Shown here: positions 1 to 64,000 of the stretch, piece after piece
How the letters are laid out: each line of letters starts with the position of its first letter
How positions within the stretch are numbered: position 1 is the stretch's first letter
Assembly: GCA_046598935.1 (NCBI GenBank)
Contig: JBKJHW010000046.1
Coordinates: forward strand, 7,071-71,070
DNA length: 64,000 nucleotides
Source of the DNA: Vicinamibacterales bacterium
GTDB taxonomy: Bacteria > Acidobacteriota > Vicinamibacteria > Vicinamibacterales > SCN-69-37
Direction of reading: 5' to 3'
The notes under the pieces: generated by a model
What the model was told of the DNA's origin: nothing
Seen by the model: only the letters and a program-made list of their open reading frames with translations
Database searches by the model: none
Made by a program: the position numbers and the translations under genes

Positions 1-1
1 C

Positions 2-835
2 GAGCCGCCGCCCAATCGCGACCTCTTTTACGGCGTCGGTGGCGCGAAGCTCGCGCCCGATCCGCGCAAAGACTACAAAGTGACCGAGATCAAGGCCGGT
101 GGGTTCAGCGACGGCTACTCGGTCGTCGACAGCGACAAGCGGAAGTGGAGCGTCAAGTTTCCGCCCGAGGGGCATTCCGAGATCGTGGCTTCGCGGCTGC
201 TGTGGGCCATCGGGTATCACCAGCCGCCGATTTACTTCGTCGAACGCTGGACCGCGGTTGGCGCCACGGGCACGAATCCCCAGCCCGGCGCTCGCTTCCG
301 CGAGAAGAAGCCGGACTTTCACGACCTCGACGACAAGGACACCTGGTCGTATTACGACAATCCGTTCGAGGACACCGTTCAAATGCGCGCGCTGCTCGTC
401 TTCCACGCGATGCTTGGCAATTCCGATCTGAAGGAAAAACAAAACGCGCTCTACGAGCTCAAAGATCCGGTGGAGGGCGCGAAGCGCTGGTATGTCGCGC
501 GCGACCTCGGGCAGACGTTCGGGCGAACGGGATTGCTGAATCCGCCGCGCGCGGACATCGAGGCCTTCGAAGAGTCGGGCTTCATTCTTGGCACGAGCGG
601 CGATCGCGTGACGTTCGATTACCGCGGGCGCCACAAGAAACTCTTCGAGAACATTCGCAAGGCCGACGTCATCTGGCTGTGCGACCGTCTTTCAAAGCTC
701 AGTGACAAGCAGTTGTTTGACGCATTTCGCGCCGGCGGGTATGACGCCCCGATGGCTGCGCCCTTCATCACGAAGTTGAAAGCCAAGATCGGTGAAGGCC
801 GTGCGCTCGCGTCGATGGAGAATAGAACGCCATGA
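2..835 (+). CDS. hypothetical protein, 5'-partial, with weak protein-kinase-like motifs
   Basis: ORF track 80..835. The same frame stays open upstream to the window edge (EPPPNRDLFYGVGGAKL...). Motifs GNSDLKEKQN and ARDLGQTFG are present. The stop overlaps the next start (ATGA at 832). Confidence 0.55.
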   Translation, partial: EPPPNRDLFYGVGGAKLAPDPRKDYKVTEIKAGGFSDGYSVVDSDKRKWSVKFPPEGHSEIVASRLLWAIGYHQPPIYFVERWTAVGATGTNPQPGARFREKKPDFHDLDDKDTWSYYDNPFEDTVQMRALLVFHAMLGNSDLKEKQNALYELKDPVEGAKRWYVARDLGQTFGRTGLLNPPRADIEAFEESGFILGTSGDRVTFDYRGRHKKLFENIRKADVIWLCDRLSKLSDKQLFDAFRAGGYDAPMAAPFITKLKAKIGEGRALASMENRTP

Positions 836-1416
836 AGTCTGTTGCCCTGGTACTGGTGCTTTTGTGCGGTGTCGCCGCGTGCGATCGTCGTCAGCCTTCG
901 GTCAAGCAGGGTCCCACCCCTGACAACAGCGGCGAGCAGGTGACGCTCGACGAGTTCAAGGCGCGGATTACTCAGTACCACGAGCTTCACACGCAGGCCG
1001 AAGCGAAACTTCCGAAGCTTTCGACTGAGGCGACGCCGACGCAGATCGACACGAACCAGCGTGAGCTGGGTCGCTTGCTGGCCGAAATGCGTCCAGGCGC
1101 CAAGCAGGGCGACTTGTTCACGCCGGCAATGGAGACGCTCCTGCGTAAGCACCTCGCGCGAATCTTCAACAATCCGACAGACGGCGCGGCGGTCAAAGGC
1201 TCGGTCATGGACGAAAACCCGACCGGTGTCACGCTTGTCGTGAACGCTCGCTACCCGGACAACGTGCCGATCTCGACGATGCCACCCGATCTGCTGCAGC
1301 TTCTGCCGAAGATGCCTGAGGAGTTCGAGTACCGATTCGTTGGACGTCACCTTGCGATCCTCGACGTTCATGCGCATCTGATCGCCGACTTCGTCACGAA
1401 CGCCATTCCGCAGTAG
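832..1416 (+). CDS. putative lipoprotein, function unknown
   Basis: The N-terminus MKSVALVLVLLCGVAAC has a signal peptide plus a lipobox-like VAAC. The start is translationally coupled to the upstream ORF. Confidence 0.6.
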   Translation: MKSVALVLVLLCGVAACDRRQPSVKQGPTPDNSGEQVTLDEFKARITQYHELHTQAEAKLPKLSTEATPTQIDTNQRELGRLLAEMRPGAKQGDLFTPAMETLLRKHLARIFNNPTDGAAVKGSVMDENPTGVTLVVNARYPDNVPISTMPPDLLQLLPKMPEEFEYRFVGRHLAILDVHAHLIADFVTNAIPQ

Positions 1417-1425
1417 GAGATCAGG

Positions 1426-2349
1426 ATGACGCTCGTGTTCAGAGGACTTGTCCTTCTCGCGCTCGCCGGCCTCTCGCTGGCGCCGCCAACCACGCCGGCA
1501 ATGGCGCGGCAGTCGATCTCGCCGCCGCCGGCGCCGGCCGGGCAGTCGACCCCCGCGCAGTCAACGCAGCTGCCGAATACGAAGGACTCGCTCAAGTTCG
1601 GCGTGCTCGGCGACTTCGGCAGCGGTTCCGCCCGCCAGTACGAGCTCGGCCGCCAGATGTACAAAACGTACGGCGCGTTTCCGTACGAGCTGGTCGTGCT
1701 CGTCGGCGACAACCTGTACGGCTCTGATCGGCCGCAGGACTACCGGAGCAAGTTCGAGCTGCCGTACAAGTCATTGCTCGACAAGGGCGTGAAGTTCTAC
1801 GCGTCGCTCGGCAATCACGACTCGCGCGAGCAGCGGAACTACAAGCTCTTCAATATGGACGGCAAGTTGTACTACACGCTGCGGGCGCCAAAGCAGAACG
1901 TGCGTTTCTTCTTCTTCGAAAGCACGTACCCGGATCCCGACCAGATTGCGTGGCTCGAAAAGGAGCTGAAAGACTCGAAGGAAGACTGGAAGATTGCTGT
2001 GTTTCACCATCCGCTCTACTCGTCAGGTGAGAGGCACGGCTCCGACACGCAGCTGCGCGACAAGCTCGAGCCCCTCTTCGTGAAGTACGGCGTCAGCGCA
2101 GTGCTCACGGGGCACGACCATTTTTACGAGCGCACGAAGCCGCAAAAGGGCATCGTCTATTTCGTCACCGGCTCGGGCGGACAGCTCCGCGCCGGCAACA
2201 TCGATCGCCGCTCCGGCATCACCGCCGCCGGTAACGACACCGACAACGTGTTTATGGTCGCGGAGATTGTCGGCGACAAGATGTTCTTCCAGGCGATCTC
2301 ACGCACCGGCAGGATCGTTGACGCCGGCAGCTTCGACCGCCGGAAGTAG
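1426..2349 (+). CDS. calcineurin-like metallophosphoesterase (purple-acid-phosphatase-like), secreted
   Basis: Motifs GDFG, GDNLY, GNHD and GHDHFYER are present, with a signal peptide. An AGGAG Shine-Dalgarno lies 6 nt upstream of the ATG. Confidence 0.8.
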   Translation: MTLVFRGLVLLALAGLSLAPPTTPAMARQSISPPPAPAGQSTPAQSTQLPNTKDSLKFGVLGDFGSGSARQYELGRQMYKTYGAFPYELVVLVGDNLYGSDRPQDYRSKFELPYKSLLDKGVKFYASLGNHDSREQRNYKLFNMDGKLYYTLRAPKQNVRFFFFESTYPDPDQIAWLEKELKDSKEDWKIAVFHHPLYSSGERHGSDTQLRDKLEPLFVKYGVSAVLTGHDHFYERTKPQKGIVYFVTGSGGQLRAGNIDRRSGITAAGNDTDNVFMVAEIVGDKMFFQAISRTGRIVDAGSFDRRK

Positions 2350-2363
2350 AAATGTGATGGCAG

Positions 2364-3332
2364 CTACTTGGGGGTACCGGGCGGCGATGGTGCCCGTCCG
2401 GCAGATACTCGCGCCCGCTCCTCGACACGCCGCTCGAGTGTTGCCGACAAGACGTTGAGGTCATCCTCGGCGGCCTCACGTTTGTCGTCGGCCGCCATCA
2501 CTGACCGTGTCGTGAGGAGGATGAGGGCCGTCATCGCCATCATCATGGTCACCACAAGAAGGGCGAGGCCGAACTCCGTGCCAAACCAACCCGCTCGCTG
2601 GCCGGCGAGCCGAAGCGACCCGGCGACCATCGGCACTGCCAGCGCCGCCGGGACGAGTCGGCGCGCCATCGACGGACCGGCGCCATCTGCAAGCAGGCTG
2701 ACCATCAGGGGCGTCTTGGGCTGCAGCAAAAGCACACCGCTTGCCAACACGGCAAACAGGATGGCGGTGTGAATCGCCATCGTTGTGTATGGCCCGATCC
2801 CGTAGAAGGCGCGAGCGTCAAAGAGATATCCGACAATCGCGACAGCTGCGAGCGCACCCACAAAAATCGCCAGCCACTCCGTCAAGCGTGACGATCGCCT
2901 TCGCGACGCCCGAGCGAGTGCGATACCGATGGCCATGAAACATACGGCCGTTGCGGGGGCCATTCGGCCGGGGGCAGACGTCCCGCCAGTCTGGCCGTCG
3001 CGCACGAGTGCCTCGTCGATCCCCAGGTTCCAACCGAACAAATCCTGGCTGAGCGTCACTCCTGCGATCGCGGCGACGATCGTCCCCAGTGCCGCCGCGG
3101 CGGATGGCCCGGTCACACCGGGCCGGACCGAGGCGAGCAAAGCCCCGACCAACACGAATGTGAATGCCGTGTTGGCCTTCATGCTTGCCAGAGTTTCAAT
3201 AGGCTGGACAAGGATCCGCGTGTCCGTGAACCAGCCAACCAAGACCAGCAGACCGCCAGTTGCGACCGAAAGTCCGCAACCTCGTGCAATCGAACGCGCT
3301 CGCTGGAGGCGGTGAAACGGGATGTGAGTCAT
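2364..3332 (-). CDS. polytopic membrane protein resembling the N-terminal sensor module of a histidine kinase, with no kinase core
   Basis: There are about 8 hydrophobic segments. The protein ends in a coiled-coil linker, LSATLERRVEERA, and then stops. No HisKA or HATPase sequence follows. Confidence 0.55.
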   Translation of the reverse strand: MTHIPFHRLQRARSIARGCGLSVATGGLLVLVGWFTDTRILVQPIETLASMKANTAFTFVLVGALLASVRPGVTGPSAAAALGTIVAAIAGVTLSQDLFGWNLGIDEALVRDGQTGGTSAPGRMAPATAVCFMAIGIALARASRRRSSRLTEWLAIFVGALAAVAIVGYLFDARAFYGIGPYTTMAIHTAILFAVLASGVLLLQPKTPLMVSLLADGAGPSMARRLVPAALAVPMVAGSLRLAGQRAGWFGTEFGLALLVVTMMMAMTALILLTTRSVMAADDKREAAEDDLNVLSATLERRVEERARVSAGRAPSPPGTPK

Positions 3333-3390
3333 GCGTTGACCACGGACGGCGGCAATGATACTCCCGTCGAGCCGAGGGGCTACAAACGGC

Positions 3391-3396
3391 TATAAT
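3391..3396 (+). promoter_or_regulatory. candidate -10 box (GCTATAAT context) for tmRNA
   Basis: TATAAT lies 27 nt upstream of the mature tmRNA 5' end, which fits a short RNase P-processed leader. No convincing -35 was found. Confidence 0.4.
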
Positions 3397-3422
3397 GAGG
3401 TGTTCGATCTTTCGGTCTTTGT

Positions 3423-3767
3423 GGGGGCGACTTGGCTTCGACGGGGGCAAGGGATCGTTGGATGCATGCCGAGCTCCATTGACTCGTTAAACCGATGGAA
3501 AAACCACTAACTGCGAACACGCAGCTAGCCCTCGCGGCCTAACGGCACGCGACGTTCACCCTGACCAGCCTGCGGGTCGGGACTGAATGTCATTTCAGCA
3601 GGCTGGCCCCGGCTCGAGTCCGTGTTGTCGGGGCGAGATTCAGCGGACTAGCGGTCGGCGCTTTCGCCGCACTTATACGTCGATCGCGAAATTTGAAGCA
3701 CGGCTACGCATGTAGATTCTGACGACGACAGGCCTTTCGGACGCGGGTTCGACTCCCGCCGCCTCCA
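3423..3767 (+). ncRNA. ssrA: tmRNA (SsrA)
   Basis: The 5' GGGGGCG pairs with the 3' CGCCTCC, including the G3:U alanine identity pair. The T-arm GGGTTCGACTCCCGC is present. The tag reading frame GCG AAC ACG CAG CTA GCC CTC GCG GCC TAA (3513..3542) encodes ANTQLALAA. CCA is not encoded. Confidence 0.9.
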
Positions 3768-3783
3768 CTTTCTTCTCACTTCG

Positions 3784-3841
3784 TTCGCCGCAATGTCGGC
3801 GGCGAAGTCAGGCTTCGCGCGACATCCGTTGGATGTCGCGC
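3784..3841. other. two GC-rich hairpins between tmRNA and the convergent CPBP gene (possible U-tract-less terminators)
   Basis: Hairpin 1 is TTCGCCGC-N7-GCGGCGAA (3784..3806). Hairpin 2 is GCGCGACATCC-GTT-GGATGTCGCGC (3817..3841). Neither strand has a T-run after them. Confidence 0.4.
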
Positions 3842-3878
3842 TCGGCACGACTCCCGCCATCAATCGAGATTGCTACCG

Positions 3879-4625
3879 CTAGCGTACGAATAGCTGCGCC
3901 GAATCGCCGCCCAGTATCGCGAAATACGCGAACGCGAGATCGCCCGCGAAGTGCAACGCCATGCCGGGGAGGATCGAACCGGATCTCTGAGCCAGGTACC
4001 CGTAGACCACCGACGCGAGGAAGAATCCTGGCGCAACGGTGACGAGATACGCGAGACCGTGCGAGATGTGAAGCAGCGTGAAAACGGCACTCGTTGCGAC
4101 AATGGCGAATGTGGGGCCGATGCGTTCGAGATGGCTCTGCATATATCCACGAAACGCCATCTCTTCGACAACACCGGCGACCAGCGGTCCCATCAGCAGG
4201 ACGGAGAGACGAATTGCCGTCGTCGGATAGACACTGATGTCTTGGGGCGCGCTACTGGCTCCCATGAGCACGTACACCACCGAGAGCCCGACCATCGCGG
4301 CGATCAAGCCCAGAATCGTGGCCAGGTTGTCTCCAGACCATGCGCCCGGCTCCGGCCGCCAGAGCCGCAGATGAAACCGTCGAGACGCTGATGTGCTTCG
4401 CGGCCACCCCCGGCCGCTGAGCCATACGAGCATCAGGATCAACAGGCACCCGGTCGCCGCAGCTGCCCATGGCACTTCCGGATGCTCGCGCACGTTCCTC
4501 CTGATCAAAGCGACCCATGACAGCGTCCCCACGAACTGAATCGGGAGGGCCATCAGAAGCGCGACGACGACGGTCTTGCCGACCGTGGGTATCGCTGTCT
4601 TCGGCGTGACGACGGAATCGGTCAT
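3879..4625 (-). CDS. CPBP family (CAAX/Abi-like) intramembrane metalloprotease
   Basis: Motifs EEMAFRGY and FTLLHISHG are present, with multiple transmembrane segments. The start overlaps the upstream stop (ATGA). Confidence 0.8.
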   Translation of the reverse strand: MTDSVVTPKTAIPTVGKTVVVALLMALPIQFVGTLSWVALIRRNVREHPEVPWAAAATGCLLILMLVWLSGRGWPRSTSASRRFHLRLWRPEPGAWSGDNLATILGLIAAMVGLSVVYVLMGASSAPQDISVYPTTAIRLSVLLMGPLVAGVVEEMAFRGYMQSHLERIGPTFAIVATSAVFTLLHISHGLAYLVTVAPGFFLASVVYGYLAQRSGSILPGMALHFAGDLAFAYFAILGGDSAQLFVR

Positions 4626-4858
4626 GGTGCTTCCTCTCGTGAAGATGGTGCGGGATCCTGGGTCTCGCGATCAAAAAGTCCGAACACCCAGCACATGGGA
4701 CAGCCGCGAAACGCGACGAGCGCCAATAGAACCGTGGGGATCGCGACAAACAGCTGTCGCGTCGACATCGCGACAGCCAGCAGCGCGAAGCCAGCGGCAC
4801 CGCGCACGAGCCAGATGTAGCGCGCGCGACGCCCGGTCGGGCAAATCGACGCCCTCAT
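4622..4858 (-). CDS. DUF2892 (YgaP-like) small membrane protein with a CPMC motif
   Basis: 78 aa with two hydrophobic helices and the pattern R..R...G...L....FRGCPMCWVFG, typical of DUF2892. It has ATGA overlaps with both neighbouring genes. Confidence 0.65.
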   Translation of the reverse strand: MRASICPTGRRARYIWLVRGAAGFALLAVAMSTRQLFVAIPTVLLALVAFRGCPMCWVFGLFDRETQDPAPSSREEAP

Positions 4859-5418
4859 GTCCCGCTCCCCGTTAACTGGCTCCGAGCCGCTGCGCGCGCG
4901 CGACGCAGAAGACTCTTCGTGGCCTCTCCTGAGATGGCCAGGCGCCGCGAGATCTCGCGGATCTTTAACTCTTCAAAATCGCGCAGCAGGATGATCTGAC
5001 GGTATTTTTCGGGCAGGGCCGCCAACATTCGCGCTACGTCGATGCGGAGCTGATCGGCGGGCGCGTGCGCGAAGCGCGCTGAGTTCTCGATGGTCTTTAG
5101 CTCCTCGACGCTGCGCATGAACATCAACACAGGGAGGGCGCAGAGCCGTGCCACGATTCTCACGAGCCAGGCGCCCAGCGCGGCGGGGTTACGAACGTCG
5201 CCGACGCGCCGGTAGACGACGATCAGCGCTTCCTGCACGACGTCCTCGATGGATGACGACGCATAGCACTGGAAACGGGCATAGCGCTGAATGTCGGGTC
5301 GCAGCTGCGACAGCAGCCGCTCAAGCGCTGCGCGGTCGCCCGCTTGCGCCGCCGCGAAAAGGTCCTTGTCAACGCGCAACATCAGGTTTCTACCCGATAA
5401 GAGGGGGCGCCGAGGCAA
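4855..5418 (-). CDS. ECF-type RNA polymerase sigma-70 family factor
   Basis: Region 2 (DVVQEALIVVYRR) and region 4 (LPEKYRQIILLRDFEELKIREISRRLAISGEATKSLLRRAR) are recognisable. An alternative start is M13 at 5382. Confidence 0.8.
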   Translation of the reverse strand: MPRRPLLSGRNLMLRVDKDLFAAAQAGDRAALERLLSQLRPDIQRYARFQCYASSSIEDVVQEALIVVYRRVGDVRNPAALGAWLVRIVARLCALPVLMFMRSVEELKTIENSARFAHAPADQLRIDVARMLAALPEKYRQIILLRDFEELKIREISRRLAISGEATKSLLRRARAAARSQLTGSGT

Positions 5419-5454
5419 AACGGGTCGCGCGCGCGAAGTTTTTCTGCGATATGG

Positions 5455-6231
5455 CTAACGCGTGTGCCCGTAGATCACGTAGTTGATCATCAGCTTGAAC
5501 GCCTCGTTTGACGGATCGACGAGATAGAAGCCGCTGCCCGAGTACTCCATGTAGTTGCCGAGGTCCATGTTGTAGTTGATGACGACCTGCAGTGGCTTGT
5601 TCGGATCGTTGTCCTGATAGATCCCGTAAAACTCTCCGAAAAGCCCGCCTTGCCCGCGGTTGCCGCGACCCCCAGGGTAGGGGATGCGCAGCGACGGGAC
5701 CTGGAAGAACGTGTTGTAGATCGGATGCTTCGCATCGAGCGGGACGATCTTCCCCTCAGGGAGCACGCGCTTCATCGCCGCTTCGAAGACCGCCCACTCG
5801 TTGTCGAAGTGGAAGTCGTCGATGATCAGGAACCCGCCCTTGTGGATGTAGTCGCGAAGGTTCTTGACGTGGTGGTCGGTCGGAAACCAATAGCCGGGTT
5901 CGGAGATGTAGGCGATCGGGTACTTGAAGATTGCCGGATCATCCATGTGGAGGATGTTCCGCCCTTCGGGCGTCGCCTGCGCGTTGCTGATCCTGGTCAG
6001 GATCGACATCATGTTCAGTTCCATGTCGGGGTAGTCGAACGACCAGCCGGGATAACGATCGTAGTGGAGGCGCACCATCGCGAATCTCCCGTCGTACGGC
6101 GCCTCGTAGTGTGACGGCGCGTTTCGCCCGTTGTCGTAATAGCGCTGGGCGCCGGCCGGGAGTGTTGTCAGGCCCAGCAGGGCCACGGCCAACGCGAGGC
6201 GTCGAAATGTCATGCGGCGCCCTGAGAGCAT
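5455..6231 (-). CDS. DUF4159 domain-containing secreted protein
   Basis: Contains the signal MTFRRLALAVALLGLTTLPAGAQ, the IAYISEPGYW and GGFLIIDDFH motifs, and the C-terminus NYVIYGHTR. The track ORF extends to 6474, but that extension is Arg/Ala junk overlapping the divergent gene. The start is 6231 or 6213. Confidence 0.7.
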   Translation of the reverse strand: MLSGRRMTFRRLALAVALLGLTTLPAGAQRYYDNGRNAPSHYEAPYDGRFAMVRLHYDRYPGWSFDYPDMELNMMSILTRISNAQATPEGRNILHMDDPAIFKYPIAYISEPGYWFPTDHHVKNLRDYIHKGGFLIIDDFHFDNEWAVFEAAMKRVLPEGKIVPLDAKHPIYNTFFQVPSLRIPYPGGRGNRGQGGLFGEFYGIYQDNDPNKPLQVVINYNMDLGNYMEYSGSGFYLVDPSNEAFKLMINYVIYGHTR

Positions 6232-6254
6232 AATCCTTCCGTGCCGCGCGTCGA

Positions 6255-6260
6255 TAGAAT
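6255..6260 (+). promoter_or_regulatory. candidate -10 box TAGAAT, 10 nt upstream of the GIY-YIG gene ATG
   Basis: The sequence reads cgaTAGAATgactgcggctATG. The -35 is weak. Confidence 0.35.
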
Positions 6261-6270
6261 GACTGCGGCT

Positions 6271-6519
6271 ATGCCGCATTGGGTCTACATCGTCCGCTGC
6301 AACGACGGCTCGCTTTATACCGGCTACGCCAAGGACCCGTCCGCGCGCCTTCTGCGTCATAACAGTGGGAAAGGCGCGAAGTACACCGCCGGCCGCCGGC
6401 CGGTGACGCTCGTGTTCACCCAGAAATTTCGCTCGCTCAGCCGGGCCCTGAAGCGGGAACATGAGCTGAAGCAATGGACTCGCGCCAAAAAAGAAGCCTT
6501 GGTCTCCGCGTCGCGCTGA
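6271..6519 (+). CDS. GIY-YIG nuclease family protein (UPF0213/YhbQ-like)
   Basis: Sequence MPHWVYIVRCNDGSLYTGYAKDPSARLLRHNSG...REHELKQW matches the family. The internal ATG at 6271 is preferred over the GTG at 6241. Confidence 0.8.
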   Translation: MPHWVYIVRCNDGSLYTGYAKDPSARLLRHNSGKGAKYTAGRRPVTLVFTQKFRSLSRALKREHELKQWTRAKKEALVSASR

Positions 6520-6974
6520 TCGCCCTCACGCTGGTGTGGCTGGCGTCCAATCGCTTTGGGTTACCGACGCGAACCGGCGACGCCGGAGCCGACGGCCAGC
6601 CGGTGACGCTCGAGATCCTCGCGCCGTACAAAGGCAAAGTCATTCTCGTGAACCTCTTCGCCACCTGGTGCGGGCCATGTATCGCCGAGATCCCGGACCT
6701 GGTGAAGCTCCAGGCGGCCCATCCCGGCCTTGCGGTCATCGGCCTGCAGGTCATGGACATCGGTGGCGAGCCGCTCGACACATTTCGAGGGCGACTCGGC
6801 ATTACGTACCCGCTGATCGACGCGAATGATAATCCTGAGATCGACCAGGCGTTCGGCTCGCCCGACGTCCTGCCGATGTCGTACATCATCGACAAAGACG
6901 GCCACATCGTCGCGATTTTGACCGGCCGGACCCGGCTGGAAGAATTCGAAAGACGGCTGGCGCCTTACTTCTGA
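6474..6974 (+). CDS. TlpA/ResA-like thiol:disulfide oxidoreductase (thioredoxin fold)
   Basis: Contains a signal anchor and the WCGPC active site in VNLFATWCGPCIAEIP. It overlaps the upstream gene by 46 nt if the ATG at 6474 is used. Confidence 0.8.
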   Translation: MDSRQKRSLGLRVALIALTLVWLASNRFGLPTRTGDAGADGQPVTLEILAPYKGKVILVNLFATWCGPCIAEIPDLVKLQAAHPGLAVIGLQVMDIGGEPLDTFRGRLGITYPLIDANDNPEIDQAFGSPDVLPMSYIIDKDGHIVAILTGRTRLEEFERRLAPYF

Positions 6975-6976
6975 GC

Positions 6977-7006
6977 TTGTACTTCGGAGAGACCCGTCCT
7001 TATAAT
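6977..7006 (+). promoter_or_regulatory. sigma-70-type promoter TTGTAC-N18-TATAAT
   Basis: TTGTAC is at 6977..6982 and TATAAT at 7001..7006. The ATG of the next gene is at 7016, 9 nt after the -10, which implies a near-leaderless mRNA. Confidence 0.55.
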
Positions 7007-7015
7007 GTGGCGTCC

Positions 7016-7963
7016 ATGTCTCTGGACCACCGGTTTCGCGAGATCGTCGAAGCCTTTGTCGCCCGCGTTCGTCGGGATATGGACTCACATGTCCAGGGCC
7101 TGACGAGCGACCTGCTTCGAATGGGCTCGGAGAACCAGGAATACTGGCGCTCAACGCTCGAGCGCGCGGTGACCGACGCGCGGCAGGACGCCGAGCGCGG
7201 CTTCAAGGCCCGGCTCGAAGCCCTGAGAAATGAGCTGACCCGCGAAATGGAGCAGCGCCTCTCGACCGAGCGCCAGCAGCTTCAAGCCGCGACGCTCGCG
7301 GCGACGCAAGCCGCGGCTGAAGCGGCCAACGCCGTGAGCGCAGCCCACGTGGCCAGCGCGCAATCGGCGGCGCACGCCGCGACAGTCGTCACCGCTGCTG
7401 CGCCCCGTGCCGCTGTTCCGGAAACCGGCGTTCGCGAAGCCCGGCGCGAAGCCCGGATCGATACCCTCGAACGCTTGCTCGGCGCGGTTCGACGACTCGA
7501 TGAAGCGAATTCGCTGACAGCCATCCTCGACACACTGGCCAAAGGGGCGTCCGAAGAGACCTCCCGCGTGACGATCCTCCTCGTGGACGGCGATCTGTTG
7601 AAGCCGTGGTCATCCCACGGATTCGCTCCGGGCCACGCCCCGACGGTCATTCCGATCGGCTCAGCGGGTGTGCTGACCGCGACAGTCGCGCTGAAGCAAA
7701 CGTCGTACGTTAAACCGATGATTGCTCGCGATCTGACGACCCCGACCTTCATGCAGGTGCCCGTCGGCCACACGGGCCTCATCGTCCCGCTTGTCGTCGG
7801 CGGGGAGGTTGTGGCGGTCCTTTACGCTGACGATGTCGGCCAGAAGGAAGAGCACGTGGATTCGCCGATCTGGACCGAGGAACTTGATCTGCTGGTCCGG
7901 CACGCGGCGCTGCGCCTCGAAAATCTCACGTCCGTGAGGACGACCGAGGCTCTGGGCTCATGA
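7016..7963 (+). CDS. coiled-coil/Ala-rich protein with a C-terminal GAF-like domain
   Basis: The C-terminal part (RVTILLVDGDLLKPWSSHGF...LIVPLVVGGEVVAVLYADD) is GAF-like. The ATG at 7016 is chosen because the TTG at 6977 coincides with the -35 box. Confidence 0.6.
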   Translation: MSLDHRFREIVEAFVARVRRDMDSHVQGLTSDLLRMGSENQEYWRSTLERAVTDARQDAERGFKARLEALRNELTREMEQRLSTERQQLQAATLAATQAAAEAANAVSAAHVASAQSAAHAATVVTAAAPRAAVPETGVREARREARIDTLERLLGAVRRLDEANSLTAILDTLAKGASEETSRVTILLVDGDLLKPWSSHGFAPGHAPTVIPIGSAGVLTATVALKQTSYVKPMIARDLTTPTFMQVPVGHTGLIVPLVVGGEVVAVLYADDVGQKEEHVDSPIWTEELDLLVRHAALRLENLTSVRTTEALGS

Positions 7964-10071
7964 CAGAGCGGCGCGCCACCGTTATTGGTGTGGCGCTGCT
8001 GGCAACCTTGTACCCGGCGGCCGTCACCACACAAAACACTTCACCCGCGCTTTGGCTGGTCCCCGCCTTCGCCAGCGCGCCTGGCGGCGCGGCTTCGGCG
8101 GGCAGGCCCGGTGGCGCGTTCGCGACGGCCGTTCAGCATTTCGACGACGGAAAGCCGGACTTGGCGCTGCCAGTGTTTTCAAAATCAGTCAGCGATCCGA
8201 TCCTGGGCGGCTACGCGCTGTTGATGCAGGGCCGCGCGCAGCTGGCGTTACGGCAGACCCGTGACGCGCGGTTCAGCGCCGAGCAACTCGCGAAGGTGCA
8301 GCCGCGCGATTATTTGCGCGAGGCCGCGCTGATCCTCTCGGCGGACGTCGCGGAATCCGACGGCGACGCGGCAGCCGAGATGCGCGCGCTGCAGTCGGCG
8401 GCCGAGATGAAACCGGTGACCGGCGCGCCGCTCTTCCTGCGGCTCGGCCGCGCGGCGAAGGAGGCGGGCGATCCGGCCGTCGCGCGCGGCGCCTTCAACA
8501 AAGTCATCTACGAATACGCGCTCTCTCCAGAAGCCAACGAAGCCCTGGATGAAATCGACGACCTCGACGCCGCAGCGGTGCCGAACCGCGACACCGCCGC
8601 CGCAAACCTTGGCCGCGGCGAGCAGCTGTTCGTGTCCAGGCGATTCGCCGATGCGAGGAGAGCCTTCGAAGCCGTCCGTCCCGTCGCTGTGGGCGCTGAA
8701 AAAGATCTTGTCGCGCTGCGCATCGCGCAATGCGATGCGGGCCTGAAGAAGTTCCCCGCGGCGCGCGACGCGCTGCTCCCGCTCATTGGCAAAGACGGTC
8801 CGCGGCAGCCCGACGCGCGACTCGCGATGCTCGGCGTGTTGCGCGGCCTCGAAAAGAAGACCGAGTTTGTCGCCGAAACGCGCGGGTTTGTCGCATCGGG
8901 CGCGCCCGACATCCTCGCCGAAGCCGCGCTCAACGAGCTTGCGACGTTCTACATTCTCGAAGACGACGATCAGGCCGCTGCCGACACCTTCGCCGAGATG
9001 AATCGCCGCTATCCGTCCGGCGTGAACGGCGAGCGCGCTGCATGGCGCTGGGGCTGGTGGTCCTACACGAAGGGCAACTACGCCGAGACGATCCGCGTGT
9101 TCGACGACGCGTTCGTGCGCTTCGGGCGATCCGATCACCGTTCGGCCTGGATCTACTGGTCAGCGCGCGCGCGCCAGAAGTCCGGCCAGCGCGAGGCCGC
9201 GATCGATACGTACCGGCGCGCCATCGGGCTGTACCGTAATTCGTATTACGGCCGCGAAGCGGATCGGAACCTCCGGGCGATGCTCAGCCAATCGGCCGGC
9301 CGCGTCTCGCTCGCAAGCCGCGAGACGCCCGTGGCGTTCGTCCCCGGCGAATCTCCCGCGAACGCGCGGCTCATCGCGCGGCTGCTCGAGGTCGGGCTCT
9401 ACGACGACGCGCTTGGTGAATTGAAGCGGACGGAGATCGACAACGGGGCCACGCCGCTGCTCACCGCGACGCAGGCGTACGCTTGGAACCGCAAAGGCGA
9501 ACTGCGAATCGGTATCACGCTGATGAAGCGCGCGTACCCGCAGTTTCTGGCCGCCGGCGGAGAAGCGCTGCCCGTCGAAATCCGTCGTGTGATGTTTCCG
9601 GTGGCCTACTGGGACATGATCCAGAAGTACGCCAACGCCCGCGGCCTCGACCCGCATCTCATGGCGGCGCTCATGATGCAGGAGTCCACGTTCGACAAGG
9701 ACATCACGTCGAGCGCCAACGCGCGGGGCCTGATGCAGATCCTGCCGTCGACGGGCCGCAGTTACGCATCCAAACTCGGCATCACGCCGTGGCGCGTCAC
9801 CAGGCTGACCGACGCCGAGATCAACATCCGCATCGGCATGGCGTATTTCGCGGATATGAAGGCGAAGTACAACGGCATCGTCGGTGCGCTTGTCGCCTAC
9901 AACGCGGGCGGCAGCCGGTACACGCGGTGGGTCGCGGAGTACCCGGACGCCGATCGCGACGAGTTCATCGACAACATTCCGTTCTTCGAGACGCAGAACT
10001 ATCTGAAGCGCATTCTCGGCATCGCGGAAGACCTCCGGACGCTCTACCCGACGTCGGCGGCAAAAAGGTAG
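7960..10071 (+). CDS. soluble lytic murein transglycosylase (Slt70-like; TPR/superhelical N-domain plus SLT domain)
   Basis: SLT catalytic region LMMQESTFDKDITSSANARGLMQILPSTG...AYNAG is present. The start overlaps the upstream stop (ATGA). Confidence 0.8.
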   Translation: MTERRATVIGVALLATLYPAAVTTQNTSPALWLVPAFASAPGGAASAGRPGGAFATAVQHFDDGKPDLALPVFSKSVSDPILGGYALLMQGRAQLALRQTRDARFSAEQLAKVQPRDYLREAALILSADVAESDGDAAAEMRALQSAAEMKPVTGAPLFLRLGRAAKEAGDPAVARGAFNKVIYEYALSPEANEALDEIDDLDAAAVPNRDTAAANLGRGEQLFVSRRFADARRAFEAVRPVAVGAEKDLVALRIAQCDAGLKKFPAARDALLPLIGKDGPRQPDARLAMLGVLRGLEKKTEFVAETRGFVASGAPDILAEAALNELATFYILEDDDQAAADTFAEMNRRYPSGVNGERAAWRWGWWSYTKGNYAETIRVFDDAFVRFGRSDHRSAWIYWSARARQKSGQREAAIDTYRRAIGLYRNSYYGREADRNLRAMLSQSAGRVSLASRETPVAFVPGESPANARLIARLLEVGLYDDALGELKRTEIDNGATPLLTATQAYAWNRKGELRIGITLMKRAYPQFLAAGGEALPVEIRRVMFPVAYWDMIQKYANARGLDPHLMAALMMQESTFDKDITSSANARGLMQILPSTGRSYASKLGITPWRVTRLTDAEINIRIGMAYFADMKAKYNGIVGALVAYNAGGSRYTRWVAEYPDADRDEFIDNIPFFETQNYLKRILGIAEDLRTLYPTSAAKR

Positions 10072-10074
10072 TGG

Positions 10075-11256
10075 ATGAGATCGCGAACGTCTGAGAAAGC
10101 CTCGCGCTTCACCGAGTCGGTCATCCGCGAGATGACGCGCCTCGCGCACAAGCACAATGCGGTGAACCTCTCGCAGGGGTTCCCCGATTTCCCTGCGCCG
10201 GCAGAAGTGAAGGCCGCCGCGTGCGAAGCCATCAACGCCGACATCAATCAGTACGCAGTCACCTGGGGTGCCAAACCGCTGCGCGACGCAATCGCGAAGG
10301 ACTTCTCGAAGCGTTACAACGTCGCGGTCGACCCGGACGCGAACCTGACGGTGTGCTGCGGCTCAACCGAAGCGATGATGTCGACGATGATGGCCATCGT
10401 CAATCCGGGCGACGAGGTCATCGTGTTCGAGCCGTTCTACGAAAACTACGGCCCGGACGCGATCCTGTCTGGAGCCACGCCGCGGTTCGTGACGTTGCGG
10501 GAACCCGTGAATGCCGGAACAGACTGGACGTTCGATCCGGTTGAACTGGCGCGCGCGTTCAACGACAAGACCCGCGCGATTATCGTGAACACGCCGAACA
10601 ACCCGACAGGCAAAGTGTTCACGCGCGACGAACTGCAGCAGATCGCGGCGCTTTGCCAGAAGTGGGATGTGCTCGCCGTCACCGACGAAATCTACGAGCA
10701 CATCATCTATGAAGGCGCGACGCACGTGCCGATGGCGACGCTCGACGGCATGCTCGATCGCACCATCACGATCAACAGTTTGTCGAAGACATTCAGTGTG
10801 ACGGGCTGGCGCGTGGGCTGGACGATCGCGCCGGCCGACATCTCAGGCGCCATTCGGAAGGTTCACGATTTCCTCACCGTCGGCGCCGCGGCGCCGCTCC
10901 AGGCCGCCGGCGCAGCCGCGCTCAGCTTGCCCGAGAGTTATTTCAAAGGCCTTTCAGCAACCTACCAGCACAAGCGCGAGCGATTGCTGGGGATTCTCGA
11001 ACAAGCCGGCTTCGTCTGCTACGCGCCGCGCGGCGCGTATTACATCATGACCGACATCACGGCGTTCGGCTTTCCGGACGACGTCGCGTTTGCGCGGCAC
11101 CTGGTAGCCGACGTCGGCGTCGCGTGCGTGCCGGGCAGCAGTTTCTATCGCGATCCGTCCTCGAGCCGGAACAAAGTCCGGTTCTGCTTCTGCAAACAGG
11201 AAGCGACGTTTGCTGCCGCCGAGCAGCGTCTTGCCAAACTTGCTGCGCGCGTCTAG
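10075..11256 (+). CDS. class I/II PLP-dependent aminotransferase (methionine/kynurenine aminotransferase-like)
   Basis: Contains NLSQGFPDFP, NTPNNPTGKVF and the PLP-lysine motif SLSKTFSVTGWRVGW. Confidence 0.85.
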   Translation: MRSRTSEKASRFTESVIREMTRLAHKHNAVNLSQGFPDFPAPAEVKAAACEAINADINQYAVTWGAKPLRDAIAKDFSKRYNVAVDPDANLTVCCGSTEAMMSTMMAIVNPGDEVIVFEPFYENYGPDAILSGATPRFVTLREPVNAGTDWTFDPVELARAFNDKTRAIIVNTPNNPTGKVFTRDELQQIAALCQKWDVLAVTDEIYEHIIYEGATHVPMATLDGMLDRTITINSLSKTFSVTGWRVGWTIAPADISGAIRKVHDFLTVGAAAPLQAAGAAALSLPESYFKGLSATYQHKRERLLGILEQAGFVCYAPRGAYYIMTDITAFGFPDDVAFARHLVADVGVACVPGSSFYRDPSSSRNKVRFCFCKQEATFAAAEQRLAKLAARV

Positions 11257-13909
11257 CGGCCCATTCATCATCGGCGTCGCGGCGTGGTGCGCAGCCGGCA
11301 CGCTAGCAGTCGCATCGGCTGATTCCGCCAGCGCCCGCATCGCGGCACCGGCGCCGTTGTGGGTGTTCGCGCTCGCCTTCGTCGCCGCCTTCGCCGTTCG
11401 CCCGTGGCGGCAATCCACGTGGACGGCCGCGCCGGCCCTGCTCGCCGTCATCCCGTGGCTTCCGGTGCCGATGGCGCCGCTCCTCCTTATCTGGACCGGA
11501 CCGATGGCGTGGGCGCCGGTCATCCTCGCGCTTGCGCTGGCCGTCGGTCTCGCGCCGATTCGCCGCGTGTTCTCGTTGTTCAATCTGTTCGACCCAGACG
11601 ACGCGGCCGTCGCGGCGCTTGTGCTGGCGGGCGCGCTCGCCGGTGGGGCAGCGTGGGCCGCTGACCCGCGCACGCCGGGCGGCGACGAGCCGCATTATCT
11701 GGTGATCACGCAGAGCCTCCTCTACGACCGCGATCTGAACATCGATAACCAGCACGCGCGCCGCGAGTACTCGTCGTTCTATGGCGGAAACATCAATCCC
11801 GATCTGCGCAAGCGCGGGATCAACGGCGAGGCGTATTCGATTCACGCGCCAGGCGTATCAGTGCTTGTCGCGCCGATGTTCCAGTTCTTCAGTTACACCG
11901 GCGCGCGGGTGATGATCATTCTGCTGACGGCGATCGGCGCCATGCTGATCTGGCGTATCGCGTGGCGCGCCACCGATTCGGCTGAGGCCGCATGGTTTGC
12001 GTGGGCGGCCGTCGTCATGACGCCGACCTTCGCTGTCCACAGTTTCATGGTGTTTCCGGACGGGCCGGGGTTGCTCGCGGTCGCGGCTGGGGTGCTGCTG
12101 CTGGTGCAGCTCGCACGCGGCGACACGCCGGGGCTGTTACCCGTCACGCTGACCGGGATCGCCCTCGCGGCTTTGCCGTGGCTGCACACGCGCTTTGCAC
12201 TCCTGGCCGGCGGCCTCGGGCTTGTGATCGCGCTGCGAATGGCAGTGATAGACGCGCCGGCGAAAGTGCGCGCGAGCCGCGTGGCCGCGCTGCTGGCGGT
12301 GCCGCTCGTGAGCGCGGTGCTCTGGTTCTATTTCTTCAAAGTCCTCTACGGCACGTTCGATCCGCGCGCGCCGTATCCGCCGGAGGCGCAGGAGCTCCGG
12401 TGGATCGTGCCCGCGATTCTCGGCCTGTTCTTCGACGGGCAGTTTGGCGCCGCCGCGTATGCGCCGGCCGTGGCGCTGGTGTTTGCCGGCTGGATGATGT
12501 CGCCGATGAAAGCATCGCGGCGGCTGGCCATCGAGCTCGGCGTCATTGTGCTTGTGTATCTTGCGGCGATCACGACGATCCGGATGTGGCAGGCCGGCCG
12601 GCCGGCGCCCCCGGCGCGATTCCTCATGGCGCTGCTGCCGCTCTTCGCCGTGCCGCTCGCGATCGCGTGGACACGCGCGTCGCAGGCGACGCGCGCGCTT
12701 TATGCCGGCCTCGCCGGCTGCGGTGCGGTCGTCACGGCGGTTGTGCTGTCGGCGGATCGGGCCGGGCTCGCGTTGCTCAACGATCGAACTGGACAACCGC
12801 TGTGGCTCGAGTGGCTGTCGCCGGCCGCGAATCTGTCGCGCGTCTGGCCGTCGTTCTACTGGCAGGAGGCGCGCTTTCCCTGGCATGTGCTGCTCGTGGT
12901 GGGAATCGCCGCCGGGCTGTGGATGTTGATCAAACGCCAGGCGCTTCAGCCGCGTGTCGCGGCCTCACTCTGGGCGGTCGCGACGGTGACCGTTCTCGCG
13001 CCCGTCGGCTGGGTGTTCACCGGCGCGAATGCGCTCGATCCCGCGCCGGGGCAGCTCGCGGTGGTCCGCGCTGCGGGCGCAGGGCGTCCAACGCTTGCGA
13101 TTGGCAGCGGCCGGGCGGCGTCGCTCGGCGGTGAACTGAAGGATGCAATGTGGATTCGGCCGACCGAGCCCGGCGTCATCGCGGCGCCGCCGCTGTTGTC
13201 GCTGCCGGCCGTGCCCGCCGCCCGCTACATCGTGCGCGTTCGGTCGTCGAGCGCATTTGCGGCCAAGGTCCGGCTGTGGCTCGGACGGCCGTCGGGCGCC
13301 GCGTGGCGCGAGTTCGACATTCCCGGCGCAGGCGAGTTCCAGTTTCCTGTTCTCGTTCCAGCCGGAATCGGCAGCCTTGTCATCGACGCCGACGAACGGG
13401 CGCGCCGGTCGCTCAGCGTCGAGCTCGGCGTTGACGCGAAAGTGCCGGATTCCGGGCTCGCGATTCGCGCGGCGGTGCAGTACCCCGCGGGCGGCGTGCT
13501 TTTTCTCGACGACATGGCGTTTCCGGAAGAAACGGGTTTCTGGGTCCGCGGCAAAGAGGCCGCCCAGTTCGTCGTTGTGCCCGCCGCGGCCGCGGCCGCG
13601 ACGGCAGGACCGGCGACGATCAGGATCCTCGTACGAAACGGCGCGTCGCCGAATCAGGTCTCGGTCGACTCCGGCACTTATCAACGGCTGCTCGTGATGA
13701 CGCCGGGACAGGAGCAGGAGCTGGACATTCCCGCCGTCGGCAGCGACGGCATCAACATCCGCGTCGCGTCAGGCGACGGTTTCGTGCCGGCTGAAAAAAC
13801 CCCCGGCAGCGCGGATCGGCGCCTCCTCGGGGTGTGGGTAGAAATCAGGTCAGCGGGAACGGGGACGTACCCCTTAAGGGGTCGTACCCCCGGGGTCGTA
13901 CCCCGCTAG
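11210..13909 (+). CDS. large polytopic membrane protein, possibly a GT-C/ArnT-like glycosyltransferase
   Basis: More than 12 hydrophobic segments. A loop motif GGDEPHYLVITQSLLYDRDLNIDN (DE-type, as in GT-C enzymes) is present, and there is a long soluble C-terminal region. The start is uncertain because the ATG at 11210 overlaps the upstream gene by 47 nt. Confidence 0.5.
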   Translation: MLPPSSVLPNLLRASSGPFIIGVAAWCAAGTLAVASADSASARIAAPAPLWVFALAFVAAFAVRPWRQSTWTAAPALLAVIPWLPVPMAPLLLIWTGPMAWAPVILALALAVGLAPIRRVFSLFNLFDPDDAAVAALVLAGALAGGAAWAADPRTPGGDEPHYLVITQSLLYDRDLNIDNQHARREYSSFYGGNINPDLRKRGINGEAYSIHAPGVSVLVAPMFQFFSYTGARVMIILLTAIGAMLIWRIAWRATDSAEAAWFAWAAVVMTPTFAVHSFMVFPDGPGLLAVAAGVLLLVQLARGDTPGLLPVTLTGIALAALPWLHTRFALLAGGLGLVIALRMAVIDAPAKVRASRVAALLAVPLVSAVLWFYFFKVLYGTFDPRAPYPPEAQELRWIVPAILGLFFDGQFGAAAYAPAVALVFAGWMMSPMKASRRLAIELGVIVLVYLAAITTIRMWQAGRPAPPARFLMALLPLFAVPLAIAWTRASQATRALYAGLAGCGAVVTAVVLSADRAGLALLNDRTGQPLWLEWLSPAANLSRVWPSFYWQEARFPWHVLLVVGIAAGLWMLIKRQALQPRVAASLWAVATVTVLAPVGWVFTGANALDPAPGQLAVVRAAGAGRPTLAIGSGRAASLGGELKDAMWIRPTEPGVIAAPPLLSLPAVPAARYIVRVRSSSAFAAKVRLWLGRPSGAAWREFDIPGAGEFQFPVLVPAGIGSLVIDADERARRSLSVELGVDAKVPDSGLAIRAAVQYPAGGVLFLDDMAFPEETGFWVRGKEAAQFVVVPAAAAAATAGPATIRILVRNGASPNQVSVDSGTYQRLLVMTPGQEQELDIPAVGSDGINIRVASGDGFVPAEKTPGSADRRLLGVWVEIRSAGTGTYPLRGRTPGVVPR

Positions 13910-14739
13910 TAACGAACGACCGCGCCGAACCAGATTCCCTTGAACGCCGTATCGCCGGAATCCTTCTTGATCACGACGTTGGTCGTGACGCGTTTCCAGC
14001 CGGCCTGCACGCCGGCGTACCGGTTGATGTTGTACGTGCCGTAGACGTTTATGTCGGAGTAGCTGCCCTGATAGTCGGGGCTCACGTCGGGGAACTTGAT
14101 ACCGGAAATCTGCGCGGTGATCGACGCGTTCTTGAGGGGGTACGCGCGGCCGATGATGCCGAGCGCCGGCAGCGGCCCTTTGGCCTGCGTGAACTCCGGG
14201 TCCCGGCCGGGCGCCCGGATGCTGGCGCCGAAATCGGTCATGCGCGCCTCGAACATCAGTCCGACGAACCCGCGCGGGAGCGCGATGACGTCGATCTCGT
14301 AGCCGACGCGCCAGACTTTCCAGTCGTACGTCGCCTGGACAGGAAGGTTGATCGAAAACTTCTGCCCATTGAAGATGATCTCGCGCGAGAGCGTCGTATC
14401 CGACGAGTAGGACAGCGGCGTGTACTGCGCGTAGAACTTGTTACGGCGCGTCACCCGAAGCTCGACGCCAAACTCCTTAAAGCGAGTCTGCGGAAACTTC
14501 AAGTCCGACTTAAAGCTGATCTGCGTGCCGGCGAGGCCAAACTGCGAGCTGGCAATGATGCCGTGCACCGTCGGATTCCACAGGCCGCCGTTGACCTGGA
14601 TGTGGTATTTCTCGCCGACCGCGACGTTGGACTGGCCTTCCTGCGATCCGAGTTTTGGAGCAGAGTACTGCGCCGCCGCCGGGGCGGCCATCGCCGCGAC
14701 CACCACGAGCGCGCTAAGAGCAATCTTTAGAGTTTTCAC
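13906..14739 (-). CDS. outer-membrane beta-barrel protein (putative)
   Basis: Signal VKTLKIALSALVVVAAMAAPAAAQ from a GTG start at 14739. Alternating beta-strand pattern and an aromatic C-terminus ...FGAVVRY. Confidence 0.6.
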   Translation of the reverse strand: MKTLKIALSALVVVAAMAAPAAAQYSAPKLGSQEGQSNVAVGEKYHIQVNGGLWNPTVHGIIASSQFGLAGTQISFKSDLKFPQTRFKEFGVELRVTRRNKFYAQYTPLSYSSDTTLSREIIFNGQKFSINLPVQATYDWKVWRVGYEIDVIALPRGFVGLMFEARMTDFGASIRAPGRDPEFTQAKGPLPALGIIGRAYPLKNASITAQISGIKFPDVSPDYQGSYSDINVYGTYNINRYAGVQAGWKRVTTNVVIKKDSGDTAFKGIWFGAVVRY

Positions 14740-14816
14740 AATCTGCGTATCGGCCCATAGCGGATGGCCCAATAGCCGATAGCAGATCCTTCAATGACCG
14801 ATAGCCGGTGACCCGA

Positions 14817-15314
14817 TCAGCGCGTGTTCTTGGGGTTCCACCCCAAGCGGAGGACCGTCACCATCGTGTCGCGGCGCCCCAGTTTCAGGGCTTCGCCGCA
14901 GCTCCACAGGTAGATGTCGATCTGACGGCCGTTGACCGCCGGGCCGGTGTCCATGACGGTGTAAATGCCCCGGTATTGGTCCGGAAGGGCGTTTGAGGAC
15001 TTGGGCGCCCCGTCGATTTCAATTACAGATCCCTCGGGCAGAATCGCCGGGTCGGCGGCGACGATCCCCGTCGTCACACCCACGCCCGAAGCCGTCGTCA
15101 GACCCTTGCAATACGCCGTTGCTTTGAACCGAAGGCGGGCTCCGGCCGTGGCGGGGGCTTTGTCGCTTGAAATAGCGGCCCCGTGGGACTTGCGGGAGTC
15201 GATGACCGTCGCCTCGTAGGCGAGCACAAAGACGCCCGCCGCGACCGCGGTGGTCACGACTTTCCGCCAGAAGGACTGTGACAGGAACATAAGGTCACGG
15301 GTGCACGGGTGCAC
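14817..15314 (-). CDS. 3D domain-containing protein (MltA/RlpA-like double-psi beta-barrel)
   Basis: Contains ATAYCKGLTTASG...IVAADPAILPEGSVIEIDG...YTVMDTGPAVNGRQIDIY. Confidence 0.7.
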   Translation of the reverse strand: MHPCTRDLMFLSQSFWRKVVTTAVAAGVFVLAYEATVIDSRKSHGAAISSDKAPATAGARLRFKATAYCKGLTTASGVGVTTGIVAADPAILPEGSVIEIDGAPKSSNALPDQYRGIYTVMDTGPAVNGRQIDIYLWSCGEALKLGRRDTMVTVLRLGWNPKNTR

Positions 15315-15320
15315 CGGTCC

Positions 15321-15827
15321 TTAGGGTAACTCGGGATGCCTCGAATGGAGGATCTTCTGACGGGTTCGGATGAACCACAGGCACGCGTAGTACCCGATCC
15401 CGGCAAGAATCGCCGCAAGTATCGAAGAACCAAGGAGATACGCCGGCAGAAGTGGCTGGAGAAACTCGCCGAACGCCTTGAGCCTGTCAAACCAGCCGGG
15501 GATCTCCCAGATTCGCTCGAGATGGGGAACGAAGTCGGCCGGCATCTGGGTGCCGAGGATCCAGGCACCGAACGCGGTCGCCAGCGCGTAAAACGGCGCG
15601 ACGAACCAGGGCAGGTTGCTGATGACGCCGAGTATCACCGCGACACGGTTCAGGTTGAAAGCGAAGGCTACGGCCAGGCCCATCCCGGTGTGGAGACCGA
15701 GTGGGGGAGAGAACCCGATCGCGACGCCGACCGCGAACGCCCGCGCGGTGCGCTCAGGCGTGTCGTGAATATGCAGCAGGCGCTCGGCCCACCCGCGGCC
15801 CGTCGATTTTGTGAGATGCCCGACCAC
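15321..15827 (-). CDS. DUF2062 domain-containing membrane protein
   Basis: Contains HDTPERTARAFAVGVAIGFSPPLGLHT...NLPWFVAPFY. Confidence 0.7.
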   Translation of the reverse strand: MVGHLTKSTGRGWAERLLHIHDTPERTARAFAVGVAIGFSPPLGLHTGMGLAVAFAFNLNRVAVILGVISNLPWFVAPFYALATAFGAWILGTQMPADFVPHLERIWEIPGWFDRLKAFGEFLQPLLPAYLLGSSILAAILAGIGYYACLWFIRTRQKILHSRHPELP

Positions 15828-15841
15828 GATCGGCGCGTGTC

Positions 15842-16864
15842 CTATTCGGCGCGAAGCGCCGCATCCCCAGGCACGAAGTGCGTGAACCCGCCGCCGAGCG
15901 GGCCCTCATCAAGCGTGAGAGGCGGCGCTTTGGTCAGCTCGCCGATGCAGGAGACCGGCGTATGGCGCGCGGCGATCCGCTCGAATCCGCGGCGCCGACG
16001 GGGCGGAACTGCGAACAGCAATTCGTAATCTTCGCCGCCCCGAAGGGCCTGTTCGAGCGTGGCTTCCGGATGCACCGGTACCTTAGAAGAGATGACCGTC
16101 GCGCCAGTGCGCGAGGCTTCTGCTATCTGCGTGACACCGTCAGCCAAACCGTCGGAAAGGTCCATACAGGCCGACGCTAACCGATTCGAGGCAACTTCTC
16201 TCGAGACGTTCAGAAGCAACACAGAGCGTTCGTACGACTTCGCAGGGTGTTCGTACGAGGGTTCGGACGAACCCTCAGAGTGTTCGTACGAACGCTCTGA
16301 TTCGTACGAACCCCCTGGCTCGTACGCACGTCGACGTTCGAGCTCTGCAGCGGCTCGCCCGAGCATCCCTGTGACGTACAGGAGGTGGCCCGCGGATCCT
16401 CCGCTTCTGGTGAGAATGCGGCGCCGGCGCGCGGTGCCGATGAGCGTGATGTCGATGATGATCGGTCCCGGCGAACTCGAGATGTTGCCGCCGATGATCG
16501 TGAGCTTCGCCGATTTCGCCAACGTCAAGAAGCCATCGATGAGCGCGTCGAAATCGTCGAGCGCCAATGCGCCCGGCAGGGCGAGGCTTAACGTCGCCGC
16601 GCGCGGCGACGCGCCCATCGCCGCGAGATCACTGAGGTTGACGGCGAGCGATTTCGCGCCGATCTCGCGCATCGAGTTCCAACGGCGATCAAAGTGCACG
16701 CCTTCGATCTGACAGTCGGTCGTGACGACATCGAGCTCGCCCCGTTCAGGTTCGATCACCGCGGCATCGTCGCCGATGCCGATGTGCACCCATGCGGGCG
16801 CATCGCCGGCGCGTTCGCGGATGCGCTCAATGAGGCCGTGCTCGCCGATGTGGGAGATTTTCAC
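15842..16864 (-). CDS. thiL: thiamine-monophosphate kinase
   Basis: Contains KISHIGEHGLIERIR, IGDDAAVIEP, DLAAMGA and MDLSDGLADG. GTG start. It carries a repeat-derived (S/A)YE-rich insertion, described under the repeats. Confidence 0.85.
   Translation of the reverse strand: MKISHIGEHGLIERIRERAGDAPAWVHIGIGDDAAVIEPERGELDVVTTDCQIEGVHFDRRWNSMREIGAKSLAVNLSDLAAMGASPRAATLSLALPGALALDDFDALIDGFLTLAKSAKLTIIGGNISSSPGPIIIDITLIGTARRRRILTRSGGSAGHLLYVTGMLGRAAAELERRRAYEPGGSYESERSYEHSEGSSEPSYEHPAKSYERSVLLLNVSREVASNRLASACMDLSDGLADGVTQIAEASRTGATVISSKVPVHPEATLEQALRGGEDYELLFAVPPRRRRGFERIAARHTPVSCIGELTKAPPLTLDEGPLGGGFTHFVPGDAALRAE
16222..16327. repeat. nested palindromic repeat inside thiL (five copies of the self-complementary octamer TCGTACGA or a near-copy)
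   Basis: A perfect 16-bp inverted repeat, CAGAGCGTTCGTACGA (16222..16237) with TCGTACGAACGCTCTG (16284..16299). An inner hairpin GAGGGTTC-GGAC-GAACCCTC (16257..16276). TCGTACGA occurs at 16230, 16251, 16284 and 16302, with a degenerate TCGTACGC copy at 16320. Confidence 0.85.
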
Positions 16865-16904
16865 TGGGAGGAATGGTACTGCACCGATTCACGATGATTC
16901 ACTG

Positions 16905-17121
16905 CGATTCACCGTGAATTGAGTGAATGCGGCACTATCGAAGAATCCCGCTTTGCCGTGTGGGGAGGTCGAACGGACCTGTTAGACAGGTGGAACCGCT
17001 ATAAAGACTGCGCTTTAGGCTTCCTCACCACGGAGGCATGCTCACCACGCAGCGTCGCAGCTCGCTTGGTATTAAAAAACATCGGCCCAAGCGACACTCC
17101 AACCATCACGAACAAAGCAGG
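16905..17121 (-). ncRNA. ssrS: 6S RNA (SsrS); ends approximate (+/-15 nt)
   Basis: The minus strand reads ...GGGCCGATGTTTTTTAATACCAAGCGAGCTGCGACGCTGCGTGGTGAGCATGCCTCCGTGGTGAGGAAGCCTAAAGCGCAG.... This parallels E. coli 6S (GAGCCGAUAUUUCAUACCACAAG...GGUGAGCAUGCUCGGUCCGUCCGAGAAGCCUUAAAACUGCG). A closing stem TTCGTGAtggTTGgAGTG / CACTCAAtTCACGg is possible. It lies immediately downstream of zapA, as in E. coli. Confidence 0.7.
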
Positions 17122-17127
17122 AAGACA

Positions 17128-17155
17128 AGTATAGCGGCTATCGGCTATTCGCCAA
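17128..17155 (-). promoter_or_regulatory. candidate 6S RNA promoter TTGGCG-N16-TATACT
   Basis: On the minus strand, TATACT is at 17133..17128 and TTGGCG at 17155..17150. The -10 context GCTATACTTGTC is identical to the one upstream of tRNA-Val. Confidence 0.5.
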
Positions 17156-17459
17156 TTGCGATCGGCAGCTCAGATTTTCCGAGCGCGGCGTCGACCATGC
17201 GTTCGATGGCGGCGGCGCGGTTGAGCATCTGCTCCTCAACGCCGGCGCCGGCGGCGCGGGCGCGGAACAGCTCGTCGGCCAGATTGAGCGCGGCGATCAC
17301 CGCGACGCGCGTGGCGTCGGCCGTCGTGAGCTGGCTCGCGGCCAGTTGCATTTTTTGATCCACGTAGTTGGCGATCTCGGCGATGTAGGCCGGCTCGAGC
17401 TCGCTGCGGACAGAATATTTCTGCCCCTGGACGTCGACCTGAACGACCCGACCCTTCAA
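17145..17459 (-). CDS. zapA: cell division protein ZapA
   Basis: Sequence MKGRVVQVDVQGQKYSVRSELEPAYIAEIANYVDQKM...RVAVIAALNLADEL matches ZapA. Confidence 0.8.
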   Translation of the reverse strand: MKGRVVQVDVQGQKYSVRSELEPAYIAEIANYVDQKMQLAASQLTTADATRVAVIAALNLADELFRARAAGAGVEEQMLNRAAAIERMVDAALGKSELPIAIGE

Positions 17460-17487
17460 ACTGTTCCGCCTCTGCTGAACATCGGCG

Positions 17488-17763
17488 TTAGATTCCGAGC
17501 TTCTCGATCTGCGAAATCATCTGCGCGACGCGGCCCTTGATGAGCTCACGTTCTTCGCGGAGCGTGCTGACCTCGACACCGGCGCCTTCGGCGTCGCCGA
17601 GCCGCGCGCGCGTCGCGTCGAGCTCGCGCTGGAGTCGCGCGACTTCATCGACAGCGCTGGCGCGTTCGCCGCGAAGCTGATCGACCATGTTGACTAGCTG
17701 TTTGATTTTTTCTTCGAGACGGTCGATCGGTTGAAGATCGACGCTGACTGCAGTCTTCGTCAT
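17488..17763 (-). CDS. small coiled-coil protein (ZapB-like)
   Basis: Heptad-rich sequence IDRLEEKIKQLVNMVDQLRGERASAVDEVARLQRELD, located upstream of zapA. The ATG at 17763 is preferred. Confidence 0.5.
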   Translation of the reverse strand: MTKTAVSVDLQPIDRLEEKIKQLVNMVDQLRGERASAVDEVARLQRELDATRARLGDAEGAGVEVSTLREERELIKGRVAQMISQIEKLGI

Positions 17764-17814
17764 GAATCGAAATGGTGGCACAACGCGGCAGAGTCCGCCA
17801 GTAGTTTTCCGGGC

Positions 17815-19875
17815 TTACCTGCTTACCGCACCAAGCTTCTCCGCCAGAACCTTCCGAATATCGTTCGCGATCGCCGTCGCTTCTTCCGACGTCAGCGTCT
17901 GCTCGGTCGGCTGCATGCGCGCGCGCAAGGTGATCGACCGCGAACCTTCCGGTATGCCCTTGCCCCGGTACTGATCGACGAACTCGACGGCCGAAATGAC
18001 CGGGCTGACGAGGCGGGCTGACTCGGCGATATCCGTCCAGGCCACCGCGTCGGCATACGTCATCGAGACGTCCACGTCGACGGACGGCAACTCCGGCATC
18101 GCCGCATACTTGTTCTCGCGCGACGGCGACGATGAGAGACCGTCGAGCTCGAATTCGAAGATCACGGCAAACGCGTGCTTGAGGCCCGCTGCGCGAGTCC
18201 CGCGGCGGGCGAGCACGCCGAGCGAGCCGATCTTCTGCCCACCGGTCGTGATCGACACGCAGGCGCCGGAATCGGCCCACGCCGCGGTGCCGGCGGTTGC
18301 GGCCGCCAGCGGCGACACATGCGCCCGGACACCCAACCCCTCGATCGCGCCCTTCGCCTCACGGAACAGCGTTTCTGCCTCATCGCCGACAAAGGCGCCG
18401 GCGATCCGCTTGGTCTGCGGCGGCAGCGCCTCCCGGTCGTCGTCCAACCGCACATTGGCGCCGGCGGTGAAGACGGTGCCGGATTCAAAGACACGAAACG
18501 CAGGCCGCCAGCGAATGTTTGATTCAATCGCGCGCAGCAGACCCGGGACAAGCGACGTCCGGAGAGTGGCCTGGTCCGGCGCCGGCGGTGCGCTCAACCG
18601 CAGGTTCGCGGCCTCGACGCTGAGGCCGGCGGCGGTCACGAACCGGTCTTCCGTCCACGGGTAGTTGATGACTTCCTGCATGCCGCAGGCAAAGGCGAAG
18701 TACTCCTTTAGACGACGTTCGGCGCCGCGTCCGTAATCGCGCGCGGATTTTTCGAGGCGGACCGCCGGTGCGCTGAACTCGAAGTTCTCGTAGCCGTGCA
18801 TCCGCGCGATTTCCTCGACGAGATCGTGCGCGCCGGACACGTCGCCGGTGTTGCGCCATTCGGGTACCGTCACCGCGAGCGAATCGCCGTCGACCCGGAC
18901 GCGGAACCCGAGCCGCTCAAGCGGGGTCTTGAGCTCGGCGGTCGAAAGCGGCTTGCCGATGCGATCGCAGAGATACTTGGCGCTGGCCAGGACCTCGCCG
19001 GTGGACGTCTCCGAGTTTTTCTGATCGCTGACGCCCGTCACGCGCGCGCCCGGATCGATCGTCTTCAGGAGATGGAAGAACAGCCGCCGCGCGTCGTCAA
19101 TCCGGTGCGTGGAGAGCGACTTCTCAAAACGAGTCGACGCTTCCGTGCGAATGCCGTGCGCGGCCGCCGTGCGGCGCACCGCGAGCGGATCGAAGTTCGC
19201 CGCCTCGAACACCACGTTCTTCGTGTCGGCCTGAATCGCCGAGTCCATTCCGCCGATGACGCCGGCCAGACCCACCGGTCCGTTCTGGTCGGCGACGACG
19301 AAGTCGGCGGCGGTGAGTGTGAGCTGGGTGCCGTCGAGGGCGGAGAAGGGCTCGTTGCCGTTCGCGCGGCGCACCGACAACGGCAGCGACAGGCGATCGG
19401 CGTCGAACGCGTGCGTCGGCTGGCCGGTCGTCATCATCACGTAGTTGGTGAGATCGGCGTAGAGACTCTTTGAGCGCTGGCCGATCGCGATGAGCCGCTG
19501 CTTCATCCACGCCGGAGTGTCGCGCACCGTAACGTTCTCAATTCGCGTCGCGGTGAACCGGCGGCACACGGCCGGATCGATGCTGCCCACCATCTGCGCG
19601 GCTGTGAGCGCGGGCTCTTCAGCCGGCCGCGGCGTCAGCGGCGTCAGCGGCACTTTGAAGATGGCCGCCAACTCCCTCGCGACGCCGTAGTGGCCCCAGA
19701 GATCCGGCCGGTTCGTCAGCGACTTATTGTCGACTTCGAGAATGGCATCGCCGTCCGCTTCATGGACGCCCTCCACTTCGACCGTCGACATCGTGAGCTG
19801 ATGAGCGATGTCTTTTGGCGTGAGGCCCGCCGGGAGCGTGACGTAGTCCGCGATCCAGTTCAGTGAGATTTTCAT
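17815..19875 (-). CDS. pheT: phenylalanine--tRNA ligase beta subunit
   Basis: Starts MKISLNWIADYV. B3/4, B5 and FDX-ACB-like regions are present. The start overlaps the pheS stop. Confidence 0.9.
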   Translation of the reverse strand: MKISLNWIADYVTLPAGLTPKDIAHQLTMSTVEVEGVHEADGDAILEVDNKSLTNRPDLWGHYGVARELAAIFKVPLTPLTPRPAEEPALTAAQMVGSIDPAVCRRFTATRIENVTVRDTPAWMKQRLIAIGQRSKSLYADLTNYVMMTTGQPTHAFDADRLSLPLSVRRANGNEPFSALDGTQLTLTAADFVVADQNGPVGLAGVIGGMDSAIQADTKNVVFEAANFDPLAVRRTAAAHGIRTEASTRFEKSLSTHRIDDARRLFFHLLKTIDPGARVTGVSDQKNSETSTGEVLASAKYLCDRIGKPLSTAELKTPLERLGFRVRVDGDSLAVTVPEWRNTGDVSGAHDLVEEIARMHGYENFEFSAPAVRLEKSARDYGRGAERRLKEYFAFACGMQEVINYPWTEDRFVTAAGLSVEAANLRLSAPPAPDQATLRTSLVPGLLRAIESNIRWRPAFRVFESGTVFTAGANVRLDDDREALPPQTKRIAGAFVGDEAETLFREAKGAIEGLGVRAHVSPLAAATAGTAAWADSGACVSITTGGQKIGSLGVLARRGTRAAGLKHAFAVIFEFELDGLSSSPSRENKYAAMPELPSVDVDVSMTYADAVAWTDIAESARLVSPVISAVEFVDQYRGKGIPEGSRSITLRARMQPTEQTLTSEEATAIANDIRKVLAEKLGAVSR

Positions 19876-20909
19876 CGGAACTGGCTCAGGAATCGGAGAT
19901 CCGCAGAATGGAACAATCGCACGTCATCGATTCCGTACCGCATCATCACCAGCCGGTCCAGACCGACGTTCACGTAGAAGCCCATCCACTCGTTGTGATC
20001 GAGGCCGCCGGCTTTGAACACGTTCGGATGCGGCATCCCGCCCGGCATCACCTCGATCCAGCCGACCTGCTTGCACACCTTGCAGCCCGCGCCGTTGCAG
20101 ATGACGCACTCCATGTCGATTTCGAATCCCGGTTCGACGAATGGAAAGAATCCTGCGCGCATTCGCGTCTTGACGGGCCTGCCAAAGACCGTGCTCAACA
20201 CCGTTCGGATGAGGAGCTGTCCGGCGCTCCATGGCAGGTTCTTTTCGACGATGAGGGCTTCGTATTGGAAGAAGGCGCGCTCGTGCCGCGCGTCGGTGGT
20301 TTCGTTGCGGAAGACGCGGCCGGGATAGACGAACCGGAAGGGCGGTTTATGCCGCTGCATGTAACGCACGCTCGCGCCGGTAAGGTGCGGGCGGATGCAG
20401 AGGCGGTCGGCGCCGCGCGCCGAGGTATCGCCGTCGAGCCAGTACGTATCCATGCTTTCGCGCGCCGGGTGGTCCGGTGGGAAGTTCATGTGATCGAACT
20501 CGTAGAGTTCGCTCGTGACCTCGGGACCTTCGAAGACCTCGAAGTTGAGGGCCGCGAAGGCGTCGTTGAGGTCGTACATCATCTGAATGGTCGGGTGGAG
20601 GCCGCCGTTCTGCGGCCGGATGCCCGGCATCGTCGTGTCGATCGGCCGCGAGAGCACCGACGCGGTGTCCATGAGCTCGGCGCGGCGCGCGTCGATTGCT
20701 GCGGTTGCGTCGGTCTTTAGCGCATTGATCAGAGCGCCGACGGTCTTGCGCTCCGCGATATCGACCGCGCCGAGGCCCTTGAGCATCTCGGTGATCGTCC
20801 CTTTGCGGCCGAGCAGCGACACGCGCAGCTCTTCGATGCGCTCGAGCGTCGAGGCGGCCTGGATGTCGGCAAGCGACTCGCGCCGCAGGGCGTCAATACG
20901 ATCGTTCAT
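19872..20909 (-). CDS. pheS: phenylalanine--tRNA ligase alpha subunit
   Basis: Class II motifs are present: HPARESMDTYW, FRFVYPGRVFRNE and GWIEVMPGGMPHPNV. Confidence 0.9.
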   Translation of the reverse strand: MNDRIDALRRESLADIQAASTLERIEELRVSLLGRKGTITEMLKGLGAVDIAERKTVGALINALKTDATAAIDARRAELMDTASVLSRPIDTTMPGIRPQNGGLHPTIQMMYDLNDAFAALNFEVFEGPEVTSELYEFDHMNFPPDHPARESMDTYWLDGDTSARGADRLCIRPHLTGASVRYMQRHKPPFRFVYPGRVFRNETTDARHERAFFQYEALIVEKNLPWSAGQLLIRTVLSTVFGRPVKTRMRAGFFPFVEPGFEIDMECVICNGAGCKVCKQVGWIEVMPGGMPHPNVFKAGGLDHNEWMGFYVNVGLDRLVMMRYGIDDVRLFHSADLRFLSQFR

Positions 20910-20921
20910 GCGGGGTTGATT

Positions 20922-21000
20922 GTACGAAAGAAAACGACATCGGGTGTCGTTTCCGCCGTGCGGACCAACGGAAACGACACCCGATGTCGTTTTCTTCTAC
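20922..21000. repeat. family-A composite palindromic element (two inverted AAACGACA-YCGGG-TGTCGTTT hairpins)
   Basis: The sequence is GAAAACGACATCGGGTGTCGTTTCC..N16..GGAAACGACACCCGATGTCGTTTTC. It lies between the pheS start and the DUF4242 stop codon, and the stop codon sits inside the element. Confidence 0.85.
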
Positions 21001-21269
21001 TCGGCCGTCGTCGGATCGATGATCGCGTGCACGCGTGCGACTGAATTGGCGGGGAAGCCGCCTTGCTTCGCGTGCTCGCGGACGGCCTGCTCGTTCGGCG
21101 CGTTGTAGACGCAGTAGATCTTGTTGTCGGTGACGTAGCTGTGCACCCACTGAATCGACGGCCCCATGCCGCTCAGGACGCCGCATGATTTCTGGGAGAT
21201 GCCTTTCAAGTCGGCCGCAGAGAGATTACCGGCACCAGGGATTTCGCGTTCGATGACGTACTTCGGCAT
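20997..21269 (-). CDS. DUF4242 domain-containing protein
   Basis: Sequence MPKYVIEREIPGAGNLSAADLKGISQKSCGVL...IYCVYNAPNEQAVREHA matches the family. Confidence 0.7.
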   Translation of the reverse strand: MPKYVIEREIPGAGNLSAADLKGISQKSCGVLSGMGPSIQWVHSYVTDNKIYCVYNAPNEQAVREHAKQGGFPANSVARVHAIIDPTTAE

Positions 21270-21313
21270 GGCGGTGCTCCTAAGGGGAACGCTGCGATCT
21301 TAACCGCACCCTG

Positions 21314-21350
21314 ACAAAAAAAGAAGGCGCCCACCGAAGTAGGCGCCCTC
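21314..21350 (-). terminator. Rho-independent terminator of the infC-rpmI-rplT operon
   Basis: The minus strand reads AGGGCGCCTAC-TTCG-GTGGGCGCCTT followed by CTTTTTTTG. This is an 11-bp stem, a TTCG tetraloop and a U-tract. Confidence 0.75.
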
Positions 21351-21357
21351 AAGACTT

Positions 21358-21384
21358 CTGCCTTCTGCCCTTTGCCTTCTGCCC
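21358..21384. repeat. family-D G-rich repeat copy (GGGCAGAAGGCAAAGGGCAGAAGGCAG on the minus strand)
   Basis: It directly follows the rplT stop codon. It matches the arms of the 24645..24819 element at 24 of 27 positions. Confidence 0.7.
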
Positions 21385-21747
21385 TTACTTGGTCGCGACC
21401 GCCGCCTTGGCCTGCTCGGCGACCTTCGCGAACGCGGTCGAGTGACGCGCGGCCAATTCTGCAAGGCTCTTGCGGTCTAACCCGATCCCGGCCTGTTTGA
21501 GGCCGCGGATGAGCTGGCCGTAGGTGAGGCCATTCTGGCGCGCGGCTGCGTTGATGCGGACGACCCAGAGCCTGCGGAAGTCGCGCTTTTTGCGGCGGCG
21601 TCCCGAAAACGCGTAGTTGTCGGCCTTCGCAACGGCTTCCTGAGCGGCCTGGTACAGCTTGCTCTTGGTGGCGTAAAAGCCCTTCGCGCGCTTCAGCAGC
21701 TTCTTGCGCTTCGCGCGGCGGACTGTTCCTCGTTTAACTCGCGGCAT
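21385..21747 (-). CDS. rplT: 50S ribosomal protein L20
   Basis: Sequence [32 protein letters not shown]... matches L20. Confidence 0.95.
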
Positions 21748-21762
21748 TGGTCTAAATCCTTC

Positions 21763-21960
21763 TTAGGCGTACGGCAGCATGCGCTTGACGCGCCGCTGAT
21801 CCGATTCGTGAACCACCACCGACCCGCGGGCGTTGCGCTTGCGGTTGGTCGGCTTGCTGGTGAGAATGTGGCGCTTGAACGCCTGGGCTCGCGTGAACTT
21901 GCCCGTCGCGGTCTTCTTGAAGCGCTTGGCCGCGCCCCGATGTGTTTTCAGTTTCGGCAT
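21763..21960 (-). CDS. rpmI: 50S ribosomal protein L35
   Basis: Sequence [33 protein letters not shown]... matches L35. Confidence 0.95.
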
Positions 21961-21980
21961 GGTCGTTCTCTCTCGTCCTT

Positions 21981-22586
21981 CTAGTCGTTCTGTTCGGTCG
22001 TCTTTGATGACTGCTCGGCTTCCTGCTGCCGTGCCGCCACCCGTTTCGCCGCGCCGGGTCTCGGCGCGAAAATCGTGTGCAGCTGATTGCCTTCCTGTCG
22101 CGGTGTCGATTCAATCACCGCGATGTCGTCCACTTCGTACATCAACCGCTCCAGGATCTTCATGCCGATTTCCGGGTGAGCGTTTTCCCGCCCGCGGAAG
22201 AAGATCGTGGCCTTCACTTTGTCGCCGTCAGCCAGGAAGCGCTCGATGTGCTTCTTCTTGAACTGATAGTCGTGCTCGTCCACCTTCGGCCGGAACTTGA
22301 TCTCCTTGACCAGGATGACCTTCTGGTGCTTCTTGGCCGAGCGGGCCTTCTTCTGCTGCTCGTACTGAAACTTCCCGAAGTCCATGATCCGGCAGACCGG
22401 CGGAACGGCCGATGCCGAGATCTCAACGAGATCGAGGCCTTTGGCTTTGGCTATCGCCAGCGCTGCCGGCGGGGCCATGATGCCCAGCTGCTCGCCGTCG
22501 TCGTCGATCACGCGAATTTCGCGTACCCGAATGCGTTCGTTGATCCGCGTGCGATCGTCCCTACGCGGCGTGCGATCAAAAGCGAT
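21981..22586 (-). CDS. infC: translation initiation factor IF-3, non-canonical ATC start
   Basis: The track ORF starts at a GTG inside the conserved N-domain (…[13 protein letters not shown]|IDDDGEQLG). The frame is open up to a TGA at 22601..22599. The only plausible start upstream of RINERIR is ATC at 22586, preceded by GAGGGGG 7 nt upstream. Confidence 0.8.
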
Positions 22587-22611
22587 AAGGCAACCCCCTC
22601 AAAAAAACCTG

Positions 22612-24630
22612 TTACGACCGCTCGGCGTTTTCACGCCGCGCGGCTTCGACAAACGCGCCGACCGGGGACCCGCCCTGATCGCCGCCCGCCCGAGTTCTGA
22701 CAGACACCGTCCCCTCCGCTACTTCGCGGTCGCCGATGACCAGCATGTAGGGGACCTTCTGTAACTGGGCCTCTCGAATCTTATAACCAATCTTCTCGTT
22801 GCGCCCGTCCACAGTGGCCCGGAGGCCGGCGGCCTCGAGCTGGGCCAGGACCTGGTGCCCATATTCCGCCTGCCGGTCGGCCATGGGCATGACCCGGACC
22901 TGCTCGGGGGCCAGCCATAGGGGGAATGCCCCCGCGAAGTGCTCGATCAGGATGGCAATAAACCGCTCAAAACTGCCAAAAATCGCCCGGTGGATGACCA
23001 CAGGCTGGTGCTCGGTGTTGTCGGCCCCGACGTATTTGAGGCCGAATCGGGCCGGCATCTGGTAGTCGAGCTGGATCGTGCCGCACTGCCATTTCCGGCC
23101 GATCGCGTCCGTAATGTCGAAGTCGATCTTGGGCCCGTAGAAGGCGCCGTCGCCTTCATTGATGACGTAGCTCACGCCGGCCGCCTCGAGCGCGCGCTTC
23201 AGCTCGGCTTCGGCGTGATCCCAGGTCGCGCGCTCGCCCAGAAACTCCACCGGCCGCGTCGACAATTTCACTTCGTACGGCAGCTTGAAGTCGCCGTAGA
23301 CGCGCTTGACGAGGCCCAGTAACGCTTCAACCTCAGCGCCGATCTGCGACTCCATCACGAAGCAATGCGCGTCGTCCTGCGAGAACTGGCGGACGCGCGT
23401 GAGGCCGCCGAGCACGCCGGATGCCTCGTTGCGATGGAGCGCGGTCTGCTCGTGAAGACGCAACGGCAGATCGCGATAGCTCCGCGTCTCGCTGCCGAAC
23501 ACCAGCATATGGCCCGGGCAGTTCATGGCCTTCGTCGCCATATCGTGTGCGTCAGTGCCCGCCTGCCTACCAGCTTCACCAGTGCCCGCCTGCTGAGGAA
23601 CTCCACCAGCTTTGGCGGCGTCCGCAAGATCACGCGATTGCACCAGGAACATGTTCTCGCGGTAGTGCGCCCAATGGCCTGACGTTTCCCACAGCGCTTT
23701 GTTGAAGATGATCGGTGTCTTCACCTCGGCGTAGCCGGCGGGGAAGAGCACTTCGCGCATGTAGTTGGCGAGCAGGTTATAGACGAGCGTGCCCTTGCCC
23801 AGCCAGAACGCCGCGCCGGGCGCCCACTGGTGGAACATGAACAGGCCGAGGTCCTTGCCGATCTTGCGATGGTCGCGCTTCTTCGCTTCCTCGACCTGCG
23901 TGAGGTGCGCTTTCAGCTCGTCTTGGTTGAAGAAGGCCGTGCCGTAGATGCGCTGCATCGGGGCATTTTTCGCATCGCCCTTCCAGTACGCGTTCGACGT
24001 GTTGAGCAGCTTGAACGCCTTGAGGCTTCCTGTCGAGGGCACGTGCGGGCCGACGCAAAAGTCGACGAAGGTGTCGCGGTCCTTGATCGTGTAGCAGGAC
24101 ACGTCTTTCTGTCCGGCCGTCTTCTCTTCGATCAGTTGCACCTTGAGCGGCTCGCCGCGCTGCCTGAAAAACTCGATCGCGTCCTCGCGCGGCCAGCTCT
24201 GGCGTTCGTACACCAGGCCCTGCTTGGCGAGTTCCAGCATCTTCTTTTCGATCTTCTCGATGTCTTCCGGCACGAACGGGCGCGGGACGACGAAGTCGTA
24301 GAAGAAGCCTTCGTCGGTGGCCGGACCAATGCCGCACTGCACGCCGGGGAAGAGTTGGGTGACGGCCGCCGCGAGCAGATGCGCCGTCGAATGACGGACC
24401 ATCATCAGCGCGTCTTTGCCGGTGTCGCCGTCGGCACTTCCCGGAATGACGAGCTTGAGGCTCACGTCTTCGTTGAGGGGATAGCTGAGATCGACCAGCC
24501 TGCCGTCGACCGACGCGCCGATGGCCTTCTTCAACACGCTCATGGGGAGAGCGGAGCTCGCGAATTCACGAACCGTCGTCCCAGGAGCGATGCTCCTCTG
24601 TGATCCGTCAGGCAGAGTGATGGTTACCAT
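22612..24630 (-). CDS. thrS: threonine--tRNA ligase
   Basis: Contains the TGS domain (MVTITLPDGS), the editing domain (HSTAHLLA) and class II motifs (MNCPGH, RVRQFSQDDAHCF). The ATG at 24630 is preferred over 24657. Confidence 0.9.
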   Translation of the reverse strand: MVTITLPDGSQRSIAPGTTVREFASSALPMSVLKKAIGASVDGRLVDLSYPLNEDVSLKLVIPGSADGDTGKDALMMVRHSTAHLLAAAVTQLFPGVQCGIGPATDEGFFYDFVVPRPFVPEDIEKIEKKMLELAKQGLVYERQSWPREDAIEFFRQRGEPLKVQLIEEKTAGQKDVSCYTIKDRDTFVDFCVGPHVPSTGSLKAFKLLNTSNAYWKGDAKNAPMQRIYGTAFFNQDELKAHLTQVEEAKKRDHRKIGKDLGLFMFHQWAPGAAFWLGKGTLVYNLLANYMREVLFPAGYAEVKTPIIFNKALWETSGHWAHYRENMFLVQSRDLADAAKAGGVPQQAGTGEAGRQAGTDAHDMATKAMNCPGHMLVFGSETRSYRDLPLRLHEQTALHRNEASGVLGGLTRVRQFSQDDAHCFVMESQIGAEVEALLGLVKRVYGDFKLPYEVKLSTRPVEFLGERATWDHAEAELKRALEAAGVSYVINEGDGAFYGPKIDFDITDAIGRKWQCGTIQLDYQMPARFGLKYVGADNTEHQPVVIHRAIFGSFERFIAILIEHFAGAFPLWLAPEQVRVMPMADRQAEYGHQVLAQLEAAGLRATVDGRNEKIGYKIREAQLQKVPYMLVIGDREVAEGTVSVRTRAGGDQGGSPVGAFVEAARRENAERS
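23553..23612. repeat. imperfect 27-nt tandem repeat inside thrS
   Basis: CAGTGCCCGCCTGC occurs at 23553 and 23580, giving a 27-nt (9-codon) period. ACCAGCTT is also repeated. The region encodes ...QQAGTGEAGRQAGTD... just before the MNCPGH motif. Confidence 0.7.
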
Positions 24631-24644
24631 GAGCGTGCCTGATA

Positions 24645-24819
24645 GGGCAGAGGGCAAAGGGCAGAGGGCATAGGTAGAGGAAACAGGAAAGAGGCCAGGT
24701 CAGAGGTCATAGATGAATCGTTGAGGGAACAGGGAGCCATAGAAGCCAAGCCTTTGACCTTTTTCCTATGACCTGGCCTTTGTCCTCAGTCCTCTACCTC
24801 TGATCTTTGCCCTCTGCCC
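24645..24819. repeat. family-D long imperfect inverted repeat (about 175 nt) in the thrS 5' region
   Basis: Four arm pairs are visible: GGGCAGAGGGCAAAG (24645) with CTTTGCCCTCTGCCC (24805); AGGTAGAGGA (24672) with TCCTCTACCT (24790); GGCCAGGTCA (24693) with TGACCTGGCC (24769); GGTCATAG with CTATGACC. Confidence 0.8.
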
Positions 24820-24848
24820 TTGGCCCTTTCAAGCGAGAGGTCAAAGGT

Positions 24849-24925
24849 TGGTAGGCACGCACGGACTCGAACCGTGGACCTCCTGCATGTCAAGCAGGCG
24901 CTCTAACCAGCTGAGCTACGCGCCT
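24849..24925 (-). tRNA. tRNA-Val (anticodon GAC), CCA encoded
   Basis: The minus strand folds as AGGCGCG-TA-GCTC-AGCTGGTTA-GAGC-G-CCTGC-TTGACAT-GCAGG-AGGTC-CACGG-TTCGAGT-CCGTG-CGTGCCT-A-CCA. All four stems pair. Confidence 0.9.
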
Positions 24926-24960
24926 ATCTGTCGCGAATTCCGCGTCAAATACGAACGACA

Positions 24961-24966
24961 AGTATA
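24961..24966 (-). promoter_or_regulatory. candidate -10 box TATACT for tRNA-Val
   Basis: The minus strand reads GGGCTATACTTGTC, about 35 nt upstream of the tRNA 5' end. It shares the 12-mer GCTATACTTGTC with the 6S promoter. Confidence 0.45.
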
Positions 24967-25065
24967 GCCCAATCGCCCGATATCAAATAGCAAAGGGCCG
25001 CCCCGGTGAACCCGAGACGGCCCCAATAACCAGCTAACCAGATGGTCAGCTAACCAGATTCACGC

Positions 25066-25341
25066 CTATTTATTCACTGCCACCTTCAACGCTTTGCCCG
25101 CCGTGAACCGGGCCACCCGGCGCTTCGGAATCTTGACCGTTTTCCCGTTCTGCGGGTTGCGGCCCAGACGCGCCTTGCGGTTCGACGTCTTGAACGTGCC
25201 AAAGCCGACGAACGTAACGGGCTGACCCTTCTTCAGCGACTTGACGATCCCGTCAATCAGGGAATCAACGGTGGCTGCCGCCGCCGTCTTCGACAATCCG
25301 CAATCCTTGGCAATCTTCGCGACAATTTCCTGCTTGTTCAT
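25066..25341 (-). CDS. hup: HU family DNA-binding protein
   Basis: Sequence MNKQEIVAKIAKDCGLSKTAAAATVDSLIDGIVKSLKKGQPVTFVGFGTFKTSNRKARLGRNPQNG matches HU. Confidence 0.9.
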   Translation of the reverse strand: MNKQEIVAKIAKDCGLSKTAAAATVDSLIDGIVKSLKKGQPVTFVGFGTFKTSNRKARLGRNPQNGKTVKIPKRRVARFTAGKALKVAVNK

Positions 25342-25347
25342 CCGGGT

Positions 25348-25376
25348 ATTCTAGCCCGGCGATAATTTTCGTACAA
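25348..25376 (-). promoter_or_regulatory. sigma-70-type promoter TTGTAC-N17-TAGAAT giving a leaderless hup mRNA
   Basis: The minus strand reads TTGTACgaaaattatcgccgggcTAGAATacccggATG. The A of the ATG is the 7th nt after the -10 box. Confidence 0.65.
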
Positions 25377-25528
25377 CCATCCGCGCGCGGCTACTTGGCC
25401 AGGCACGTCCCCGGAACAGTGCGCACCGTCTTCACGTGCAGGTCGTACACCACCGCCGCCGGCGTCGTGACCTTTGATGTCTGAGCACCCTCGGCGGCTT
25501 TTGAGCACACGGTGCGCAGTGGCGCGCC

Positions 25529-26701
25529 CTATGAGCCGGATTTGGCGCGTTCGATCGCCTTCAGCAACATGTCGTCTCGGGCCGGGGCCGGCTCGCCAAA
25601 TTCGATCGCGGGCTCTTCGACGTTCACATCGGGCTTCACGCCGCGCTCGAGGATCGGCGTGGGCTCCGCGTTGATGCTGTAGTAACGGCGATACGTCATC
25701 CACAGACCGTGGTTTTCGGGAAGCCGAACGAGGCGCTGTTCGGCGGCGAGCCCGGCCGTGCGTTCGCCGACCAGTTCCGCGCGCTTGTTGCCCGACAGCG
25801 CCGCCGCAAACACTTCTGCGGGTCCGGCGGTGCCGAAATCCTGCAAAACGACCACGCGCATCTTCAACGCGGAGGCTCCCGACATCGAGCCGATGTTTTC
25901 CTTCGCCGTGGCGTCCCGCCCGGCGCGCGTTGCGACCGTGCCCATGCCGATAAATACCTGTGCCGCTTTGATCGCTTCCTCGTACGCGCCGTCGGCGACG
26001 CCGCGGATGTCGATCACGAGCGCCTTCGCGCCGGCCTTCTGCATCGCCTCGGCCTGGCTGCGAAGCGCAGTCGAGGTGGCGCCTGCCGTCGAGAACGTCT
26101 GGAGGCGCACGACGCCGACCTGGTCGCGGATCTCGGCCTTCACCGCATCGGTGAGCTTCTCGCGCACGAGCGAAACTTCGTGCGGCTCGGCCGCGTTCCC
26201 GCGAATGATCAGCACGCGAACGCTCGAGCCGACGGCGCCGCGCAGGAGCCGCGTGCCCGTAAACGCCGACATGTCGCGCGTCGGCGTGTTGTCGATCGCG
26301 CGCACGAAATCGCCGCTGCGGATGCCCGCGCGAGCCGCCGGCGAGCCGTCGCGAACGCCGAGCACGCGCAGGTAGAACTGCCGCGTCACCACGAGCCCCG
26401 TGTCGCCGTCGCCAAGCGGCGTCTTGTTGTCGATGAGCGCCACTTCCGCCGGCGGGAGATACGCGCTCGACGCGTCGAGGCCTTCCGCCAGCCCCCGCAT
26501 CGCGCCGTCAAACACCTTGTCCGGATCGACGTCCTCGACATACGCGCCGTTGACGAGCGACACGACATCTTCGAACACGCGAAGATGCTCGAACCCTTTT
26601 TGAGGAACCGCCGGCGACGCACCGATCAGGCCGCCGACCGCAGCCACGATGACGAGCGGGGTCGAGAGGGCGACAAGGAACCAGCGCGCTTTTGAGCTCA
26701 T
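25529..26701 (-). CDS. S41 (C-terminal processing peptidase) family homolog with a PDZ domain; catalytic residues apparently substituted
   Basis: Signal anchor MSSKARWFLVALSTPLVIV, a PDZ-like middle region and an S41 core. The GSASASE motif reads GTAGPAE, and TFGKG reads TAGLA. Confidence 0.7.
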   Translation of the reverse strand: MSSKARWFLVALSTPLVIVAAVGGLIGASPAVPQKGFEHLRVFEDVVSLVNGAYVEDVDPDKVFDGAMRGLAEGLDASSAYLPPAEVALIDNKTPLGDGDTGLVVTRQFYLRVLGVRDGSPAARAGIRSGDFVRAIDNTPTRDMSAFTGTRLLRGAVGSSVRVLIIRGNAAEPHEVSLVREKLTDAVKAEIRDQVGVVRLQTFSTAGATSTALRSQAEAMQKAGAKALVIDIRGVADGAYEEAIKAAQVFIGMGTVATRAGRDATAKENIGSMSGASALKMRVVVLQDFGTAGPAEVFAAALSGNKRAELVGERTAGLAAEQRLVRLPENHGLWMTYRRYYSINAEPTPILERGVKPDVNVEEPAIEFGEPAPARDDMLLKAIERAKSGS

Positions 26702-26714
26702 GCCTGCTCCGATT

Positions 26715-28823
26715 CTACTGTTTCCACAAGGGCTTGCCGTCGATCGTCTTCGGAATCGGGACGCCGAAGTGCTGAAGGACAGTCGGGGCAATATCAATGA
26801 TGTTGGGCGTGCTGGTTAGAATCGGGCGATTTGTGATCAAGACACCGGCTGTCGTGGCGAAGTCATACCCGCCGTGGTCGCCCGACCACTTCTGGGTGTT
26901 GTTGTAGACGATCCCCTTTGGCGTGCCGCCCTGGGCGGTCTGCCACGACACGCGGTAGCCGTCCTCGAATCCCAACTGCAGGTCCGGCGCGTTGCCGATG
27001 TACTCGCCCGCATAGATATCGTCTCGCTTGTAGACGTTGCGGACGATGTGCTGCCTGGTGTCCGGATCGATAAGCCCGGCCTTCAGCGTGTTGACCATTT
27101 CATCGGCCAGCGCGACGTATTCGGCGCCGGGACTGACGATGCCCTCGCCCTCGCGCCCGCGCACGTTGAAATAGATCTGGCCGAGGCCCATCGCGTACGC
27201 GCGCGTCTTCGACCAGTCGACATTCTCCCAGAACGTGCCGCCGCCGAACAGGTCATCGAGCTTTCTGTCGCGCGATTCACCCTGGCCCTTGAGGACCATG
27301 TAGCCCTGCTCGACGAGCCAGGTGTTCACATTCACGGCCTTGTTCCAGGAATGAAAGCCGTGGTCCGAGACGATCATGATTTCGGTGTCGGGGTCGAGAT
27401 GCTCTCGGACCTCGGCGATGAAGTTGTCGGCGCGCCGATAAATTCTCAGGATCGAATCGCCATACTTCGCCGCGTCGGCGGCGTTGTAGAGCGGCGACGT
27501 CGTGTCGCGGTAGCGCCACATCATGTGCTGCACGCGATCGGTGGACTCGATCACGCCAACGAGCACGTCCCAGTTGCCTGCGGTGAGCCGGTTGAGAATG
27601 ACCTGCGCGCGGTCGTCGAATGCCTTGTAGAGGTCGTCCATGAACGTCTTCTCGTCCATGCGCCCTTCGTTGAGCGGCCACGTGGCTTCGGCCCAGCCAA
27701 GCGTGCGGAACGGGCCGATCTTCTTGTAAATCTTCTCGGCGAAGTCTTCGGGGTACGAGATCGGCGTCGGCGCGGCGTCCGGCCGGAAGTTCACCGGCGA
27801 CACATACAGCTGGAGTTCGTTGCCCGCGTTCATGACGAGCAGCTGCACCATGCCGTGCACCCGCATCATGAAGTTGATGTCGAACCGCACGTTGACCCAC
27901 TGGCTCCACTCCCCGGCCTTGAGCGTCATCTTCTCGCCGTTGAGATTGATGAGCGCCTGGTTCGTGCCGCGCGTCCACGTGATCGCGAGCGGCAGCGACG
28001 TGTGCTCCCTGGCTTTCAGCTCGCCGATGGCCGTGCGGTCCGCGTCCGAGAGCGAACTGCCTTTGTCATAGAGCGCGTCGATCTTTTTCTTGATGAGCGG
28101 ATTCGGCGGGCCCTGCAGCTCGGTCTTCGCCGTTGTGCCGTCGAACGACAGACGCTTCAGAATGCCGCCGAATTCCGTGTCGCCTTCTTCGTAGCGGCTG
28201 AGGTCGGTCGCGAAGTAATAAAAGGTGCCCATCGTGCCGCGAATGTCCGGCAGTGGGAGGCCTGACAACAGCTCGCCATTCGGCACCGTCTCCGGCGGAA
28301 AGGTCACCGGCACTGTGAGTATGCTCGCCGGCACTCCAGCCTTGCCCGCCGTGACCCAGAAACTCTCGCCGCCGCGGATCGACTCGACGCGCGGTCGCGC
28401 CACGGGAATGCCGTCGAGCCACGAGCTGCCGGGCAGGCTGCGGATAAATCGCACCTCAGCGAGCGATCGCGCGGGGATGCGGCGCACCATGCCGAGATCG
28501 AGCACGTAGTTCGATGTGTCGCGAATCAGAAAATCGTAGATGTTGTGTTTGCCCGGGTTGACGCCAGTGGCAAACGAGGCCCACGCTGTCGGCGACTCGG
28601 CCGACACCGTCGTCCCGAGATCATAGAGCCCGCCGCGCTCGGCGAGCTTCTTCATGTTGGGCAACTGGCCTTGCGCCATGAACTCGCGGACCAGATCCGG
28701 GTCCATGCCGTCGAATCCGAGAATAACGAGCTTGTTCTTACCCGTGTGCGCGGGAACTTTGTTCCCGCCGCATGCGGCCAGCGCCGCGGCTGCCAGCGCG
28801 ATGAAAACGAACGCCCTTTTCAT
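26715..28823 (-). CDS. alkaline-phosphatase-superfamily protein (type I phosphodiesterase/nucleotide pyrophosphatase family), lipoprotein
   Basis: Signal MKRAFVFIALAAAALAACGG. Contains ILGFDGMDPDL, ESPTAWASFATGVNPGKHNIYDF and VSDHGFHSW. The ATG at 28823 is preferred; the track N-extension runs through the family-A repeat. Confidence 0.75.
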   Translation of the reverse strand: MKRAFVFIALAAAALAACGGNKVPAHTGKNKLVILGFDGMDPDLVREFMAQGQLPNMKKLAERGGLYDLGTTVSAESPTAWASFATGVNPGKHNIYDFLIRDTSNYVLDLGMVRRIPARSLAEVRFIRSLPGSSWLDGIPVARPRVESIRGGESFWVTAGKAGVPASILTVPVTFPPETVPNGELLSGLPLPDIRGTMGTFYYFATDLSRYEEGDTEFGGILKRLSFDGTTAKTELQGPPNPLIKKKIDALYDKGSSLSDADRTAIGELKAREHTSLPLAITWTRGTNQALINLNGEKMTLKAGEWSQWVNVRFDINFMMRVHGMVQLLVMNAGNELQLYVSPVNFRPDAAPTPISYPEDFAEKIYKKIGPFRTLGWAEATWPLNEGRMDEKTFMDDLYKAFDDRAQVILNRLTAGNWDVLVGVIESTDRVQHMMWRYRDTTSPLYNAADAAKYGDSILRIYRRADNFIAEVREHLDPDTEIMIVSDHGFHSWNKAVNVNTWLVEQGYMVLKGQGESRDRKLDDLFGGGTFWENVDWSKTRAYAMGLGQIYFNVRGREGEGIVSPGAEYVALADEMVNTLKAGLIDPDTRQHIVRNVYKRDDIYAGEYIGNAPDLQLGFEDGYRVSWQTAQGGTPKGIVYNNTQKWSGDHGGYDFATTAGVLITNRPILTSTPNIIDIAPTVLQHFGVPIPKTIDGKPLWKQ

Positions 28824-28828
28824 GGAGG

Positions 28829-28898
28829 AAGAATAAACGACATCGGGTGTCGTTTTCGCCCGCATTCCTCGAAAACGACACCCGATGTCGTTTATTCT
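28829..28898. repeat. family-A composite palindromic element
   Basis: The sequence is AAGAATAAACGACATCGGGTGTCGTTTTC..N13..GAAAACGACACCCGATGTCGTTTATTCTT. The outer 14-bp arms are perfect. It lies in the divergent region between the phosphodiesterase gene and ruvX. Confidence 0.85.
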
Positions 28899-28905
28899 TT
28901 TCGCT

Positions 28906-29343
28906 GTGAGATTTGTCGGCATTGATTACGGCAATCGGCGTGTCGGGCTCGCGATTTCGGACGCGACCGCCATGCTCGCGCGGCCCTGGCAGGTCGTCAC
29001 AACCGACGAGCCCGACCCTGCGAATTCCGCCGCGATGATCGCCGACCTGATGCCGCGCCTTGTGATCGACGATGACGGCCTCGACGGGATCGTCGTCGGG
29101 CTGCCGCGCCGGCTGGACGGCAGCGACAACGCGCAGACGCCGAACGCGCGGCTCTTTGGCGAGGCGTTGGAAGTCATCACGGGGATTCCGGTGACGTTTC
29201 AGGACGAGCGGCTCACGAGCGTCGAGGCCGAGGCGCAGCTGGCCACGCGCGAGAAGGACTGGAAGAAGCGCAAGCTGCAGATCGACGCGGTCGCCGCGGC
29301 CATCATGCTGCAGGATTTTCTCGACGCGCGAGTCCGCGGCTGA
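28906..29343 (+). CDS. ruvX: Holliday junction resolvase-like protein RuvX (YqgF)
   Basis: Sequence VRFVGIDYGNRRVGLAISD... matches YqgF. The GTG at 28906 is preferred because the ATG at 28885 lies inside the repeat. Confidence 0.8.
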   Translation: MRFVGIDYGNRRVGLAISDATAMLARPWQVVTTDEPDPANSAAMIADLMPRLVIDDDGLDGIVVGLPRRLDGSDNAQTPNARLFGEALEVITGIPVTFQDERLTSVEAEAQLATREKDWKKRKLQIDAVAAAIMLQDFLDARVRG

Positions 29344-30344
29344 TGCTGCGCAGACTCACACTGCTCGCCGTCGTGCTGTGTGTGTGCGGCGCCGGCGGCG
29401 CGTGGTGGGCGTGGAGTCAGTTCGACACGCCGTACCGCGGTTATTCCGATCCTGAAGTGTTTGTCGACCTGCCCACGGGCTCGTCAACGGCGGATATCGC
29501 CGGACGGCTTTCGGCGATGGGCGTCGTTCGCGATCCGCTGATGTTCCGGCTCGCGGTTCGGGCGGCGAAGGCCGACCGGCACTTACAGGCCGGCGAGTAC
29601 CGCTTCTTCGACGCGTCGTCGCCGAATCAAATCATCTCGCGGCTTCGTCGGGGCGACACGTTCAGCCACACCGTCACATTCCCGGAGGGTCTGACGATTC
29701 GCGAGATGGGCGCGATTTTTGAGCGCGAAGGGCTCGGCACCGCGCAGGAGTTCATACGCGCGGCGGCGGATCGAGCGTTGATCGCCGATCTGGATCCGGC
29801 CGCGAAGAACCTCGAAGGCTTTCTTTTTCCGAGCACATATTCGCTGCCGCGCCGCGCAGGCGCCGCCGGCTTCGTGCGCGCGATGGTCAAGGAATTCAGA
29901 AACAATATTTCGGCCGAGCCTCTGCCCGACGGCATCGCATCGTTGCGCGATCTCGTCACGCTCGCGTCGATCATCGAGAAGGAAACTGGAAACTCCGCGG
30001 AACGCGCGACCGTTGCCGCCGTGTACCACAATCGCCTGAGGATCGGCATGCCGCTGCAGTGCGATCCGACGGTGATCTACGCGATGATGCTGCGCGGGCG
30101 CTGGGACGGCAATATCCGCAAGCGCGATCTGCAGATCGATTCGCCGTACAACACCTACAGGTACCCGGGGCTGCCGCCGGGCCCGATCGCCTCACCGGGC
30201 CGCGCGACGCTCGATGCCGCGCGACGTCCGGCCGACGTGAACTATCTCTATTTCGTCAGCCGCAACGACGGCACGCATGTGTTCGCGCGGACGCTCGACG
30301 AACACAATCGAAACGTCCGCGCTTTCCAGAGATTAAGGAATTAA
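29343..30344 (+). CDS. mltG: endolytic murein transglycosylase MltG (YceG-like)
   Basis: Contains a transmembrane anchor, TFPEGLTIREM, ASIIEKETG and QCDPTVIY...YNTYRYPGLPPGPIASPG. Confidence 0.85.
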   Translation: MLRRLTLLAVVLCVCGAGGAWWAWSQFDTPYRGYSDPEVFVDLPTGSSTADIAGRLSAMGVVRDPLMFRLAVRAAKADRHLQAGEYRFFDASSPNQIISRLRRGDTFSHTVTFPEGLTIREMGAIFEREGLGTAQEFIRAAADRALIADLDPAAKNLEGFLFPSTYSLPRRAGAAGFVRAMVKEFRNNISAEPLPDGIASLRDLVTLASIIEKETGNSAERATVAAVYHNRLRIGMPLQCDPTVIYAMMLRGRWDGNIRKRDLQIDSPYNTYRYPGLPPGPIASPGRATLDAARRPADVNYLYFVSRNDGTHVFARTLDEHNRNVRAFQRLRN

Positions 30345-30383
30345 AGTCGGGAGTTAATTTGTAATTAACTCCCGACTTTAATT
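30339..30383. repeat. family-B palindromic element (perfect 21-bp arms)
   Basis: The sequence is AATTAAAGTCGGGAGTTAATT-tgt-AATTAACTCCCGACTTTAATT. It begins at the mltG stop codon. Confidence 0.9.
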
Positions 30384-30452
30384 GTTTCCAGTACGCTCGC
30401 CGCGCCAGCCGGATGGCTGGAAAAGACCAAGAAAGAGCAATTAGCGGCAATT

Positions 30453-30489
30453 AATGTCGGGAGTTAATTGGCAATCAACTCCCGACTTT
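30453..30489. repeat. family-B palindromic element (18-bp arms, 2 mismatches)
   Basis: The sequence is AATGTCGGGAGTTAATTG-g-CAATCAACTCCCGACTTT, about 22 nt beyond the nadK stop. Confidence 0.85.
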
Positions 30490-30511
30490 CTCTTCCTGGG
30501 TTAACCGGCGG

Positions 30512-31333
30512 CTAGCCCCAGTGCAGCTTTTCGCGAAGCATGTCGAAGTGGCTCCGGGCCGACACCCGCACGAGCCTGAGCGCGCGCGGCGCCCGCGCCA
30601 CCGTCACGACGTCCCCGTCCTCGAGCTCGACGCCGAACTGGCCGTCGAAGGTCGCGACGATGTCGGACTGCGGATCGATCTCCGGCGTGAGCGAAACCGT
30701 CGCCGTCGCCGGCAGCACGACCGGCCGATGACTGAGCGCGTGCGGAGCGATCGGCGTCAGCAACATCGCGTCCACCGTCGGCATCACGATCGGGCCGCCG
30801 GCCGAGAGGTTGTACGCTGTCGAGCCGGTCGCCGTGGCGATGATCACGCCGTCCGCTTTGATGTGCGTCACCGGCTGCGCGTCCACCGCGACGTCCACTT
30901 CGATCATGCGCGACAGTTTGCCGCGCGTGACGACGATGTCGTTGAGAGCGAGACGGTCGGCGATCGCGCGTCCGCCGCGAATCACCTTGCCCTGAAGCAT
31001 CAGCCGCTCTTCGGTGCGCGACTTGCCGTCGAGCACCGCTTCGAGGGCGCCGAGCATGTCGGCCCTGCCGACTTCGGTGAGAAAACCGAGCCGGCCGAGG
31101 TTCACGCCGAGCACGGGAATGTCGAGGCCGGCGGCGGCGATCGACTGCGCGGCGCCGAGCAGCGTGCCGTCGCCGCCGAACGCGACGATCAGCTCGAGAT
31201 CGGGCGTGAGCGTGCTGGTGCGTTCAAGCAACTCGACCGGGCGGCCGCGCTTCGTCAGCCACAATGCGGCTTCGCGCTGCGCGTCGGCAGCGTCTTGTGA
31301 TTCTTCGCGAGCGATCAGGCCAATGCCAGGCAC
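30512..31333 (-). CDS. nadK: NAD(+) kinase
   Basis: Contains GGDGTLLGAA, NLGRLGFLTE and TGSTAYNLSAGGPIV. Confidence 0.85.
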   Translation of the reverse strand: MPGIGLIAREESQDAADAQREAALWLTKRGRPVELLERTSTLTPDLELIVAFGGDGTLLGAAQSIAAAGLDIPVLGVNLGRLGFLTEVGRADMLGALEAVLDGKSRTEERLMLQGKVIRGGRAIADRLALNDIVVTRGKLSRMIEVDVAVDAQPVTHIKADGVIIATATGSTAYNLSAGGPIVMPTVDAMLLTPIAPHALSHRPVVLPATATVSLTPEIDPQSDIVATFDGQFGVELEDGDVVTVARAPRALRLVRVSARSHFDMLREKLHWG

Positions 31334-32067
31334 AGTAGGAATTCCTTGTTGCCCTCGGCGCCTTCGATCGGCGAGGGCGCCAGGCCAACGCGTTTCAATC
31401 CTACCGCAGCGGCCGCGCGCGTCACGTCCTCAACGACACGCGTGTGCACAGCCGGATCCCGCACGATCCCGCCCTTGCCGACGTCGTCTCTGCCGGCCTC
31501 GAACTGCGGCTTGACCAGCGCGACCACCCGGCCTCCGGGCGCCAGCAGCGCCGGCACGACCGGAAGAATGTGGGCGAGCGAGATGAACGACACGTCGATC
31601 GTCACGATGTTGAACTCGCGCGCGTCGTCCGGCAGCTGCGCGGGCCCGAGGTAGCGCGCGTTGACGTGCTCGAGCACGATGACGCGCGCATCGGTGCGCA
31701 GCTTCCAGTCGATCTGGTTGTGGCCGACGTCGAGCGCGACGACCCGCGACGCGCCGTGATGGAGGAGCACATCGGTGAAGCCGCCGGTCGAGGCGCCGAT
31801 ATCGAGCGCCACGGCGCCCGTCACATCGACGCCGAACGTCTCGAGCGCGTGCGCGAGCTTCAAGCCGCCGCGGCTGACCCATGGGTGATCCGGCGCCTTG
31901 AGCTGAATCTCATCGGCATCATCAACGGGCGTGCCGGCTTTCGAGGACGGCTTACCGTTGACGGTGACTTGATTCGCGAGAATCAATGCCTGCGCGCGCT
32001 CGCGCGACATGGCCAGACCGCGAGCGACAAGCGCGACGTCGAGACGGTTACGTGCCAAGAGCTTCAA
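31315..32067 (-). CDS. tlyA: TlyA family rRNA (cytidine-2'-O)-methyltransferase
   Basis: Contains an S4-like N-terminus (RLDVALVARGLAMSRERAQALI), VSRGGLKL and DIGASTGGFTDVLL. Confidence 0.8.
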   Translation of the reverse strand: MKLLARNRLDVALVARGLAMSRERAQALILANQVTVNGKPSSKAGTPVDDADEIQLKAPDHPWVSRGGLKLAHALETFGVDVTGAVALDIGASTGGFTDVLLHHGASRVVALDVGHNQIDWKLRTDARVIVLEHVNARYLGPAQLPDDAREFNIVTIDVSFISLAHILPVVPALLAPGGRVVALVKPQFEAGRDDVGKGGIVRDPAVHTRVVEDVTRAAAAVGLKRVGLAPSPIEGAEGNKEFLLCLALA

Positions 32068-32105
32068 CCTTGGAGGGCCATGGAGGGCCGTGGAGACTCA
32101 AGTGA

Positions 32106-33017
32106 TTAGCTCTTGCGTGCAATCGTCCACTCGGCGATCTCCGGCAAGCGCCCGTCGAGTTTGGCTTCAGCCAGGATCTGTTTCGCGCGATCGATGCATG
32201 CGACGGCCTGTCCGCGGGCACCGTCGACGCCGAAGCGCGACACGAACGTCGGCTTGTCGCCGGCCGCGTCTTTCCCGGCCGTCTTGCCGAGGTCTTCGCT
32301 CGACCCTTCGACGTCGAGCACGTCATCCATGATCTGAAATGCGAGGCCGACATTGGTCGCGTAGCGGACAACAGCTTTCTCGGTGGCCTCGTCTCCGCCT
32401 GAGAGAATTGCGCCGATCTGCGCGGCTGCGCGGATGAGCGCGGCGGTTTTACGGTCGTGCATGAGGTTGAGTTCTTTGTCGGTCAGCGGCGTGGCCGGGA
32501 AACTCGGCACGCGGCCCGCAGCCACCAGATCGACCGCCTGCCCGCCGACCATGCCGTCGGCGCCCGCGGCATGCGCGAGTACGCGCGTGGCTCTAAGCGC
32601 GGCTTCGGCCGGCTGCGCCGAAGCGATCAGGAAAAACGCCTGCGTGAGAAGGCCGTCGCCGGCCAGCACGGCAAGGCCGTCGCCATGGATGACATGCGTC
32701 GTCGGCCGGCCGCGGCGAAGGATGTCGTCGTCCATCGCCGGCAGGTCGTCGTGCACGAGTGAATAGGTGTGGACGTATTCGAGCGCGCACGCGCCAGGCA
32801 GCGTATTGGTGATCGCGTCGTCGAGCGAGCCGCCGTCGCGGGCGGTGACGGCTTCAGCGGTTGCCAGCGCGAGCACGGGGCGGAATCGCTTGCCGCCCGC
32901 CAGCAGGGCGTACTTCATGGCGGCGATGATCGGGAGCGGCGCGCTTTCGGGGAGCCGCTGCTCGAGTGTCGCGTTGACGCTGGTGCGCAACGCATCCAGT
33001 GTCCGGAACATCGTCAC
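32106..33017 (-). CDS. ispA: polyprenyl (farnesyl/geranyl) diphosphate synthase
   Basis: Asp-rich motifs LVHDDLPAMDDD and FQIMDDVLD are present. Confidence 0.85.
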   Translation of the reverse strand: MTMFRTLDALRTSVNATLEQRLPESAPLPIIAAMKYALLAGGKRFRPVLALATAEAVTARDGGSLDDAITNTLPGACALEYVHTYSLVHDDLPAMDDDILRRGRPTTHVIHGDGLAVLAGDGLLTQAFFLIASAQPAEAALRATRVLAHAAGADGMVGGQAVDLVAAGRVPSFPATPLTDKELNLMHDRKTAALIRAAAQIGAILSGGDEATEKAVVRYATNVGLAFQIMDDVLDVEGSSEDLGKTAGKDAAGDKPTFVSRFGVDGARGQAVACIDRAKQILAEAKLDGRLPEIAEWTIARKS

Positions 33018-33259
33018 TCTTTGTCGGCGAGCGTGGCGGCGTTCTTGAGCTCGCCGCGGTCGGTCAGCACTTCGATGCGGCGCTGCGCCTCGCCGAGTTG
33101 CGCGTGGCAGAAGCGGGATAGCTCGACGCCGCGCTCGAAGAGGGCGAGGGATTTGTCGAGCGCGAGGTCGCCGTCCTCGAGCTGTTTGACGATTTTCTCC
33201 AGCTCGGCGATTGCGCTTTCGAAATCCTTGATTCTGGGTGGTGTTGGGGTCTCAGCCAT
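33014..33259 (-). CDS. xseB: exodeoxyribonuclease VII small subunit
   Basis: Contains FESAIAELEKIVKQLEDGDLALDKSLALFERGVELSRFC. Confidence 0.85.
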   Translation of the reverse strand: MAETPTPPRIKDFESAIAELEKIVKQLEDGDLALDKSLALFERGVELSRFCHAQLGEAQRRIEVLTDRGELKNAATLADKE

Positions 33260-34637
33260 TGTCTTCTACCCGGCAGCGCAGTTCGCCGTCGTTGAGCGTG
33301 ACGCGCACAGTGTCGCCGGGCGTGGTCGCCGCGGCGCTTCGAATGATACTCGTCCGCGATTCGTTCCAGCACACGGCGTAGCCGCGGCCGAGGACCGCGA
33401 GCGGGCTCAGCGAATCGAGCCGGGCGGCCAGCGTGCCCGTGCGCGCGGACCGCGTGTCGGTGGTTCGCCGTCCGAGCGCGAGGAGCCGCCCGTCGGCGCG
33501 CACGACGCGCGTCCGCAGGTCGCTTGTGATCCGGCGCAGGTCGCGCTGTTCCAGCCGCCGCCGCAGCGATTCGAACCGCGCGCCATGTGCCGCTACGCGT
33601 TCGAGTGCGGCCGACTCGAGCCGCAGCGACAGGCGTTCGTGCTCGTTGTCGAGCATGACAACGCGCGTCGGCCAGTTCTCGAGCCGGAGATCGGCGGCAT
33701 CCGCGCGCCGCCACAGCCGCTCGACGGCGGCGTTGGCGCACGACTTCAGCCGGTGCTCGGCGTTTCGAATGCGCCCGCGAAAGTTGTCCGCGCGATCGAC
33801 GACGATCTCGGCGGCATTTGACGGCGTCGCCGCGCGGACGTCAGCGACGAAATCAGCGATCGTGAAGTCGACCTCATGCCCCACCGCCGAGATGACGGGC
33901 ACGGGGCAGGCCGCAATCGCGCGGGCCAGCTGCTCGTCGTTGAATGCCCAGAGGTCTTCGGCCGAGCCGCCGCCGCGACCGATGATCACGACGTCGATCT
34001 CCGGCACCGCGACAATGGCGCGTAACGCGCGGACGAGATCCGCGGCCGCGCCCTCGCCCTGCACCCGCGCCGGACGGATGACGATCCGCGCATCGGGGTG
34101 CCGTTGTGTGAGCACGCGCACGATGTCGCGAACGGCTGCGCCGTCGAGCGATGTCACAACGCCGATCCGTCGGGGGAGCACCGGCAGCGGTCGCTTGCGC
34201 GCGGCGTCGAAGAGTCCCTCGGACTGCAACAGTTTTTTGAGCTGCTCGAAAGCCAGCTGCAACGCGCCGGCGCCCGACGGTTCGAACTGGTCGGCGACGA
34301 TCTGGTATTCGCCTTTCTGCTCGTACACGCTCAGCCGGCCGCGCGCGATCACGCGCATGCCGTCTTCAGGCTTGAACTTGAGCCGCAGTACCGTCGTGCG
34401 GAACATCACCCCGCGCAGCTGCGCCCGGTCATCCTTGAGGGTGAAGTAGAGATGCCCGGAGCTCCACTGCTTGCAGTTTGAAAGCTCGCCCTCGACGGCC
34501 ACGCCGTTGAATTCGGATTCGACCCGGTTCTTGAGCCGGGCCGTGAGCTCGCTGACCGAGACGGGGCCCGCCTTTGCTCTGCGAGCGTCCGACTGCGCCT
34601 CGGGTTCAAACGGCAGGATGTGCCAGTCGTCGTTCAC
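33252..34637 (-). CDS. xseA: exodeoxyribonuclease VII large subunit
   Basis: Contains an OB-fold N-terminus (VSELTARLKNRVE...VAVEGELSN...SGHLYFTLKD), IIGRGGGSAEDLWAFN and ISAVGHEVDFT. Confidence 0.9.
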   Translation of the reverse strand: MNDDWHILPFEPEAQSDARRAKAGPVSVSELTARLKNRVESEFNGVAVEGELSNCKQWSSGHLYFTLKDDRAQLRGVMFRTTVLRLKFKPEDGMRVIARGRLSVYEQKGEYQIVADQFEPSGAGALQLAFEQLKKLLQSEGLFDAARKRPLPVLPRRIGVVTSLDGAAVRDIVRVLTQRHPDARIVIRPARVQGEGAAADLVRALRAIVAVPEIDVVIIGRGGGSAEDLWAFNDEQLARAIAACPVPVISAVGHEVDFTIADFVADVRAATPSNAAEIVVDRADNFRGRIRNAEHRLKSCANAAVERLWRRADAADLRLENWPTRVVMLDNEHERLSLRLESAALERVAAHGARFESLRRRLEQRDLRRITSDLRTRVVRADGRLLALGRRTTDTRSARTGTLAARLDSLSPLAVLGRGYAVCWNESRTSIIRSAAATTPGDTVRVTLNDGELRCRVEDNG

Positions 34638-34647
34638 GCCGGCCAGT

Positions 34648-35457
34648 CTATCCCGCGACGAGCGCGTCCACGTCCTTGAGGGAAAGGCTCAGCCGCTTGA
34701 TCGACACGGCCTTACCGGTCTTTTCGTCGGCTTCGACGATGACCCCGTTCATGCGCGGGTTGTCGCGGGCCGGTTCAAATCGCTGCGGCATGCCGGAGAG
34801 GAATTTGGCCACGATCGCGTGGCGGTCGACGCCGATGACGCCGTCGTGCGGACCCGTCATGCCGGCATCGGTGATGTACGCCGTGCCCTGCGGCAGCACG
34901 CGTTCGTCGGCGGTCTGCACGTGTGTGTGCGTGCCGACCATGACCGTGGCCTTGCCGTCGAGATGCCAGCCCATCGCCACTTTCTCGGATGTGGCTTCAG
35001 CGTGAAAATCGACGAAAACAATTGCCGCGTCCTTCTTGACCTTTTCAATCTCCGTCAGGACGACGCGGAACGGATCGTCGATCGGCGTCATGAACACGCG
35101 GCCCATGATGTTGACGACGCCGACGTTGACGCCGTTTGACGCGCGCGTGACGTAATGTCCGCCGCCCGGTGCGCCGGCCGGCAGGTTCGCGGGCCGCAGG
35201 AGCCGCGACTCCTGGGCGAAAAACGGCATGATCTCTTTCTTGTCGAACGTGTGATTGCCGCCCGTCATGACATGCACGCCAAGATCGAGGATCTCGTTCG
35301 CGATTTCCGGCGTGACGCCGAAGCCGGCCGCCGCGTTTTCCACATTCACGATCACGCAGTGAATGTCGTGAGCGCTCACGATCGCGCCGAGCCCGCGCTG
35401 GAGGATGTCGCGGCCGGGACGGCCGAAGATGTCGCCAATAAACAGGATGCGCGTCAC
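34648..35457 (-). CDS. YmdB-like (TIGR00282) metallophosphoesterase
   Basis: Contains ILFIGDIFGRPGR, VIVNVENAAAGFG, TGGNHTFDK and DFHAEATSEK. Confidence 0.85.
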   Translation of the reverse strand: MTRILFIGDIFGRPGRDILQRGLGAIVSAHDIHCVIVNVENAAAGFGVTPEIANEILDLGVHVMTGGNHTFDKKEIMPFFAQESRLLRPANLPAGAPGGGHYVTRASNGVNVGVVNIMGRVFMTPIDDPFRVVLTEIEKVKKDAAIVFVDFHAEATSEKVAMGWHLDGKATVMVGTHTHVQTADERVLPQGTAYITDAGMTGPHDGVIGVDRHAIVAKFLSGMPQRFEPARDNPRMNGVIVEADEKTGKAVSIKRLSLSLKDVDALVAG

Positions 35458-35888
35458 GGCTGCTCGACCGTTTCGATCGTGACCTGCACGAGCTTGCCGC
35501 GCCGATCGTCGATCGGCGGCAGCACGACGCGGAGCAGGCCGTTCTCGAGAATCGCCCTCGCGCGTTTGCCGTCGAACGCGCCGGCGATACGCACCGCGCG
35601 CGCAAACCGTCCGTAGGTGCGCTCGGCGAGATGGAAGCGCGCGTTCGCCGGCGCGGCCGGCACGAGCTTGACCCCGACGATCATCACGGTGTTTGCGCGG
35701 ATGGCGACGCGCAGCGAATCGGGCCGCACGCCGGGAACGTCGACGACCACTTCAGTCGCCTCCGTGGTTTCCATGATGTCGAGTGCCGGGCGACATTCAC
35801 CGGAGAGATGCGACGCGCCGGTAACGTCGAGGTCGAGCTCGTCCAGGAGTTGGCGGGCGTCGGCGGCGATCACAGCAGCGTCATTCAT
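35454..35888 (-). CDS. Hsp20/alpha-crystallin family small heat-shock protein
   Basis: The alpha-crystallin domain pattern VVVDVPGVRPDSLRVAIRANTVMIVG...FDGKRARAILENGLLRVVLP is present. Confidence 0.8.
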   Translation of the reverse strand: MNDAAVIAADARQLLDELDLDVTGASHLSGECRPALDIMETTEATEVVVDVPGVRPDSLRVAIRANTVMIVGVKLVPAAPANARFHLAERTYGRFARAVRIAGAFDGKRARAILENGLLRVVLPPIDDRRGKLVQVTIETVEQP

Positions 35889-35961
35889 TGGTGGTTACAA
35901 ACAATGTTAATCCCCCAAAGTGCGCCGAAATATGAGTTTCTCAAGGCGCGGGAAGTCGCGA

Positions 35962-37404
35962 TTAACTAAACCGCTCGTAGGCGTCGGCGCAACGCAGGAT
36001 CATCGCCTCGTCCCACGGTTTTCCGAGAAACTGCATCCCGATCGGCAGGCCAGGCTGGCCTGCCGTTTTGCCGCACGGCACGCTGATCCCGGGAATGCCG
36101 GCAAGATTCGCGCTCACCGTGAACACATCAGCCAGATACATCTGCAGCGGATCGTCAACGCGCTCGCCGAACTTGAACGCCGGCACAGGGCTTGTCGGCA
36201 TCAGGACCGTGTCGACCGTGCGGAATGCCTCATCGAAATCCCGCCGGATCAGCGTCCGCACCTGCTGCGCCTTCAAATAGTACGCATCGTAGTAGCCGGC
36301 GCTGAGCGCATACGTGCCGAGCATGATGCGCCGCTTGACCTCGGCGCCAAATCCCGCCGCGCGCGTCGCTTCATACATGGAGCCGAGCGACGATCCCGGA
36401 ACCCGCAACCCGTACCGCACGCCGTCGAACCGCGCCAGGTTCGAGCTCGCTTCAGCCGTCGCAACGAGGTAGTAAACCGGGATCGCGTGGCGACTGTGCG
36501 GCAAATCAATATTGACGATGGCGGCGCCGCGCGACGCCAGCAGCTTCACCGCGGTTGCGAACGCCGCGCCCACTTCCGGATCCACGCCGTCGTCGAGCAG
36601 GCTCCACGGCACGCCGATGCGCACGCCGTCGACCGCACCGTCGAGCGCCGGCACGAGCGCGGGCGCCGGCGCATCCGCACTCGTCGCATCGCGGCCGTCG
36701 CGCCCCGAGATCACCTCCAGCGCGAGCGCCGCATCGCGGACTGTTGTCGCGAACGGCCCGATCTGATCGAGCGACGACGCAAACGCGATCAGCCCGTACC
36801 GTGAGACGCGGCCGTAGGTCGGCTTGAGACCGACGACTCCGCACATCGCGGCAGGCTGGCGGATCGATCCGCCGGTGTCCGATCCGAGCGACAGCGGCGT
36901 CATGCCGGCCGCGACGGCGACGGCCGAGCCGCCGCTCGATCCGCCGGGCGTGCGCGAAGGATCGGCGGGATTTCTCGACGGGCCGAACGCGGAGTTTTCC
37001 GTCGACGACCCCATCGCAAACTCGTCGCACGTGGTTTTGCCGATGATGACGGCGCCCGCCGCTTCGAGTTTCTCGATGACCGTCGCGTCGTACGGCGACA
37101 CGAAATGCTCGAGCATCTTCGAGCCCGCCGTCGTGACGCTGCCGCGCATCACGATGTTGTCTTTGATCGCGATCGGCACGCCGTGGAGGGGGCCCGCCGG
37201 CGCGGTCTGCTTGTCGAGCGTTGCGGCGCGGGCGCGCGCGCGATCGGCGAGCACGAGCTGAAAAGCGTGAAGGGCCGGAGCGGCATCGGAGCGGCTGGTG
37301 TCGAGCGCCTCGATCCGTGCGAGCGCGTCTTCGCAAACGCCCGCCGCGGTCTGGTCTTTATTGAGAATAGATTCGCGAATCGAGATCGCCGTGGCAGCAT
37401 GCAT
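35962..37404 (-). CDS. gatA: Asp-tRNA(Asn)/Glu-tRNA(Gln) amidotransferase subunit A
   Basis: The amidase signature GGSSGGSAVAVAAGM...GSDTGGSIRQPA is present. The ATG at 37404 overlaps the gatC stop (TGATG). Confidence 0.9.
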   Translation of the reverse strand: MHAATAISIRESILNKDQTAAGVCEDALARIEALDTSRSDAAPALHAFQLVLADRARARAATLDKQTAPAGPLHGVPIAIKDNIVMRGSVTTAGSKMLEHFVSPYDATVIEKLEAAGAVIIGKTTCDEFAMGSSTENSAFGPSRNPADPSRTPGGSSGGSAVAVAAGMTPLSLGSDTGGSIRQPAAMCGVVGLKPTYGRVSRYGLIAFASSLDQIGPFATTVRDAALALEVISGRDGRDATSADAPAPALVPALDGAVDGVRIGVPWSLLDDGVDPEVGAAFATAVKLLASRGAAIVNIDLPHSRHAIPVYYLVATAEASSNLARFDGVRYGLRVPGSSLGSMYEATRAAGFGAEVKRRIMLGTYALSAGYYDAYYLKAQQVRTLIRRDFDEAFRTVDTVLMPTSPVPAFKFGERVDDPLQMYLADVFTVSANLAGIPGISVPCGKTAGQPGLPIGMQFLGKPWDEAMILRCADAYERFS

Positions 37405-37697
37405 CAGCCGACGACCTTCGGGACGACGAACGTGCCCGTCGCCGTGTCGCCGCCGGGCGCGTTCGAGAGCGCATCGCCGCTCGAGAGCGATGCCCCGGGC
37501 GAGTCTTCGCGCCATTCGCCCTGCCGGGCGGTGCCGTCATAGGGTGGCACGCCGGAGGTGTCGACAGACTGCAGGCTGTCGGCGTAGTCGAGAATGCTGG
37601 TCAGCTGGCGAGTGTAAAGATCGAGTTCGGAATCGGTGAGCTCGAGCCGGGCCAGCGTGGCGATGCGCTGCGCCGCGGCGCGCGTCAACGTGGACAT
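37404..37697 (-). CDS. gatC: Asp-tRNA(Asn)/Glu-tRNA(Gln) amidotransferase subunit C
   Basis: Contains IATLARLELTDSELDLYTRQLTSILDYADSLQSVDTSGV. Confidence 0.85.
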   Translation of the reverse strand: MSTLTRAAAQRIATLARLELTDSELDLYTRQLTSILDYADSLQSVDTSGVPPYDGTARQGEWREDSPGASLSSGDALSNAPGGDTATGTFVVPKVVG

Positions 37698-37730
37698 TCG
37701 AGGATGCTAGCATGTGCCTATGGAGCAACC

Positions 37731-38648
37731 ATGACGCGTGCAACGGGCAATAAGCTGACGGCAGTCCTCCTCGGAGCGGCGTGCGCCGCGCTCGGATTCC
37801 AGGCGTCGGTGTCGGCCTGGGGCATGGACGTGCATCGCATGATCACGCGGCGCGCCATCGAAGGATTGCCGGCCGATGTGAAGCCGTTCTTCATGGCGAA
37901 AGCCGACTTCATCGCCGAGCGTTCGGTTGATCCCGACCTCTGGATCACGGCGGATCTTCAAGGCAAACTCGGCAACGAAGCGCCGAATCACTTTCTCGAC
38001 TACGACGGCTTCAAAGATCCATTCCCGTTCAAGAATGTCCCGCGCGATTGGGACGCGGTCGTGCAGAAGTACGGCGCCGAGCTGGCGAACAAAAACGGCC
38101 GCGTGCCGTGGCGCGCCGAAGAGATCTTCAACAAAATGGTGGAGCAGTTCACCAACATGGCGCGCCCGAACCCGGGCCGCGCCGGCGAGAATGTCCGGTA
38201 CCTCGCGGCGGTCCTCGCGCACTACGTCGAGGATTCGCACCAGCCGTTTCACGCCGTCGAGGCCTACGATGGCCAGCCGAATCAGCGCGGCATCCACGCG
38301 CGTTTCGAGACGGAGCTCGTGCTGAGAAACAAGGCTCGATTCAGCGCCGTGCCCGTGGTGATCACGCCGGTGACAGACATCAAGACGTTCATCTTCGACG
38401 CGTTGCTCGACGACCAGCAGTACGTGCCGCAGATTCTTGACGCCGACAAACGCGCGATCGTGGGCAAGGAGTTCTATGACGACGCCTATTTCGCAGACTT
38501 CGCGAAGAACGGCGCGCTCGACATTGCGGTCAAGCGCTACGGCGATTCGGCAAGCGCCATCGCCAGCGTCTGGGTGGCTGCCTGGCAGAAAGCCGGCAAA
38601 CCCAAACTCGACGATCCGGCACGCACGCCATCCAGGATCCGCCGGTAG
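37731..38648 (+). CDS. zinc-dependent phospholipase C / S1-P1 nuclease superfamily protein, secreted
   Basis: A signal peptide is followed by AWGMDVHRMITRRAI, NHFLDYD and LAHYVEDSHQPFHAV. Confidence 0.6.
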   Translation: MTRATGNKLTAVLLGAACAALGFQASVSAWGMDVHRMITRRAIEGLPADVKPFFMAKADFIAERSVDPDLWITADLQGKLGNEAPNHFLDYDGFKDPFPFKNVPRDWDAVVQKYGAELANKNGRVPWRAEEIFNKMVEQFTNMARPNPGRAGENVRYLAAVLAHYVEDSHQPFHAVEAYDGQPNQRGIHARFETELVLRNKARFSAVPVVITPVTDIKTFIFDALLDDQQYVPQILDADKRAIVGKEFYDDAYFADFAKNGALDIAVKRYGDSASAIASVWVAAWQKAGKPKLDDPARTPSRIRR

Positions 38649-38657
38649 ATCGCACCG

Positions 38658-39641
38658 ATGCGATTGTCTGAACTTGCAAAGGCGCTCGGCTGCACGCTCG
38701 AAGAGTACGCGCGTGCCGGCGAGAGCGCCGACGTCACGCGCGTCGCCGGTCTCGAAGAGGCTGGCCCCGGTGATGTGACGTTTCTCTCGAATCCGAAATA
38801 CGCCAGGCACGTCGCGAACACGCGGGCGGCGGCCATCATCGCCGACGCGACGCTCACCTCGGCGCCCTGTCCGATCATCCGCAGCAAGCAGCCGTACGTG
38901 ACGTTTGCTGAAACCCTCGCGCTGTTGAGTCCGCGGCGGACGCCGGCGGCAGGCATTCATGCGACGGCGGTCGTCGAGACGGGCGCGGTCGTGGCGTCAT
39001 CGGCATCCATCGGCGCGTTCGTGTTCGTCGGCGCCGGCTCAACCATCGGCGACCGCACCATCGTCATGCCGCACGCCGTCATCGGACCCGGCGTGACGAT
39101 TGGCGCCGACTGCCTGATTCATGCGCATGTGTCGGTTCGAGAGGATGTGAGTATCGGCGACCGCGTGATCCTCCAGGACTCGGTCGTGGTCGGCAGCGAT
39201 GGATTCGGATTTGCGAAGCGCGCCGACGGCACGCACCACAAGATCCCGCAGGTCGGCCGCGTCGTGATCGAAGACGACGTCGAGATCGGCGCGCATTCGG
39301 CGGTGGACCGTCCGGCGGTGGGCGAGACGCGCATCGCGGCCGGCAGCAAAATCGACAATCTCGTGCAGATCGCGCACGGCGTGAAGATCGGGCAGCGCGT
39401 GCTGCTGGCCGCGCAGGTCGGCATCGCCGGCAGCACTACCATCGAAGATGACGTGGTGTTTGCGGGCCAGTCCGGGGCGGTTGGACATGTGCGCGTGGGG
39501 AAGGGCTCGATCGTCACGGCGAAGTCCGGCGTCACGCACAATCTTCCGCCCGGTTCCGCGGTGTCCGGCTTCCCGGCGTTCGACCTGAAAGAATGGAAGA
39601 AGGCGTCGGTCGCGTTCCGCAAGCTCGGCCGGAAGCGGTGA
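38658..39641 (+). CDS. lpxD: UDP-3-O-(3-hydroxyacyl)glucosamine N-acyltransferase
   Basis: The N-terminus MRLSELAKALGC... and the long hexapeptide-repeat LbH region are present. Confidence 0.85.
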   Translation: MRLSELAKALGCTLEEYARAGESADVTRVAGLEEAGPGDVTFLSNPKYARHVANTRAAAIIADATLTSAPCPIIRSKQPYVTFAETLALLSPRRTPAAGIHATAVVETGAVVASSASIGAFVFVGAGSTIGDRTIVMPHAVIGPGVTIGADCLIHAHVSVREDVSIGDRVILQDSVVVGSDGFGFAKRADGTHHKIPQVGRVVIEDDVEIGAHSAVDRPAVGETRIAAGSKIDNLVQIAHGVKIGQRVLLAAQVGIAGSTTIEDDVVFAGQSGAVGHVRVGKGSIVTAKSGVTHNLPPGSAVSGFPAFDLKEWKKASVAFRKLGRKR

Positions 39642-39654
39642 CATAATCCGGACA

Positions 39655-41010
39655 ATGGTCCGCAAATTGATCGTGCGCGCGCTGGCGGCCGCCGGCGCGC
39701 TGGTGCTGTTGTTGCCGCTGGTCGCCGCCGCTCCCGCTGAGGTCATTCCCCGGCCGCCGAAATTCAACTACACGATGGACACGCTGCCCAACGGGCTGCA
39801 GGTCGTCTATCTCGAAGATCACTCCACGCCGATCGTGCATCTGTCGGTGTCGTACCACGTCGGCTCCAAAGACGAGAAGGTCGGGCGCACGGGATTCGCG
39901 CATCTGTTCGAGCACCTGATGTTCAAGGGATCGAAGAACGTCGGCCCCGATGAGCATCCCTCGTCGATCACCGGCATCGGCGGGCAGAGCAACGCGTTCA
40001 CGACCGAAGACGAGACGGTGTACTGGGAGACGGTGCCGTCGCAATACCTGCCGTTCGTGCTGTGGCTCGAAGCCGACCGCATGGCGTCGCTGCAGATCGA
40101 CGAGACGAAATTCAAGAACGAGCGCGAGGTCGTGAAGGAAGAGCGCCGCATGCGCTTCGACAATCAGCCGTTCGGCAATCTGTCGGAAGTCCTGAATGAC
40201 AAGGCGTTCACGGTGAGCGGCTACAAGCACGAGACGATCGGCAGCATGAAGGATCTCGAAGCCGCGACGATTCGCGACGTCATCGACTTTCACGACACGT
40301 ACTACGTTCCGAGCAACGCTGTCGTGGCGATTGTGGGCGACTTCGATACGGCGATGGCCAAGCAGCTCGTGCAGCAGTACATGGCGCGCGTGCCGAAAGG
40401 CAAGCCCGTCGTCCGCGACCTGGCGAAGGAACCGCCGCAGACCGCGGAGCGCCGTTTCAATCTTCAGGAGAACTGGCCGCTGCCGGCGGTGATTGTGGCG
40501 TATCACACTGCAGCAGACGCCACGCCCGACGCGTATCCGACGCATGTGCTCGACAAGATCATGACCGACGGCGACAGCTCGCGGATCTATCGCAGCCTGG
40601 TCTACGAGAAGCGGCTCGCGCTCGCGGCGTTCGGCACGGCAAAGATCATCGAGCAGCCGAATCTGATGTACGCGGTGGCGATCGTCCAGCCCGGCAACAA
40701 GCCCGAGGACGTGCTCAAAGAATTGATCGCGCAGTTTGACCGGCTGAAGACGGAGCCTGTGAGCGACGCCGAGCTCAATCGCGCCAAGCGGCAGTGGGCG
40801 CGCGATTACATCCTGGGCCGCGAGACGATTCAGCAAAAGGCCCTGCACCTCTCGCACGCGATCGTCATTCACAACGACATCAAAAGCGCAGACGGCGAGT
40901 TCGATCTGTTCCAGAACGTCACGGCCGGCGACATCATGCGAGTCGCGCAGACCTACTTCAAGCCGGAGAACCGCACCGTGATGACCATCATGCCGAGGGG
41001 TGGACGATGA
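39655..41010 (+). CDS. M16 family (pitrilysin-like) zinc peptidase, active-type subunit
   Basis: The inverted zinc motif HxxEH is present in GFAHLFEHLMFKGS, with a signal peptide. Confidence 0.85.
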   Translation: MVRKLIVRALAAAGALVLLLPLVAAAPAEVIPRPPKFNYTMDTLPNGLQVVYLEDHSTPIVHLSVSYHVGSKDEKVGRTGFAHLFEHLMFKGSKNVGPDEHPSSITGIGGQSNAFTTEDETVYWETVPSQYLPFVLWLEADRMASLQIDETKFKNEREVVKEERRMRFDNQPFGNLSEVLNDKAFTVSGYKHETIGSMKDLEAATIRDVIDFHDTYYVPSNAVVAIVGDFDTAMAKQLVQQYMARVPKGKPVVRDLAKEPPQTAERRFNLQENWPLPAVIVAYHTAADATPDAYPTHVLDKIMTDGDSSRIYRSLVYEKRLALAAFGTAKIIEQPNLMYAVAIVQPGNKPEDVLKELIAQFDRLKTEPVSDAELNRAKRQWARDYILGRETIQQKALHLSHAIVIHNDIKSADGEFDLFQNVTAGDIMRVAQTYFKPENRTVMTIMPRGGR

Positions 41011-43190
41011 AGTTCGTGTCCAGAATCTTGGCAATGGCCGCGTGCGCTGTACTCGTCGCCGCCCCGGTTGCCGCGCAGACGATTGGCGCCGCCAACTGGC
41101 CGGCCGAGCGCCCACCCCGGCCGCTGCCGGCGCGCACGCTGGCATTCCCGCCCTACGAGCTCAAGACACTGGCCAACGGCCTGCAGGTGCTTGTGATTCC
41201 GCATCACGAGCAGCCGTCGGTCAGCATGCGGCTCATCATCAAGGCCGGCGCTTCGCAGGATCCCGCGGAGAAGCCGGGCGTCGCCCAGATGGTCGCGTCG
41301 CTGCTCGATCAGGGCACGGCGACGAAGTCGTCGGAAGACGTCGCGAATCTGGTCGAATCATCCGGCGGACTCCTCGGCGTCGGCGCCGGCAACGAGCTCA
41401 GCTTCGTCAACTCCGGCGTCGTCAAAGACAAGTTCGTCGAGCTGATGGCGGTGATGGCGGAGATGGTGGCGCAACCCGCTTTCTCGCAGGCCGAGCTCGA
41501 CCGGCAGAAGCAGCAGGCTGTGTCGGGCATGCGGGTGCGCTACGAAGATCCAGGCTTCGTCGCCGACGTTGTCTACGACCGGCTGATCTACGGATTCCAT
41601 CCGTACGGGCGCCCGCCCGGCGGTACGCCGGAGTCGCTCGCGAAGATCACGCGGAACGACCTCGCGGCATTCCATCGCACGTGGTTCGTGCCGAACAACT
41701 CGATTCTGGCGATCGTCGGCGACCTGACGTCGGCGGAAATGTTCGCCGGCGCCGAGAAGGCGTTCGGCGGCTGGGCAAAGAAGGACGTGCCCGGGCAGAC
41801 GCAGGCCGATCCGCCGCCGGCGACGCGCCGCGTGGTGGTTGTCGACAAGCCCGGAGCCGTGCAGACCGAGATCCGCGCCGGGCATCTCACGCTGCCGCGC
41901 ACGTCGCCGGATTGGCTGAATCTCGAGCTGCTCATCCGCGTGCTTGGCGGCGAGGGCGCGAACCGGTTGTTCAACGAGCTGCGCACGGATCGCGGCCTGA
42001 CGTATGGCGCATCAGCGGATCTGCAGACGTTCAAGTTTTCCGGCGGCTTCGTCGCGTCGACCAGCACGCGCACGGAAGCGACAGGCGAGGCGCTGCGCGT
42101 GCTGGTCGATCAGATGTGGCGGCTTCAACGCGAACCTGTCCGCCAGGGCGAGCTGGGCGGCGTGAAGGATTACTACTCCGGCAGCTTTCCGCTGACGGTC
42201 GAAACGCCGAGCGCGATCGCGTTGCAGGTTCTGAACCAGATCTTCTACGGTCTCGATCTGAAGGACCTTGAACGGCTCCGCGAACGCGTCGACGGTGTGT
42301 CTGTACAGGACCTGCAGGCCACCGCGCGCAAGTGGATGTTTCCGGATCGCCTGTCGATCGTGCTCGTGGGCGACGCGTCGAAGTTCGTCGATCAGCTGAA
42401 GGCGCAGGGATTCGACAACTTCGAACGCATCCCGATCGCCGAGCTCGACCTGACGTCGCCGACGCTCCGCAAAGGTGGACGCGCCGCCGCGCCGCCGGCC
42501 GCCGCGCCCGCCGTCGCGCCGACATCGACGGCGGTGCTCGATATCGTGAAGAAGATTGCCGACGCGAAGGGCGGCCTCGCCGCCTTGAAGGCGGTGTCGA
42601 GCGTCGACGTCTCGGCTCACGTCACGATCTTGGGCCAGGGCGCGCCTGTGAAGATGGCCACGCGCAATCTGATTTCATACCCCGGCAAGTTCCGCGTCGA
42701 AGCGGAGACGCCGAGCGGCAAGATGATCCAGGTCTTTACCGAGGGGCAGGCGTGGGTGGAAACACCGGCCGGCACCGTTGACGCGGATCCGGAATCGCGA
42801 GCCGACTACAAAGCCTCGGCCGCGCGCGATTTGATTCCGCTGTTGATTGCGGCCGCCGAGGGCAGAGTCGGCGTCACGCAACTGCCGGCCGAAACAGTCA
42901 ACGGCGCCCCCGCCGTGGCGCTCCGGTTCGCCGTCGACAGCGGCGGTCCGCTGATCCTTGTCGCCGACGCGAACACGTTTGAGGTGCGCGAGCTTCGGTA
43001 TCCCACGGAAGCGGCGCCCGATGCGCCGCAGGCGATCGAACGCTTCGATGACTACCGCGAGGTTGGCGGGGTGCGCGTCGCCTTTCACGCCCGCGTTGAA
43101 CGCGAAGGCCTTTCGATCGACCGCACCGTGACCAACGCCCAATTCAACGTGCCGCTGGCAGCCTCTCTGTTCGTCAAAAAACCGGCGTGA
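41007..43190 (+). CDS. M16 family peptidase, non-catalytic-type subunit, fused to a C-terminal LolA-like domain
   Basis: Signal MKFVSRILAMAACAVLVAAPVAAQ. The M16 fold lacks HxxEH (it reads GVAQMVASLL). The ATGA overlaps the upstream gene. The C-terminal roughly 220 aa resemble the stand-alone protein at 49333..50112. Confidence 0.75.
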   Translation: MKFVSRILAMAACAVLVAAPVAAQTIGAANWPAERPPRPLPARTLAFPPYELKTLANGLQVLVIPHHEQPSVSMRLIIKAGASQDPAEKPGVAQMVASLLDQGTATKSSEDVANLVESSGGLLGVGAGNELSFVNSGVVKDKFVELMAVMAEMVAQPAFSQAELDRQKQQAVSGMRVRYEDPGFVADVVYDRLIYGFHPYGRPPGGTPESLAKITRNDLAAFHRTWFVPNNSILAIVGDLTSAEMFAGAEKAFGGWAKKDVPGQTQADPPPATRRVVVVDKPGAVQTEIRAGHLTLPRTSPDWLNLELLIRVLGGEGANRLFNELRTDRGLTYGASADLQTFKFSGGFVASTSTRTEATGEALRVLVDQMWRLQREPVRQGELGGVKDYYSGSFPLTVETPSAIALQVLNQIFYGLDLKDLERLRERVDGVSVQDLQATARKWMFPDRLSIVLVGDASKFVDQLKAQGFDNFERIPIAELDLTSPTLRKGGRAAAPPAAAPAVAPTSTAVLDIVKKIADAKGGLAALKAVSSVDVSAHVTILGQGAPVKMATRNLISYPGKFRVEAETPSGKMIQVFTEGQAWVETPAGTVDADPESRADYKASAARDLIPLLIAAAEGRVGVTQLPAETVNGAPAVALRFAVDSGGPLILVADANTFEVRELRYPTEAAPDAPQAIERFDDYREVGGVRVAFHARVEREGLSIDRTVTNAQFNVPLAASLFVKKPA

Positions 43191-44368
43191 CGCCAGCTCC
43201 TGCCCGCCGCAGCTTCAGCGAAGGCGGGGGGCCGCGCGTTTTCCTTTCATGCGGCGAGGCTTCAGGGGACCTCTACGCGGCGGCGCTCGTTCGCGAATTA
43301 AGAGCGCGCGCGCCCGGTGTTCAGGTCACAGGCTTCGGCGGTCCGCGCCTGGCAGCGGAAGGCGCGACGCTGGCCGGCACGTACGAGGGTCTGACCGTCA
43401 CCGGCCTCACCGAGGCGCTTTTCGTTCTCCGCCGCTCGTTTCAGATGCTGAACAGGCTCGAGGCCGCCGCGCGAAGAGACATGCCAGACGTGTTCGTGGC
43501 GATCGATTTTCCCGATTTCAACTTCCGCCTGCTGCCGCGCATGCGCGCGCTCGGCGTGCCCATCGTTTACTACATCAGCCCGCAGCTCTGGGCCTGGCGG
43601 CCCAAGCGGATTCGGACGATCAAGCGCTACGTCGACAAGATGCTTGTCATCTTCCCGTTCGAAGAAGACATTTACGCGCGCGCATCGGTGCCTGTGCAGT
43701 TTGTCGGCCATCCGTTGATCGAGTTGGCGCACGCCAACGAATCCCGCGATGCCGTGTTGCGGGCTCATGGCCTCGATCCCGCCAAGCCGGTCGTCGCGCT
43801 CTTGCCGGGAAGCCGGCCGAACGAGATTCGTCACGTGCTGCCGACCATCCACGCGTCACTGCCGAAAATCGCCGCCGCCGTTCCGGGAGTGCAGTTTCTC
43901 GTCGCGCGCGCTCCGGGGCTCGCGGACTCCCTCTTCCCGGCGGCGGACTTGGGAACCAGTCCGCCCTACACACTCAAGACCGTCACCGGCGCCGCCGACG
44001 AAGTGCTGAATGCCGCCGACATCGTGATCACGGCATCAGGCACCGCCACCGTGCAGGCTGCCCTTCACGGGAAACCGATGGTGATCGTCTACCGCCTGTC
44101 GCCATTGACCTACGCCATCGGCAAGCGCCTCGTCGGCGTGACGACGTTCGGGATGGTCAACCTGGTGGCGGGACGCAAGATTGTCGCCGAGCTTATTCAG
44201 GATGAATTCACGCCGGATGCTGTCGCGAGTGAAACGATCGCCCTGCTGACTTCGCCTGAGCGCGCCGATGCGATGCGAAAAGATCTGGCCGAAGTCAAAG
44301 CCCGCCTCGGTGGCACCGGCGCGACAGGCCGCGCCGCCGACGCGATTCTGGCCGCCGCGCGTAGGTAG
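43187..44368 (+). CDS. lpxB: lipid-A-disaccharide synthase
   Basis: Contains SCGEASGDLYAA, IDFPDFNFRL, YYISPQLWAWR and FPFEEDIY. Confidence 0.85.
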   Translation: MTPAPARRSFSEGGGPRVFLSCGEASGDLYAAALVRELRARAPGVQVTGFGGPRLAAEGATLAGTYEGLTVTGLTEALFVLRRSFQMLNRLEAAARRDMPDVFVAIDFPDFNFRLLPRMRALGVPIVYYISPQLWAWRPKRIRTIKRYVDKMLVIFPFEEDIYARASVPVQFVGHPLIELAHANESRDAVLRAHGLDPAKPVVALLPGSRPNEIRHVLPTIHASLPKIAAAVPGVQFLVARAPGLADSLFPAADLGTSPPYTLKTVTGAADEVLNAADIVITASGTATVQAALHGKPMVIVYRLSPLTYAIGKRLVGVTTFGMVNLVAGRKIVAELIQDEFTPDAVASETIALLTSPERADAMRKDLAEVKARLGGTGATGRAADAILAAARR

Positions 44369-44377
44369 ACTGTAGGC

Positions 44378-45013
44378 GTGACCAGCGTGACAAACCCCCC
44401 GAGCAACACCAACATGACGCGTCTGGTTGCCGCCTGCGCGTTCGCGGCGCTCCTCGTGATTCCCCTCCGCGCGACCATCACGATTCCCACTGACCTGCCG
44501 GATGTGGTCTCGAGCGCGACCCTCATCGTGCGCGGGCGCGTCGTCGATACGCGGTCGTTTGCGGAGATCGCCAACGGCCCGGTCATGACAGCCGTCACGA
44601 TCACGGCAGACGAGGTGCTCAAAGGCAGCGCCGGCACGTCGCTGACATTTCGCGTTCACGGCGGCGAGATCGGACGTTATCGCTACACGGTGATCGGGTC
44701 GCCGGCGTTCGCAGTCGGCGAGCAGGCGTATTTCTTCCTGAAGCGATCGGCCGCCGGCGCGCTTTGGCCTGTGGGGATGAGCGCAGGCGTGTATCGCGTC
44801 AAGATGCAAGCGCCTTCCGGCGCGATGCAAGCGCCTTCCGGCGCGGGCACAGTGAACGCGCCCGTTGTTTCGGGCGTGACTGCGACGACGGGCGCCAACG
44901 TGCAACGCGGCGATGTCCGCAGAAAGCCGATGGCGCCCGGCGAGTTTTCCAGCCTCGTGCGGATGCTGATGAACTCCCGGACGACGGCGTCGATCGCGCG
45001 GGGGCGGAGGTGA
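44378..45013 (+). CDS. hypothetical secreted protein
   Basis: A signal-like N-terminus, no recognisable motif, and a perfect 7-aa tandem duplication MQAPSGA x2. Confidence 0.5.
   Translation: MTSVTNPPSNTNMTRLVAACAFAALLVIPLRATITIPTDLPDVVSSATLIVRGRVVDTRSFAEIANGPVMTAVTITADEVLKGSAGTSLTFRVHGGEIGRYRYTVIGSPAFAVGEQAYFFLKRSAAGALWPVGMSAGVYRVKMQAPSGAMQAPSGAGTVNAPVVSGVTATTGANVQRGDVRRKPMAPGEFSSLVRMLMNSRTTASIARGRR
44803..44844. repeat. perfect 21-bp tandem duplication (x2)
   Basis: GATGCAAGCGCCTTCCGGCGC occurs at 44803..44823 and again at 44824..44844. It is in-frame. Confidence 0.9.
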
Positions 45014-46011
45014 TCGCGCCGGCGCGCGTCGCCCTCGTGTGTGTGGCGGTTCTCGCGGCGGGGCCGGCGCTGTCGGCGTACCTCCCGCTCGGCACCAGCG
45101 TCAACGGCGTCAGCGTGACGACGCGCTGGACGTCGATGCCGATCCGATATTTCGTGACGAACCGCGCAGCGGCCGGTGTGTCGTCCGCGCAGCTGCAGGC
45201 CGCAACGGCGGCGTCATTCTCGAGCTGGTCGAACGCGTCGACGGGATCTCTCTCGGCGTCGTTCGCGGGTTTCACGAGCGCAGAGCCGGTTCGTGACGAC
45301 GGCGCGACCGTGATCGGGTTCCAGCAGCACGACGAACTTGAGCGCACGCTCGGCGTCACGTCTTTTACGATCGACCGCACGACCGGCGCTCTCGTCGAGG
45401 CCGACATCTTCCTGAACAGCGCATTCGCGTGGTCGGTGGCGGCCGCAGGCGAATCGAACAAGTTCGACGCGCAGTCGATCCTGACGCATGAGGTCGGCCA
45501 TCTGATTGGGCTCGGCCATTCGCTGCTCGGCGAAACCGTGCTGCGCCCGGAGGGCGGGCGCCGCGTGGTCGCCAAGCGGTCGGTGATGTTTCCGATCGCA
45601 TATGTTGTCGGCACGATCCTCGATCGCACGCTGCAGGACGACGACACGGCCGGCGTATCGGCGACGTACCCGACCGGCAAGTTTCTCAACTCCACAGGCA
45701 GCATCGCGGGCAAAGTGACCCTCGGCGGCGCCGGCGTGTTCGGCGCACACGTGGTCGCCGTGAACACCAAGACGGGCCAGACCGTGGGGTCATTCACACT
45801 GAACTCGCAGGGGCAGTTCTCGATGGACGGGCTCGAGCCCGGCGTGTACGTCGTGCGCGTGGAGCCGCTGGACGATGCGGATGTCGGTAGCTTCTTCAGC
45901 GACGAGGGCAGGGTCGACACCAATTTCAAGGCGGCGTTTCATCCCAAGCTGGTGGCGGCGCCCGTGGGCGGATCCGGCGCCTTGATTGAGATCAAGGTCG
46001 TGCGGAAATGA
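45010..46011 (+). CDS. matrixin-like (M10) zinc metalloprotease with a C-terminal carboxypeptidase-regulatory-like beta-sandwich
   Basis: Zinc motif HEVGHLIGLGHS. The GTG start overlaps the upstream stop (GTGA). The C-terminal region reads GSIAGKVTLGG...GVYVVRVEPLDD. Confidence 0.7.
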   Translation: MIAPARVALVCVAVLAAGPALSAYLPLGTSVNGVSVTTRWTSMPIRYFVTNRAAAGVSSAQLQAATAASFSSWSNASTGSLSASFAGFTSAEPVRDDGATVIGFQQHDELERTLGVTSFTIDRTTGALVEADIFLNSAFAWSVAAAGESNKFDAQSILTHEVGHLIGLGHSLLGETVLRPEGGRRVVAKRSVMFPIAYVVGTILDRTLQDDDTAGVSATYPTGKFLNSTGSIAGKVTLGGAGVFGAHVVAVNTKTGQTVGSFTLNSQGQFSMDGLEPGVYVVRVEPLDDADVGSFFSDEGRVDTNFKAAFHPKLVAAPVGGSGALIEIKVVRK

Positions 46012-46649
46012 AGCGCGCGACGCTGGCCGCGCTCGCCATGCTCGCGTTTGCGAGCGCCGCACCGGCGCAGGTGTTATTCGATGTCGGCGCGGTTGTGATG
46101 GGCGGCGCGAATGCCGGGACCTCGACGGCTACGTATATCGCGCCGGACGGTTCTCTCGTGCCGCAGTTCACGCTCGATAAATCGATCGGCGCGGCTGCCG
46201 GCGTGAACGGGCATCTGTCGTTCAGGTTTACATCGCGCGCGGCGCTCGAACTCTCGGCTCGGTGGGCGAGAGCGGAGTTTCGAACGAAGCTCGGCGGTGA
46301 TACCGACAGCGCCGAGAGCACCACGGCGACGCAGTCGGTCGACCGGTTCGTTGTTGGCGGCGGCGCCCTGGTGGACCTGAAGCAGTTTGGCCGGTGGCAC
46401 ACGTTCGCGCGCGCGAGCGTTGGCTGGCTGCGCGAGCTCTCCGACGACCGGTCGCTCTACGAGGATGGCTGGGTTGCCGAGATTGGCGGCGGCGCGAATT
46501 TCCGTTGGAAAGAAAAGCGCGGGCACTTCCGCCCGTATGGCATCCGCACGGACGTCTGGCTCGAGACACGGCAGGGCGGTCTGTCGTTTACCGGGAAGTC
46601 ACGCTTGTGGTCGCCCGCTCTCGCGGTCGCCATGATCTTCAAACTATAG
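46008..46649 (+). CDS. putative outer-membrane beta-barrel/secreted protein
   Basis: Signal MKRATLAALAMLAFASAAPAQ and an alternating amphipathic pattern. The ATGA overlaps the upstream gene. Confidence 0.5.
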   Translation: MKRATLAALAMLAFASAAPAQVLFDVGAVVMGGANAGTSTATYIAPDGSLVPQFTLDKSIGAAAGVNGHLSFRFTSRAALELSARWARAEFRTKLGGDTDSAESTTATQSVDRFVVGGGALVDLKQFGRWHTFARASVGWLRELSDDRSLYEDGWVAEIGGGANFRWKEKRGHFRPYGIRTDVWLETRQGGLSFTGKSRLWSPALAVAMIFKL

Positions 46650-46652
46650 AAT
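46647..46652 (+). promoter_or_regulatory. candidate -10 box TAGAAT, 6 nt upstream of the acnA ATG
   Basis: The sequence reads cTATAGAATaaggatATG, the same geometry as the hup promoter. There is no good -35, and read-through from upstream is not excluded. Confidence 0.35.
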
Positions 46653-46658
46653 AAGGAT

Positions 46659-49325
46659 ATGGATAGTTTTCGCACCCGCCGTCAGCTGACCGTCGGTTCA
46701 AACAGCCACGACTACTTCAGCCTCCCGGAGCTCGCCAGAACGTTCCCCTCGGTTTCCGCGCTGCCGTACTCGATGAAGATCCTCCTCGAGAATCTGCTGC
46801 GCCGCGAGGACGGCGGGTTCGTGAAGAAGGCGGACATCGAGGCCGTTGCGACGTCCAAGCTGGGGGATCACGAAATTTCGTTCATGCCGGCGCGAGTCAT
46901 CCTGCAGGACTTTACCGGCGTGCCCTGCATCGCGGACCTCGCGGCGATGCGTGACGGGATCAAGGATCTCGGCGGCGATCCCGAAAAAGTGAATCCGCTG
47001 CAGCCGGTCGAGCTCGTCATCGACCACTCCGTGCAGGTCGATCATTTTGCAACGGCCAACGCGCTGCAGCTGAACGGTGAGCTGGAGTACTACCGCAATC
47101 GTGAGCGCTACGTGTTTCTGCGCTGGGGCCAGATCGCCTTCGACAACTTCCGCGTCGTCCCGCCCGAGACCGGCATCGTCCATCAGGTCAACATCGAGTA
47201 CCTCGCACGCGTCGTCTGTAACGACAACGGTGTTGTGTATCCAGACACGGTGTTCGGTACTGACTCGCATACGACGATGGTGAACGGGCTCGGGGTGCTG
47301 GGATGGGGTGTCGGCGGAATCGAAGCCGAGGCCGCGATGCTCGGCCAGCCGAGCTCCATGCTGATTCCGCAGGTGCTCGGCTACCGTTTGAAGGGCCAGA
47401 GGCCCGAGGGCGCGACCGCGACGGATCTTGTGCTGACGATTACCGAAGCGCTGCGTAAGAAAGGTGTTGTTGGCAAGTTCGTCGAGTTTTTCGGGCCGGG
47501 TCTGAAGCACCTCACGATCGCCGACCGCGTTGTGCTCGGCAACATGTGCCCGGAATACGGCGCGACGGTGGCGATTTTCCCGATCGACGAGATGACGCTC
47601 GAGTATTTGCGGTTCACCGGCCGCGACGAGTCGCAGGTCGAGCTGGTCGAGGCGTACGCGCGCGCGCAGGAGTTGTTTCAGACTGCGGATTCTCCGGAGG
47701 CGCACTACGCCGATATCGTCGAGCTGGATCTTTCGACTGTTGAGCCGAGCCTCGCCGGACCGCGGCGGCCGCAGGATCGGGTCGCTCTCAGGAACGCCAA
47801 AGTATCGTTCGGCGCTGCGCTGCCGGACCTCGAGAAGGGCGTGAAGCCGGTGGCTTCGACAGTCGGCGGCACGGCGGTTGCGACCAAGACGCAGCTCGAG
47901 CATGGCGCAGTGGTGATCGCGGCCATCACGTCGTGCACCAATACCTCGAATCCGAGCGTCATGATCGGCGCCGGCCTTGTTGCGAAGAAAGCCGTCGAGC
48001 TCGGGCTGAGGCAGAAGCCGTGGGTGAAGACGTCGCTCGCGCCGGGGTCGAAAGTCGTGACGGAGTACTTGAACAAGAGCGGTTTGACGCCGTACTTGAA
48101 CGAGCTCGGTTTCAACCTCGTCGGCTACGGCTGCACGACGTGCATCGGCAACAGCGGTCCGCTGCCTGAAGAGATCTCCGCGGAGATCCGCGAGCGCGGC
48201 CTGGTTGTCTGTTCGGTGCTGTCGGGTAATCGCAATTTTGAAGGCCGCATTCAGCAGGATGTGCGCGCGAACTACCTCGCGTCGCCGCCGCTCGTTGTCG
48301 CCTACGCGATCGCGGGCTCGCTCAACGTCGACATCACGACCGAGCCGCTCGGGATGAGCAAGGCCGGCACGCCGGTGTATCTGAAGGATATCTGGCCGAC
48401 CGAGGCCGAGATCCAGTCGACGCTGTTGTCGTCGCTCTCGGCGGATATGTATCGCGAGCAATACTCGAGCGTGTTCGCGGGTGACACCCGCTGGCAACAG
48501 CTCCCGGTACCGACCGGTGAGACCTTCGCGTGGGAGCCGGATTCCACCTACATTCGCCGGCCGCCGTTCGTCGAAAATCTCTCGGTCGAGCCGGCGGCGC
48601 CGCGAGAGATCATCGGCGCCCGCGTGCTCGCCCTTCTGGGCGACAGCATCACCACTGATCACATTTCGCCGGCCGGTTCGATCAGGGCCGACAGCCCGGC
48701 CGGGAAGTACCTCCAGGCGCACGGCGTTGGGCCGAAGGATTTCAACTCCTACGGCGCGCGCCGCGGCAATCACGAAGTGATGGTGCGGGGCACATTCGCC
48801 AACGTGCGGCTCAAGAACCAGCTCGCGCCGGGAACCGAGGGCGGATGGACGACCTACATGGCCGGCACCACCGACGCGTCGGTGATGTCGATCTACGACG
48901 CGTCGGTGAAGTATCTTGCCGGCGGTGTGCCGCTCGTCGTGATCGCGGGCACGGAATACGGATCAGGCTCATCGCGCGACTGGGCGGCGAAGGGCGTCCT
49001 CTTATTGGGAGTGAAAGTCGTTGTTGCGGAGAGTTACGAACGTATCCATCGCAGCAATCTCGTCAACATGGGCGTGCTGCCGCTGCAGTTCATGCCGGGC
49101 GATTCGGCTGCGCTCCTCGGGCTCAACGGGCACGAGGTTTTCGATTTTGAGGGCTCCGGCGAAGGCCTGCACCCGCGCGGCACACTGACGGTCATCGCCA
49201 TGTCGCCCGACGGCACCCGCCGGGCGTTCAAAGTGATCGTGCGCGTCGATACGCCGGAGGAGCTGACGTCGTTTCGTCACGGCGGAATTCTGCCGTATGT
49301 TCTGCGGCGTCTCGCGAAGTCGTAA
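46659..49325 (+). CDS. acnA: aconitate hydratase A
   Basis: 888 aa. Contains [53 protein letters not shown] and [13 protein letters not shown]. Confidence 0.9.
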
Positions 49326-49341
49326 GCCCGCCTTACTTTTT
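49322..49341 (+). terminator. weak hairpin plus T-run between convergent genes
   Basis: GTAAG-cccgc-CTTAC followed by TTTTT. The stem is only 5 bp and it overlaps both stop codons. Confidence 0.3.
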
Positions 49342-50112
49342 CTTGAACATCGCGTCGTCCATCGCGACGTTGTGCTCGACCTTCGTGAGCTTCATGGTGA
49401 TGGTCTGCAGTTCGCTGGAATTGATGATGGTGAACGGGACCTTGATGCCGTCAACGGTGCGGTAGTCCTGGGACTCGCCGGACTGCTGCATCATGCCGCC
49501 GCCCATCGGGTTCTCGACCATCGTCACGGCGCGCGCAAGCAGGTAGGTGGCGGGGTCGAAGTACATCGTCACGAAATTGCCCGACGCGTGCGTCACCTTC
49601 ATGAGAATCCAGGACGTGCCGGCGACGGTCTCGCGCGGCAGCAGCTCGAGTTTGGCCGCGCCGCCGTTCTTGTCGAGGAATGGCGACGGGAAGAAGCTGT
49701 ATTTCATGTTCTCGAGCTGCGCGCCGGTGATTTCCTTGTCGCCCTGCATCGGGTCGATCGACCAGCCGACGACGCCGTCGAAGATCTGTTCGATGGTGAG
49801 CGTGCCCGGGCCGCCGACCGCCGCGAGATCGATTGAGAGGACGGCGCGGCTCTTGTTCGGGGCCTTGGAATACAACTCCACCGGACCGGCGAGTTCGATG
49901 CCCTGCATGCCGATGGCGATCGTGCCGGTGGACTTGCGCGAGGTGAGCTTCATCAGCGCTTCGCGTCCGCCCATGGCAGCGATGTGCTTGTCGATGACGG
50001 ACTGAACCGTGTCGGCCGCCTGTGCCGCCTGGACGGGCTGGGTGGAGAAGCTGGTGGTGGCAGCGGCGACGAGGAACAAGGCAGCGGCGAGCAAGAGGGT
50101 GGACTTCTTCAT
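49333..50112 (-). CDS. LolA-like / outer-membrane-lipoprotein-sorting-fold secreted protein
   Basis: Signal MKKSTLLLAAALFLVAAATTSFS. The pattern VIDKHIAAMGGREALMKL...YRTVDGIKVPF is similar to the C-terminal domain of the M16 protein at 41007..43190. Confidence 0.6.
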   Translation of the reverse strand: MKKSTLLLAAALFLVAAATTSFSTQPVQAAQAADTVQSVIDKHIAAMGGREALMKLTSRKSTGTIAIGMQGIELAGPVELYSKAPNKSRAVLSIDLAAVGGPGTLTIEQIFDGVVGWSIDPMQGDKEITGAQLENMKYSFFPSPFLDKNGGAAKLELLPRETVAGTSWILMKVTHASGNFVTMYFDPATYLLARAVTMVENPMGGGMMQQSGESQDYRTVDGIKVPFTIINSSELQTITMKLTKVEHNVAMDDAMFKKK

Positions 50113-50171
50113 ATGTTTATTGTGAACGGATACGGCCAAACCCCAGTGGAAGTTTCTTCGTCCAAGAGCCC

Positions 50172-50327
50172 ATGACCTTCTTGAAGAAGCTGTTTGGCAA
50201 GGCCGAACCTCCGAAAACACGGGTCCGCGTCTGCGTGGAATGCGGGATGCCCGTCGCGGAACACAAAGATTGGTGTTCAATTAAGCGGGGCCAGCTCGAA
50301 ATGGAGGGCGCCAGACCCAACCGGTGA
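50172..50327 (+). CDS. small hypothetical protein with a CxxC...C motif
   Basis: 51 aa, MTFLKKLFGKAEPPKTRVRVCVECGMPVAEHKDWC.... The stop overlaps the rsmE GTG start. Support is weak. Confidence 0.35.
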   Translation: MTFLKKLFGKAEPPKTRVRVCVECGMPVAEHKDWCSIKRGQLEMEGARPNR

Positions 50328-51097
50328 ATCTGATTCTTATAGAGCCTGCAGAAGTCAGATCTGACGGGACCGCGCGCATAGCCGGTCCGCAGGCCGATCA
50401 CATCCGGAGAGTCCTCAGGAGTTCTCCCGGCCACGAGCTCCGCGTCGGCGTGATTGATGGTCCCGCCGGGACCGCCACCATCACCGCCGTGACCGACAGT
50501 TTTGTTGAGCTGGCCTGCCGGCTCGATGCTGAACCGCCGCCCCGCCCGGAAGTCGATCTCCTCCTCGCATTGCCTCGACCCAAAGTGATGCGCCGCCTCT
50601 GGGCGCAACTGGCCGCGCTGGGCGTCGGCCGGATCATCCTCACAAACGCAGAACGCGTCGAGCGCGATTACTTCGATACCCACATCCTCGAGCCCGAAAC
50701 CTATCGCTCGCTCCTGATCGAGGGCCTGCAACAGGCGCGCGACACGCGTCTCCCAGTTGTCACCATCCACAAACGGTTCAAAGTGCTGATTGAAGACGAG
50801 TTGGACGCGATGTGCCCTCAGCGCAGGCGCCTCGTCGCCCACCCCGGGAGCCAGCCAGAAATAGGGGTCGGGTGTTATTTCGAAATAACACCCGACCCCT
50901 ATTTCCCCTATTTCCCCGACCCCTATTTCCGCGATTCGCGTACGCTTCTCGCGGTTGGGCCCGAGGGCGGATGGAACGCGTTCGAGTTAGGGATGCTCGA
51001 GGCGCGCGGATTTCGGCCGATCAGCCTCGGTCCCCGATCACTACGGACCGACACGGCGTGTATTGCATTGCTCACGCTCGTTCACACGCGCCCGTAG
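50324..51097 (+). CDS. rsmE: 16S rRNA (uracil1498-N3)-methyltransferase
   Basis: Contains a PUA-like N-terminus (ADHIRRVLRSSPGHELRVGVIDG), LLLALPRPKVMRR and LLAVGPEGGW...LGPRSLRTDTA. It carries a repeat-derived insertion. Confidence 0.8.
   Translation: MNLILIEPAEVRSDGTARIAGPQADHIRRVLRSSPGHELRVGVIDGPAGTATITAVTDSFVELACRLDAEPPPRPEVDLLLALPRPKVMRRLWAQLAALGVGRIILTNAERVERDYFDTHILEPETYRSLLIEGLQQARDTRLPVVTIHKRFKVLIEDELDAMCPQRRRLVAHPGSQPEIGVGCYFEITPDPYFPYFPDPYFRDSRTLLAVGPEGGWNAFELGMLEARGFRPISLGPRSLRTDTACIALLTLVHTRP
50858..50929. repeat. family-C palindromic element inside rsmE (48-nt perfect palindrome plus reiterated arm end)
   Basis: GAAATAGGGGTCGGGTGTTATTTC|GAAATAACACCCGACCCCTATTTC spans 50858..50905. 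It is followed by CCCTATTTC and CCCGACCCCTATTTC. Confidence 0.9.
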
Positions 51098-51105
51098 AAT
51101 GGGGC

Positions 51106-52467
51106 GTGCCCGTTCGTGACGCCATTACTACCGAAACCAGACAGGCGCTGACCGACCGGTATCAGCGCAACCGCCAGCGATCCGCCCAACTCTTCGACCT
51201 CGTCGACGAAGCCTCCTACTATTCCAAGCCCATCGATCTGCGTCACCCCATCGTGTTTTACGAGGGCCATCTGCCGGCGTTCAGCTTCAACACGCTCGTG
51301 AAGCGCGGCCTCGGCGGCCAGGGCATCGATCCGAAGCTCGAGACGTTGTTCGCCCGCGGCATCGATCCGCATGAAGCGGACGCAAATTCTCCGGACGATG
51401 CGCGCGCCGGCTGGCCTTCGCGCGCTGAAGTGCAGGCCTTCGCCGCCGAAGCCGACAGTTACGTGATCGCCGCGCTGCAGCACGGCGACATCGAGCAGCC
51501 TGGCCACCCCATGCTCGACGGCGCCGAGGCGGCCTATGCCATCCTCGAGCACGAGGCGATGCATCAGGAAACACTGCTGTACATGTGGCACCGCCTGCCC
51601 CTCGATGCGAAGCGCGCGCCCGCAGGCTACGCGCCGCCCACCGATGGCGCGGTCCCGCATCAGTTCGACATCACTGTCCCCGCCGGCCGCGCAACGCTCG
51701 GCGTCAGCGCCGACGACGTCGAGTTCTCGTGGGACAACGAGCGGCCGCGCACCGCCGTCGATGTCGATGAGTTCGCGATCGACGCGCACAACGTGACGAA
51801 CGAAGCGTTTCTGGAATTTGTCCAGGCGGGCGGCTATCGTGAACCGCAGTTCTGGCGGCCCGAAGATTTCGCCTGGATCACCGAGCGCGGTATCGAGCAT
51901 CCACTGTTCTGGGAACGTCAGGGCGACAACTCGTCGGACGCCGGGGCAATCATGTGGCGCGGGATGTTCGAGATGCTGCCGCTGCGGATGAGCTGGCCGG
52001 TGTATGTCAGCCAGGCGGAAGCGTCGGCATTTGCGCGCTGGCGCGGGCGCCGGCTGCCGACGGAAGCCGAGTTCCAGCGGGCCGCCTACGGCTCGCCGTC
52101 GGGCGAGGAGCGGAAGTTCCCCTGGGGCGACGCCGCGCCAGACGCGTCGCGCGGCGTTTTTGATTTTGAATCGTGGGATCCGGCTCCGGCCGGGAGCCGC
52201 CCAGCCGGCGCGAGCGGGTGGGCGATCCACGACCTGGCCGGCAACGGCTGGGAGTGGACAGGCACCGTGTTCGCCCCGTTCGAGGGTTTCCAGCCGCTGC
52301 CGTCGTATCCGGAATACTCGGCCGATTTTTTCGACGGCGAGCATTTCGTCATCAAGGGCGCATCGCCCGCAACGGCGCGCGAGCTTCTGCGGCCGACGTT
52401 TCGCAACTGGTTCCGTCCGCGGTATCCGTACGTCTATGCCGGCTTCCGTACAGTCGCCAACCGCTGA
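51106..52467 (+). CDS. egtB: ergothioneine biosynthesis sulfoxide synthase EgtB-like (DinB_2 plus FGE-sulfatase domains)
   Basis: Contains HPIVFYEGHLPAF, ILEHEAMHQETLLYM, a C-terminal FGE-like region GNGWEWT and RGASPAT. An in-frame GTG at 51106 follows the rsmE stop. Confidence 0.75.
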   Translation: MPVRDAITTETRQALTDRYQRNRQRSAQLFDLVDEASYYSKPIDLRHPIVFYEGHLPAFSFNTLVKRGLGGQGIDPKLETLFARGIDPHEADANSPDDARAGWPSRAEVQAFAAEADSYVIAALQHGDIEQPGHPMLDGAEAAYAILEHEAMHQETLLYMWHRLPLDAKRAPAGYAPPTDGAVPHQFDITVPAGRATLGVSADDVEFSWDNERPRTAVDVDEFAIDAHNVTNEAFLEFVQAGGYREPQFWRPEDFAWITERGIEHPLFWERQGDNSSDAGAIMWRGMFEMLPLRMSWPVYVSQAEASAFARWRGRRLPTEAEFQRAAYGSPSGEERKFPWGDAAPDASRGVFDFESWDPAPAGSRPAGASGWAIHDLAGNGWEWTGTVFAPFEGFQPLPSYPEYSADFFDGEHFVIKGASPATARELLRPTFRNWFRPRYPYVYAGFRTVANR

Positions 52468-53458
52468 CGTCGGCGTCGCGCAGTTTGCGGCCGACGCGCG
52501 CCACTACCTGACGCAAACCCCGCGTCAGATGGCGTCGCGCTATTTCTACGACGCGCCCGGATCCCGATTGTTCGACGCGATCTGCGAACTGCCGTGGTAT
52601 CGCGTGACGCGCGCCGAGACGGCGCTGCTGCGGCGCCATAATGCCGAGATCCTCCAGCGCGCCGGCTCGCCGTCGCGCATCGTCGAACTCGGCTCAGGCA
52701 GCGGCGCCAAACTCGCTGTGCTCGCCGAAGGAATCCAGTCGACGACGGCGCCGATTGAGTTACATCTGATCGATGTCTCGTCGGCGGCGCTGGCGGCTGC
52801 CGCACGCGCGCTCGATGCGGTGCCGAATGTGGAGATCATCACGCATCACGCGACCTACGAATCCGGGCTCGACGCTGTCAGGGCGAAAAGTCGGGAGTTA
52901 ATTCAATTAACTCCCGACCTTAATTGGCCCTCACAGTCGGCCGGTCTGACGCTGGCGTTGTTTCTCGGGTCCAATATCGGCAACTTCGATCGCGACGCCG
53001 CCGACGCGCTGCTCGTGCGATTGCGCGCCGCGCTCACGCCCGGCGATTCGCTGCTGCTCGGCACGGATCTCGTGAAGCCGGAAGCCGACCTGCTGCTCGC
53101 GTACGACGACCCGCTGGGCGTCACGGCGGCTTTTAATCTGAATCTTTTCGCACGGATGAATCGAGAGCTCGGCGCGACCTTTGCGCTCGACCTTCTCAGG
53201 CACGTCGCTGTCTGGAACGCCGCCGAATCGCGCGTCGAGATGCACGTCGAGGCACGCGCCGAGCACCGCGTGACGGTGCCGGCGGCGGGTCTTGATTTTG
53301 TCCTTGAAGCCGGCGAGCGCATCTGGACAGAGAACTCGCACAAATACACGTCTGTCGACGTTGATCGCATGCTCGATCGCGCGGGCTTTGCCGTGGCTGA
53401 GCGGTGGACCGACGTTGATGCGGGGTTTGCGCTGACGCTGGCGTCGGCGCGGGCCTAG
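52436..53458 (+). CDS. egtD: L-histidine N(alpha)-methyltransferase EgtD-like
   Basis: Contains RYFYDAPGSRLFDAICELPWYRVTRAETALL, VELGSGSGAK and FLGSNIGNF. The ATG at 52436 overlaps the egtB end by 32 nt. Confidence 0.75.
   Translation: MPASVQSPTADVGVAQFAADARHYLTQTPRQMASRYFYDAPGSRLFDAICELPWYRVTRAETALLRRHNAEILQRAGSPSRIVELGSGSGAKLAVLAEGIQSTTAPIELHLIDVSSAALAAAARALDAVPNVEIITHHATYESGLDAVRAKSRELIQLTPDLNWPSQSAGLTLALFLGSNIGNFDRDAADALLVRLRAALTPGDSLLLGTDLVKPEADLLLAYDDPLGVTAAFNLNLFARMNRELGATFALDLLRHVAVWNAAESRVEMHVEARAEHRVTVPAAGLDFVLEAGERIWTENSHKYTSVDVDRMLDRAGFAVAERWTDVDAGFALTLASARA
52886..52925. repeat. family-B palindromic element inside egtD
   Basis: AAGTCGGGAGTTAATT-c-AATTAACTCCCGACCT followed by TAATT. 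It is translated in-frame as KSRELIQLTPDLNW. Confidence 0.9.
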
Positions 53459-53525
53459 CCAGCCGCAAGCCGGACACGCGCTCGGCCACATTGAGTTGCC
53501 CGTCCGCATATAATCCCCGAACTCC

Positions 53526-56198
53526 CTGGCGGCTCTCACTCCCGGCACACGTCTCGGCTCCTACGAAATCATCGCCCCGCTCGGCGCAGGCGGGATGGGC
53601 GAGGTCTATCGCGCGAAGGATGCGCGGCTCGGTCGTGACGTCGCGCTGAAAGTCCTCCCGCCAGCGCTCGCCAAGGATCCCGAACACCGGGCCCGTTTCG
53701 AGCGCGAGGCGCGAGCGGCCTCCTCGCTGAACCATCCGCACATCTGCGTGATCTACGACGTTGGATCCCAGGATGGCGTCGATTTTCTCGTCATGGAATT
53801 GCTCGAAGGTGAGACGGCCGCTGATGCGGCGGCGCGCGGCCCGATGCTTCTCGCCGACGTGATGCGCACGGGCGCGCAAATGGCCGATGCGCTCGATCGC
53901 GCGCACAAGAAGAACCTGATCCACCGCGACGTGAAGCCCGCCAACATCATGCTGGTCAGGCCCTCGTCGAAGAGCGGTCCTCTCCACGCGAAGCTGCTCG
54001 ACTTTGGCCTCGCACGTCCGACCACGTCAACGGTTACTGATCAGACGATGACCAAAGCGCTGACGGCCGCGGGGACGATCGTCGGCACGTTTCAGTACAT
54101 GTCGCCGGAACAGGTCGAAGGCCGCGATGTCGACGCGCGTACGGACATCTGGTCGCTCGGCGCGACCTTGTATGAGATGGCGACCGGCGTGCGCGCATTC
54201 GAGGGCTCGAGCACCGCGAGCCTGATCAGCGCCGTGTTGCGTGATGAACCGAAGCCGATGTCCGGACGCGTGCCGCTCACGCCGCCCGCTTTCCAGCGCG
54301 TCGTGTCGCAGTGTCTCGCGAAGGATCCCGAGGATCGCTGGCAGAGCGCCGGCGATGTGAAACGCGAGCTTGACTGGATCGCGAGCGGTGGAGGATCGGG
54401 CTTTGCCACCGCTTCGATCCCGAACTCGGGCGTGCGATCGAACGCCAACACCTGGATCACGAGACTGATAGTGGCCGCCGCGCTCGTGTTGACGGCCGCC
54501 ACGGCGTGGTGGTTCGGCCGGAGCGCTACGAGCGCTCCGGCGCTCTGGTCGAACTTCGCGCAGCTCACCGATGCGTCCGGGGTCGAGACGGCGCCGAGCC
54601 TTTCTCCTGACGGCAGCTCGATCGCGTATTCGAGCGCGGCGAACGGCAGCAGCGACATCTACGTGCAACGGGTCGGCGGCCGCAACCCGGTGCTTGTCGC
54701 CGGCGATCCAGGTCGCGACGAAGACTGGCCAGCGTACTCACCGGACGGAAAACAGATCGCGTTCAACATCAGCAGCGGCAGTGGCGGCATTTTCGTTGTC
54801 GGCGCCACCGGCGAATCGGTACGACGGCTGACCGACGCCGGATCGAATCCCGCCTGGTCCCCGAACAGCCTGCGCATCGTTTACGCCTCCGAGCAGGTGC
54901 TGGATCCGTATCAACGATTTGGTGTCAGCACGTTGTGGACCGTGGGCGTCGATGGCGGCACTCCGATCAGGATCGACGATGGGGACGCGGTTCAGCCGGC
55001 GTGGTCGCCATCGGGAAAGCGGATCGCGTTCTGGCAGAACGTGAACGGCCAGCGCGACATCGCGACGATTCCCGAGGCCGGCGGTCCGCATGTGCTGGTA
55101 ACGAACGACGCGGCCGTCGATTGGGCGCCCGTGTGGTCTCCGGACGGCAAGTGTCTGTATTTTGCGAGCGACCGCGGCGGATCGATGGGGATCTGGCGGA
55201 TCGGGATCGACGAGGGCACAGGCAAACCGATGAGCGCGCCTGAGCCGATCGCGGCCGGTGTGGACATTCAGATGGACCTGCCGCACGTGTCGTTCGACGG
55301 CACGTCAATCGTGTTTCGATCGAAGATCGAGTCGGTGAATCCGGCGGCGATCGCGTTCGATCCCATCACTGAGCGCGCCGGCGCGGTCACGCTCCTTCAA
55401 CATCGCACCGGCAAGTTGATGCCGACCGACGTCTCGCCGGACGGCAAGTGGATCGCGCTCAACAATACCTATGAGCGCCAGCAAGACATCTTCATCATGC
55501 GTCCTGACGGAAGCGGACTCTCACGCGTGACCGACGACGACGCGCGCGACTGGATCGGAAAATTCACGCCGGACAGCGCGGCGCTGACATTTCAGTCGAA
55601 CAAGGCCGGTAAGTACGATGGGTGGCTCGTGCGCCTCGATGGCAGCGGCCGAACCAGGCTGACCTCAGGATTTGCGTACGATACCGGCACGCCTTTGTTT
55701 TCGGCGGACATGCGTCGCCTGATGGTCGCGCTCGACCCTGAGGTCTGGATCGGCAGTCCGCCCTGGCCGATGACCAGCACTACGGCAAAGCGGATCACGA
55801 TTCCCGCGCTGACCACCGGACGGCTCCTTCCGACGACCTGGTCGCGCGACGGCCGATGGCTCGGTGGCACGATCGCGGGTCCCGCCGGCAACGCGGTCGG
55901 CATCGCGCTCTTCGACGTTGCGACCTCTACCATCCGCCAGCTCAACGCTGACGGGGTCACCGATCCGCTTGAATTGCCGGGTGGCACGCGCGTGATTTTT
56001 CTCACGGCCGCTGGTGCGCTGGTCGTGCAGGACATTCACTCGCTGAAGCGGCGAGAAATACCGGTGGCGTGGCCGTTGCCGTCGAGCAGCAGTAACTCGC
56101 TCGCCGTCTCGCCGGACGGTACAACGATTTACTACGCCGCGGCGCAGACGGAAGCCAACATCTGGAAGGTCTCGCAGCCCAAAGTGGTGAAGAAGTAG
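53526..56198 (+). CDS. Ser/Thr protein kinase with a transmembrane segment and C-terminal TolB-like (PD40) beta-propeller repeats; start codon unresolved
   Basis: The kinase domain includes GAGGMGEVYRAKD, HRDVKPANIM and DFGLA, followed by repeated SPDG..IAF/Y units. The first ATG (53595) lies inside the Gly-loop. Upstream in frame, after the TAA at 53511, the only start-like codon is CTG at 53526. Confidence 0.7.
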   Translation: MAALTPGTRLGSYEIIAPLGAGGMGEVYRAKDARLGRDVALKVLPPALAKDPEHRARFEREARAASSLNHPHICVIYDVGSQDGVDFLVMELLEGETAADAAARGPMLLADVMRTGAQMADALDRAHKKNLIHRDVKPANIMLVRPSSKSGPLHAKLLDFGLARPTTSTVTDQTMTKALTAAGTIVGTFQYMSPEQVEGRDVDARTDIWSLGATLYEMATGVRAFEGSSTASLISAVLRDEPKPMSGRVPLTPPAFQRVVSQCLAKDPEDRWQSAGDVKRELDWIASGGGSGFATASIPNSGVRSNANTWITRLIVAAALVLTAATAWWFGRSATSAPALWSNFAQLTDASGVETAPSLSPDGSSIAYSSAANGSSDIYVQRVGGRNPVLVAGDPGRDEDWPAYSPDGKQIAFNISSGSGGIFVVGATGESVRRLTDAGSNPAWSPNSLRIVYASEQVLDPYQRFGVSTLWTVGVDGGTPIRIDDGDAVQPAWSPSGKRIAFWQNVNGQRDIATIPEAGGPHVLVTNDAAVDWAPVWSPDGKCLYFASDRGGSMGIWRIGIDEGTGKPMSAPEPIAAGVDIQMDLPHVSFDGTSIVFRSKIESVNPAAIAFDPITERAGAVTLLQHRTGKLMPTDVSPDGKWIALNNTYERQQDIFIMRPDGSGLSRVTDDDARDWIGKFTPDSAALTFQSNKAGKYDGWLVRLDGSGRTRLTSGFAYDTGTPLFSADMRRLMVALDPEVWIGSPPWPMTSTTAKRITIPALTTGRLLPTTWSRDGRWLGGTIAGPAGNAVGIALFDVATSTIRQLNADGVTDPLELPGGTRVIFLTAAGALVVQDIHSLKRREIPVAWPLPSSSSNSLAVSPDGTTIYYAAAQTEANIWKVSQPKVVKK

Positions 56199-56224
56199 AT
56201 GTCGCTGACCCGACAGGTTGTCCC

Positions 56225-56572
56225 CTACGCGACGGCCAGCACGAACTCGACCTTCACCGCCTCGTACGGAAACACGATGCGGCCATCGTCGGTGCGATCA
56301 AGCACGCCGGCCGTGAGTAACGCGGAGACGTCGCCATGCACGGCTTTGACATCGCGATCGAGCCGGCGCGCGGCTTCTCGAATGGACACCGGCCCCGCAC
56401 CACTCAACGCCTTGAGCAGGTCCAGGCGTTTCGCAGTCAGAACCCGCCACAGCAACTCTGGCGACGCAAAACTGATGCGCGCGGATTTGCCGGCCTTGCC
56501 GCTCTTCCACACGCGGACGAAGTCCCGCATCGCAGTGCCTGGCGTTTGGACGTCAAGGGTGACGGTTTTCAC
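56225..56572 (-). CDS. HTH DNA-binding protein, putative antitoxin partner of the DUF6516/TumE-like toxin
   Basis: The winged-helix-like segment LTAKRLDLLKALSGAGPVSIREAARRLDRDVKAVHGDVSALLTAGVL is present. It overlaps the upstream gene by 20 nt. Confidence 0.6.
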   Translation of the reverse strand: MKTVTLDVQTPGTAMRDFVRVWKSGKAGKSARISFASPELLWRVLTAKRLDLLKALSGAGPVSIREAARRLDRDVKAVHGDVSALLTAGVLDRTDDGRIVFPYEAVKVEFVLAVA

Positions 56573-56849
56573 GGTTCCACCTCGCTATGTCGGCCTGAAA
56601 GTCGGCGACCAACTTCTCCGGGGTATCGAATATGTAGCGACGTTCCCTGGCGTTGAAGTGCCGGTGGTCGCCCTTGCCCGCTTCGTTGTCATAGCGAACG
56701 ACGCACGTGCCGTTGACGACATAGGCGAGGCGATATTTGAACGGGTGGATCGATCCTGGAACCGGCTTCGGGACGCGCCACAGCACCAACTCCGCGAACG
56801 CGACTTCCGACAACGCCAGCCTCGTGTGAAGCAGCGTTGTCGCCCTCAT
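56553..56849 (-). CDS. DUF6516 (TumE-like) toxin-antitoxin system protein
   Basis: Contains KYRLAYVVNGTCVVRYDNEAGKGDHRHFNARERRYIF. The track start is 56861. The ATG at 56849 is preferred because 56861 lies inside the predicted -10 box. Confidence 0.6.
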   Translation of the reverse strand: MRATTLLHTRLALSEVAFAELVLWRVPKPVPGSIHPFKYRLAYVVNGTCVVRYDNEAGKGDHRHFNARERRYIFDTPEKLVADFQADIARWNRENRHP

Positions 56850-56856
56850 GTTGGAG

Positions 56857-56886
56857 ATCATGCCAACAGTGAGCCTGTGTTGTCAA
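56857..56886 (-). promoter_or_regulatory. candidate promoter TTGACA-N18-CATGAT giving a leaderless TumE-like mRNA
   Basis: The minus strand reads TTGACAacacaggctcactgttggCATGATctccaacATG. The -35 is perfect, and there are 7 nt between the -10 and the ATG at 56849. Confidence 0.45.
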
Positions 56887-56914
56887 CTGGTCCATCACTC
56901 GGAGCGTTGTCGTC

Positions 56915-57019
56915 TTGGCGCTGAGTCCCGGCACCCGTCTCGGTCCCTATGAAATCGTCTCCGCCCTCGGCGCTGGCGTCGAAGCGGCCGTGGCCGAGTT
57001 GATGAAGTCGATCAGGTAA
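56915..57019 (+). pseudogene. remnant of a Ser/Thr kinase gene (first ~20 codons only)
   Basis: TTG-ALSPGTRLGPYEIVSALGAG matches the N-termini of the kinases at 53526 and 63723 at both DNA and protein level. It then diverges (VEAAVAELMKSIR*) and runs into the 3' end of the convergent SDR gene. Confidence 0.7.
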
Positions 57020-58496
57020 GGCCCGGCGGCGTGGTTCCGCGTTCCGCGCGCGCGCGGATCTGATCGATCAACCCACTGAAGATCAGCGCGTGGATCGGGT
57101 AGAGCAAGTACCAGTACGCCCACCCAGCCAAGCCCGTGGGTGCGAAAAACGCCGTTTGGGACAGCAACGTCTTGCCGTCATCTCTCGGCATGACCTGCAG
57201 TTGGAGCCAGGCCTTGCCGGGCACCAACATCTCCGCGCGAAGACGCAACAGTTGGCCAGGCTCGACCGCTTCCACGCGCCAGAAATCGAGCGCGTCGCCC
57301 ATCCTGAGTTTGTCTGGATCGCGCCGGCCTCGGCGCAGGCCGACACCGCCGAGCAGGCGATCGAGGAACCCGCGGATCTGCCACGCCCACGTCATGTAGA
57401 ACCAGCCGCGCGCGGCGCCGATGCCGGCAAAAATCTCGTAGACGCGTTCGGGCGTGGCTGACACGATGCGCTCGCGTCGTTCGAGAATCATGCCTTCGTT
57501 GGTCGTCAGCCGCACGGGTGTGGCCGCGCCCTGGCTCGTGCTGAGCGCGTCGCTCCATGCCGATTCGATGTCGCTTGCGACCAGTCGCGCCAGCGCGCGC
57601 TCGACAGCGACCCGGTAGCCCACGGGATGAATCTCCGGGAACAACACCGCGGCCGCCCGGTCGCGCACGACGTTCTCGTTGCGTAGTCCTTCGATGAGCG
57701 GGCGCGCGATCACTGCGGGAATGGGCGTGACGATGTTGACCCAGTAGGAGGAGAGGCGCGGCGTGAGCACCGGCACCGAGATCAGCCAACGCCGGAGGCC
57801 GCGCACCTCGCCGTAGATGCGCATCATGTCGCCGTAGGTCACGACTTCAGCGCCGCCGATCTCGATGATGCGATCGCGGCTCTCGGGCGCCGCGAGCGAG
57901 GCGGCGAGATACTCGATCACCTCGCGGATGCCGATCGGCTGCGTGCGCGTGGACACCCAGCGCGGGCAGATCATCACCGGCAGGCGTTCGGTGAGGTAGC
58001 GGATCATCTCGAACGACAGACTGCCGGAACCGACGATGACGCCGGCGCGCAGTTCCGTGACGGCGACGCCCGTAGCCCGCAACGCGTCGCCTGTTTGCTG
58101 CCGCGAGCGGAGGTGTTCCGAGAGATCAGGTGAACTCTCGGCGAGTCCGCCGAGGTAGATCACGCGATCGACGCCGGCACGGTGCGCGGCGGCGCCGAAG
58201 TTGGTGGCGGCGGTCATGTCGCGCGCGTGGAAATCCGCGCCGCCCGCCATGCTGTGCACGAGGTAGTACGCGGCCGACACACCTGCCATCGCGTCGGTGA
58301 GGCTCTCGGGTTCGAGCACGTCGCCCGCGACAATTTCCACAGCCGAATGCCACGGCCGTCCCTGGAGTCGAGCCGGATCGCGCGCGAGACACCGCACCCG
58401 GTACCCCAACTCGAGGAGGCGCGGAACCAGGCGACCACCGATGTATCCGGTGGCGCCGCTGACGAGGACGAGTGGGGCGGTGGGCACAGCCGTCAA
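57012..58496 (-). CDS. SDR-family NAD(P)-binding protein fused to a DUF2867 domain
   Basis: Contains the Rossmann motif LVSGATGYIGGRLVPRLLELGYRVRCLARDP. The C-terminal half resembles DUF2867 (WRVEAVEPGQLLRLRAEM). Confidence 0.75.
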   Translation of the reverse strand: MTAVPTAPLVLVSGATGYIGGRLVPRLLELGYRVRCLARDPARLQGRPWHSAVEIVAGDVLEPESLTDAMAGVSAAYYLVHSMAGGADFHARDMTAATNFGAAAHRAGVDRVIYLGGLAESSPDLSEHLRSRQQTGDALRATGVAVTELRAGVIVGSGSLSFEMIRYLTERLPVMICPRWVSTRTQPIGIREVIEYLAASLAAPESRDRIIEIGGAEVVTYGDMMRIYGEVRGLRRWLISVPVLTPRLSSYWVNIVTPIPAVIARPLIEGLRNENVVRDRAAAVLFPEIHPVGYRVAVERALARLVASDIESAWSDALSTSQGAATPVRLTTNEGMILERRERIVSATPERVYEIFAGIGAARGWFYMTWAWQIRGFLDRLLGGVGLRRGRRDPDKLRMGDALDFWRVEAVEPGQLLRLRAEMLVPGKAWLQLQVMPRDDGKTLLSQTAFFAPTGLAGWAYWYLLYPIHALIFSGLIDQIRARAERGTTPPGLT

Positions 58497-58552
58497 CTAT
58501 GACGTCTTCTTGCGGCCTGCGATCCCGGATTCTGGCATCATCCTCCGACCAG

Positions 58553-61231
58553 ATGACTCTTCATTATTATTGGCGCACCCGACTCATCATGTTGGCGATC
58601 GGCGTTGCCGGCATCCGCCTTGTCGCCCTCCAGCAGCCGGCGTCGTCGCCCGGCACGACGACGGCAACCACGGCGGAAGCTCGCGCCGCCGCGTGGCGAA
58701 GCCATCAGCGGCTCGCAGCCGAATCGCCGTTTGCCGCGCTGCCGTGGCGCGCGCTCGGGCCGTCGCATCAGTCCGCGCGGATTGAGGCGATTGCGGTGCC
58801 CGCCGGCAGCCGCAACACGATCTACGTGGGCCCGAGCGCCGGCAACGTGTGGAAAACGACGAACAACGGGCTGACATGGAAACCGATCTTTGACCACGAG
58901 TCGGCGTTTGCCGTCGGTGACATCGCTGTCGCGCCCTCAAATCCCGACATCGTGTGGGTCGGCACCGGCGAAGTGCAGCCGCGATTTGCGGGGTACGCGT
59001 TCGCGGGGAGCGGCGTCTTCAAGTCAACGGATGCGGGGCGGACGTGGACCAACATGGGTCTTGCCGACAGCCATCACATCGGCAAGGTCCTCATCGACGC
59101 GAACAATCCGAACATCGTCTACGTCGCCGCAATGGGGCATCAGTGGACGCCCAACCGCGAGCGCGGCGTGTTCAAGACAACGGATGGCGGCCGCACGTGG
59201 ACGCATGCGCTGGGCGTAGACGACGTCACAGGTGCCATTGATCTGGCGATGGATCCAACGAACCACAACGTGCTCTACGCGTCGATGTGGCAGATCGAGA
59301 CCGGCCCGCGCAGCGGCATCTATCGCTCGACCGATGCGGGCGCCACGTGGAAGAAACTCGGCAACGGGCTGCCGACCGGACTGATCGGCCGCAGCAACAT
59401 CGACATCGCGCCATCGCGAACCGAGACCGTGTACGTCTATCTCGACAACCGGTCGCCGGTGACTGGCGGCACGGCAGATCGCCCCTACGTGGGCGGCGAG
59501 GTGTATCGCTCGGACAACGGCGGCGACACGTGGCGCAAGGCCAACACCGACGACCTCTATCCGGTGTTCAGTGTGTACGGCTGGAAGTTCTGCGACGTCC
59601 GCGTCTCGCCCGACAATGCGGAAGAAATCTACATTCTCGGCAATCGCGCATTTCATTCGACCGATGGGGGGCGCACCTACGCGCGAATCGGCGAGACGAT
59701 TCGGCGTCTGCGCCAGACAGAAGGCCTCGTGATGCATCTTGATCATCACGAAATCTGGATCGATCCCGCGGACCCGAATCACATCCTGCTTGGCAACGAC
59801 GGCGGCGTCATGTCGTCGTACGACCGCGGCCGGTCGTGGCTGCACATGAACACGATTCCGGTCGGGCAGTTCTATAGCGTGGCGGTTGACATGGCCGAGC
59901 CGTACAACATCTACGGCGGCACGCAGGATAATGCGGCGCTGTACGGGCCGAGCACGTACACGGTCGACGACACGCGCAACGAAAACGAGCCGTGGAAGCA
60001 CGTGTATCTCGACCAGTGGACCGGCGGCGATTCGTTCGTCACGCTGCCGGACCCGGCCGATCCGCGGTACGTCTACTACGAACATCAGAACGGCGAGCTC
60101 AGGCGCATGGACACCGAAGGCCCGTCGATCCAGACCGGCAGCCCCTCGTCGCAACGCATCACGCCGCGCGCGCCGCGCGGCGAGACGCCGTGGCGCATCG
60201 GCTGGTACATGCCGTACCTGATTTCCGCGTTTGATCCAGCGACGATCTACGCGGGCACCAATCGGCTTGTGAAGAGCAGCAATCGTGGCCTCGCGTGGTC
60301 GGCGGTGAGCCCGGATGTCTCGGATCCCGCAGGCGGGGACCGCGCGACGGTGCCGTACGGCACGATCACGATGATCGCGGAGTCGCCGACGACCCGCGGC
60401 CTCATTTACCTCGGTACTGAAAGCGGGCGGGTGCATGTCACCCGAGACGAGGGCGCGCATTGGACGGCGATTGACGCCGGTCTGCCGAAAAAATGGGTGA
60501 GCCGGGTGATCGCGTCGCAGCATGCGGTCGGTACCGCCTACGTCTCATTCACCGGCTACCGCGAGGACGACACCCGTCCCTATCTCTACCACTCGACTGA
60601 CTTCGGCGCGCACTGGACGTCGATTGCCGCCAACCTTCCGGCCGAGTCGATCAATGTGATTCGCGAGGATCCACGCAATGCGGACGTGCTCTACGTGGGC
60701 ACGGACGCCGGCGTGTACGTGTCGATCGATCGCGGCGCGACGTGGCTGTCGCTGTCGGCCACGCTGCCGACCACGCCCGTGCACGATCTGGTGGTTCATC
60801 CGAGAGACGACGAGATCGTGATCGGCACGCATGGGCGAGGCGTGTTCGTGCTCGACGCGCGGCCGATTCAGCAGTGGGTCAGAGCGACCGGGGTCTCGGC
60901 CGGGCCGCGGCTGTTCTCGCCGCATCCGGCGCTCGTGCGTATCGCCGACGAGATGGAGCCGGCGGGCACGCCCGGGTCGGCGACGATTGCTTTTTCGACG
61001 GATGCGGCGGGGCCCGCCACGCTGACGATTCGTGCCGCCGGCGGGGCGGTCGCGAAGACAATCGAGGTGCAGGCCGTGCGCGGTCTCAACATCGTTCGCT
61101 GGAATCTGCTGATGAGCGGCGCAAACCCGCGCCCCGCGGCGCCAGGCGAATATCGTGTCGAGTTGTCCGCCGCCAGCCGCACTGTAGATGCCACGCTGCG
61201 GCTCGATCGGTTCGTGCGTTGGACGCGTTGA
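58553..61231 (+). CDS. BNR/Asp-box repeat, sortilin/VPS10-like beta-propeller protein (secreted)
   Basis: There are many S-x-D-x-G-x-T-W Asp-boxes (KSTDAGRTWT, KTTDGGRTWT, RSTDAGATWK, RSDNGGDTWR, HSTDGGRTY, SYDRGRSW, TRDEGAHWT, STDFGAHWT, SIDRGATWL). The ATG at 58553 comes before the signal-like helix. Confidence 0.75.
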   Translation: MTLHYYWRTRLIMLAIGVAGIRLVALQQPASSPGTTTATTAEARAAAWRSHQRLAAESPFAALPWRALGPSHQSARIEAIAVPAGSRNTIYVGPSAGNVWKTTNNGLTWKPIFDHESAFAVGDIAVAPSNPDIVWVGTGEVQPRFAGYAFAGSGVFKSTDAGRTWTNMGLADSHHIGKVLIDANNPNIVYVAAMGHQWTPNRERGVFKTTDGGRTWTHALGVDDVTGAIDLAMDPTNHNVLYASMWQIETGPRSGIYRSTDAGATWKKLGNGLPTGLIGRSNIDIAPSRTETVYVYLDNRSPVTGGTADRPYVGGEVYRSDNGGDTWRKANTDDLYPVFSVYGWKFCDVRVSPDNAEEIYILGNRAFHSTDGGRTYARIGETIRRLRQTEGLVMHLDHHEIWIDPADPNHILLGNDGGVMSSYDRGRSWLHMNTIPVGQFYSVAVDMAEPYNIYGGTQDNAALYGPSTYTVDDTRNENEPWKHVYLDQWTGGDSFVTLPDPADPRYVYYEHQNGELRRMDTEGPSIQTGSPSSQRITPRAPRGETPWRIGWYMPYLISAFDPATIYAGTNRLVKSSNRGLAWSAVSPDVSDPAGGDRATVPYGTITMIAESPTTRGLIYLGTESGRVHVTRDEGAHWTAIDAGLPKKWVSRVIASQHAVGTAYVSFTGYREDDTRPYLYHSTDFGAHWTSIAANLPAESINVIREDPRNADVLYVGTDAGVYVSIDRGATWLSLSATLPTTPVHDLVVHPRDDEIVIGTHGRGVFVLDARPIQQWVRATGVSAGPRLFSPHPALVRIADEMEPAGTPGSATIAFSTDAAGPATLTIRAAGGAVAKTIEVQAVRGLNIVRWNLLMSGANPRPAAPGEYRVELSAASRTVDATLRLDRFVRWTR

Positions 61232-61235
61232 CGCG

Positions 61236-61652
61236 TTACGCGGCCGCGTCGCTCACGCGAACGAGTCTGCTGCGGCTGGCGTAGTCGATGATCTGGCGAT
61301 CGCGCGTGACGAGCGGCACGTCGTACGCGCGCGCGCTGGCGACGAGCATCCGATCAACCGGATCACCGAGCGCGGACGAGGGAATCTGGCCGGCGTCGAT
61401 CGCGATATCCATGTCGATGCCGACGACACGCAGGCTGCCGCGGGTCACGGAGTCGCGAATCCATTTTTCCGCTGATTGATTCAGGCGGAGCCGGCCCGCA
61501 GTGGCGAGCGCCGTGATCTCAAATACCGAGGCCGTCGTGACGAGCAGGGTGCCTGCAGCGGCAGCGCGCGCGATGAGGCGGCGAGTCTTGGGCCCCAGTT
61601 TTCCCGGCTCGTCAGCTGCGGCCCAGATCCAAGCGTGCGTGTCGAGCAACAT
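61236..61652 (-). CDS. vapC: type II toxin-antitoxin system VapC family toxin (PIN domain)
   Basis: Contains MLLDTHAWIW (N-terminal Asp), FEITALA, DPVDRMLVASA and LVTRD. Confidence 0.85.
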   Translation of the reverse strand: MLLDTHAWIWAAADEPGKLGPKTRRLIARAAAAGTLLVTTASVFEITALATAGRLRLNQSAEKWIRDSVTRGSLRVVGIDMDIAIDAGQIPSSALGDPVDRMLVASARAYDVPLVTRDRQIIDYASRSRLVRVSDAAA

Positions 61653-61658
61653 GGCGCG

Positions 61659-61931
61659 TCAGTCGGTCTCGCCGGCGGACGCGTTCACGTGCCACGCGCC
61701 GGGCACCGGCTCAAACGGCGCGTCGTACCCGAGCACCGATCCCGTCATCGATCCGATGAACGTCGTCGAAGCCTTCCGCTCGACCGGCACCAGTCGCGCC
61801 ATAGGCCGGCCATGCCGCGTGACGACGTATTCGGCTCGTGCCTCGCTGACGTGATCGATCAGCTCGAGGCACCGGGCCTTGAAATCCGCCGAGCCGACGT
61901 CGCCCCGTGGCGTATCCCGTTTCTTTGACAT
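61659..61931 (-). CDS. Phd/YefM-type antitoxin
   Basis: Contains DFKARCLELIDHVSEARAEYVVTRHGRPMARLVPV. The ATG at 61931 is preferred. A -10 TATAAT (minus strand, 61946..61941) lies 9 nt upstream. Confidence 0.7.
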   Translation of the reverse strand: MSKKRDTPRGDVGSADFKARCLELIDHVSEARAEYVVTRHGRPMARLVPVERKASTTFIGSMTGSVLGYDAPFEPVPGAWHVNASAGETD

Positions 61932-61940
61932 GACTAGAAT

Positions 61941-61946
61941 ATTATA
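61941..61946 (-). promoter_or_regulatory. candidate -10 box (GCTATAAT) for the phd-vapC operon
   Basis: The minus strand reads ttGCTATAATattctagtcATG. Confidence 0.45.
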
Positions 61947-62115
61947 GCAATAAATGGCTGTCGGGATCAGTTCGCGCGATCTTAGTAGTTGGCAGGCAAG
62001 TTGGCGGTCATTTCCATCACGCTCGTCATGGAACCGGTCGAAGGCGAAGACGTGTCCGCGCACATCGAGCGCGGCGCGGGGCTGCGTTTGTCACTGACGC
62101 CCGACGGCAAGAGCC

Positions 62116-63660
62116 TTATTGTTTTCTCGGGACTTTGGCGTCAGCCATGGCCGCGTTGTAGGCAAACGCGGCGACGATGGTGGCGTTCTTCTTCATGTCT
62201 TCCGCCGGAATCGTCTCGATGAAATCGAGATTCGTGTGGCCGCCGGTGCCGCCGACGCGGTCCTGCAGGAACTGGAAGCCCGGCAGCCCCACCCGGTCGA
62301 ACGCGATGTGATCGGTGCTGCCGACGCCGAGGATCGACACCGCCGTCATGCCGAGGTCCCTGAATGGCGCGGTCCAGGCGGTCATCATCGCGCGCGCGGC
62401 GTCGTTGCCCTGCAAGTAGATGCCGCGGTACTGGCCCGGACCGTAGTCCTGATTGAAGTACGCCGACAGCTTGCCGTACTCCGGCGCGACGCCTTGCGGG
62501 CTTTTCGGATCGCCGAAGTGCTTCAGCACATACTGCGTGGAGCCATGCAGGCCCTGCTCTTCGCCGGCCCACAGCGCGATCCGAATCGTGCGGCGCGGCT
62601 TTGCGCCGACCGCCTTCAGTATGCGCATCGCCTCGAGCATCACCGCCGTCCCTGACGTGTTGTCGCTCGCGTTCGGGCTTGCGTGCCACGTGTCGAAGTG
62701 CGCGCCGATCATGACGACTTCGTCCTTGAGGTCGCTGCCGGGAATCTCGCCGATGACGTTGTTCGCCTTCTCGACGGTCGGGCCGATCTGGTTGCGCACC
62801 TCCACTTCCACCCTCACCGGAATGCCGCGCTTGAGAATGCGATACATCCGGTTGTAGTGCTCGGGGGTGATCGCCACGATTGGGGGCGACGCCAGCGTCT
62901 CGTCGCGGCTCCACTTGTCCGCGCCTGATCCCGGGCGCGAGAACCCGCGCACCGCGCCCATCCACCCGCTGTCGCACTGCAGCACCACGGCCACGCCTTC
63001 CGACTTGTAGAACCGCATCCGCTCGAGCGCCGTGACGGCGTTCGGATTCGGCGCGGCGGGAGGCGCCGGCGCTGCGGGGGCGGGCGGCACTGCGTCGTTG
63101 ATCTTCTTCACTTCGTCGTCGGTGTATCGCGGCGTGCCGGTCTCGATCTTCTTCAGGTCCACGGTCGCCGGCGCGCTCATCAGCACCGCCATGCCCGCGA
63201 GCTTTCCCCGAAACGCGTCGAGGTCGGCCTTCGTCTTGATCTCGGCCACGACGGCATTCAGCGTCTGCTTGCCATTTGTGCCCGGTGTATGCGCAATCGG
63301 GTAGCCCACCATCGGCTGATAGTCGGGCGTGAGCATGTGCAGCGACGTGTACTCGTTATCCCACGTCGTCCCAAAATCCATGAACGGCTCGATCGCGACG
63401 TTGACGAGCCCCATGCGCGCCATCTCGGTCTTCGCCCACGCCTGCGCCCGCTTCATGTCGTCCGAGAGCGTGAGCCGCGCGCCGAGCACATCAGCGATGT
63501 ACGACTCGGTCTCCATCACGCGTGATCGCTGCAGGCCTTCGTCGCGGATCTTCGCGACCATGGCCATGTCGACCGGCGTCACGGCGCTTTGCGCGAACAG
63601 GGCAAGAGAAAGAATGGGAAGGGCCAGAAGAGTGAGGCGCAGGCGGGCGGCTGAACGCAT
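62116..63660 (-). CDS. M28 family metallopeptidase (aminopeptidase) with a PA-like insert, secreted
   Basis: Signal MRSAARLRLTLLALPILSLALFAQS. Contains IGAHFDTWH, WAGEEQGLHGS and GSTDHIAF. A minus-strand TAGTAT (63673..63668) lies 7 nt upstream of the ATG. Confidence 0.8.
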   Translation of the reverse strand: MRSAARLRLTLLALPILSLALFAQSAVTPVDMAMVAKIRDEGLQRSRVMETESYIADVLGARLTLSDDMKRAQAWAKTEMARMGLVNVAIEPFMDFGTTWDNEYTSLHMLTPDYQPMVGYPIAHTPGTNGKQTLNAVVAEIKTKADLDAFRGKLAGMAVLMSAPATVDLKKIETGTPRYTDDEVKKINDAVPPAPAAPAPPAAPNPNAVTALERMRFYKSEGVAVVLQCDSGWMGAVRGFSRPGSGADKWSRDETLASPPIVAITPEHYNRMYRILKRGIPVRVEVEVRNQIGPTVEKANNVIGEIPGSDLKDEVVMIGAHFDTWHASPNASDNTSGTAVMLEAMRILKAVGAKPRRTIRIALWAGEEQGLHGSTQYVLKHFGDPKSPQGVAPEYGKLSAYFNQDYGPGQYRGIYLQGNDAARAMMTAWTAPFRDLGMTAVSILGVGSTDHIAFDRVGLPGFQFLQDRVGGTGGHTNLDFIETIPAEDMKKNATIVAAFAYNAAMADAKVPRKQ

Positions 63661-63722
63661 GGGCGCAATACTACGCCGGAGCGCGGCAGTTCTTTATCCT
63701 CGTCGCTATACTAGCGCCACCC

Positions 63723-64000
63723 ATGAGCCTGGCCCCCGGCATCCGCCTCGGTCCCTACGAAATCGTCGCGCCCATCGGCGCGGGCGGGATGGGCGAGGTC
63801 TATCGCGCGAAAGACACAAACCTCAACCGCGACGTCGCGCTGAAAATTCTGCCGGAGTCGTTCGCGCTTGATGCCGATCGTGTCGCGCGGTTCAAACGCG
63901 AAGCGCAGGTGCTCGCGTCGCTGAATCATCCGAACATCGCCGCGATCTACGCGGTGGAAACGACACCCGATGTCGTTTCCACCGCCCTCGTCATGGAACT
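63723..64000 (+). CDS. Ser/Thr protein kinase, 3'-partial (continues beyond the window)
   Basis: Sequence MSLAPGIRLGPYEIVAPIGAGGMGEVYRAKDTNLNRDVALKILP...LNHPNIAAIY.... A GCTATACT -10 box at 63707..63712 lies 10 nt upstream of the ATG. Confidence 0.8.
   Translation, partial: MSLAPGIRLGPYEIVAPIGAGGMGEVYRAKDTNLNRDVALKILPESFALDADRVARFKREAQVLASLNHPNIAAIYAVETTPDVVSTALVME
63956..63980. repeat. family-A single hairpin inside the kinase CDS
   Basis: GGAAACGACA-CCCGA-TGTCGTTTCC forms a 10-bp stem. It is translated in-frame as (V)ETTPDVVS. Confidence 0.85.

Follow-up and report, generated by a model that had tools for sequence, protein, structure and literature searches.

An ECF sigma factor with two conserved cysteines, encoded with a small CPxC membrane protein and a CPBP protease in a Vicinamibacterales bacterium

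A three-gene operon next to the tmRNA gene

The 64,000-nucleotide stretch of DNA analysed here (hereafter the window) contains genes for an ECF sigma factor, a small two-helix membrane protein and an intramembrane protease of the CPBP type (Table 1). An ORF check of the window found all three ORFs on the minus strand at the coordinates of the preliminary description. On the plus strand both gene junctions, 4855-4858 and 4622-4625, have the sequence 'tcat', i.e. two 4-bp ATGA overlaps, as had been described. The sigma ORF stands, whereas the TTG at 5418 from which it had been drawn was not its start codon. The true start is the internal ATG at 5382, since the relatives all have 174-175 aa and a 175-aa protein (P0179), 100% identical to the window sigma, is recorded; the TTG falls inside the promoter block.

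Table 1. Features of the locus, in coordinates of the window
Feature	Position	Strand	Remarks
Promoter-like block	5397..5426	-	GACCCGTTTT-N10-CCCCTCTTAT; ECF-type
ECF sigma factor, 175 aa	4855..5382	-	Pfam Sigma70_r2 and r4_2
Two-helix membrane protein with CPMC, 78 aa	4622..4858	-	54 relatives; PF11127 sub-threshold
CPBP (Rce1-like) glutamic intramembrane protease, 248 aa	3879..4625	-	PF02517; ATGA overlap with the small gene
tmRNA gene	3423-3768	+	Convergent with the CPBP gene end

The promoter block consists of a -35-like element and a T-tract followed by the -10-like CTCTTAT, and a gap of 14 nt separates its end from the sigma ATG. A search of the 64-kb window that allowed up to 4 mismatches gave no other copy. 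At every locus of the clade to which the window belongs, the block was identical and in register ahead of the sigma gene and the DNA farther upstream was unrelated; the cassette kept the same 4-bp overlaps throughout, with different flanks every time. The 54 relatives of the small protein share 54-71% identity and nearly all have exactly 78 aa, so these ORFs are not due to chance. Two ORF clusters (c1 and c6) were set aside as antisense shadow ORFs in high-GC DNA. The genes represent a genuine operon, which is most likely transcribed as one unit from the ECF-type promoter just ahead of the sigma gene.

The adjacent tmRNA gene was also found where it had been described. This adjacency is incidental and is not conserved, the flanks differing at every related locus. 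A tmRNA-linked genomic island was considered and rejected, as the window has the tmRNA 3' end only once, with no further att-like copy.

The sigma factor and its small membrane partner

The sigma protein is an ECF (group 4) sigma-70 factor matching PF04542, PF08281 and PF04545, and Pfam detected no domain in it beyond the two listed in Table 1. TIGR02937 (sigma70-ECF superfamily) was the sole NCBIfam model passed (56.3, cut-off 42.9); the equivalogs for named groups all scored far under their cut-offs, the best being PRK11922 with 73.9 against 204. Two cysteines, C39 at the end of region 2.1 and C81 in region 2.4, lie in sigma-2. Both were conserved without exception in 58 of 58 paired sigmas and across the 38 sequences of alignment A6, whereas neither position is a Cys in the solved ECF sigmas that were aligned (AlgU-type sigma-H, E. 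coli sigma-E and SigW). This indicates that the window sigma is apparently a member of a widespread, uncharacterised ECF group marked by two sigma-2 cysteines. According to a rough estimate from helix geometry, the distance between C39 and C81 may be too great for a single site.

The Cys pair of SigK is located in sigma-4 and the cysteines of CorE in a C-terminal extension or linker, whereas the window sigma has both of its cysteines in sigma-2 and is linked to a membrane partner with CPxC. What it shares with SigK (ECF19) and the CorE-type factors (ECF238) is that the sigma itself bears conserved Cys, which in those factors are implicated in redox or metal control (PMC7826278, PMC8999054); a redox Cys pair inside SigK is cited in PMC7826278.

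The small protein has the invariant residues R19-G20 and R51-G52-C53-P54-M55-C56-W57, and also C6. RGCPMCW was used as search pattern, and its invariance among the genome loci is thus by construction; the natural fusions described below carry CPTC and a homologue from the close clade (P0039) carries CPIC. The predicted topology is N-in/C-in, with K+R values of 3.8 (N-terminus), 0.7 (loop) and 4.1 (C-terminus), and the predicted cytoplasmic parts are very short (~15 and ~20 residues). The monomer model (pLDDT 57) was too poor for fold searches. The family comprises more than 3,100 clusters, named 'hypothetical' except for two DUF2892 and two generic membrane-protein labels. Among 77 members, 68 have CPxC together with a His and 71 have either an N-terminal Cys or a C-terminal Cx3-4C pair, and the candidate Cys/His ligands are all predicted on the cytoplasmic side. 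In the window clade, Trp occupies position 16 where His is found elsewhere, and just three Cys are present; the window protein has no His at all.

That no anti-sigma domain is recognisable, as previously stated, was confirmed with Pfam for zf-HC2 and RskA. For zf-HC2 there was no match at E<=0.1, and the CPMC motif has no His three residues upstream; RskA matched neither the small protein nor the CPBP protein in Pfam or NCBIfam. DUF1109 gave no match to the small protein, which has 78 aa and two helices.

The small protein had been labelled DUF2892, which may hold as distant homology and fails as Pfam membership. PF11127 scored 16.9 bits on the window protein, below the gathering threshold of 25.3, and matched at E<1 in just 6 of 24 clade members. 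In hhalign, its profile aligned with the operon-linked true DUF2892 proteins in register over 47 columns (71% probability, E 3.7e-5). With the TM/DUF2892 part of YgaP-like proteins it shares a two-helix hairpin, an R...G before helix 1 and a C-P after helix 2; it differs from them in its sub-threshold Pfam score, and the search of its profile against the PDB did not match YgaP. As judged from these profiles, it would be no more than a distant relative of DUF2892. True DUF2892 proteins (48-55 bits) are encoded upstream of the sigma gene in the proteobacterial and acidobacterial versions of the operon, and a CxC micropeptide in some other lineages; this upstream DUF2892 partner has been lost in the window clade.

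Conservation of the pair was analysed in 80 reference-genome loci, located with the small protein as sole search key. A sigma of the family was encoded immediately upstream of the small gene in 61 of them, the genes overlapping (-4, -8 or -11 nt) or standing a short gap apart, so that the small gene is a conserved +1 membrane protein gene, and within 3 kb in 6 more. At 12 loci the small protein had no detectable sigma, some of these adjoining an AraC regulator. The paired loci span at least five phyla, including Acidobacteriota, Actinomycetota, Pseudomonadota, Armatimonadota and Gemmatimonas. Two natural in-frame fusions of sigma and small protein were also found (P0175 and P0176). The model of the natural fusion (alignment A6) showed confident domains with a pTM of 0.39, which means no defined docking between sigma and the small protein. 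P0177, a seeming 175+78 fusion, was rejected as a frameshift artefact; its sigma-4 is garbled and the CPBP is truncated on the same contig. An immediate +1 place with an overlapping or nearly overlapping stop and start is a signature of cognate anti-sigmas (PMC7826278). From gene order and sequence conservation, the 78-aa protein is very probably the cognate, cysteine-based partner of the sigma factor.

Distribution and role of the CPBP protease

The third protein is CPBP/Rce1-like, with a PF02517 match of 66.4 bits (cut-off 22.4), and the earlier assignment to this type on the basis of EExxxR and FxxxH proved correct. The motifs EExxxR (E154-E155...R159), FxxxH (F182...H186) and HxxxD (H225...D229) are intact. 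The catalytic motifs and C60 were invariant in the seven clade members compared, and the N-terminal cytoplasmic segment is also invariant in the clade. A Pfam scan at E<=0.1 returned PF02517 alone and not the PrsW-protease model, and the specific NCBIfam CPBP models (the myxosortase-type MrtS, MrtJ, MrtX and others) all stayed under their cut-offs (best MrtS, 57.7 against 130). None of the three proteins matched a PADLOC model, and an anti-phage defence reading of the 'Abi' domain was rejected.

CPBP was present in every clade locus with a contig reaching far enough, whereas an HMM search found it in 0 of 77 more distant loci. The triad, whose conservation outside this genome the preliminary description had set as its test, is conserved within one clade only. 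On this comparison of loci, CPBP does not belong to the conserved core, and the triad is limited to the Vicinamibacterales-like clade. The protease is a recent addition in this lineage, and its absence from the 77 distant loci indicates that the core sigma/small switch works without it.

In Bacillus, RsiW is cut by PrsW, which is regarded as a relative within the CPBP superfamily. The window operon resembles PrsW/RsiW/SigW in pairing a polytopic membrane protease of the wider CPBP-like superfamily with a putative membrane anti-sigma of an ECF sigma. By analogy, the small protein would be an anti-sigma that the co-expressed CPBP cleaves within or at the membrane upon a signal, so that sigma is freed. 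The ATGA coupling of the small and CPBP genes is strictly kept within the clade; the catalytic residues are invariant, which indicates that protease activity is under selection; and changes in the small protein of the clade coincide with CPBP, namely that Trp replaces His at position 16, that the C-terminal tail is conserved and that the upstream DUF2892 has gone. All this agrees with cleavage, which we nevertheless consider unlikely, because CPBP is missing in all 77 distant sigma/small loci and occurs apart from the small protein elsewhere. In a sister lineage (L095 and L096) it directly follows the sigma gene and the small protein is absent, another locus (L094) retains an intact CPBP despite a truncated sigma and a missing small gene, and no sigma gene lies near the CPBP relatives that share 34-46% identity. 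The gene for PrsW itself is not part of the sigW operon, and RsiW belongs to the classical ZAS-type anti-sigmas with a single membrane pass; the window CPBP differs from PrsW in matching PF02517 only and in being dispensable across the family. Literature searches for ECF with DUF2892, anti-sigma with CPBP, and CAAX protease with an ECF operon gave nothing relevant, and no paper was found that places an ECF anti-sigma and a CPBP/CAAX protease in one operon.

Another role for CPBP in this lineage would be that of a membrane anchor or anti-sigma-like partner of sigma acting without proteolysis, with the small protein as adaptor. Abx1 and SpdC, two Abi-domain proteins, act on histidine kinases in a non-proteolytic manner. 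In L095 and L096 CPBP takes the +1 membrane protein place and overlaps the sigma stop by 14 nt, and the invariance of its N-terminal cytoplasmic segment and C60 would also suit an anchor. Just two such contigs were found, however, and the full conservation of the catalytic residues argues for an enzyme function, which makes an anchor very unlikely. CPBP is most likely a regulated output or an accessory membrane partner rather than an obligatory anti-sigma protease. Cleavage of the small protein, as proposed by analogy, is possible but less likely than such a role, and the comparison of loci gave it no support.

The regulon and the proposed switch

A family-wide motif, GAAYCC-TTT...CCTCT, was found ahead of 33 of 65 sigma genes, against ~1.6 expected, and the operon promoter is conserved across phyla; the operon is probably transcribed by its own sigma (autoregulation). 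An identity of the family with ECF33 (EcfQ/Blr3042) was considered, and the motif differs from the mapped promoter of EcfQ, GCAGAC-N20-TAACAAT. In Burkholderiales, an extra promoter copy precedes a secreted thioredoxin gene at three loci; at one of them (L039) a CcdA/DsbD gene lies directly downstream of the thioredoxin gene, and the same CcdA/DsbD gene cluster is present in L038 and L071. Extra copies also precede additional DUF2892 genes, and an AhpD/CMD gene lies downstream at 7 loci. These hints point to a wider regulon of thiol-redox functions.

It could be argued that sigma senses redox state or metal by itself through C39 and C81, as with the disulfide of SigK or the metal binding of CorE-type factors, the small CPxC proteins being outputs or redox-relay or metal-handling partners and CPBP a further output. 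The invariant sigma cysteines would suit such self-sensing, L095 has a Cys-bearing sigma but no small protein, the additional DUF2892 genes with their own promoter copy behave as regulon members, and CPxC is a classic redox-active motif too. Conserved Cys pairs are, moreover, known in several ECF groups (PMC7826278). These points are opposed by the immediate +1 place of the small gene, overlapping or nearly so, across phyla, and by the natural fusions, which tether sigma to the membrane hairpin and would hardly be expected of a mere output. Self-sensing with the small proteins as outputs is improbable.

The linkage to thioredoxin and CcdA/DsbD, the sigma cysteines, the conservation of the pair, the fusions and the promoter together fit a thiol- or metal-switched membrane anti-sigma. 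The preliminary description had proposed the DUF2892 protein as a minimal, possibly redox-sensing anti-sigma, and this gains support from the pairing across at least five phyla, the invariant sigma cysteines, the two fusions and the thiol-redox regulon. On these grounds it is plausible that the small CPxC protein is a minimal redox- or metal-sensing anti-sigma. We propose that it forms a helical hairpin with its short N- and C-terminal segments and the CPxC 'knuckle' facing the cytoplasm, and that it would, by a contact that depends on cysteines, hold sigma at the membrane in an inactive state. This contact might consist in a thiol/disulfide state or in the binding of a metal, for example Zn, and the cysteines of sigma may take part; thiol oxidation, alkylation or metal stripping would then release sigma. 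Sigma binding, the inhibition, the nature of the signal and any substrate of CPBP are the parts of this mechanism that we infer. An autoregulated operon with a two-Cys sigma, a CPxC membrane anti-sigma and CPBP as a lineage-specific addition is our best joint explanation, to which we give an even chance.

Several known systems share features with this proposal. A very short cytoplasmic peptide can block an ECF sigma in the class II anti-sigmas of the CnrY/NepR type; these either are soluble or cross the membrane once and lack a Cys motif, and the small protein shows no detected sequence similarity to them. The proposed switch also resembles that of the ZAS proteins (RsrA/SigR, ChrR, RslA), in which oxidation of a Cys/His metal site frees an ECF sigma for a thiol-stress regulon. 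A ZAS is, however, a four-helix domain of ~80-90 residues with HxxxCxxC, whereas the small protein has RGCPxCW at the end of a TM helix and its other ligands would be distant in sequence or possibly come from sigma. Polytopic Cys-dependent anti-sigmas without an ASD are known in OsrA (PMC3420878) and AbcS (PMC8315932). With the ECF16 and DUF1109 pairs (SigF/NrsF, EcfF/OsrA, BcrS/AbcS) the likeness is that of a membrane-integral anti-sigma with no canonical anti-sigma domain. The conserved Cys of DUF1109 anti-sigmas are required for sigma binding and for the response to ROS/HOCl, the operon is autoregulated, and the regulon includes envelope thiol and methionine repair, with a periplasmic thioredoxin and a DsbD-like protein (PMC3420878, PMC8315932). 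DUF1109 has ~210 aa and six helices, whereas the present partner is a hairpin of 62-122 aa with CPxC and its sigma has two invariant Cys; no sequence relationship between DUF1109 and the small protein was detected.

A more speculative extension, to which we attach a low probability, is that the sigma-2 cysteines and the CPxC knuckles of one or two mini-membrane proteins would form an intermolecular metal or disulfide centre on the cytoplasmic side of the membrane. Such a split ZAS-like switch would represent a new minimal class of anti-sigmas, spread over at least five phyla, for envelope thiol-redox repair, with CPBP adding a proteolytic layer in Vicinamibacterales.

The family of the small partner is widespread yet undescribed. 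A tiny CPxC hairpin, a two-Cys sigma and a thiol-redox regulon go together in a large family that is nearly always named 'hypothetical'. The conspicuous CPBP protease probably lies outside the central mechanism. The promoter motif is defined and can be used for regulon mapping. Should the small partner prove to be an anti-sigma, it would rank with the smallest anti-sigmas known and would represent a new design for a thiol or metal switch.

The operon and its relatives in the clade

The three genes of the operon, which encode an ECF sigma factor, a 78-aa two-helix membrane protein with a CPMC motif (the small protein) and a CPBP protease, are joined by ATGA stop/start overlaps at both junctions, as read directly from the sequence and as the preliminary description had reported. 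That description had extended the sigma gene to position 5418. The true start is the ATG at 5382, which gives a protein of 175 aa, since the relatives all measure 174-175 aa and a recorded protein of 175 aa is identical to it. No Pfam domain other than those given in the table was found in the sigma factor, and only the generic ECF superfamily model of NCBIfam passed. Pfam detected neither a ZAS nor a RskA domain in any of the three proteins, in agreement with the earlier reading.

Coordinates of the features in the window and in homologous loci (L numbers)
Feature	Location	Coordinates	Strand	Remarks
ECF sigma ORF	window	4855-5382 (4855-5418 as first called)	-	Pfam Sigma70_r2 and r4_2
Small protein, 78 aa	window	4622-4858	-	sub-threshold YgaP-like_TM/DUF2892
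CPBP protease	window	3879-4625	-	Pfam Rce1-like/CPBP, 66 bits
tmRNA gene	window	3423-3768	+	ARAGORN; convergent with the CPBP gene end
Promoter block	window	5397-5426	-	
DUF4159 protein	window	5455-6474	-	128 bits
Polytopic membrane protein, 322 aa	window	2364-3332	-	no family assignment
Membrane-anchored thioredoxin-like protein	window	6474-6974	+	WCGPC; TlpA/ResA-like by eye
Sigma-small fusion P0176, 297 aa	L092, Micromonospora sp. genome	2198-3091		
Sigma-small fusion P0175, 375 aa	metagenome			
Sigma-CPBP arrangement (sister type)	L095	2397-3699		
Extra promoter copies	L038	285-311; 1805-1831		
Extra promoter copy	L039	7812-7838		
Extra promoter copy	L071	2618-2644		
Extra promoter copy	L057	2914-2940		

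For the small protein 54 relatives were retrieved, with identities of 54-71% and, in nearly all, a length of exactly 78 aa. Within the clade (the Vicinamibacterales-like close relatives of the cassette) R19, G20, R51, G52, P54, C56 and W57 are invariant, and C53 and C6 nearly so. The three-gene cassette was complete in every clade locus with a sufficiently long contig, with gene sizes of 174-175, 78 and 247-248 aa and both 4-bp overlaps kept. Its flanks were different each time (TonB receptor, DUF5916, patatin, PIN toxin and others), and therefore the tmRNA adjacency, true in the window, is incidental; the tmRNA 3' end occurs just once in the window. The neighbouring DUF4159 and polytopic membrane protein genes are not kept beside the cassette elsewhere. 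One sigma relative (85% identity) is labelled Vicinamibacterales. Two MAGs with a Vicinamibacterales-type cassette (L006 and L008) carry the label 'uncultured Bifidobacteriaceae', which probably stems from an error in binning or taxonomy.

The sigma factor and the small protein beyond the clade

A wider scan, with one genome per species and the small-protein peptide RGCPMCW[VLI] as sole search key, yielded 80 loci from Acidobacteriota, Actinomycetota (Streptomyces, Nocardia, Solirubrobacterales and others), Alpha- and Betaproteobacteria, Myxococcota-type MAGs, Armatimonadota and Gemmatimonas. A family sigma gene lay directly upstream on the same strand in 61 of them and 0.2-3 kb away on the same strand in six, was undetected in 12, and one locus was too short for judgement (counts that take in L077 with a corrected ORF start). 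At the junctions the genes overlap by 4, 8 or 11 nt or are separated by short gaps. The conserved unit outside the clade is thus the sigma factor plus the small protein; the complete triad, conserved throughout the clade, does not extend to the more distant loci. Among the 12 loci without a detectable sigma gene are L011, L061, L083, L037, L040, L048, L056, L060, L070, L072 and L078; the first three have an AraC-family regulator directly upstream and a topoisomerase downstream. By profile search, the small-protein family comprises more than 3,100 clusters (90% identity). Of the 120 clusters listed, all were named 'hypothetical' except two UniRef 'DUF2892' and two generic membrane-protein entries, and none carried an anti-sigma label.

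When a profile of the concatenated pairs was used, two natural in-frame fusions, P0176 and P0175, appeared at the top ranks, in each of which the small domain, here with the motif CPTC, comes after an intact sigma-4 region. Although rare, they fit a physical partnership. A third candidate (P0177, locus L093) was discarded as a frameshift artefact. The domains of P0176 were modelled confidently (pLDDT 80), with a pTM of 0.39 from which docking cannot be inferred; in the same model (pTM 0.39) the actinobacterial CxDGxC lies on a zinc-ribbon-like beta-hairpin straight after the CPxC helix. Modelled as a monomer, the small protein gave a poor structure (pLDDT 57) in which nothing beyond a helical hairpin, interrupted at RGCP, could be seen, and no match to solved structures was found. 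In the mixed sigma/fusion alignment (A5), MAFFT matched the recognition helix of sigma-4 (LGLSxxAMKSRLHRAR) with the helix that follows CPxC in the small protein (xGLxxTxSxGRLxRxC), a superficial resemblance that is probably due to chance.

Two cysteines, C39 at the end of region 2.1, directly before the (D/E)D..QEAL helix, and C81 within the region 2.4 helix, were invariant in all 58 pairs with a cleanly extractable sigma ORF (L006-L085), at a spacing of 42 residues (41 in two), and in 38 further sigma sequences. This is not a search artefact, because the search key sat in the small protein; the invariance of RGCPMCW in the genome loci is, by construction, that of the search pattern. The real motif is CPxC, as CPTC in the two fusions and CPIC in the close-clade homologue P0039 indicate. 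When aligned with the sigma factor, the solved ECF sigma structures of AlgU-type sigma-H, E. coli sigma-E and SigW have no cysteine at either position. SigK and CorE, sigma factors with functional cysteines of their own (PMC7826278, PMC8999054), offer a functional likeness, and it is conceivable, if improbable, that the sigma factor itself senses redox and the small proteins are outputs. The small proteins of the wider family also carry additional candidate ligands: a His ahead of the LxRG element (68/77), an N-terminal Cys (42/77) or a C-terminal Cx3-4C pair (29/77), with one or other of the latter two in 71 of 77. In the window clade Trp replaces this His, and C6 is present. The charge distribution predicts an N-in/C-in topology, and the Cys and His residues would therefore lie on the cytoplasmic side, at the membrane surface.

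The preliminary description had called the small protein a DUF2892 protein. Its Pfam score for YgaP-like_TM/DUF2892 (16.9 bits) is below the cut-off of 25.3, but a more distant kinship is probable. In other lineages an additional small protein is encoded between the promoter and the sigma gene (L021, L023, L025, L026, L032, L036, L039, L053, L062, L068, L069, L073, L076 and L085; further upstream small genes in L016, L031, L051, L063, L064 and L065). In Proteobacteria, Acidobacteriaceae and Acetobacteraceae this protein is a genuine DUF2892 member (48-55 bits) that carries the motif GFCPxCA in the proteobacterial loci and WCPVCA in the Acidobacteriaceae loci L031 and L063. Profile-profile comparison of the window-type family with these proteins gave a probability of 71% (E 3.7e-5) and aligned the two helices, the R..G element and CPxC in register. 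The window protein is therefore best regarded as a probable distant relative of DUF2892. In Actinomycetota and Solirubrobacterales the operon has a conserved micropeptide of 26-48 aa that lacks annotation, whose single helix contains CxC or CCC and whose tail is Arg-rich, encoded just upstream of the sigma gene (L019, L020, L022, L024, L027-L030, L034, L035, L041, L043, L046, L054, L058, L059, L067, L074, L075, L079, L081, L082 and L084). Neither is present in the window clade, because its promoter abuts the sigma ATG; the CPBP gene is present instead.

Distribution of the CPBP protease

The assignment of the third gene to the CPBP-type proteases was borne out by Pfam, and EExxxR, FxxxH and HxxxD are invariant in the clade cassettes, as is C60, a single Cys in an N-terminal transmembrane helix; all the specific NCBIfam subfamily models remained below their cut-offs. 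With the clade-CPBP HMM (filters off, E<=1), no CPBP was found in the 77 more distant loci. Metagenomes scanned with the CPBP alignment yielded relatives down to 34% identity. In L095 and L096 (CPBP 46-47%) a sigma gene with both signature cysteines is followed directly by CPBP with a 14-nt overlap and no small protein; C60 is absent from the L095 protein. L094 (75%) has a truncated sigma gene, no small gene and an intact CPBP, and relatives at 34-46% have no sigma gene within the available flanks. From this distribution, CPBP is an independent gene family recruited into the sigma operon in one lineage, linked, as far as gene neighbourhoods tell, to the operon and not specifically to the small protein.

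The preliminary description had raised the hypothesis that CPBP cleaves a small anti-sigma factor, by analogy with PrsW/RsiW. This is unlikely, as CPBP is dispensable across the family and sigma-CPBP loci exist without the small protein. That CPBP, its catalytic motifs invariant in the clade, serves as a non-proteolytic anchor is more doubtful still. Most likely, CPBP serves the operon of this lineage as an accessory or is one of its outputs.

Promoter, regulon and proposed mechanism

All the clade loci share a promoter block, GACCCGTTTT-N10-CC(C/T)CTC(T/C)T(A/G)T, which ends 14 nt ahead of the sigma ATG and beyond which the upstream DNA is unrelated between loci. No further copy was found in the 64-kb window, even with <=4 mismatches, nor is there a copy of the motif near the thioredoxin-like gene, which lies ~1 kb off the operon, past the DUF4159 gene. 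Family-wide, GAAYCC-TTT(T)-N10-13-CCTCT precedes 33 of 65 sigma genes, where ~1.6 would be expected from its background density. Strict matches in the genome loci numbered 45, of which 29 were the operon's own. The rest precede a signal-peptide thioredoxin gene (PF00085) in the Burkholderiales loci L038, L039 and L071, with a CcdA/DsbD-type gene directly downstream in L039 and the same cluster also present in L038 and L071; further DUF2892 genes in L038 and L057; a DUF5360 gene in L039; and, in Solirubrobacterales, a gene that closely precedes the operon and encodes a secreted protein of unknown family. In seven loci an AhpD/CMD gene with CxxC follows the sigma/small pair.

ZAS anti-sigma factors and the DUF1109 anti-sigma factors of ECF16 (PMC3420878, PMC8315932), which are thiol-switched, resemble the proposed system in function, but the operon proteins could be assigned to neither family, nor to RskA, PrsW, Mrt-type CPBPs or defence systems. 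The ECF reclassification describes 14 groups with predicted two-helix anti-sigma factors and several with conserved cysteines, and its main text names neither DUF2892 nor CAAX/CPBP (PMC7826278). Our literature search found no paper connecting ECF sigma factors to DUF2892 or to a CPBP operon; the sigma/small group may already be in ECF Hub as an uncharacterised entry.

The evidence best supports an autoregulated ECF operon whose 78-aa hairpin would be the cognate membrane partner of the sigma factor. Beside the observed gene order, coupling, cysteine invariance, fusions, promoter and regulon hints, we infer the binding of the two proteins, the direction of regulation and the signal. Most likely, the small protein would inhibit the sigma factor through a cysteine-dependent contact (metal or disulfide) at the cytoplasmic membrane face, and thiol-reactive stress would release it. 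The regulon theme points to envelope thiol redox, in parallel with that of ECF16 EcfF/OsrA, which takes in a periplasmic thioredoxin and a DsbD-like protein (PMC3420878).

Follow-up and report, generated by a model that had tools for sequence, protein, structure and literature searches.

A palindromic repeat array within thiL behaves as a local DNA-level repeat tolerated by the protein in a group of soil Acidobacteria

The thiamine-phosphate kinase gene (thiL) encoded in the 64-kb stretch of DNA analysed here (the window) carries an in-frame array of short palindromic words, which behaves as a local DNA-level repeat tolerated by the protein in one group of soil Acidobacteria. On balance, we consider it probable that the codons of an R-S-Y-E-R stretch seeded a palindromic minisatellite, which slippage and template switching have both spread and kept uniform. 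The dispersal, size and many-gene insertion features of Rickettsia palindromic elements (RPEs) are missing from the array, and no account of a repeat of this kind in ThiL turned up in a full-text literature search.

The array, with its six cores and their spacers, occupies positions 16222-16330 of the window and encodes residues ~179-215. By direct reading and pattern search, the + strand octamer TCGTACGA starts at 16230, 16251, 16284 and 16302 (four copies in 80 nt) and a degenerate octamer, TCGTACGC, at 16320. A perfect 16-bp inverted repeat is formed by exact reverse complementarity between 16222-16237 (left arm, CAGAGCGTTCGTACGA, consisting of the anchor core and its 3' coding flank, Y-E-R-S-V) and 16284-16299 (right arm, TCGTACGAACGCTCTG, an inverted copy of the anchor and flank that reads S-E-R-S-Y-E), and a hairpin with an 8-bp stem and a 4-nt loop lies at 16257-16276 (GAGGGTTC-GGAC-GAACCCTC). 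These elements agree with the preliminary description of this DNA, which had, however, overlooked that the centre of the hairpin (TTCGGACGAA, 16262-16271) is itself a sixth core copy, making two degenerate cores beside the four copies of TCGTACGA. Written on the + strand, the cores are core 6, the anchor (GTTCGTACGACT, 16228-16239; mRNA AAG TCG TAC GAA CGC, K-S-Y-E-R), at the position of R-[YH]-x-R-P in other ThiL proteins; core 5 (GTTCGTACGAGG, 16249-16260; P-S-Y-E-H); the degenerate core 4 (GTTCGGACGAAC, 16261-16272; G-S-S-E-P), at the centre of the hairpin; core 3 (GTTCGTACGAAC, 16282-16293; R-S-Y-E-H), a perfect 12-nt palindrome; core 2 (ATTCGTACGAAC, 16300-16311; G-S-Y-E-S); and the degenerate core 1 (GCTCGTACGCAC, 16318-16329; R-A-Y-E-P). 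Core spacings are 12, 18, 21 and 33 nt, each a multiple of 3, with the array mixing 18-, 21- and 12-nt steps. Across the whole window, TCGTACGA was observed 6 times versus 0.88 expected from dinucleotide-preserving shuffles, the two copies outside the array (13629 and 59816) being isolated, and the Poisson chance of at least four copies in 110 nt is ~2 × 10−13. The array is not an assembly artefact, since the same array is present in an assembly made independently from a separate sequencing run (L001, Logan SRR31159432; 99.97% identity over 3781 nt).

The host gene, a minus-strand open reading frame at 15842-16864 encoding 340 aa, is thiL, as had been proposed: its product scores 228.8 bits against the equivalog model TIGR01379 (cutoff 184.15), contains the Pfam domains AIRS (PF00586; residues 31-144, 7 × 10−25) and AIRS_C (PF02769; residues 189-314, 6 × 10−10), and is matched by ThiL chains in the PDB at 3 × 10−35. 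The array is in frame, the encoded protein including the peptide RRAYEPGGSYESERSYEHSEGSSEPSYEHPAKSYERS, and on the coding strand each octamer reads S-Y-E and the degenerate octamer A-Y-E, which bears out the translation first given. In an AlphaFold model built from 38 homologues (mean pLDDT 88.9), residues 182-211 form a coil between two confident helices (170-181 and 212-226), with mean pLDDT values of 59, 48 and 50 for residues 181-190, 191-200 and 201-210, respectively, and the repeat-bearing loop is thus predicted to be disordered. Solved ThiL structures align to residues 6-175 and 228-330 only, leaving the loop outside the alignment. Among 80 more distant relatives, the segment between YVTG and DLSDGL ranges from 56 to 86 aa, and in more distant ThiL proteins it ends in a conserved R-[YH]-x-R-P-x-P-R motif. 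Because the 3'-most core copy (S-Y-E-R, 16229-16238) is located where distant ThiL proteins have this motif, it probably represents ancestral codons and not an insert. The earlier view that the segment is no conserved part of ThiL therefore holds in part: structures that align only up to residue 175 and again from residue 228, together with array-free clade members that are up to 38 residues shorter, speak for an insert, but the 3'-most copy is probably ancestral.

Codon choice and reading frame bear on whether the repeated unit is DNA or peptide. Across eight thiL genes (the window and seven relatives), S-Y-E is spelled TCG TAC in 18 of 18 instances, with GAA third in 17 of the 18, and Arg codons just before a core are CGT in five of five, the DNA mostly reading (C)GTTCGTACGAAC(G); in these genes TCG accounts for 0.45 of Ser codons, GAA for 0.47 of Glu codons and CGT for 0.08-0.12 of Arg codons. 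Four-fold sites elsewhere in thiL are near saturation (mean codon identity of 0.57 versus 0.45 expected at saturation), and only 19 of the 252 positions in 21 cores from seven genomes deviate from the 12-nt consensus, with cores exactly GTTCGTACGAAC in all eight copies of four lineages (L201, L203, L204 and L206). One relative, L207, has six copies of the word distributed over all three reading frames (TTC GTG CGA; GTT CGC ACG AAC, V-R-T-N; GGT TCG TAC; GTT CGT ACA GAA; AGT TCG TAC GAA; and GCC GTA CGA ACC). In the sequences compared, the repeated unit is DNA and not peptide, because uniform codons, near-saturated synonymous sites and copies in three frames are impossible for a peptide-level repeat. 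The preliminary description had regarded the same peptide encoded by non-repetitive DNA in relatives as evidence against its reading; the opposite was seen, with the same nucleotides encoding the peptide.

These data weigh on the alternative that the S-Y-E peptide is itself selected in the protein, for instance as a modification site or as an acidic linker rich in Tyr and Ser, with the DNA repeat secondary. Such selection would sit well with the several relatives that keep in-frame S-Y-E heptads and with a loop that is acidic and hydrophilic, as is usual for disordered linkers. However, the codon counts show no use of synonymous alternatives, L207 reads the same DNA as V-R-T in other frames, L120 and L208 have quite different peptides in this position (S-G-S-S-E-P and P-G-T-L-A), the repeat is missing from many clade members, and the loop is both predicted to be disordered and missing from solved ThiL structures. 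We give this alternative almost no weight, and protein-level selection for S-Y-E appears to be essentially, or at least largely, excluded by the codon and reading-frame data.

To place the array among relatives, the thiL DNA of thirteen of them was compared with that of the window. The closest ThiL homologues are 62-82% identical, with length differences mainly at the loop, and in the related Acidobacteria clade (the source name of P0008 is Acidobacteria, and that of P0080, ~52% identical, is Vicinamibacterales) the same thiL site holds 0-6 core copies; the array is not private to the window genome. At the protein level, P0002 and P0007 have three S-Y-E heptads, P0003, P0008 and P0009 two, and P0012 one, with no heptad in, for example, P0006 and P0005; even sister proteins differ (four cores in P0002 versus none in P0005). 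The array is absent from L210 and L211 and decayed in L209 (21-nt period kept, cores degraded) and P0010 (loop reading P-S-H-P-H-E-A-R-S-Y-A-R), and relatives without the array share gene neighbours with array carriers. Within the 90%-identity cluster of P0010, members differ at their termini only and no loop length differences were found. A scan of metagenomes for ThiL proteins yielded mostly relatives of 45-50% identity, owing to the wide occurrence of the ACMDLSDG pattern; the close ones were only L120 and L144, and the others gave the loop-length distribution.

Periods among these relatives are 18 or 21 nt, and the consensus unit, CAGAGCGTTCGTACGAACGCTCTG, is an imperfect palindrome (21-24 nt per unit). 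At its most regular (in L201, L203 and L204), the array repeats every 21 nt as [GTTCGTACGAAC][sCTCnGAGs], in which the 12-nt palindrome is followed by a 9-nt spacer that is palindromic except for its central base, so that two cores and a spacer make up a 33-nt near-perfect palindrome; the heptad encoded by such arrays is S-Y-E-[R/P]-S-E-[R/G].

Next, we assessed whether the repeat is local or dispersed. With up to one mismatch, GTTCGTACGAAC has 17 matches in 369 kb of related acidobacterial DNA (the window plus L120-L211), all 17 of which lie in the thiL loop; the 64 kb searched of this genome and ~305 kb of related DNA gave none beyond thiL. Allowing two mismatches adds only stray singletons elsewhere in the 369 kb, and the looser form GTTC-N4-GAAC occurs outside thiL in the window only twice (517 and 15364), not in arrays. 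Because all 17 near-exact copies in the 369 kb searched lie in the thiL loop, the repeat is not a dispersed family of the REP, MITE or RPE type. Of the two interpretations offered previously, a fourth element type, in the sense of a dispersed family, is not supported, and local reiteration of a palindrome is upheld. Avoidance of CGTACG as a restriction site was also considered and rejected, with 31 copies observed in the window versus 18 expected; outside thiL, CGTACG is neither avoided nor strongly enriched. A scan of a genome collection for three copies of TCGTACGA with 7-30-nt gaps returned at least 118 loci, mostly in Streptomyces, Roseovarius and Oscillibacter, with no acidobacterial locus among the matches listed; as candidate relatives of the thiL array these loci were rejected, being ordinary tandem repeats, including some that code for S-Y-E or S-Y-D. 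They include arrays with a 22-23-nt period and a REP-like sequence of Roseovarius, tttTCGTACGAaaa. When other proteins were searched with the 40-aa loop peptide, no candidate had three 5-residue words in common with it.

That a small palindromic element able to move (REP, MITE or RPE-like) inserted in frame, either targeting thiL or tolerated there, is very unlikely in our estimation. The unit is an imperfect palindrome of REP size (21-24 nt), and the window holds other palindromic families (20928-20996, 28829-28899, 30339-30489 and 50858-50905); the core is unrelated to those families, however, its units are contiguous and partly overlapping, without target-site duplications, its 3'-most copy coincides with probably ancestral ThiL codons, and it has no copy beyond thiL in the 369 kb. 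RPEs themselves demonstrate that palindromic elements can enter the surface loops of housekeeping enzymes in frame, and the thiL array resembles them in being palindromic DNA in frame in a housekeeping enzyme that adds a surface peptide tolerated by the fold (PMC10969869). Yet RPEs are palindromic MITEs of ~150 bp that form dispersed families and are found in frame in dozens of unrelated genes (PMC10969869), whereas the thiL units measure 18-21 nt, lie in tandem and, in the 369 kb, are confined to this loop. RPEs and MITEs are defined by an in-frame surface position, which the array has, and by occurrence in several unrelated genes, a length of about 100-150 bp and terminal inverted repeats or target-site duplications; the array is known from thiL only in the 369 kb, its units are shorter, and no target-site duplications are visible.

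REP sequences and BIMEs are extragenic imperfect palindromes of 20-40 nt, of which a genome holds tens to hundreds. The thiL array is similar in that its unit is an imperfect palindrome and its copies are clustered in alternating orientation, but it is intragenic and found at one locus in the sampled DNA rather than in dispersed copies. A second comparison is provided by HIP1 (GCGATCGC) of cyanobacteria, an octameric palindrome that lies within coding regions and is over-represented genome-wide. Although TCGTACGA is likewise an octameric palindrome inside coding DNA, it recurs just twice more in the 64 kb, unlike the genome-wide over-representation of HIP1.

The array also shares features with contingency loci, as short tandem units in a coding region whose copy number differs between related genomes. 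However, phase-variable units, unless the tract lies in a promoter, are not multiples of 3, whereas the thiL periods are (for example, 21 nt in L201, L203 and L204); moreover, the host is a housekeeping gene and not one for a surface protein, and the unit is palindromic. As all spacings in the window array are multiples of 3, a change in copy number would alter the length of the loop and not the reading frame, and the array is identical in the two samples available from one population (n = 2; 99.97% identity between them), so that the suggestion of a contingency or slippage switch was not sustained.

How the array may have arisen is best approached through the minisatellite reading favoured above. 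The seed would have been the codons CGT TCG TAC GAA CG (R-S-Y-E-R), a perfect 14-nt palindrome, at the R-[YH]-x-R-P site. During replication, palindromes may form hairpins on single-stranded DNA, and errors at these hairpins would enlarge the array, slippage duplicating units of 18 or 21 nt in direct orientation or deleting them, and template switching producing inverted copies. The same processes would then homogenise the arms, with copies evolving in concert, and selection would purge only those variants that break the thiL frame or add stop codons. The peptide would be a by-product (S-Y-E-rich in the window, V-R-T-rich in other frames), tolerated because the loop is unstructured. Predicted disorder would likewise make the site permissive, as suggested by a sister clade with an unrelated 15-nt tandem repeat (P-G-T-L-A, the peptide of L208) at the same loop position.

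Four observations are pertinent to this mechanism. L120, with the loop peptide S-G-S-S-E-P, consists of three tandem 18-nt units and a partial fourth, with an 8-nt GTTCAAAG repeat upstream, and all of its copies share a derived core, TCAAGTGAA, that occurs in no other genome; such sharing of derived states within a genome indicates concerted evolution. The spacer of L203 (gctcagagg) is the exact reverse complement of that of L201 (cctctgagc), which three substitutions could also explain. The first two cores of L207 (TTCGTGCGA and TTCGCACGAA) are mutated yet mutually complementary, forming a 13-bp stem, and the window, finally, contains the 16-nt inverted copy of its anchor. The last three, although not polarised on a tree, are consistent with template switching. 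In published work, template switching between short inverted repeats, also within coding DNA, is recognised by homogenised arms and inverted spacers, and it can create and maintain hairpins as well (PMC8604942, PMC8794818, PMC7202029). By these marks, the three cases at thiL qualify as candidate template-switch footprints. A pairwise alignment of the window and L200 arrays was ambiguous because the units are repeated.

Compared with known systems, then, the thiL array works like quasipalindrome (template-switch) mutagenesis combined with minisatellite slippage. Alike are the perfect arms beside imperfect inverted-repeat arms, a spacer whose orientation differs between lineages, paired copies with changes that complement each other, and changes of several neighbouring amino acids that need no adaptive selection. 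The published cases, in contrast, are single inverted repeats and single events (PMC8604942, PMC8794818, PMC7202029), whereas at thiL a word is present up to six times, in tandem and clade-wide.

Several points count against the minisatellite reading. The search covered only about 64 kb of this genome, other parts of which may hold further copies; the flipped spacer may reflect substitutions; no length variation was seen within the population (n = 2); and homogenisation within genomes does not alone account for the identity of the 12-mer between genomes. The persistence of the exact 12-mer would require either that the word is under some constraint, such as DNA- or RNA-level selection, or that perfect palindromes tend strongly to correct themselves.

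Constraint on the word is what would be expected if the array were a selected cis-element, acting either as sites for a dimeric DNA-binding protein or as an mRNA hairpin. In the first version, the 12-bp palindrome GTTC-N4-GAAC would provide putative sites every 21 bp (two helical turns) and hence on one face of the helix; LexA-type sites of this form are found in Verrucomicrobia. In the second, a hairpin would influence how translation pauses where the domains meet, or how stable the transcript is that includes the downstream genes. Conservation of the 12-mer in nucleotides across lineages with near-saturated synonymous sites would suit either version, as would the choices of CGT and GAA, which go against local codon usage, and the retention of the arms CGTTC/GAACG when the centre changes (CGTTC-CTTC-GAACG in L144 and GGTTC-AAGT-GAACC in L120). 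The predicted RNA structure is strong as well. Folding of the window segment, a check that the preliminary description had proposed, gave -63.1 kcal/mol (z = -5.0), and in relatives strong folds are likewise predicted for arrays that have two or more perfect cores (z of -5.5 in L201, -4.5 in L204, -3.3 in L203 and -5.2 in L207), the array-free loops of L210 (+2.1) and L211 (+0.6) being not unusual. On the other hand, the array is missing (L210 and L211) or decayed (L209 and P0010) in close relatives whose gene order is the same; the number, spacing and orientation of copies vary freely; no further sites occur in the 369 kb, the looser form appearing only in the two unarrayed places in the window given above; no U-tract follows the array hairpin; and no candidate binding protein was found. 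On this evidence, a selected cis-element seems unlikely.

In its broader form, this alternative holds that the array of GTTCGTACGAAC is a selected nucleic-acid element within a housekeeping gene, under purifying selection across the Acidobacteria clade and accommodated by the ThiL loop, a reading that we regard as quite unlikely. It could take the form of putative dimeric-protein sites phased at 21 bp or of an mRNA hairpin controlling the translation or stability of the thiL-DUF2062-3D transcript, which lies downstream of 6S RNA.

Together, these results offer a clean bacterial case in which a purely DNA-level process writes new peptide sequence into an essential enzyme: a 12-nt palindrome that is read in three frames, present in 0-6 copies among relatives and uniform although neutral sites of that gene are near saturation. 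Annotators should not take the S-Y-E-rich segment of these ThiL proteins for a domain, a mobile-element family or a phase-variation switch. The array also provides a natural system in which to study how hairpins drive slippage and template switching in a soil lineage of high GC content. More generally, when amino-acid motifs recur in disordered loops, even in 'parallel', selection on the protein need not be the reason.

Upstream of the thiamine-phosphate kinase gene thiL, a 6S RNA gene (SsrS, RF00013) was recovered on the minus strand at window 16941-17126, where the match spans the full length of the model and scores 74.3 bits (gathering cutoff, 46.4; E = 7e-14). The gene is flanked by zapA on one side and thiL on the other, matching the zapA-ssrS gene order of E. 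coli. Identity of the 6S RNA segment to the relatives L200 and L211 was 96-98%, compared with ~81-85% for the flanking genes. Within thiL, an antisense ORF of 217 aa (plus strand, window 16059-16712) overlaps the gene and, because the octamer of the thiL array is palindromic, also encodes S-Y-E or S-Y-D through the array; this frame is probably a spurious high-GC ORF.

Several further repeats and palindromes were found in the window. A repeat search identified a REP-like family with core AAACGACATCGGGTGTCGTTT (five copies; window 20928-20996, 28829-28899 and 63952-63983), arranged as head-to-head doublets at two of the three sites, with perfect 28-30-nt arms and 11-13 nt between them; its core bears no relation to the 12-nt palindromic word repeated in the thiL array. 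A second palindromic family, AT-rich (AAAGTCGGGAGTTAATT...AATTAACTCCCGACTTT; window 30339-30489 and 52904-52931), comprises two 41-nt copies at a spacing of 110 nt, together with an incomplete third one 22 kb from them. Elsewhere, a perfect 48-nt palindrome (window 50858-50905), in which GAAATAGGGGTCGGGTGTTATTTC is directly followed by its own reverse complement, leads into CCCCTATTT tandem repeats (50896-50934), and a 217-nt direct repeat (window 53541-53757 and 63735-63951) has copies that share 74% identity across a distance of 10.2 kb, the copy at 63735-63951 adjoining one copy of the AAACGACA...TGTCGTTT palindrome. Two 32-nt heptamer arrays (window 21354-21385 and 24644-24675; CTTCTGC and TGCCCTT versus AGGGCAG) form an inverted pair that is 88% complementary and encloses ~3.3 kb, and could mark the boundaries of an insertion or of a segment able to invert.

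Beyond the window, the genome scan for clustered octamers also returned a dispersed REP-like element at many loci of Roseovarius genomes (among the matches listed, L013, L023, L035, L044, L058, L072, L082, L100, L108 and L116). Composed of TTTCGTACGAAA palindromes together with doublets of the form TCGTACGA-n-TCGTACGA, this element is a real repeat family with no relation to the thiL array.

The ThiL loop of relatives carries repeats of other kinds. On one metagenome contig (L120, Ga0111538_10633999), two repeat systems adjoin in the loop: an 8-nt unit (GTTCAAAG, ~4 copies) whose frame shifts from copy to copy, and an 18-nt unit (GGYTCAAGTGAACCCTCT, 3.5 copies; peptide S-G-S-S-E-P) in which the centre of the thiL core is altered and the GGTTC/GAACC arms are retained. 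A sister clade (L208 4001-5107, encoding the ThiL homologue P0029; also P0035, P0026 and P0031) has a direct tandem repeat of a 15-nt unit (GGCACCCTGGCACCC, ~7 copies; peptide P-G-T-L-A) that is unrelated to the thiL array. The presence of this unrelated repeat at the same loop indicates that the ThiL loop serves generally as a hot spot of repeat expansion.

Follow-up and report, generated by a model that had tools for sequence, protein, structure and literature searches.

A heptamer-repeat palindrome in the tRNA-Val-thrS spacer of a Vicinamibacterales bacterium (Acidobacteriota)

The spacer between tRNA-Val and thrS in a Vicinamibacterales bacterium is filled by an inverted repeat of about 198 nt, which we analyzed within a 64,000-nucleotide stretch of its DNA (here, the window). 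The element is a heptamer simple-sequence-repeat palindrome, in which a GGGCARA array that degenerates toward the center faces a complementary array, so that the stem spans about 80 bp. Palindromes of this type, made of heptamer repeats, are common between genes and between cistrons in Acidobacteriota, and the thrS element is one local instance. Where present, the element is constrained, changing three to four times more slowly than the adjacent synonymous sites. Judging from related loci, it is not a conserved thrS leader and appears to be dispensable for thrS. With moderate confidence, we read it as a transcribed palindrome in a tRNA-Val/thrS cotranscript that is probably processed by an RNase III-type activity or modulates the Shine-Dalgarno (SD)-less translation of thrS.

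Gapless extension gave two arms of 81 nt each (Table 1), which are 75% complementary and lie 36 nt apart; complementarity was 92% in the core arms (24644-24667 and 24797-24820). The first-pass annotation had placed an imperfect inverted repeat of 175 nt upstream of thrS, slightly less than the extent found here. Tandem Repeats Finder reported period 7/14 arrays at 24644-24674 (4.4 copies) and 24797-24829, and both arms keep a 7-nt register of GGGCARA and its complement. In the thrS-sense RNA, the units of the 5' arm read GGGCCAA, GGGCAGA, GGGCAAA, GAUCAGA, GGUAGAG, GACUGAG, GACAAAG, GCCAGGU, CAUAGGA, AAAAGGU, and CAAAGGC. The sequence GGGCAGAGGGCAAAG occurs exactly at 24645-24659 on the plus strand and at 24805-24819 on the minus strand; allowing up to 3 mismatches, it has 10 matches in the window versus 1.7 expected, a number reached in none of 100 shuffles. 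The terminal stretch of the 3' arm is the part best conserved among relatives. The apical region was found elsewhere only in syntenic copies (in locus L001 and, for its 3' half, in the truncated copy of L206). On the plus strand, which is the template strand, positions 24645-24669 (GGGCAGAGGGCAAAGGGCAGAGGGC) make up a quadruplex-type motif of four G3N4 units; in the mRNA-sense arm, only three G3 tracts are present.

The very stable structure that had been proposed beside the thrS start was borne out by folding. The thrS-sense (minus-strand) RNA 24850..24600 had a minimum free energy of -111.9 kcal/mol, compared with a mean of -75.9 +/- 4.4 for dinucleotide shuffles (z = -8.1; 0 of 200 as stable), and the plus strand folded at -122.7 kcal/mol (z = -7.2). 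The minimum-energy structure of the thrS-sense hairpin has 69 pairs. Its base lies 8 nt from the AUG (the predicted stem reaches 24638); the 15 nt stated earlier for the distance between structure and ATG is correct for the array.

Table 1. Features of the tRNA-Val-thrS region (window coordinates)
Feature	Coordinates	Strand	Remarks
Intrinsic-terminator-like hairpin with U tract	24994..25024	-	Ends the upstream HU-like gene
TATACT box (-10-like)	24961..24966	-	About 35 nt upstream of tRNA-Val
tRNA-Val(GAC), CCA encoded	24849..24925	-	14 nt upstream of the hairpin base
5' arm (thrS-sense RNA)	24754..24834	-	Purine-rich, 11 units in 7-nt register
Apical region between gapless arms	24718..24753	-	Partly structured, unique sequence
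3' arm (thrS-sense RNA)	24637..24717	-	Pyrimidine-rich, 3' end is ACCUAUGCCCUCUGCCCUUUGCCCUCUGCCCUA
thrS (threonine--tRNA ligase, 672 aa)	22612..24630	-	ATG 24630..24628, no clear Shine-Dalgarno
Half array, four heptamers	21355..21386	-	Directly after the rplT stop, before terminator 21350..21323
Intrinsic terminator, 12-bp stem plus T7	21323..21350	-	Ends the thrS-infC-rpmI-rplT unit

Read along the minus strand, the region consists of the TATACT box, tRNA-Val, the hairpin, thrS-infC-rpmI-rplT, four further heptamers, and a terminator. The TATACT box probably serves as promoter for tRNA-Val and thrS together; among 42 related loci, 33 have an exact copy no more than 70 nt upstream of tRNA-Val. 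The terminator-like hairpin farther upstream separates the HU-like gene from the tRNA-Val/thrS unit. A promoter and terminator scan of 21200-25400 returned no site inside or after the hairpin and none between the tRNA and thrS, and the stem is followed by CCCUAUCAGGCACGCUCAUG with no U tract. The synteny of tRNA-Val and thrS is conserved among related loci. Relatives with short spacers have no room for a thrS promoter and therefore require read-through from the tRNA. Together, the TATACT box, spacers of 9 to 14 nt in relatives, and the lack of an intervening promoter or terminator point to cotranscription of tRNA-Val and thrS.

The thrS start given in Table 1 is supported because the N terminus MVTITLPDG is conserved in relatives; the public record leaves out 29 codons at the start of ThrRS. 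The earlier remark that no SD sequence is visible at thrS stands insofar as none is clear, apart from an AGG at about -12, the only SD-like element before the gene. Within the same operon, rpmI and rplT have SD sites of the AAGGA/AGGACGAGAG type. The copy of the arm that had been noted near 21358..21384 was recovered at 21355-21386 (92.6% identity over 27 nt) as a half array with the units GGGCAGA, AGGCAAA, GGGCAGA, and AGGCAGA. This half array lacks an inverted partner; its complement is the 3' arm of the thrS hairpin. The window contains just these two arrays, both within the thrS operon.

Among 40 related loci, the spacer between tRNA-Val and thrS ranged from 9 to 236 nt and was shorter than 40 nt in 15. 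Two pairs of close relatives, L204 and L205 (ThrRS 86 to 88% identical) and L208 and L211 (ThrRS 81% identical), have a spacer of only 10 to 14 nt to the thrS ATG, and the hairpin is missing. In most of 40 more distant relatives, the element was absent or unrelated sequence stood in its place, and some relatives carried spacer hairpins made of other, unrelated heptamers at the same site. Present and absent states were interleaved in the ThrRS tree (L204 is mis-framed and uninformative in the tree). Unit number varied between relatives, and in a four-way alignment of leader versions the arrays alone aligned. Four loci (L002, L207, L210, and L125) have an additional short GC hairpin just after the tRNA. 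The conservation upstream of thrS that had been put forward as a check was found within the sub-lineage (89 to 92% identity) but not in L204, L205, L208, and L211.

Mimicry of the tRNA-Thr anticodon arm was not seen: none of four leader versions searched contained a stem-closed U-NGU-R loop. A U-NGU-R heptamer occurs only at the start codon (AUGGUAA), where no pair closes it, and L207 and L002 have none. At the gathering threshold, Rfam matched only tRNA, tmRNA, and 6S RNA in the whole window, with no leader family, and an E-value search of 24400-25100 returned only long-hairpin (miRNA precursor) models far below the threshold.

Where the element is present, it is well conserved. Spacer identity was 92%, 89%, and 90%, compared with 69 to 72% at 4-fold sites (P = 3e-16 to 8e-6). 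Between the window and L001, the entire spacer was 92% identical (69% at 4-fold sites), with the unique interior and the loop conserved as well. In this comparison, the element was conserved about as well as 6S RNA, and six other spacers were unalignable. For L207 and L210, spacer identity was 83% versus 60% at 4-fold sites. A recombination tract as the source of the conservation was ruled out because, over thrS codons 1 to 40, third-position identity is only 47%. The possibility that the element is purely a repeat, raised in the first-pass annotation, does not hold in full: close relatives lack the element and unrelated loci carry arrays, but where present it is conserved far above the level of synonymous sites. 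An element that benefits its host would not usually be lost repeatedly while being so well conserved.

Between the window and L001, 63 of the 69 pairs were unchanged, and among one-sided changes 2 kept and 3 broke the pairing. Covariation, which had been suggested as a check, came to 0 compensatory changes in this comparison and to 1 (with 8 one-sided breaks) between L207 and L210, in sequences that are either too similar or too rearranged for such a test. Folding energies and G-U counts of the sense and antisense strands showed no systematic bias over 20 hairpins (10 versus 10), with a slight advantage in folding for the antisense strand in GGGCARA hairpins. Given this lack of bias, the symmetry of the palindrome may be maintained at the DNA level.

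Heptamer arrays are frequent beyond this locus. In 331 kb of Vicinamibacteria loci, period 7 accounted for 45 of 72 short tandem arrays, with 7 more of period 14. An inverted partner within 220 nt was found for 61 of 113 period-7 arrays; among inverted pairs, the 5' arm was purine-rich in 21 and pyrimidine-rich in 3. GGCANAR arrays, mostly as inverted pairs, occur at no fewer than 16 unrelated acidobacterial loci, and none adjoins thrS among the matches listed; the pattern of three GGCANAR units was found at 55 cyanobacterial loci among the first 120 matches listed. Heptamer units differ from locus to locus in Acidobacteriota. In L151, for example, the rpmI-rplT and rplT-pheS spacers each have a heptamer hairpin of their own, the latter adjoining the next ATG. 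The palindromic architecture was found in all gene contexts, and some arrays run in frame inside open reading frames. In blastn comparisons with more than 200 loci, the arrays matched elsewhere and the interior (spacer positions 45-175) matched only the syntenic L001 copy. Of the three roles initially suggested, membership in another repeat-element family was closest to the truth: the tandem-heptamer array and its palindromic architecture recur, but the whole element does not.

Our literature search found no paper joining Acidobacteria with heptanucleotide tandem repeats. The thrS hairpin nevertheless adds to a known kind of element, represented by the GGGAATC repeats of Xanthomonas and the 5'-untranslated region (5'-UTR) hairpin of Haemophilus influenzae hmw genes. 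Rehm et al. (2015; PMC4692102) described G-rich heptameric repeats in Xanthomonas (GGGAATC) and Nostoc (GGGGAYT), to which no function could be assigned. The Xanthomonas repeats form 70 to 75 convergent pairs per genome and are intergenic and transcribed, with a position that is kept between species while length and sequence vary (PMC4692102). The thrS element shares with both groups the tandem 7-nt units with a G3 tract each, typically about four units, and the intergenic position, which is kept between related genomes with variation in length and sequence; as in Xanthomonas, two convergent arrays form an inverted repeat (PMC4692102). In both groups, the G-rich strand is preferentially the noncoding strand upstream of an open reading frame and the coding strand downstream of it (PMC4692102), a pattern that the thrS and rplT arrays fit exactly. 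Unlike those repeats, the unit here is GGGCARA/AAGGCAG, the phylum is Acidobacteriota, and the thrS arrays lose their regularity toward a unique interior, within a far longer stem (about 80 bp). The acidobacterial units also vary from spacer to spacer instead of following one genome-wide unit, and many versions have GG tracts only, so that quadruplex potential is not shared.

In the 5'-UTR of H. influenzae hmw1A and hmw2A, an (ATCTTTC)n heptamer repeat forms a long hairpin that is cut by RNase III, raising expression (Rapun-Araiz et al. 2025; PMC12721329). There, the partner of the repeat is a complementary, G-rich arm, and the hairpin lies just before the coding sequence (PMC12721329). The thrS locus resembles this arrangement in having a heptamer repeat in a (putative) 5'-UTR and a long hairpin between the repeat and a complementary arm near the start codon. 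It differs in that both thrS arms are arrays, whereas only one arm is a simple-sequence repeat in hmw. In addition, repeat number in hmw drives phase variation of a surface adhesin; the acidobacterial gene encodes a housekeeping synthetase and is preceded by a tRNA. TAACTGA direct repeats upstream of start codons have been reported in Beggiatoaceae, Cyanobacteria, and Bacteroidetes, and translational roles (S1, Csp, Csr) were proposed for these and the cyanobacterial STRR heptamers (MacGregor 2015; PMC4679880). Those elements are likewise noncoding tandem heptamers, often a few nucleotides from a start codon. They are mostly direct arrays without an inverted partner (in Maribeggiatoa, one indirect repeat among 170 sets; PMC4679880), whereas palindromes are the rule here.

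The favored reading, that of a transcribed palindrome in the tRNA-Val/thrS cotranscript, would proceed as follows. The palindrome was most likely made in place by 7-nt slippage followed by symmetrization of its arms through template switching, with one arm copied from the other; heptamer palindromes do not look like products of transposition. A transcript from the TATACT box upstream of tRNA-Val would run through thrS-infC-rpmI-rplT to the terminator at 21350..21323 with the hairpin inside it. The hairpin RNA would fold on itself, and therefore the 3' end of the tRNA and the thrS AUG would stay about 20 nt apart in space, a gap that resembles the geometry of relatives with a spacer of 9 to 14 nt. 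A long imperfect duplex of this type would be a substrate for RNase III. After cleavage, the tRNA precursor and the thrS mRNA would be separate molecules, and thrS would be translated from a short leader that is rich in pyrimidines and has no SD sequence. A processing role of the hairpin for the tRNA-Val transcript is plausible.

Alternatively, the palindrome could be a DNA-level by-product of 7-nt replication slippage and template-switch symmetrization that has no RNA function and persists because it is harmless or because a cruciform, a G-quadruplex, or protein binding is selected. Several observations agree with this: the missing strand bias in folding and the scarcity of compensatory changes, the clean loss or gain among close relatives, an architecture common to all gene contexts (with arrays even in frame in open reading frames), and the precedent of the Xanthomonas and Nostoc repeats without an assignable function (PMC4692102). 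Neutral sequence is expected to decay at about the synonymous rate, which is at odds with the conserved interior and loop in the comparison with L001, where other spacers cannot be aligned. We regard this DNA-level reading as rather unlikely.

A bolder extension of the favored reading is that heptamer palindromes made in place serve as general operon punctuation in Acidobacteriota, at least in Vicinamibacteria, with the thrS hairpin as one functional instance. Every spacer would have a separate hairpin built from a 7-nt unit specific to it, the purine arm would nearly always come first, and purifying selection would hold the sequence to a rate of change three to four times lower than that of 4-fold sites. 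Many hairpins would start at the preceding stop codon, or at the 3' end of a tRNA, and stop 0 to 10 nt short of an SD-less start. On this view, the thrS hairpin would not be passive repeat DNA but would act in processing, coupling, or translation initiation as part of a lineage-wide system not described before. We offer this only as a speculative proposal.

The other readings fare worse. The hairpin might terminate or attenuate transcription after tRNA-Val, so that less read-through reaches thrS; a terminator for the tRNA had also been suggested in the first-pass annotation, and a very stable hairpin directly downstream of a tRNA gene, with an extra short GC hairpin in four relatives, would suit that role. 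The stem has no U tract, the scan detected no terminator at the hairpin and no promoter-like site between it and thrS, and relatives with spacers of 9 to 14 nt must read through from the tRNA promoter, all of which makes termination improbable.

It is no more convincing that an upstream open reading frame couples translation to thrS. Such a frame would begin at the AUG in the loop (MAPCSLNDSSMTS...) or at a conserved AUG in ACCUAUGCCC and be translated through the 3' arm, with a stop that overlaps the thrS AUG (AUGGUAA) or, in L207 and L210, lies 3 nt before it. Translation would unzip the stem and bring ribosomes to the SD-less thrS start. The frame is open in L001 despite an 18-nt insertion, the stop in L206 still overlaps the thrS start by another codon (AUGCUGA), and L207 and L210 carry AUG CCC UCU GCC CUY UGC CCU CUG CCC UAA CCA AUG. 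However, all frames of the 3' arm are open by composition because it has almost no A, and the conserved AUG has no SD sequence ahead of it. In L206, the AUG in the loop lies out of frame; L002 lacks an AUG; and substitutions are too few to tell synonymous from nonsynonymous patterns.

If the hairpin were a miniature mobile element (MITE or REP-like) with the 3' flank of tRNA-Val as its target, this would explain the patchy distribution together with the high similarity between genomes, where the element is 89 to 92% identical while flanking thrS third positions are about 47 to 72% identical. REP/BIME and REPIN elements consist of 20- to 40-nt units with one conserved sequence per genome and are spread by RAYT transposase; REP/BIME elements are transcribed in operons and tolerated as self-folding, and roles in mRNA stability or termination have been proposed. 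The thrS element is similarly one of a set of intergenic and intercistronic palindromes. Unlike REP, it has arms of tandem heptamers with locus-specific units, and no full-length second copy was found among more than 200 loci. Matches elsewhere concern the heptamer arrays alone, alignments of relatives showed no recognizable target-site duplication or distinct terminal repeats, and same-site hairpins in other genomes use unrelated units. We consider mobility highly improbable.

In Escherichia coli, the thrS operator has two anticodon-arm-like stem-loops that are recognized by ThrRS and is tied to thrS. A dedicated operator of this kind, in which ThrRS would bind a tRNA-Thr-like leader and repress translation, is what the first-pass annotation had considered first; the acidobacterial hairpin is likewise a structured RNA immediately upstream of the (SD-less) thrS start codon, is strongly conserved within the sub-lineage, and is followed by a start region, AUGGUAA, that resembles the anticodon loop of tRNA-Thr(GGU), though without a closing stem. 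This reading is largely refuted by the comparative data and retains next to no credibility: the anticodon-like loop and any Rfam leader match are lacking, the element is missing in close relatives and most of the order, hairpins of unrelated heptamers substitute for it in others, and its building blocks occur at unrelated genes. On these comparisons, we take the element to be neither a ThrRS-binding operator nor a terminator.

For annotation, the tempting interpretation of the thrS hairpin as a ThrRS operator is removed. The unexplained bacterial excess of 7-nt tandem repeats is extended to Acidobacteriota, where these are mostly palindromic. The locus also provides a rare quantitative point, namely, an element with a rate of change three to four times below that of neighboring synonymous sites and a level of conservation equal to that of 6S RNA, yet cleanly missing in sister lineages. 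If the hairpins are not functional, they offer a clean system for the study of palindrome growth by slippage and template switching. If they do have a function (for instance, as sites for RNase III or in SD-independent initiation near tRNA genes), they would provide an account of operon processing and of translation without SD sequences in an abundant soil phylum.

The inverted repeat reported between tRNA-Val and thrS (the gene for threonine-tRNA ligase, ThrRS) in the first-pass annotation is real. Its gapless arms (24637-24717 and 24754-24834), 75% complementary and each 81 nt long, are separated by 36 nt. Folded as thrS-sense RNA, the region reached -111.9 kcal/mol, against -75.9 +/- 4.4 kcal/mol for shuffled sequences (z = -8.1; 0 of 200 shuffles as stable), and the opposite strand reached -122.7 kcal/mol (z = -7.2). 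In RNA sense, the 5' arm reads, all in 7-nt register, GGGCCAA GGGCAGA GGGCAAA GAUCAGA GGUAGAG GACUGAG GACAAAG GCCAGGU CAUAGGA AAAAGGU CAAAGGC; the 3' arm, rich in pyrimidines, is complementary to it. The stem base lies 14 nt past the tRNA 3' end and 8 nt ahead of the thrS AUG. A long, stable, self-complementary element in heptamer register thus sits between a tRNA gene and a start codon with no clear Shine-Dalgarno sequence (such sequences are present at rpmI and rplT of the same operon). On the template strand, a G3N4 motif occurs four times at 24645-24669, and its sequence makes a quadruplex role possible; versions like that of L002 (L numbers denote loci of relatives, mostly thrS loci) have only GG tracts, so a quadruplex is not the shared property. 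The C-rich arm (24637-24680) in the thrS 5' leader has a complement in the G-rich half array after rplT (21355-21386), at the 3' end of the operon transcript, so long-range 5'-3' pairing within the same presumed transcript is conceivable. After rplT, L002 has a weaker AAGGCAA-type stretch and L001 an unrelated hairpin.

Features of the thrS region and other RNA genes of the window
Feature	Position	Strand	Remark
HU-like gene	5' of terminator 25024..24994	(-)	first in minus-strand order
TAACCAGC array	25027-25057		3.9 copies, 5' of tRNA-Val
Intrinsic terminator	25024..24994	(-)	
TATACT box	24966..24961	(-)	
tRNA-Val(GAC)	24925..24849	(-)	
Inverted repeat	between tRNA-Val(GAC) and thrS	(-)	
thrS	24630..22612	(-)	672-aa ORF
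infC, rpmI, rplT	3' of thrS, in that order	(-)	rplT stop at 21385
Four additional heptamers	21386..21355	(-)	
Intrinsic terminator	21350..21323	(-)	3' of four-heptamer array
6S RNA gene	16941-17126	(-)	Rfam, 74 bits
tmRNA gene	3423-3770	(+)	tag ANTQLALAA

Judged by its named ThrRS homologues, annotated as Acidobacteria or Vicinamibacterales, the source is an acidobacterium of Vicinamibacterales type. The public ThrRS record P0001 (643 aa, 100% identical to 22612-24630 [-]) takes the internal Met30 (MSVLKK...) as its start. Homologues extend over all 672 residues of the ORF and conserve its N-terminus, M(V/I)TITLPDGS, so the annotated start omits 29 codons and, with them, part of the TGS domain.

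To obtain thrS loci of relatives, we used exact-protein look-ups and one metagenome scan. tRNA-Val was kept directly 5' of thrS almost everywhere among them, and 33 of 42 loci had a TATACT box at most 70 nt 5' of the tRNA, usually at 33 to 35 nt. The spacer from the tRNA to the thrS start codon is hypervariable (9 to 236 nt), and in 15 of 40 loci it was shorter than 40 nt and without structure. The element was present in L001 (ThrRS 88% identical), L206 (92%; contig broken in the loop), L207 and L210 (81 to 82%), and, in a shorter version with AAGGCAS units, L002/L003 (81%). It was absent from L204 (88%; spacer TTTTTAACGGACCG-ATG), L205 (86%; ATTTTTCGACCG-ATG), and L208/L211 (81%; ACTTTTACTC-ATG). 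On a ThrRS neighbor-joining tree, on which L204 was uninformative (mis-framed), the two states were interleaved, implying at least two losses or gains. More distant relatives carried at the same site hairpins of wholly different heptamers (GAAGTCA in L124; GAAGTTC in L125, L128, and L137; CACTTTC/AACTTTT in L129 and L151; GUCUCUA in L154 and L158; UUCUAGA in L162 and L170; GCUGAGA in L168), GC-rich REP-like hairpins, or nothing. Two further GC-rich hairpin motifs recur in the spacer, ATTCGACTCGCC...GCTCGCTCATGGCAGGCC and CCTTCGCTC...GAGCTACGGTTGGCGAGCC...GCGAAGGTGGAC (L126, L130, L141, L142, and L212; L129, L132, L133, L135, L146, L155, and L156), which suggests that REP-like families also settle 3' of tRNA-Val. 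Short tandem arrays and palindromes also concentrate 5' of tRNA-Val, in the window and in several relatives (GGTAATTG in L131 and L150, GGTCGTTC in L154, GAACTCA in L155, GGATGGT in L158; also L136 and L125).

The element is dispensable across the clade yet constrained in its own sub-lineage. Spacer identity exceeded that of thrS 4-fold sites between the window and L001 (92% over 218 aligned nt versus 69%; P = 3e-16 [by a binomial test, as below]), the window and L206 (89% versus 72%; P = 8e-6), L001 and L206 (90% versus 72%; P = 6e-7), and L207 and L210 (83% versus 60%; P = 2e-10). A recombination tract including the spacer was ruled out as the cause, as only 47% of third positions in the first 40 thrS codons are identical between the window and L001. 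Six L001 intergenic regions were unalignable to the window. With 6S RNA as a yardstick for constrained noncoding sequence, the hairpin and the 6S RNA gene were each 93% identical between the window and L001, and the tRNA promoter/leader was 87% identical. Conservation peaked in the pyrimidine arm adjoining the start codon, where the window and L210 (ThrRS 82% identical) have ACCTATGCCCTCTGCCCTTTGCCCTCTGCCCTA in common. None of 69 pairs was compensatory between the window and L001, and the helix of L207 versus L210 had one compensatory pair and eight one-sided breaks; on these alignments the hairpin is conserved at the sequence level without covariation. The first-pass annotation had proposed checking conservation and covariation in relatives: the former holds within the sub-lineage, while several close relatives lack the element and the latter is absent. 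Twenty hairpins of known orientation had no sense/antisense folding bias (10 versus 10). The lack of covariation and the lack of strand bias both favor a DNA-level by-product without RNA function, but the unique interior is conserved, and we regard this explanation as unlikely, though worth serious weight.

We tentatively propose a processing and translation mechanism, to which we give somewhat less than an even chance. tRNA-Val and thrS are probably transcribed together, given the conserved promoter box, relatives' spacers down to 9 nt, and the lack of an internal promoter or terminator (a scan between the two genes found no promoter-like site). Because the insertion pairs with itself, it would keep the tRNA 3' end near the thrS AUG, much as short spacers do in relatives. 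RNase III typically acts on imperfect duplexes of this kind, about 80 bp long; its cutting of the stem would free the tRNA precursor, and a short pyrimidine-rich leader would remain for Shine-Dalgarno-independent thrS initiation. In the Haemophilus influenzae hmw1A 5' untranslated region, an (ATCTTTC)n heptamer repeat pairs with a G-rich arm into a long hairpin, whose cleavage by RNase III raises expression (PMC12721329). Slippage of 7-nt units is the proposed cause of heptamer over-representation in bacteria, according to work cited in PMC4692102; beside slippage, we suggest that template-switch copying between arms may have contributed to the element's origin.

A terminator, also raised in the first-pass annotation, or an attenuator is improbable; no U tract was found after the stem. 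Slightly more doubtful still is coupling of thrS to an upstream ORF that would begin at the AUG of the loop or at the conserved one in ACCUAUGCCC: such an ORF ends overlapping the thrS AUG, or 3 nt ahead of it, in five genomes, but the A-poor arm is open in all frames from composition, so the loop ORF may be open by chance. In the window this ORF runs from the hairpin-loop ATG (24740..24624 [-]; MAPCSLNDSSMTSDLASFLFPLPMPSALCPLPYQARSW, then a TAA stop overlapping the thrS start, ATGGTAA). Its frame is kept in L001 (9871-10006) despite an 18-nt insertion; L207 (3970-3999) and L210 (1378-1407) have a 9-codon ORF (MPSALCPLP, then stop) ending 3 nt before the thrS ATG.

The class to which the element belongs can be assigned with high confidence: it is very probably a tandem-heptamer palindrome. 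A GGCANARGGCANARGGCANARGGCA pattern scan of species-representative genomes gave at least 120 loci. Among the 120 matches listed, 55 were cyanobacterial, from a group long known for tandem heptamers (STRR), and 16 came from Acidobacteriota (Vicinamibacterales, Pyrinomonadaceae, Thermoanaerobaculia, and others). None of these 16 listed loci adjoined thrS; in 9, only a short spacer separated the array from its complement, (GGCAGAA)n-loop-(TTCTGCC)n, and several of the hairpins appear to span stop codon to start codon. Among the 72 short tandem arrays with three or more copies in 331 kb of Vicinamibacteria loci, 45 had period 7 and another 7 had period 14. A purpose-made detector (466 kb) found an inverted partner at most 220 nt away for 61 of 113 period-7 arrays. 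The 5' arm of paired arrays was purine-rich in 21 and pyrimidine-rich in 3; this order is the same on either strand of a palindrome and so is a feature of the element, not of transcription direction.

The unit varies between loci of one genome. L151 has an AAUGCAA/UUUGCAU hairpin between rpmI and rplT and a CAAUGCC/GCAUUGA hairpin between rplT and pheS, the latter starting at the stop codon and leaving 4 nt to the pheS AUG. Intercistronic spacers of the thrS-infC-rpmI-rplT-pheS cluster can each hold a hairpin of their own unit (L151 5915-6011 and 6384-6473; L131 4875-5054 and 5938-6012; L142 5746-5829; L154 6360-6467). GGGCAGA/AAGGCAG arrays also lie in frame within ORFs (L106 5741-5773; L089 2330-2383), namely, a porphobilinogen-deaminase-like ORF (...LPVRAEGRGQRAETLEA...) and a second long ORF (...PPAKAEGRRQKAEGRRQKAEDGDG...), and the frame stays open in both. 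The window also contains two copies (20928-20996 and 28829-28899; arms 28 to 30 nt, 100% complementary) of another palindrome, nested and perfect, AAGAA[A/T]AACGACATCGGGTGTCGTTT[C/T]CG plus complement. These copies resemble REPIN-type doublets of a short hairpin; other palindromes, unrelated to them, occur at 50858-50905, 30343-30489, and 16222-16330.

The suggestion of a repeat-element family therefore survives as a repeat type. Among the 200+ loci compared, only the arrays match elsewhere; for the interior (spacer positions 45-175), the sole match is the syntenic L001 copy. With locus-specific units, it is the architecture that recurs and not one mobile sequence, which makes a mobile element targeting the tRNA flank very improbable. 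Least credible is the autoregulatory leader or ThrRS operator first suggested, given the variable spacer, the loci that lack the element, no Rfam match to the hairpin region, and no stem-closed U-NGU-R loop (the tRNA-Thr anticodon-arm mimic) in any leader version examined; operator and terminator readings alike fail their defining tests. The thrS start AUGGUAA (24630..24624 [-]) is shaped like the tRNA-Thr(GGU) anticodon loop (U-GGU-A-A); its closing stem is absent, and it is not conserved (AUGCUGA in L206).

Of the repeats described so far, the thrS element comes closest to the G-rich heptameric SSRs of Xanthomonas and Nostoc (PMC4692102). Like it, these lie between genes, comprise about four units, often make inverted repeats as convergent pairs, and differ in length between species although their position stays the same. 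Their G strand is noncoding 5' of ORFs and coding 3', which the thrS and rplT arrays match exactly. TAACTGA heptamers a few nucleotides 5' of Beggiatoaceae start codons are a further parallel (PMC4679880). We found no paper on such heptamer repeats in Acidobacteria; locus-private units, purine-first arms, stop-to-start spacer filling, and measurable purifying selection may be new at the level of this class, which was sampled rather than surveyed. In many Vicinamibacteria (L134, L145, L147, L204, L205, and L208), the thrS start codon lies 9 to 14 nt past the tRNA-Val 3' end with no Shine-Dalgarno sequence. Once the tRNA 3' end is processed, thrS mRNA in these short-spacer bacteria would be nearly leaderless, an unusual layout for an essential synthetase gene.
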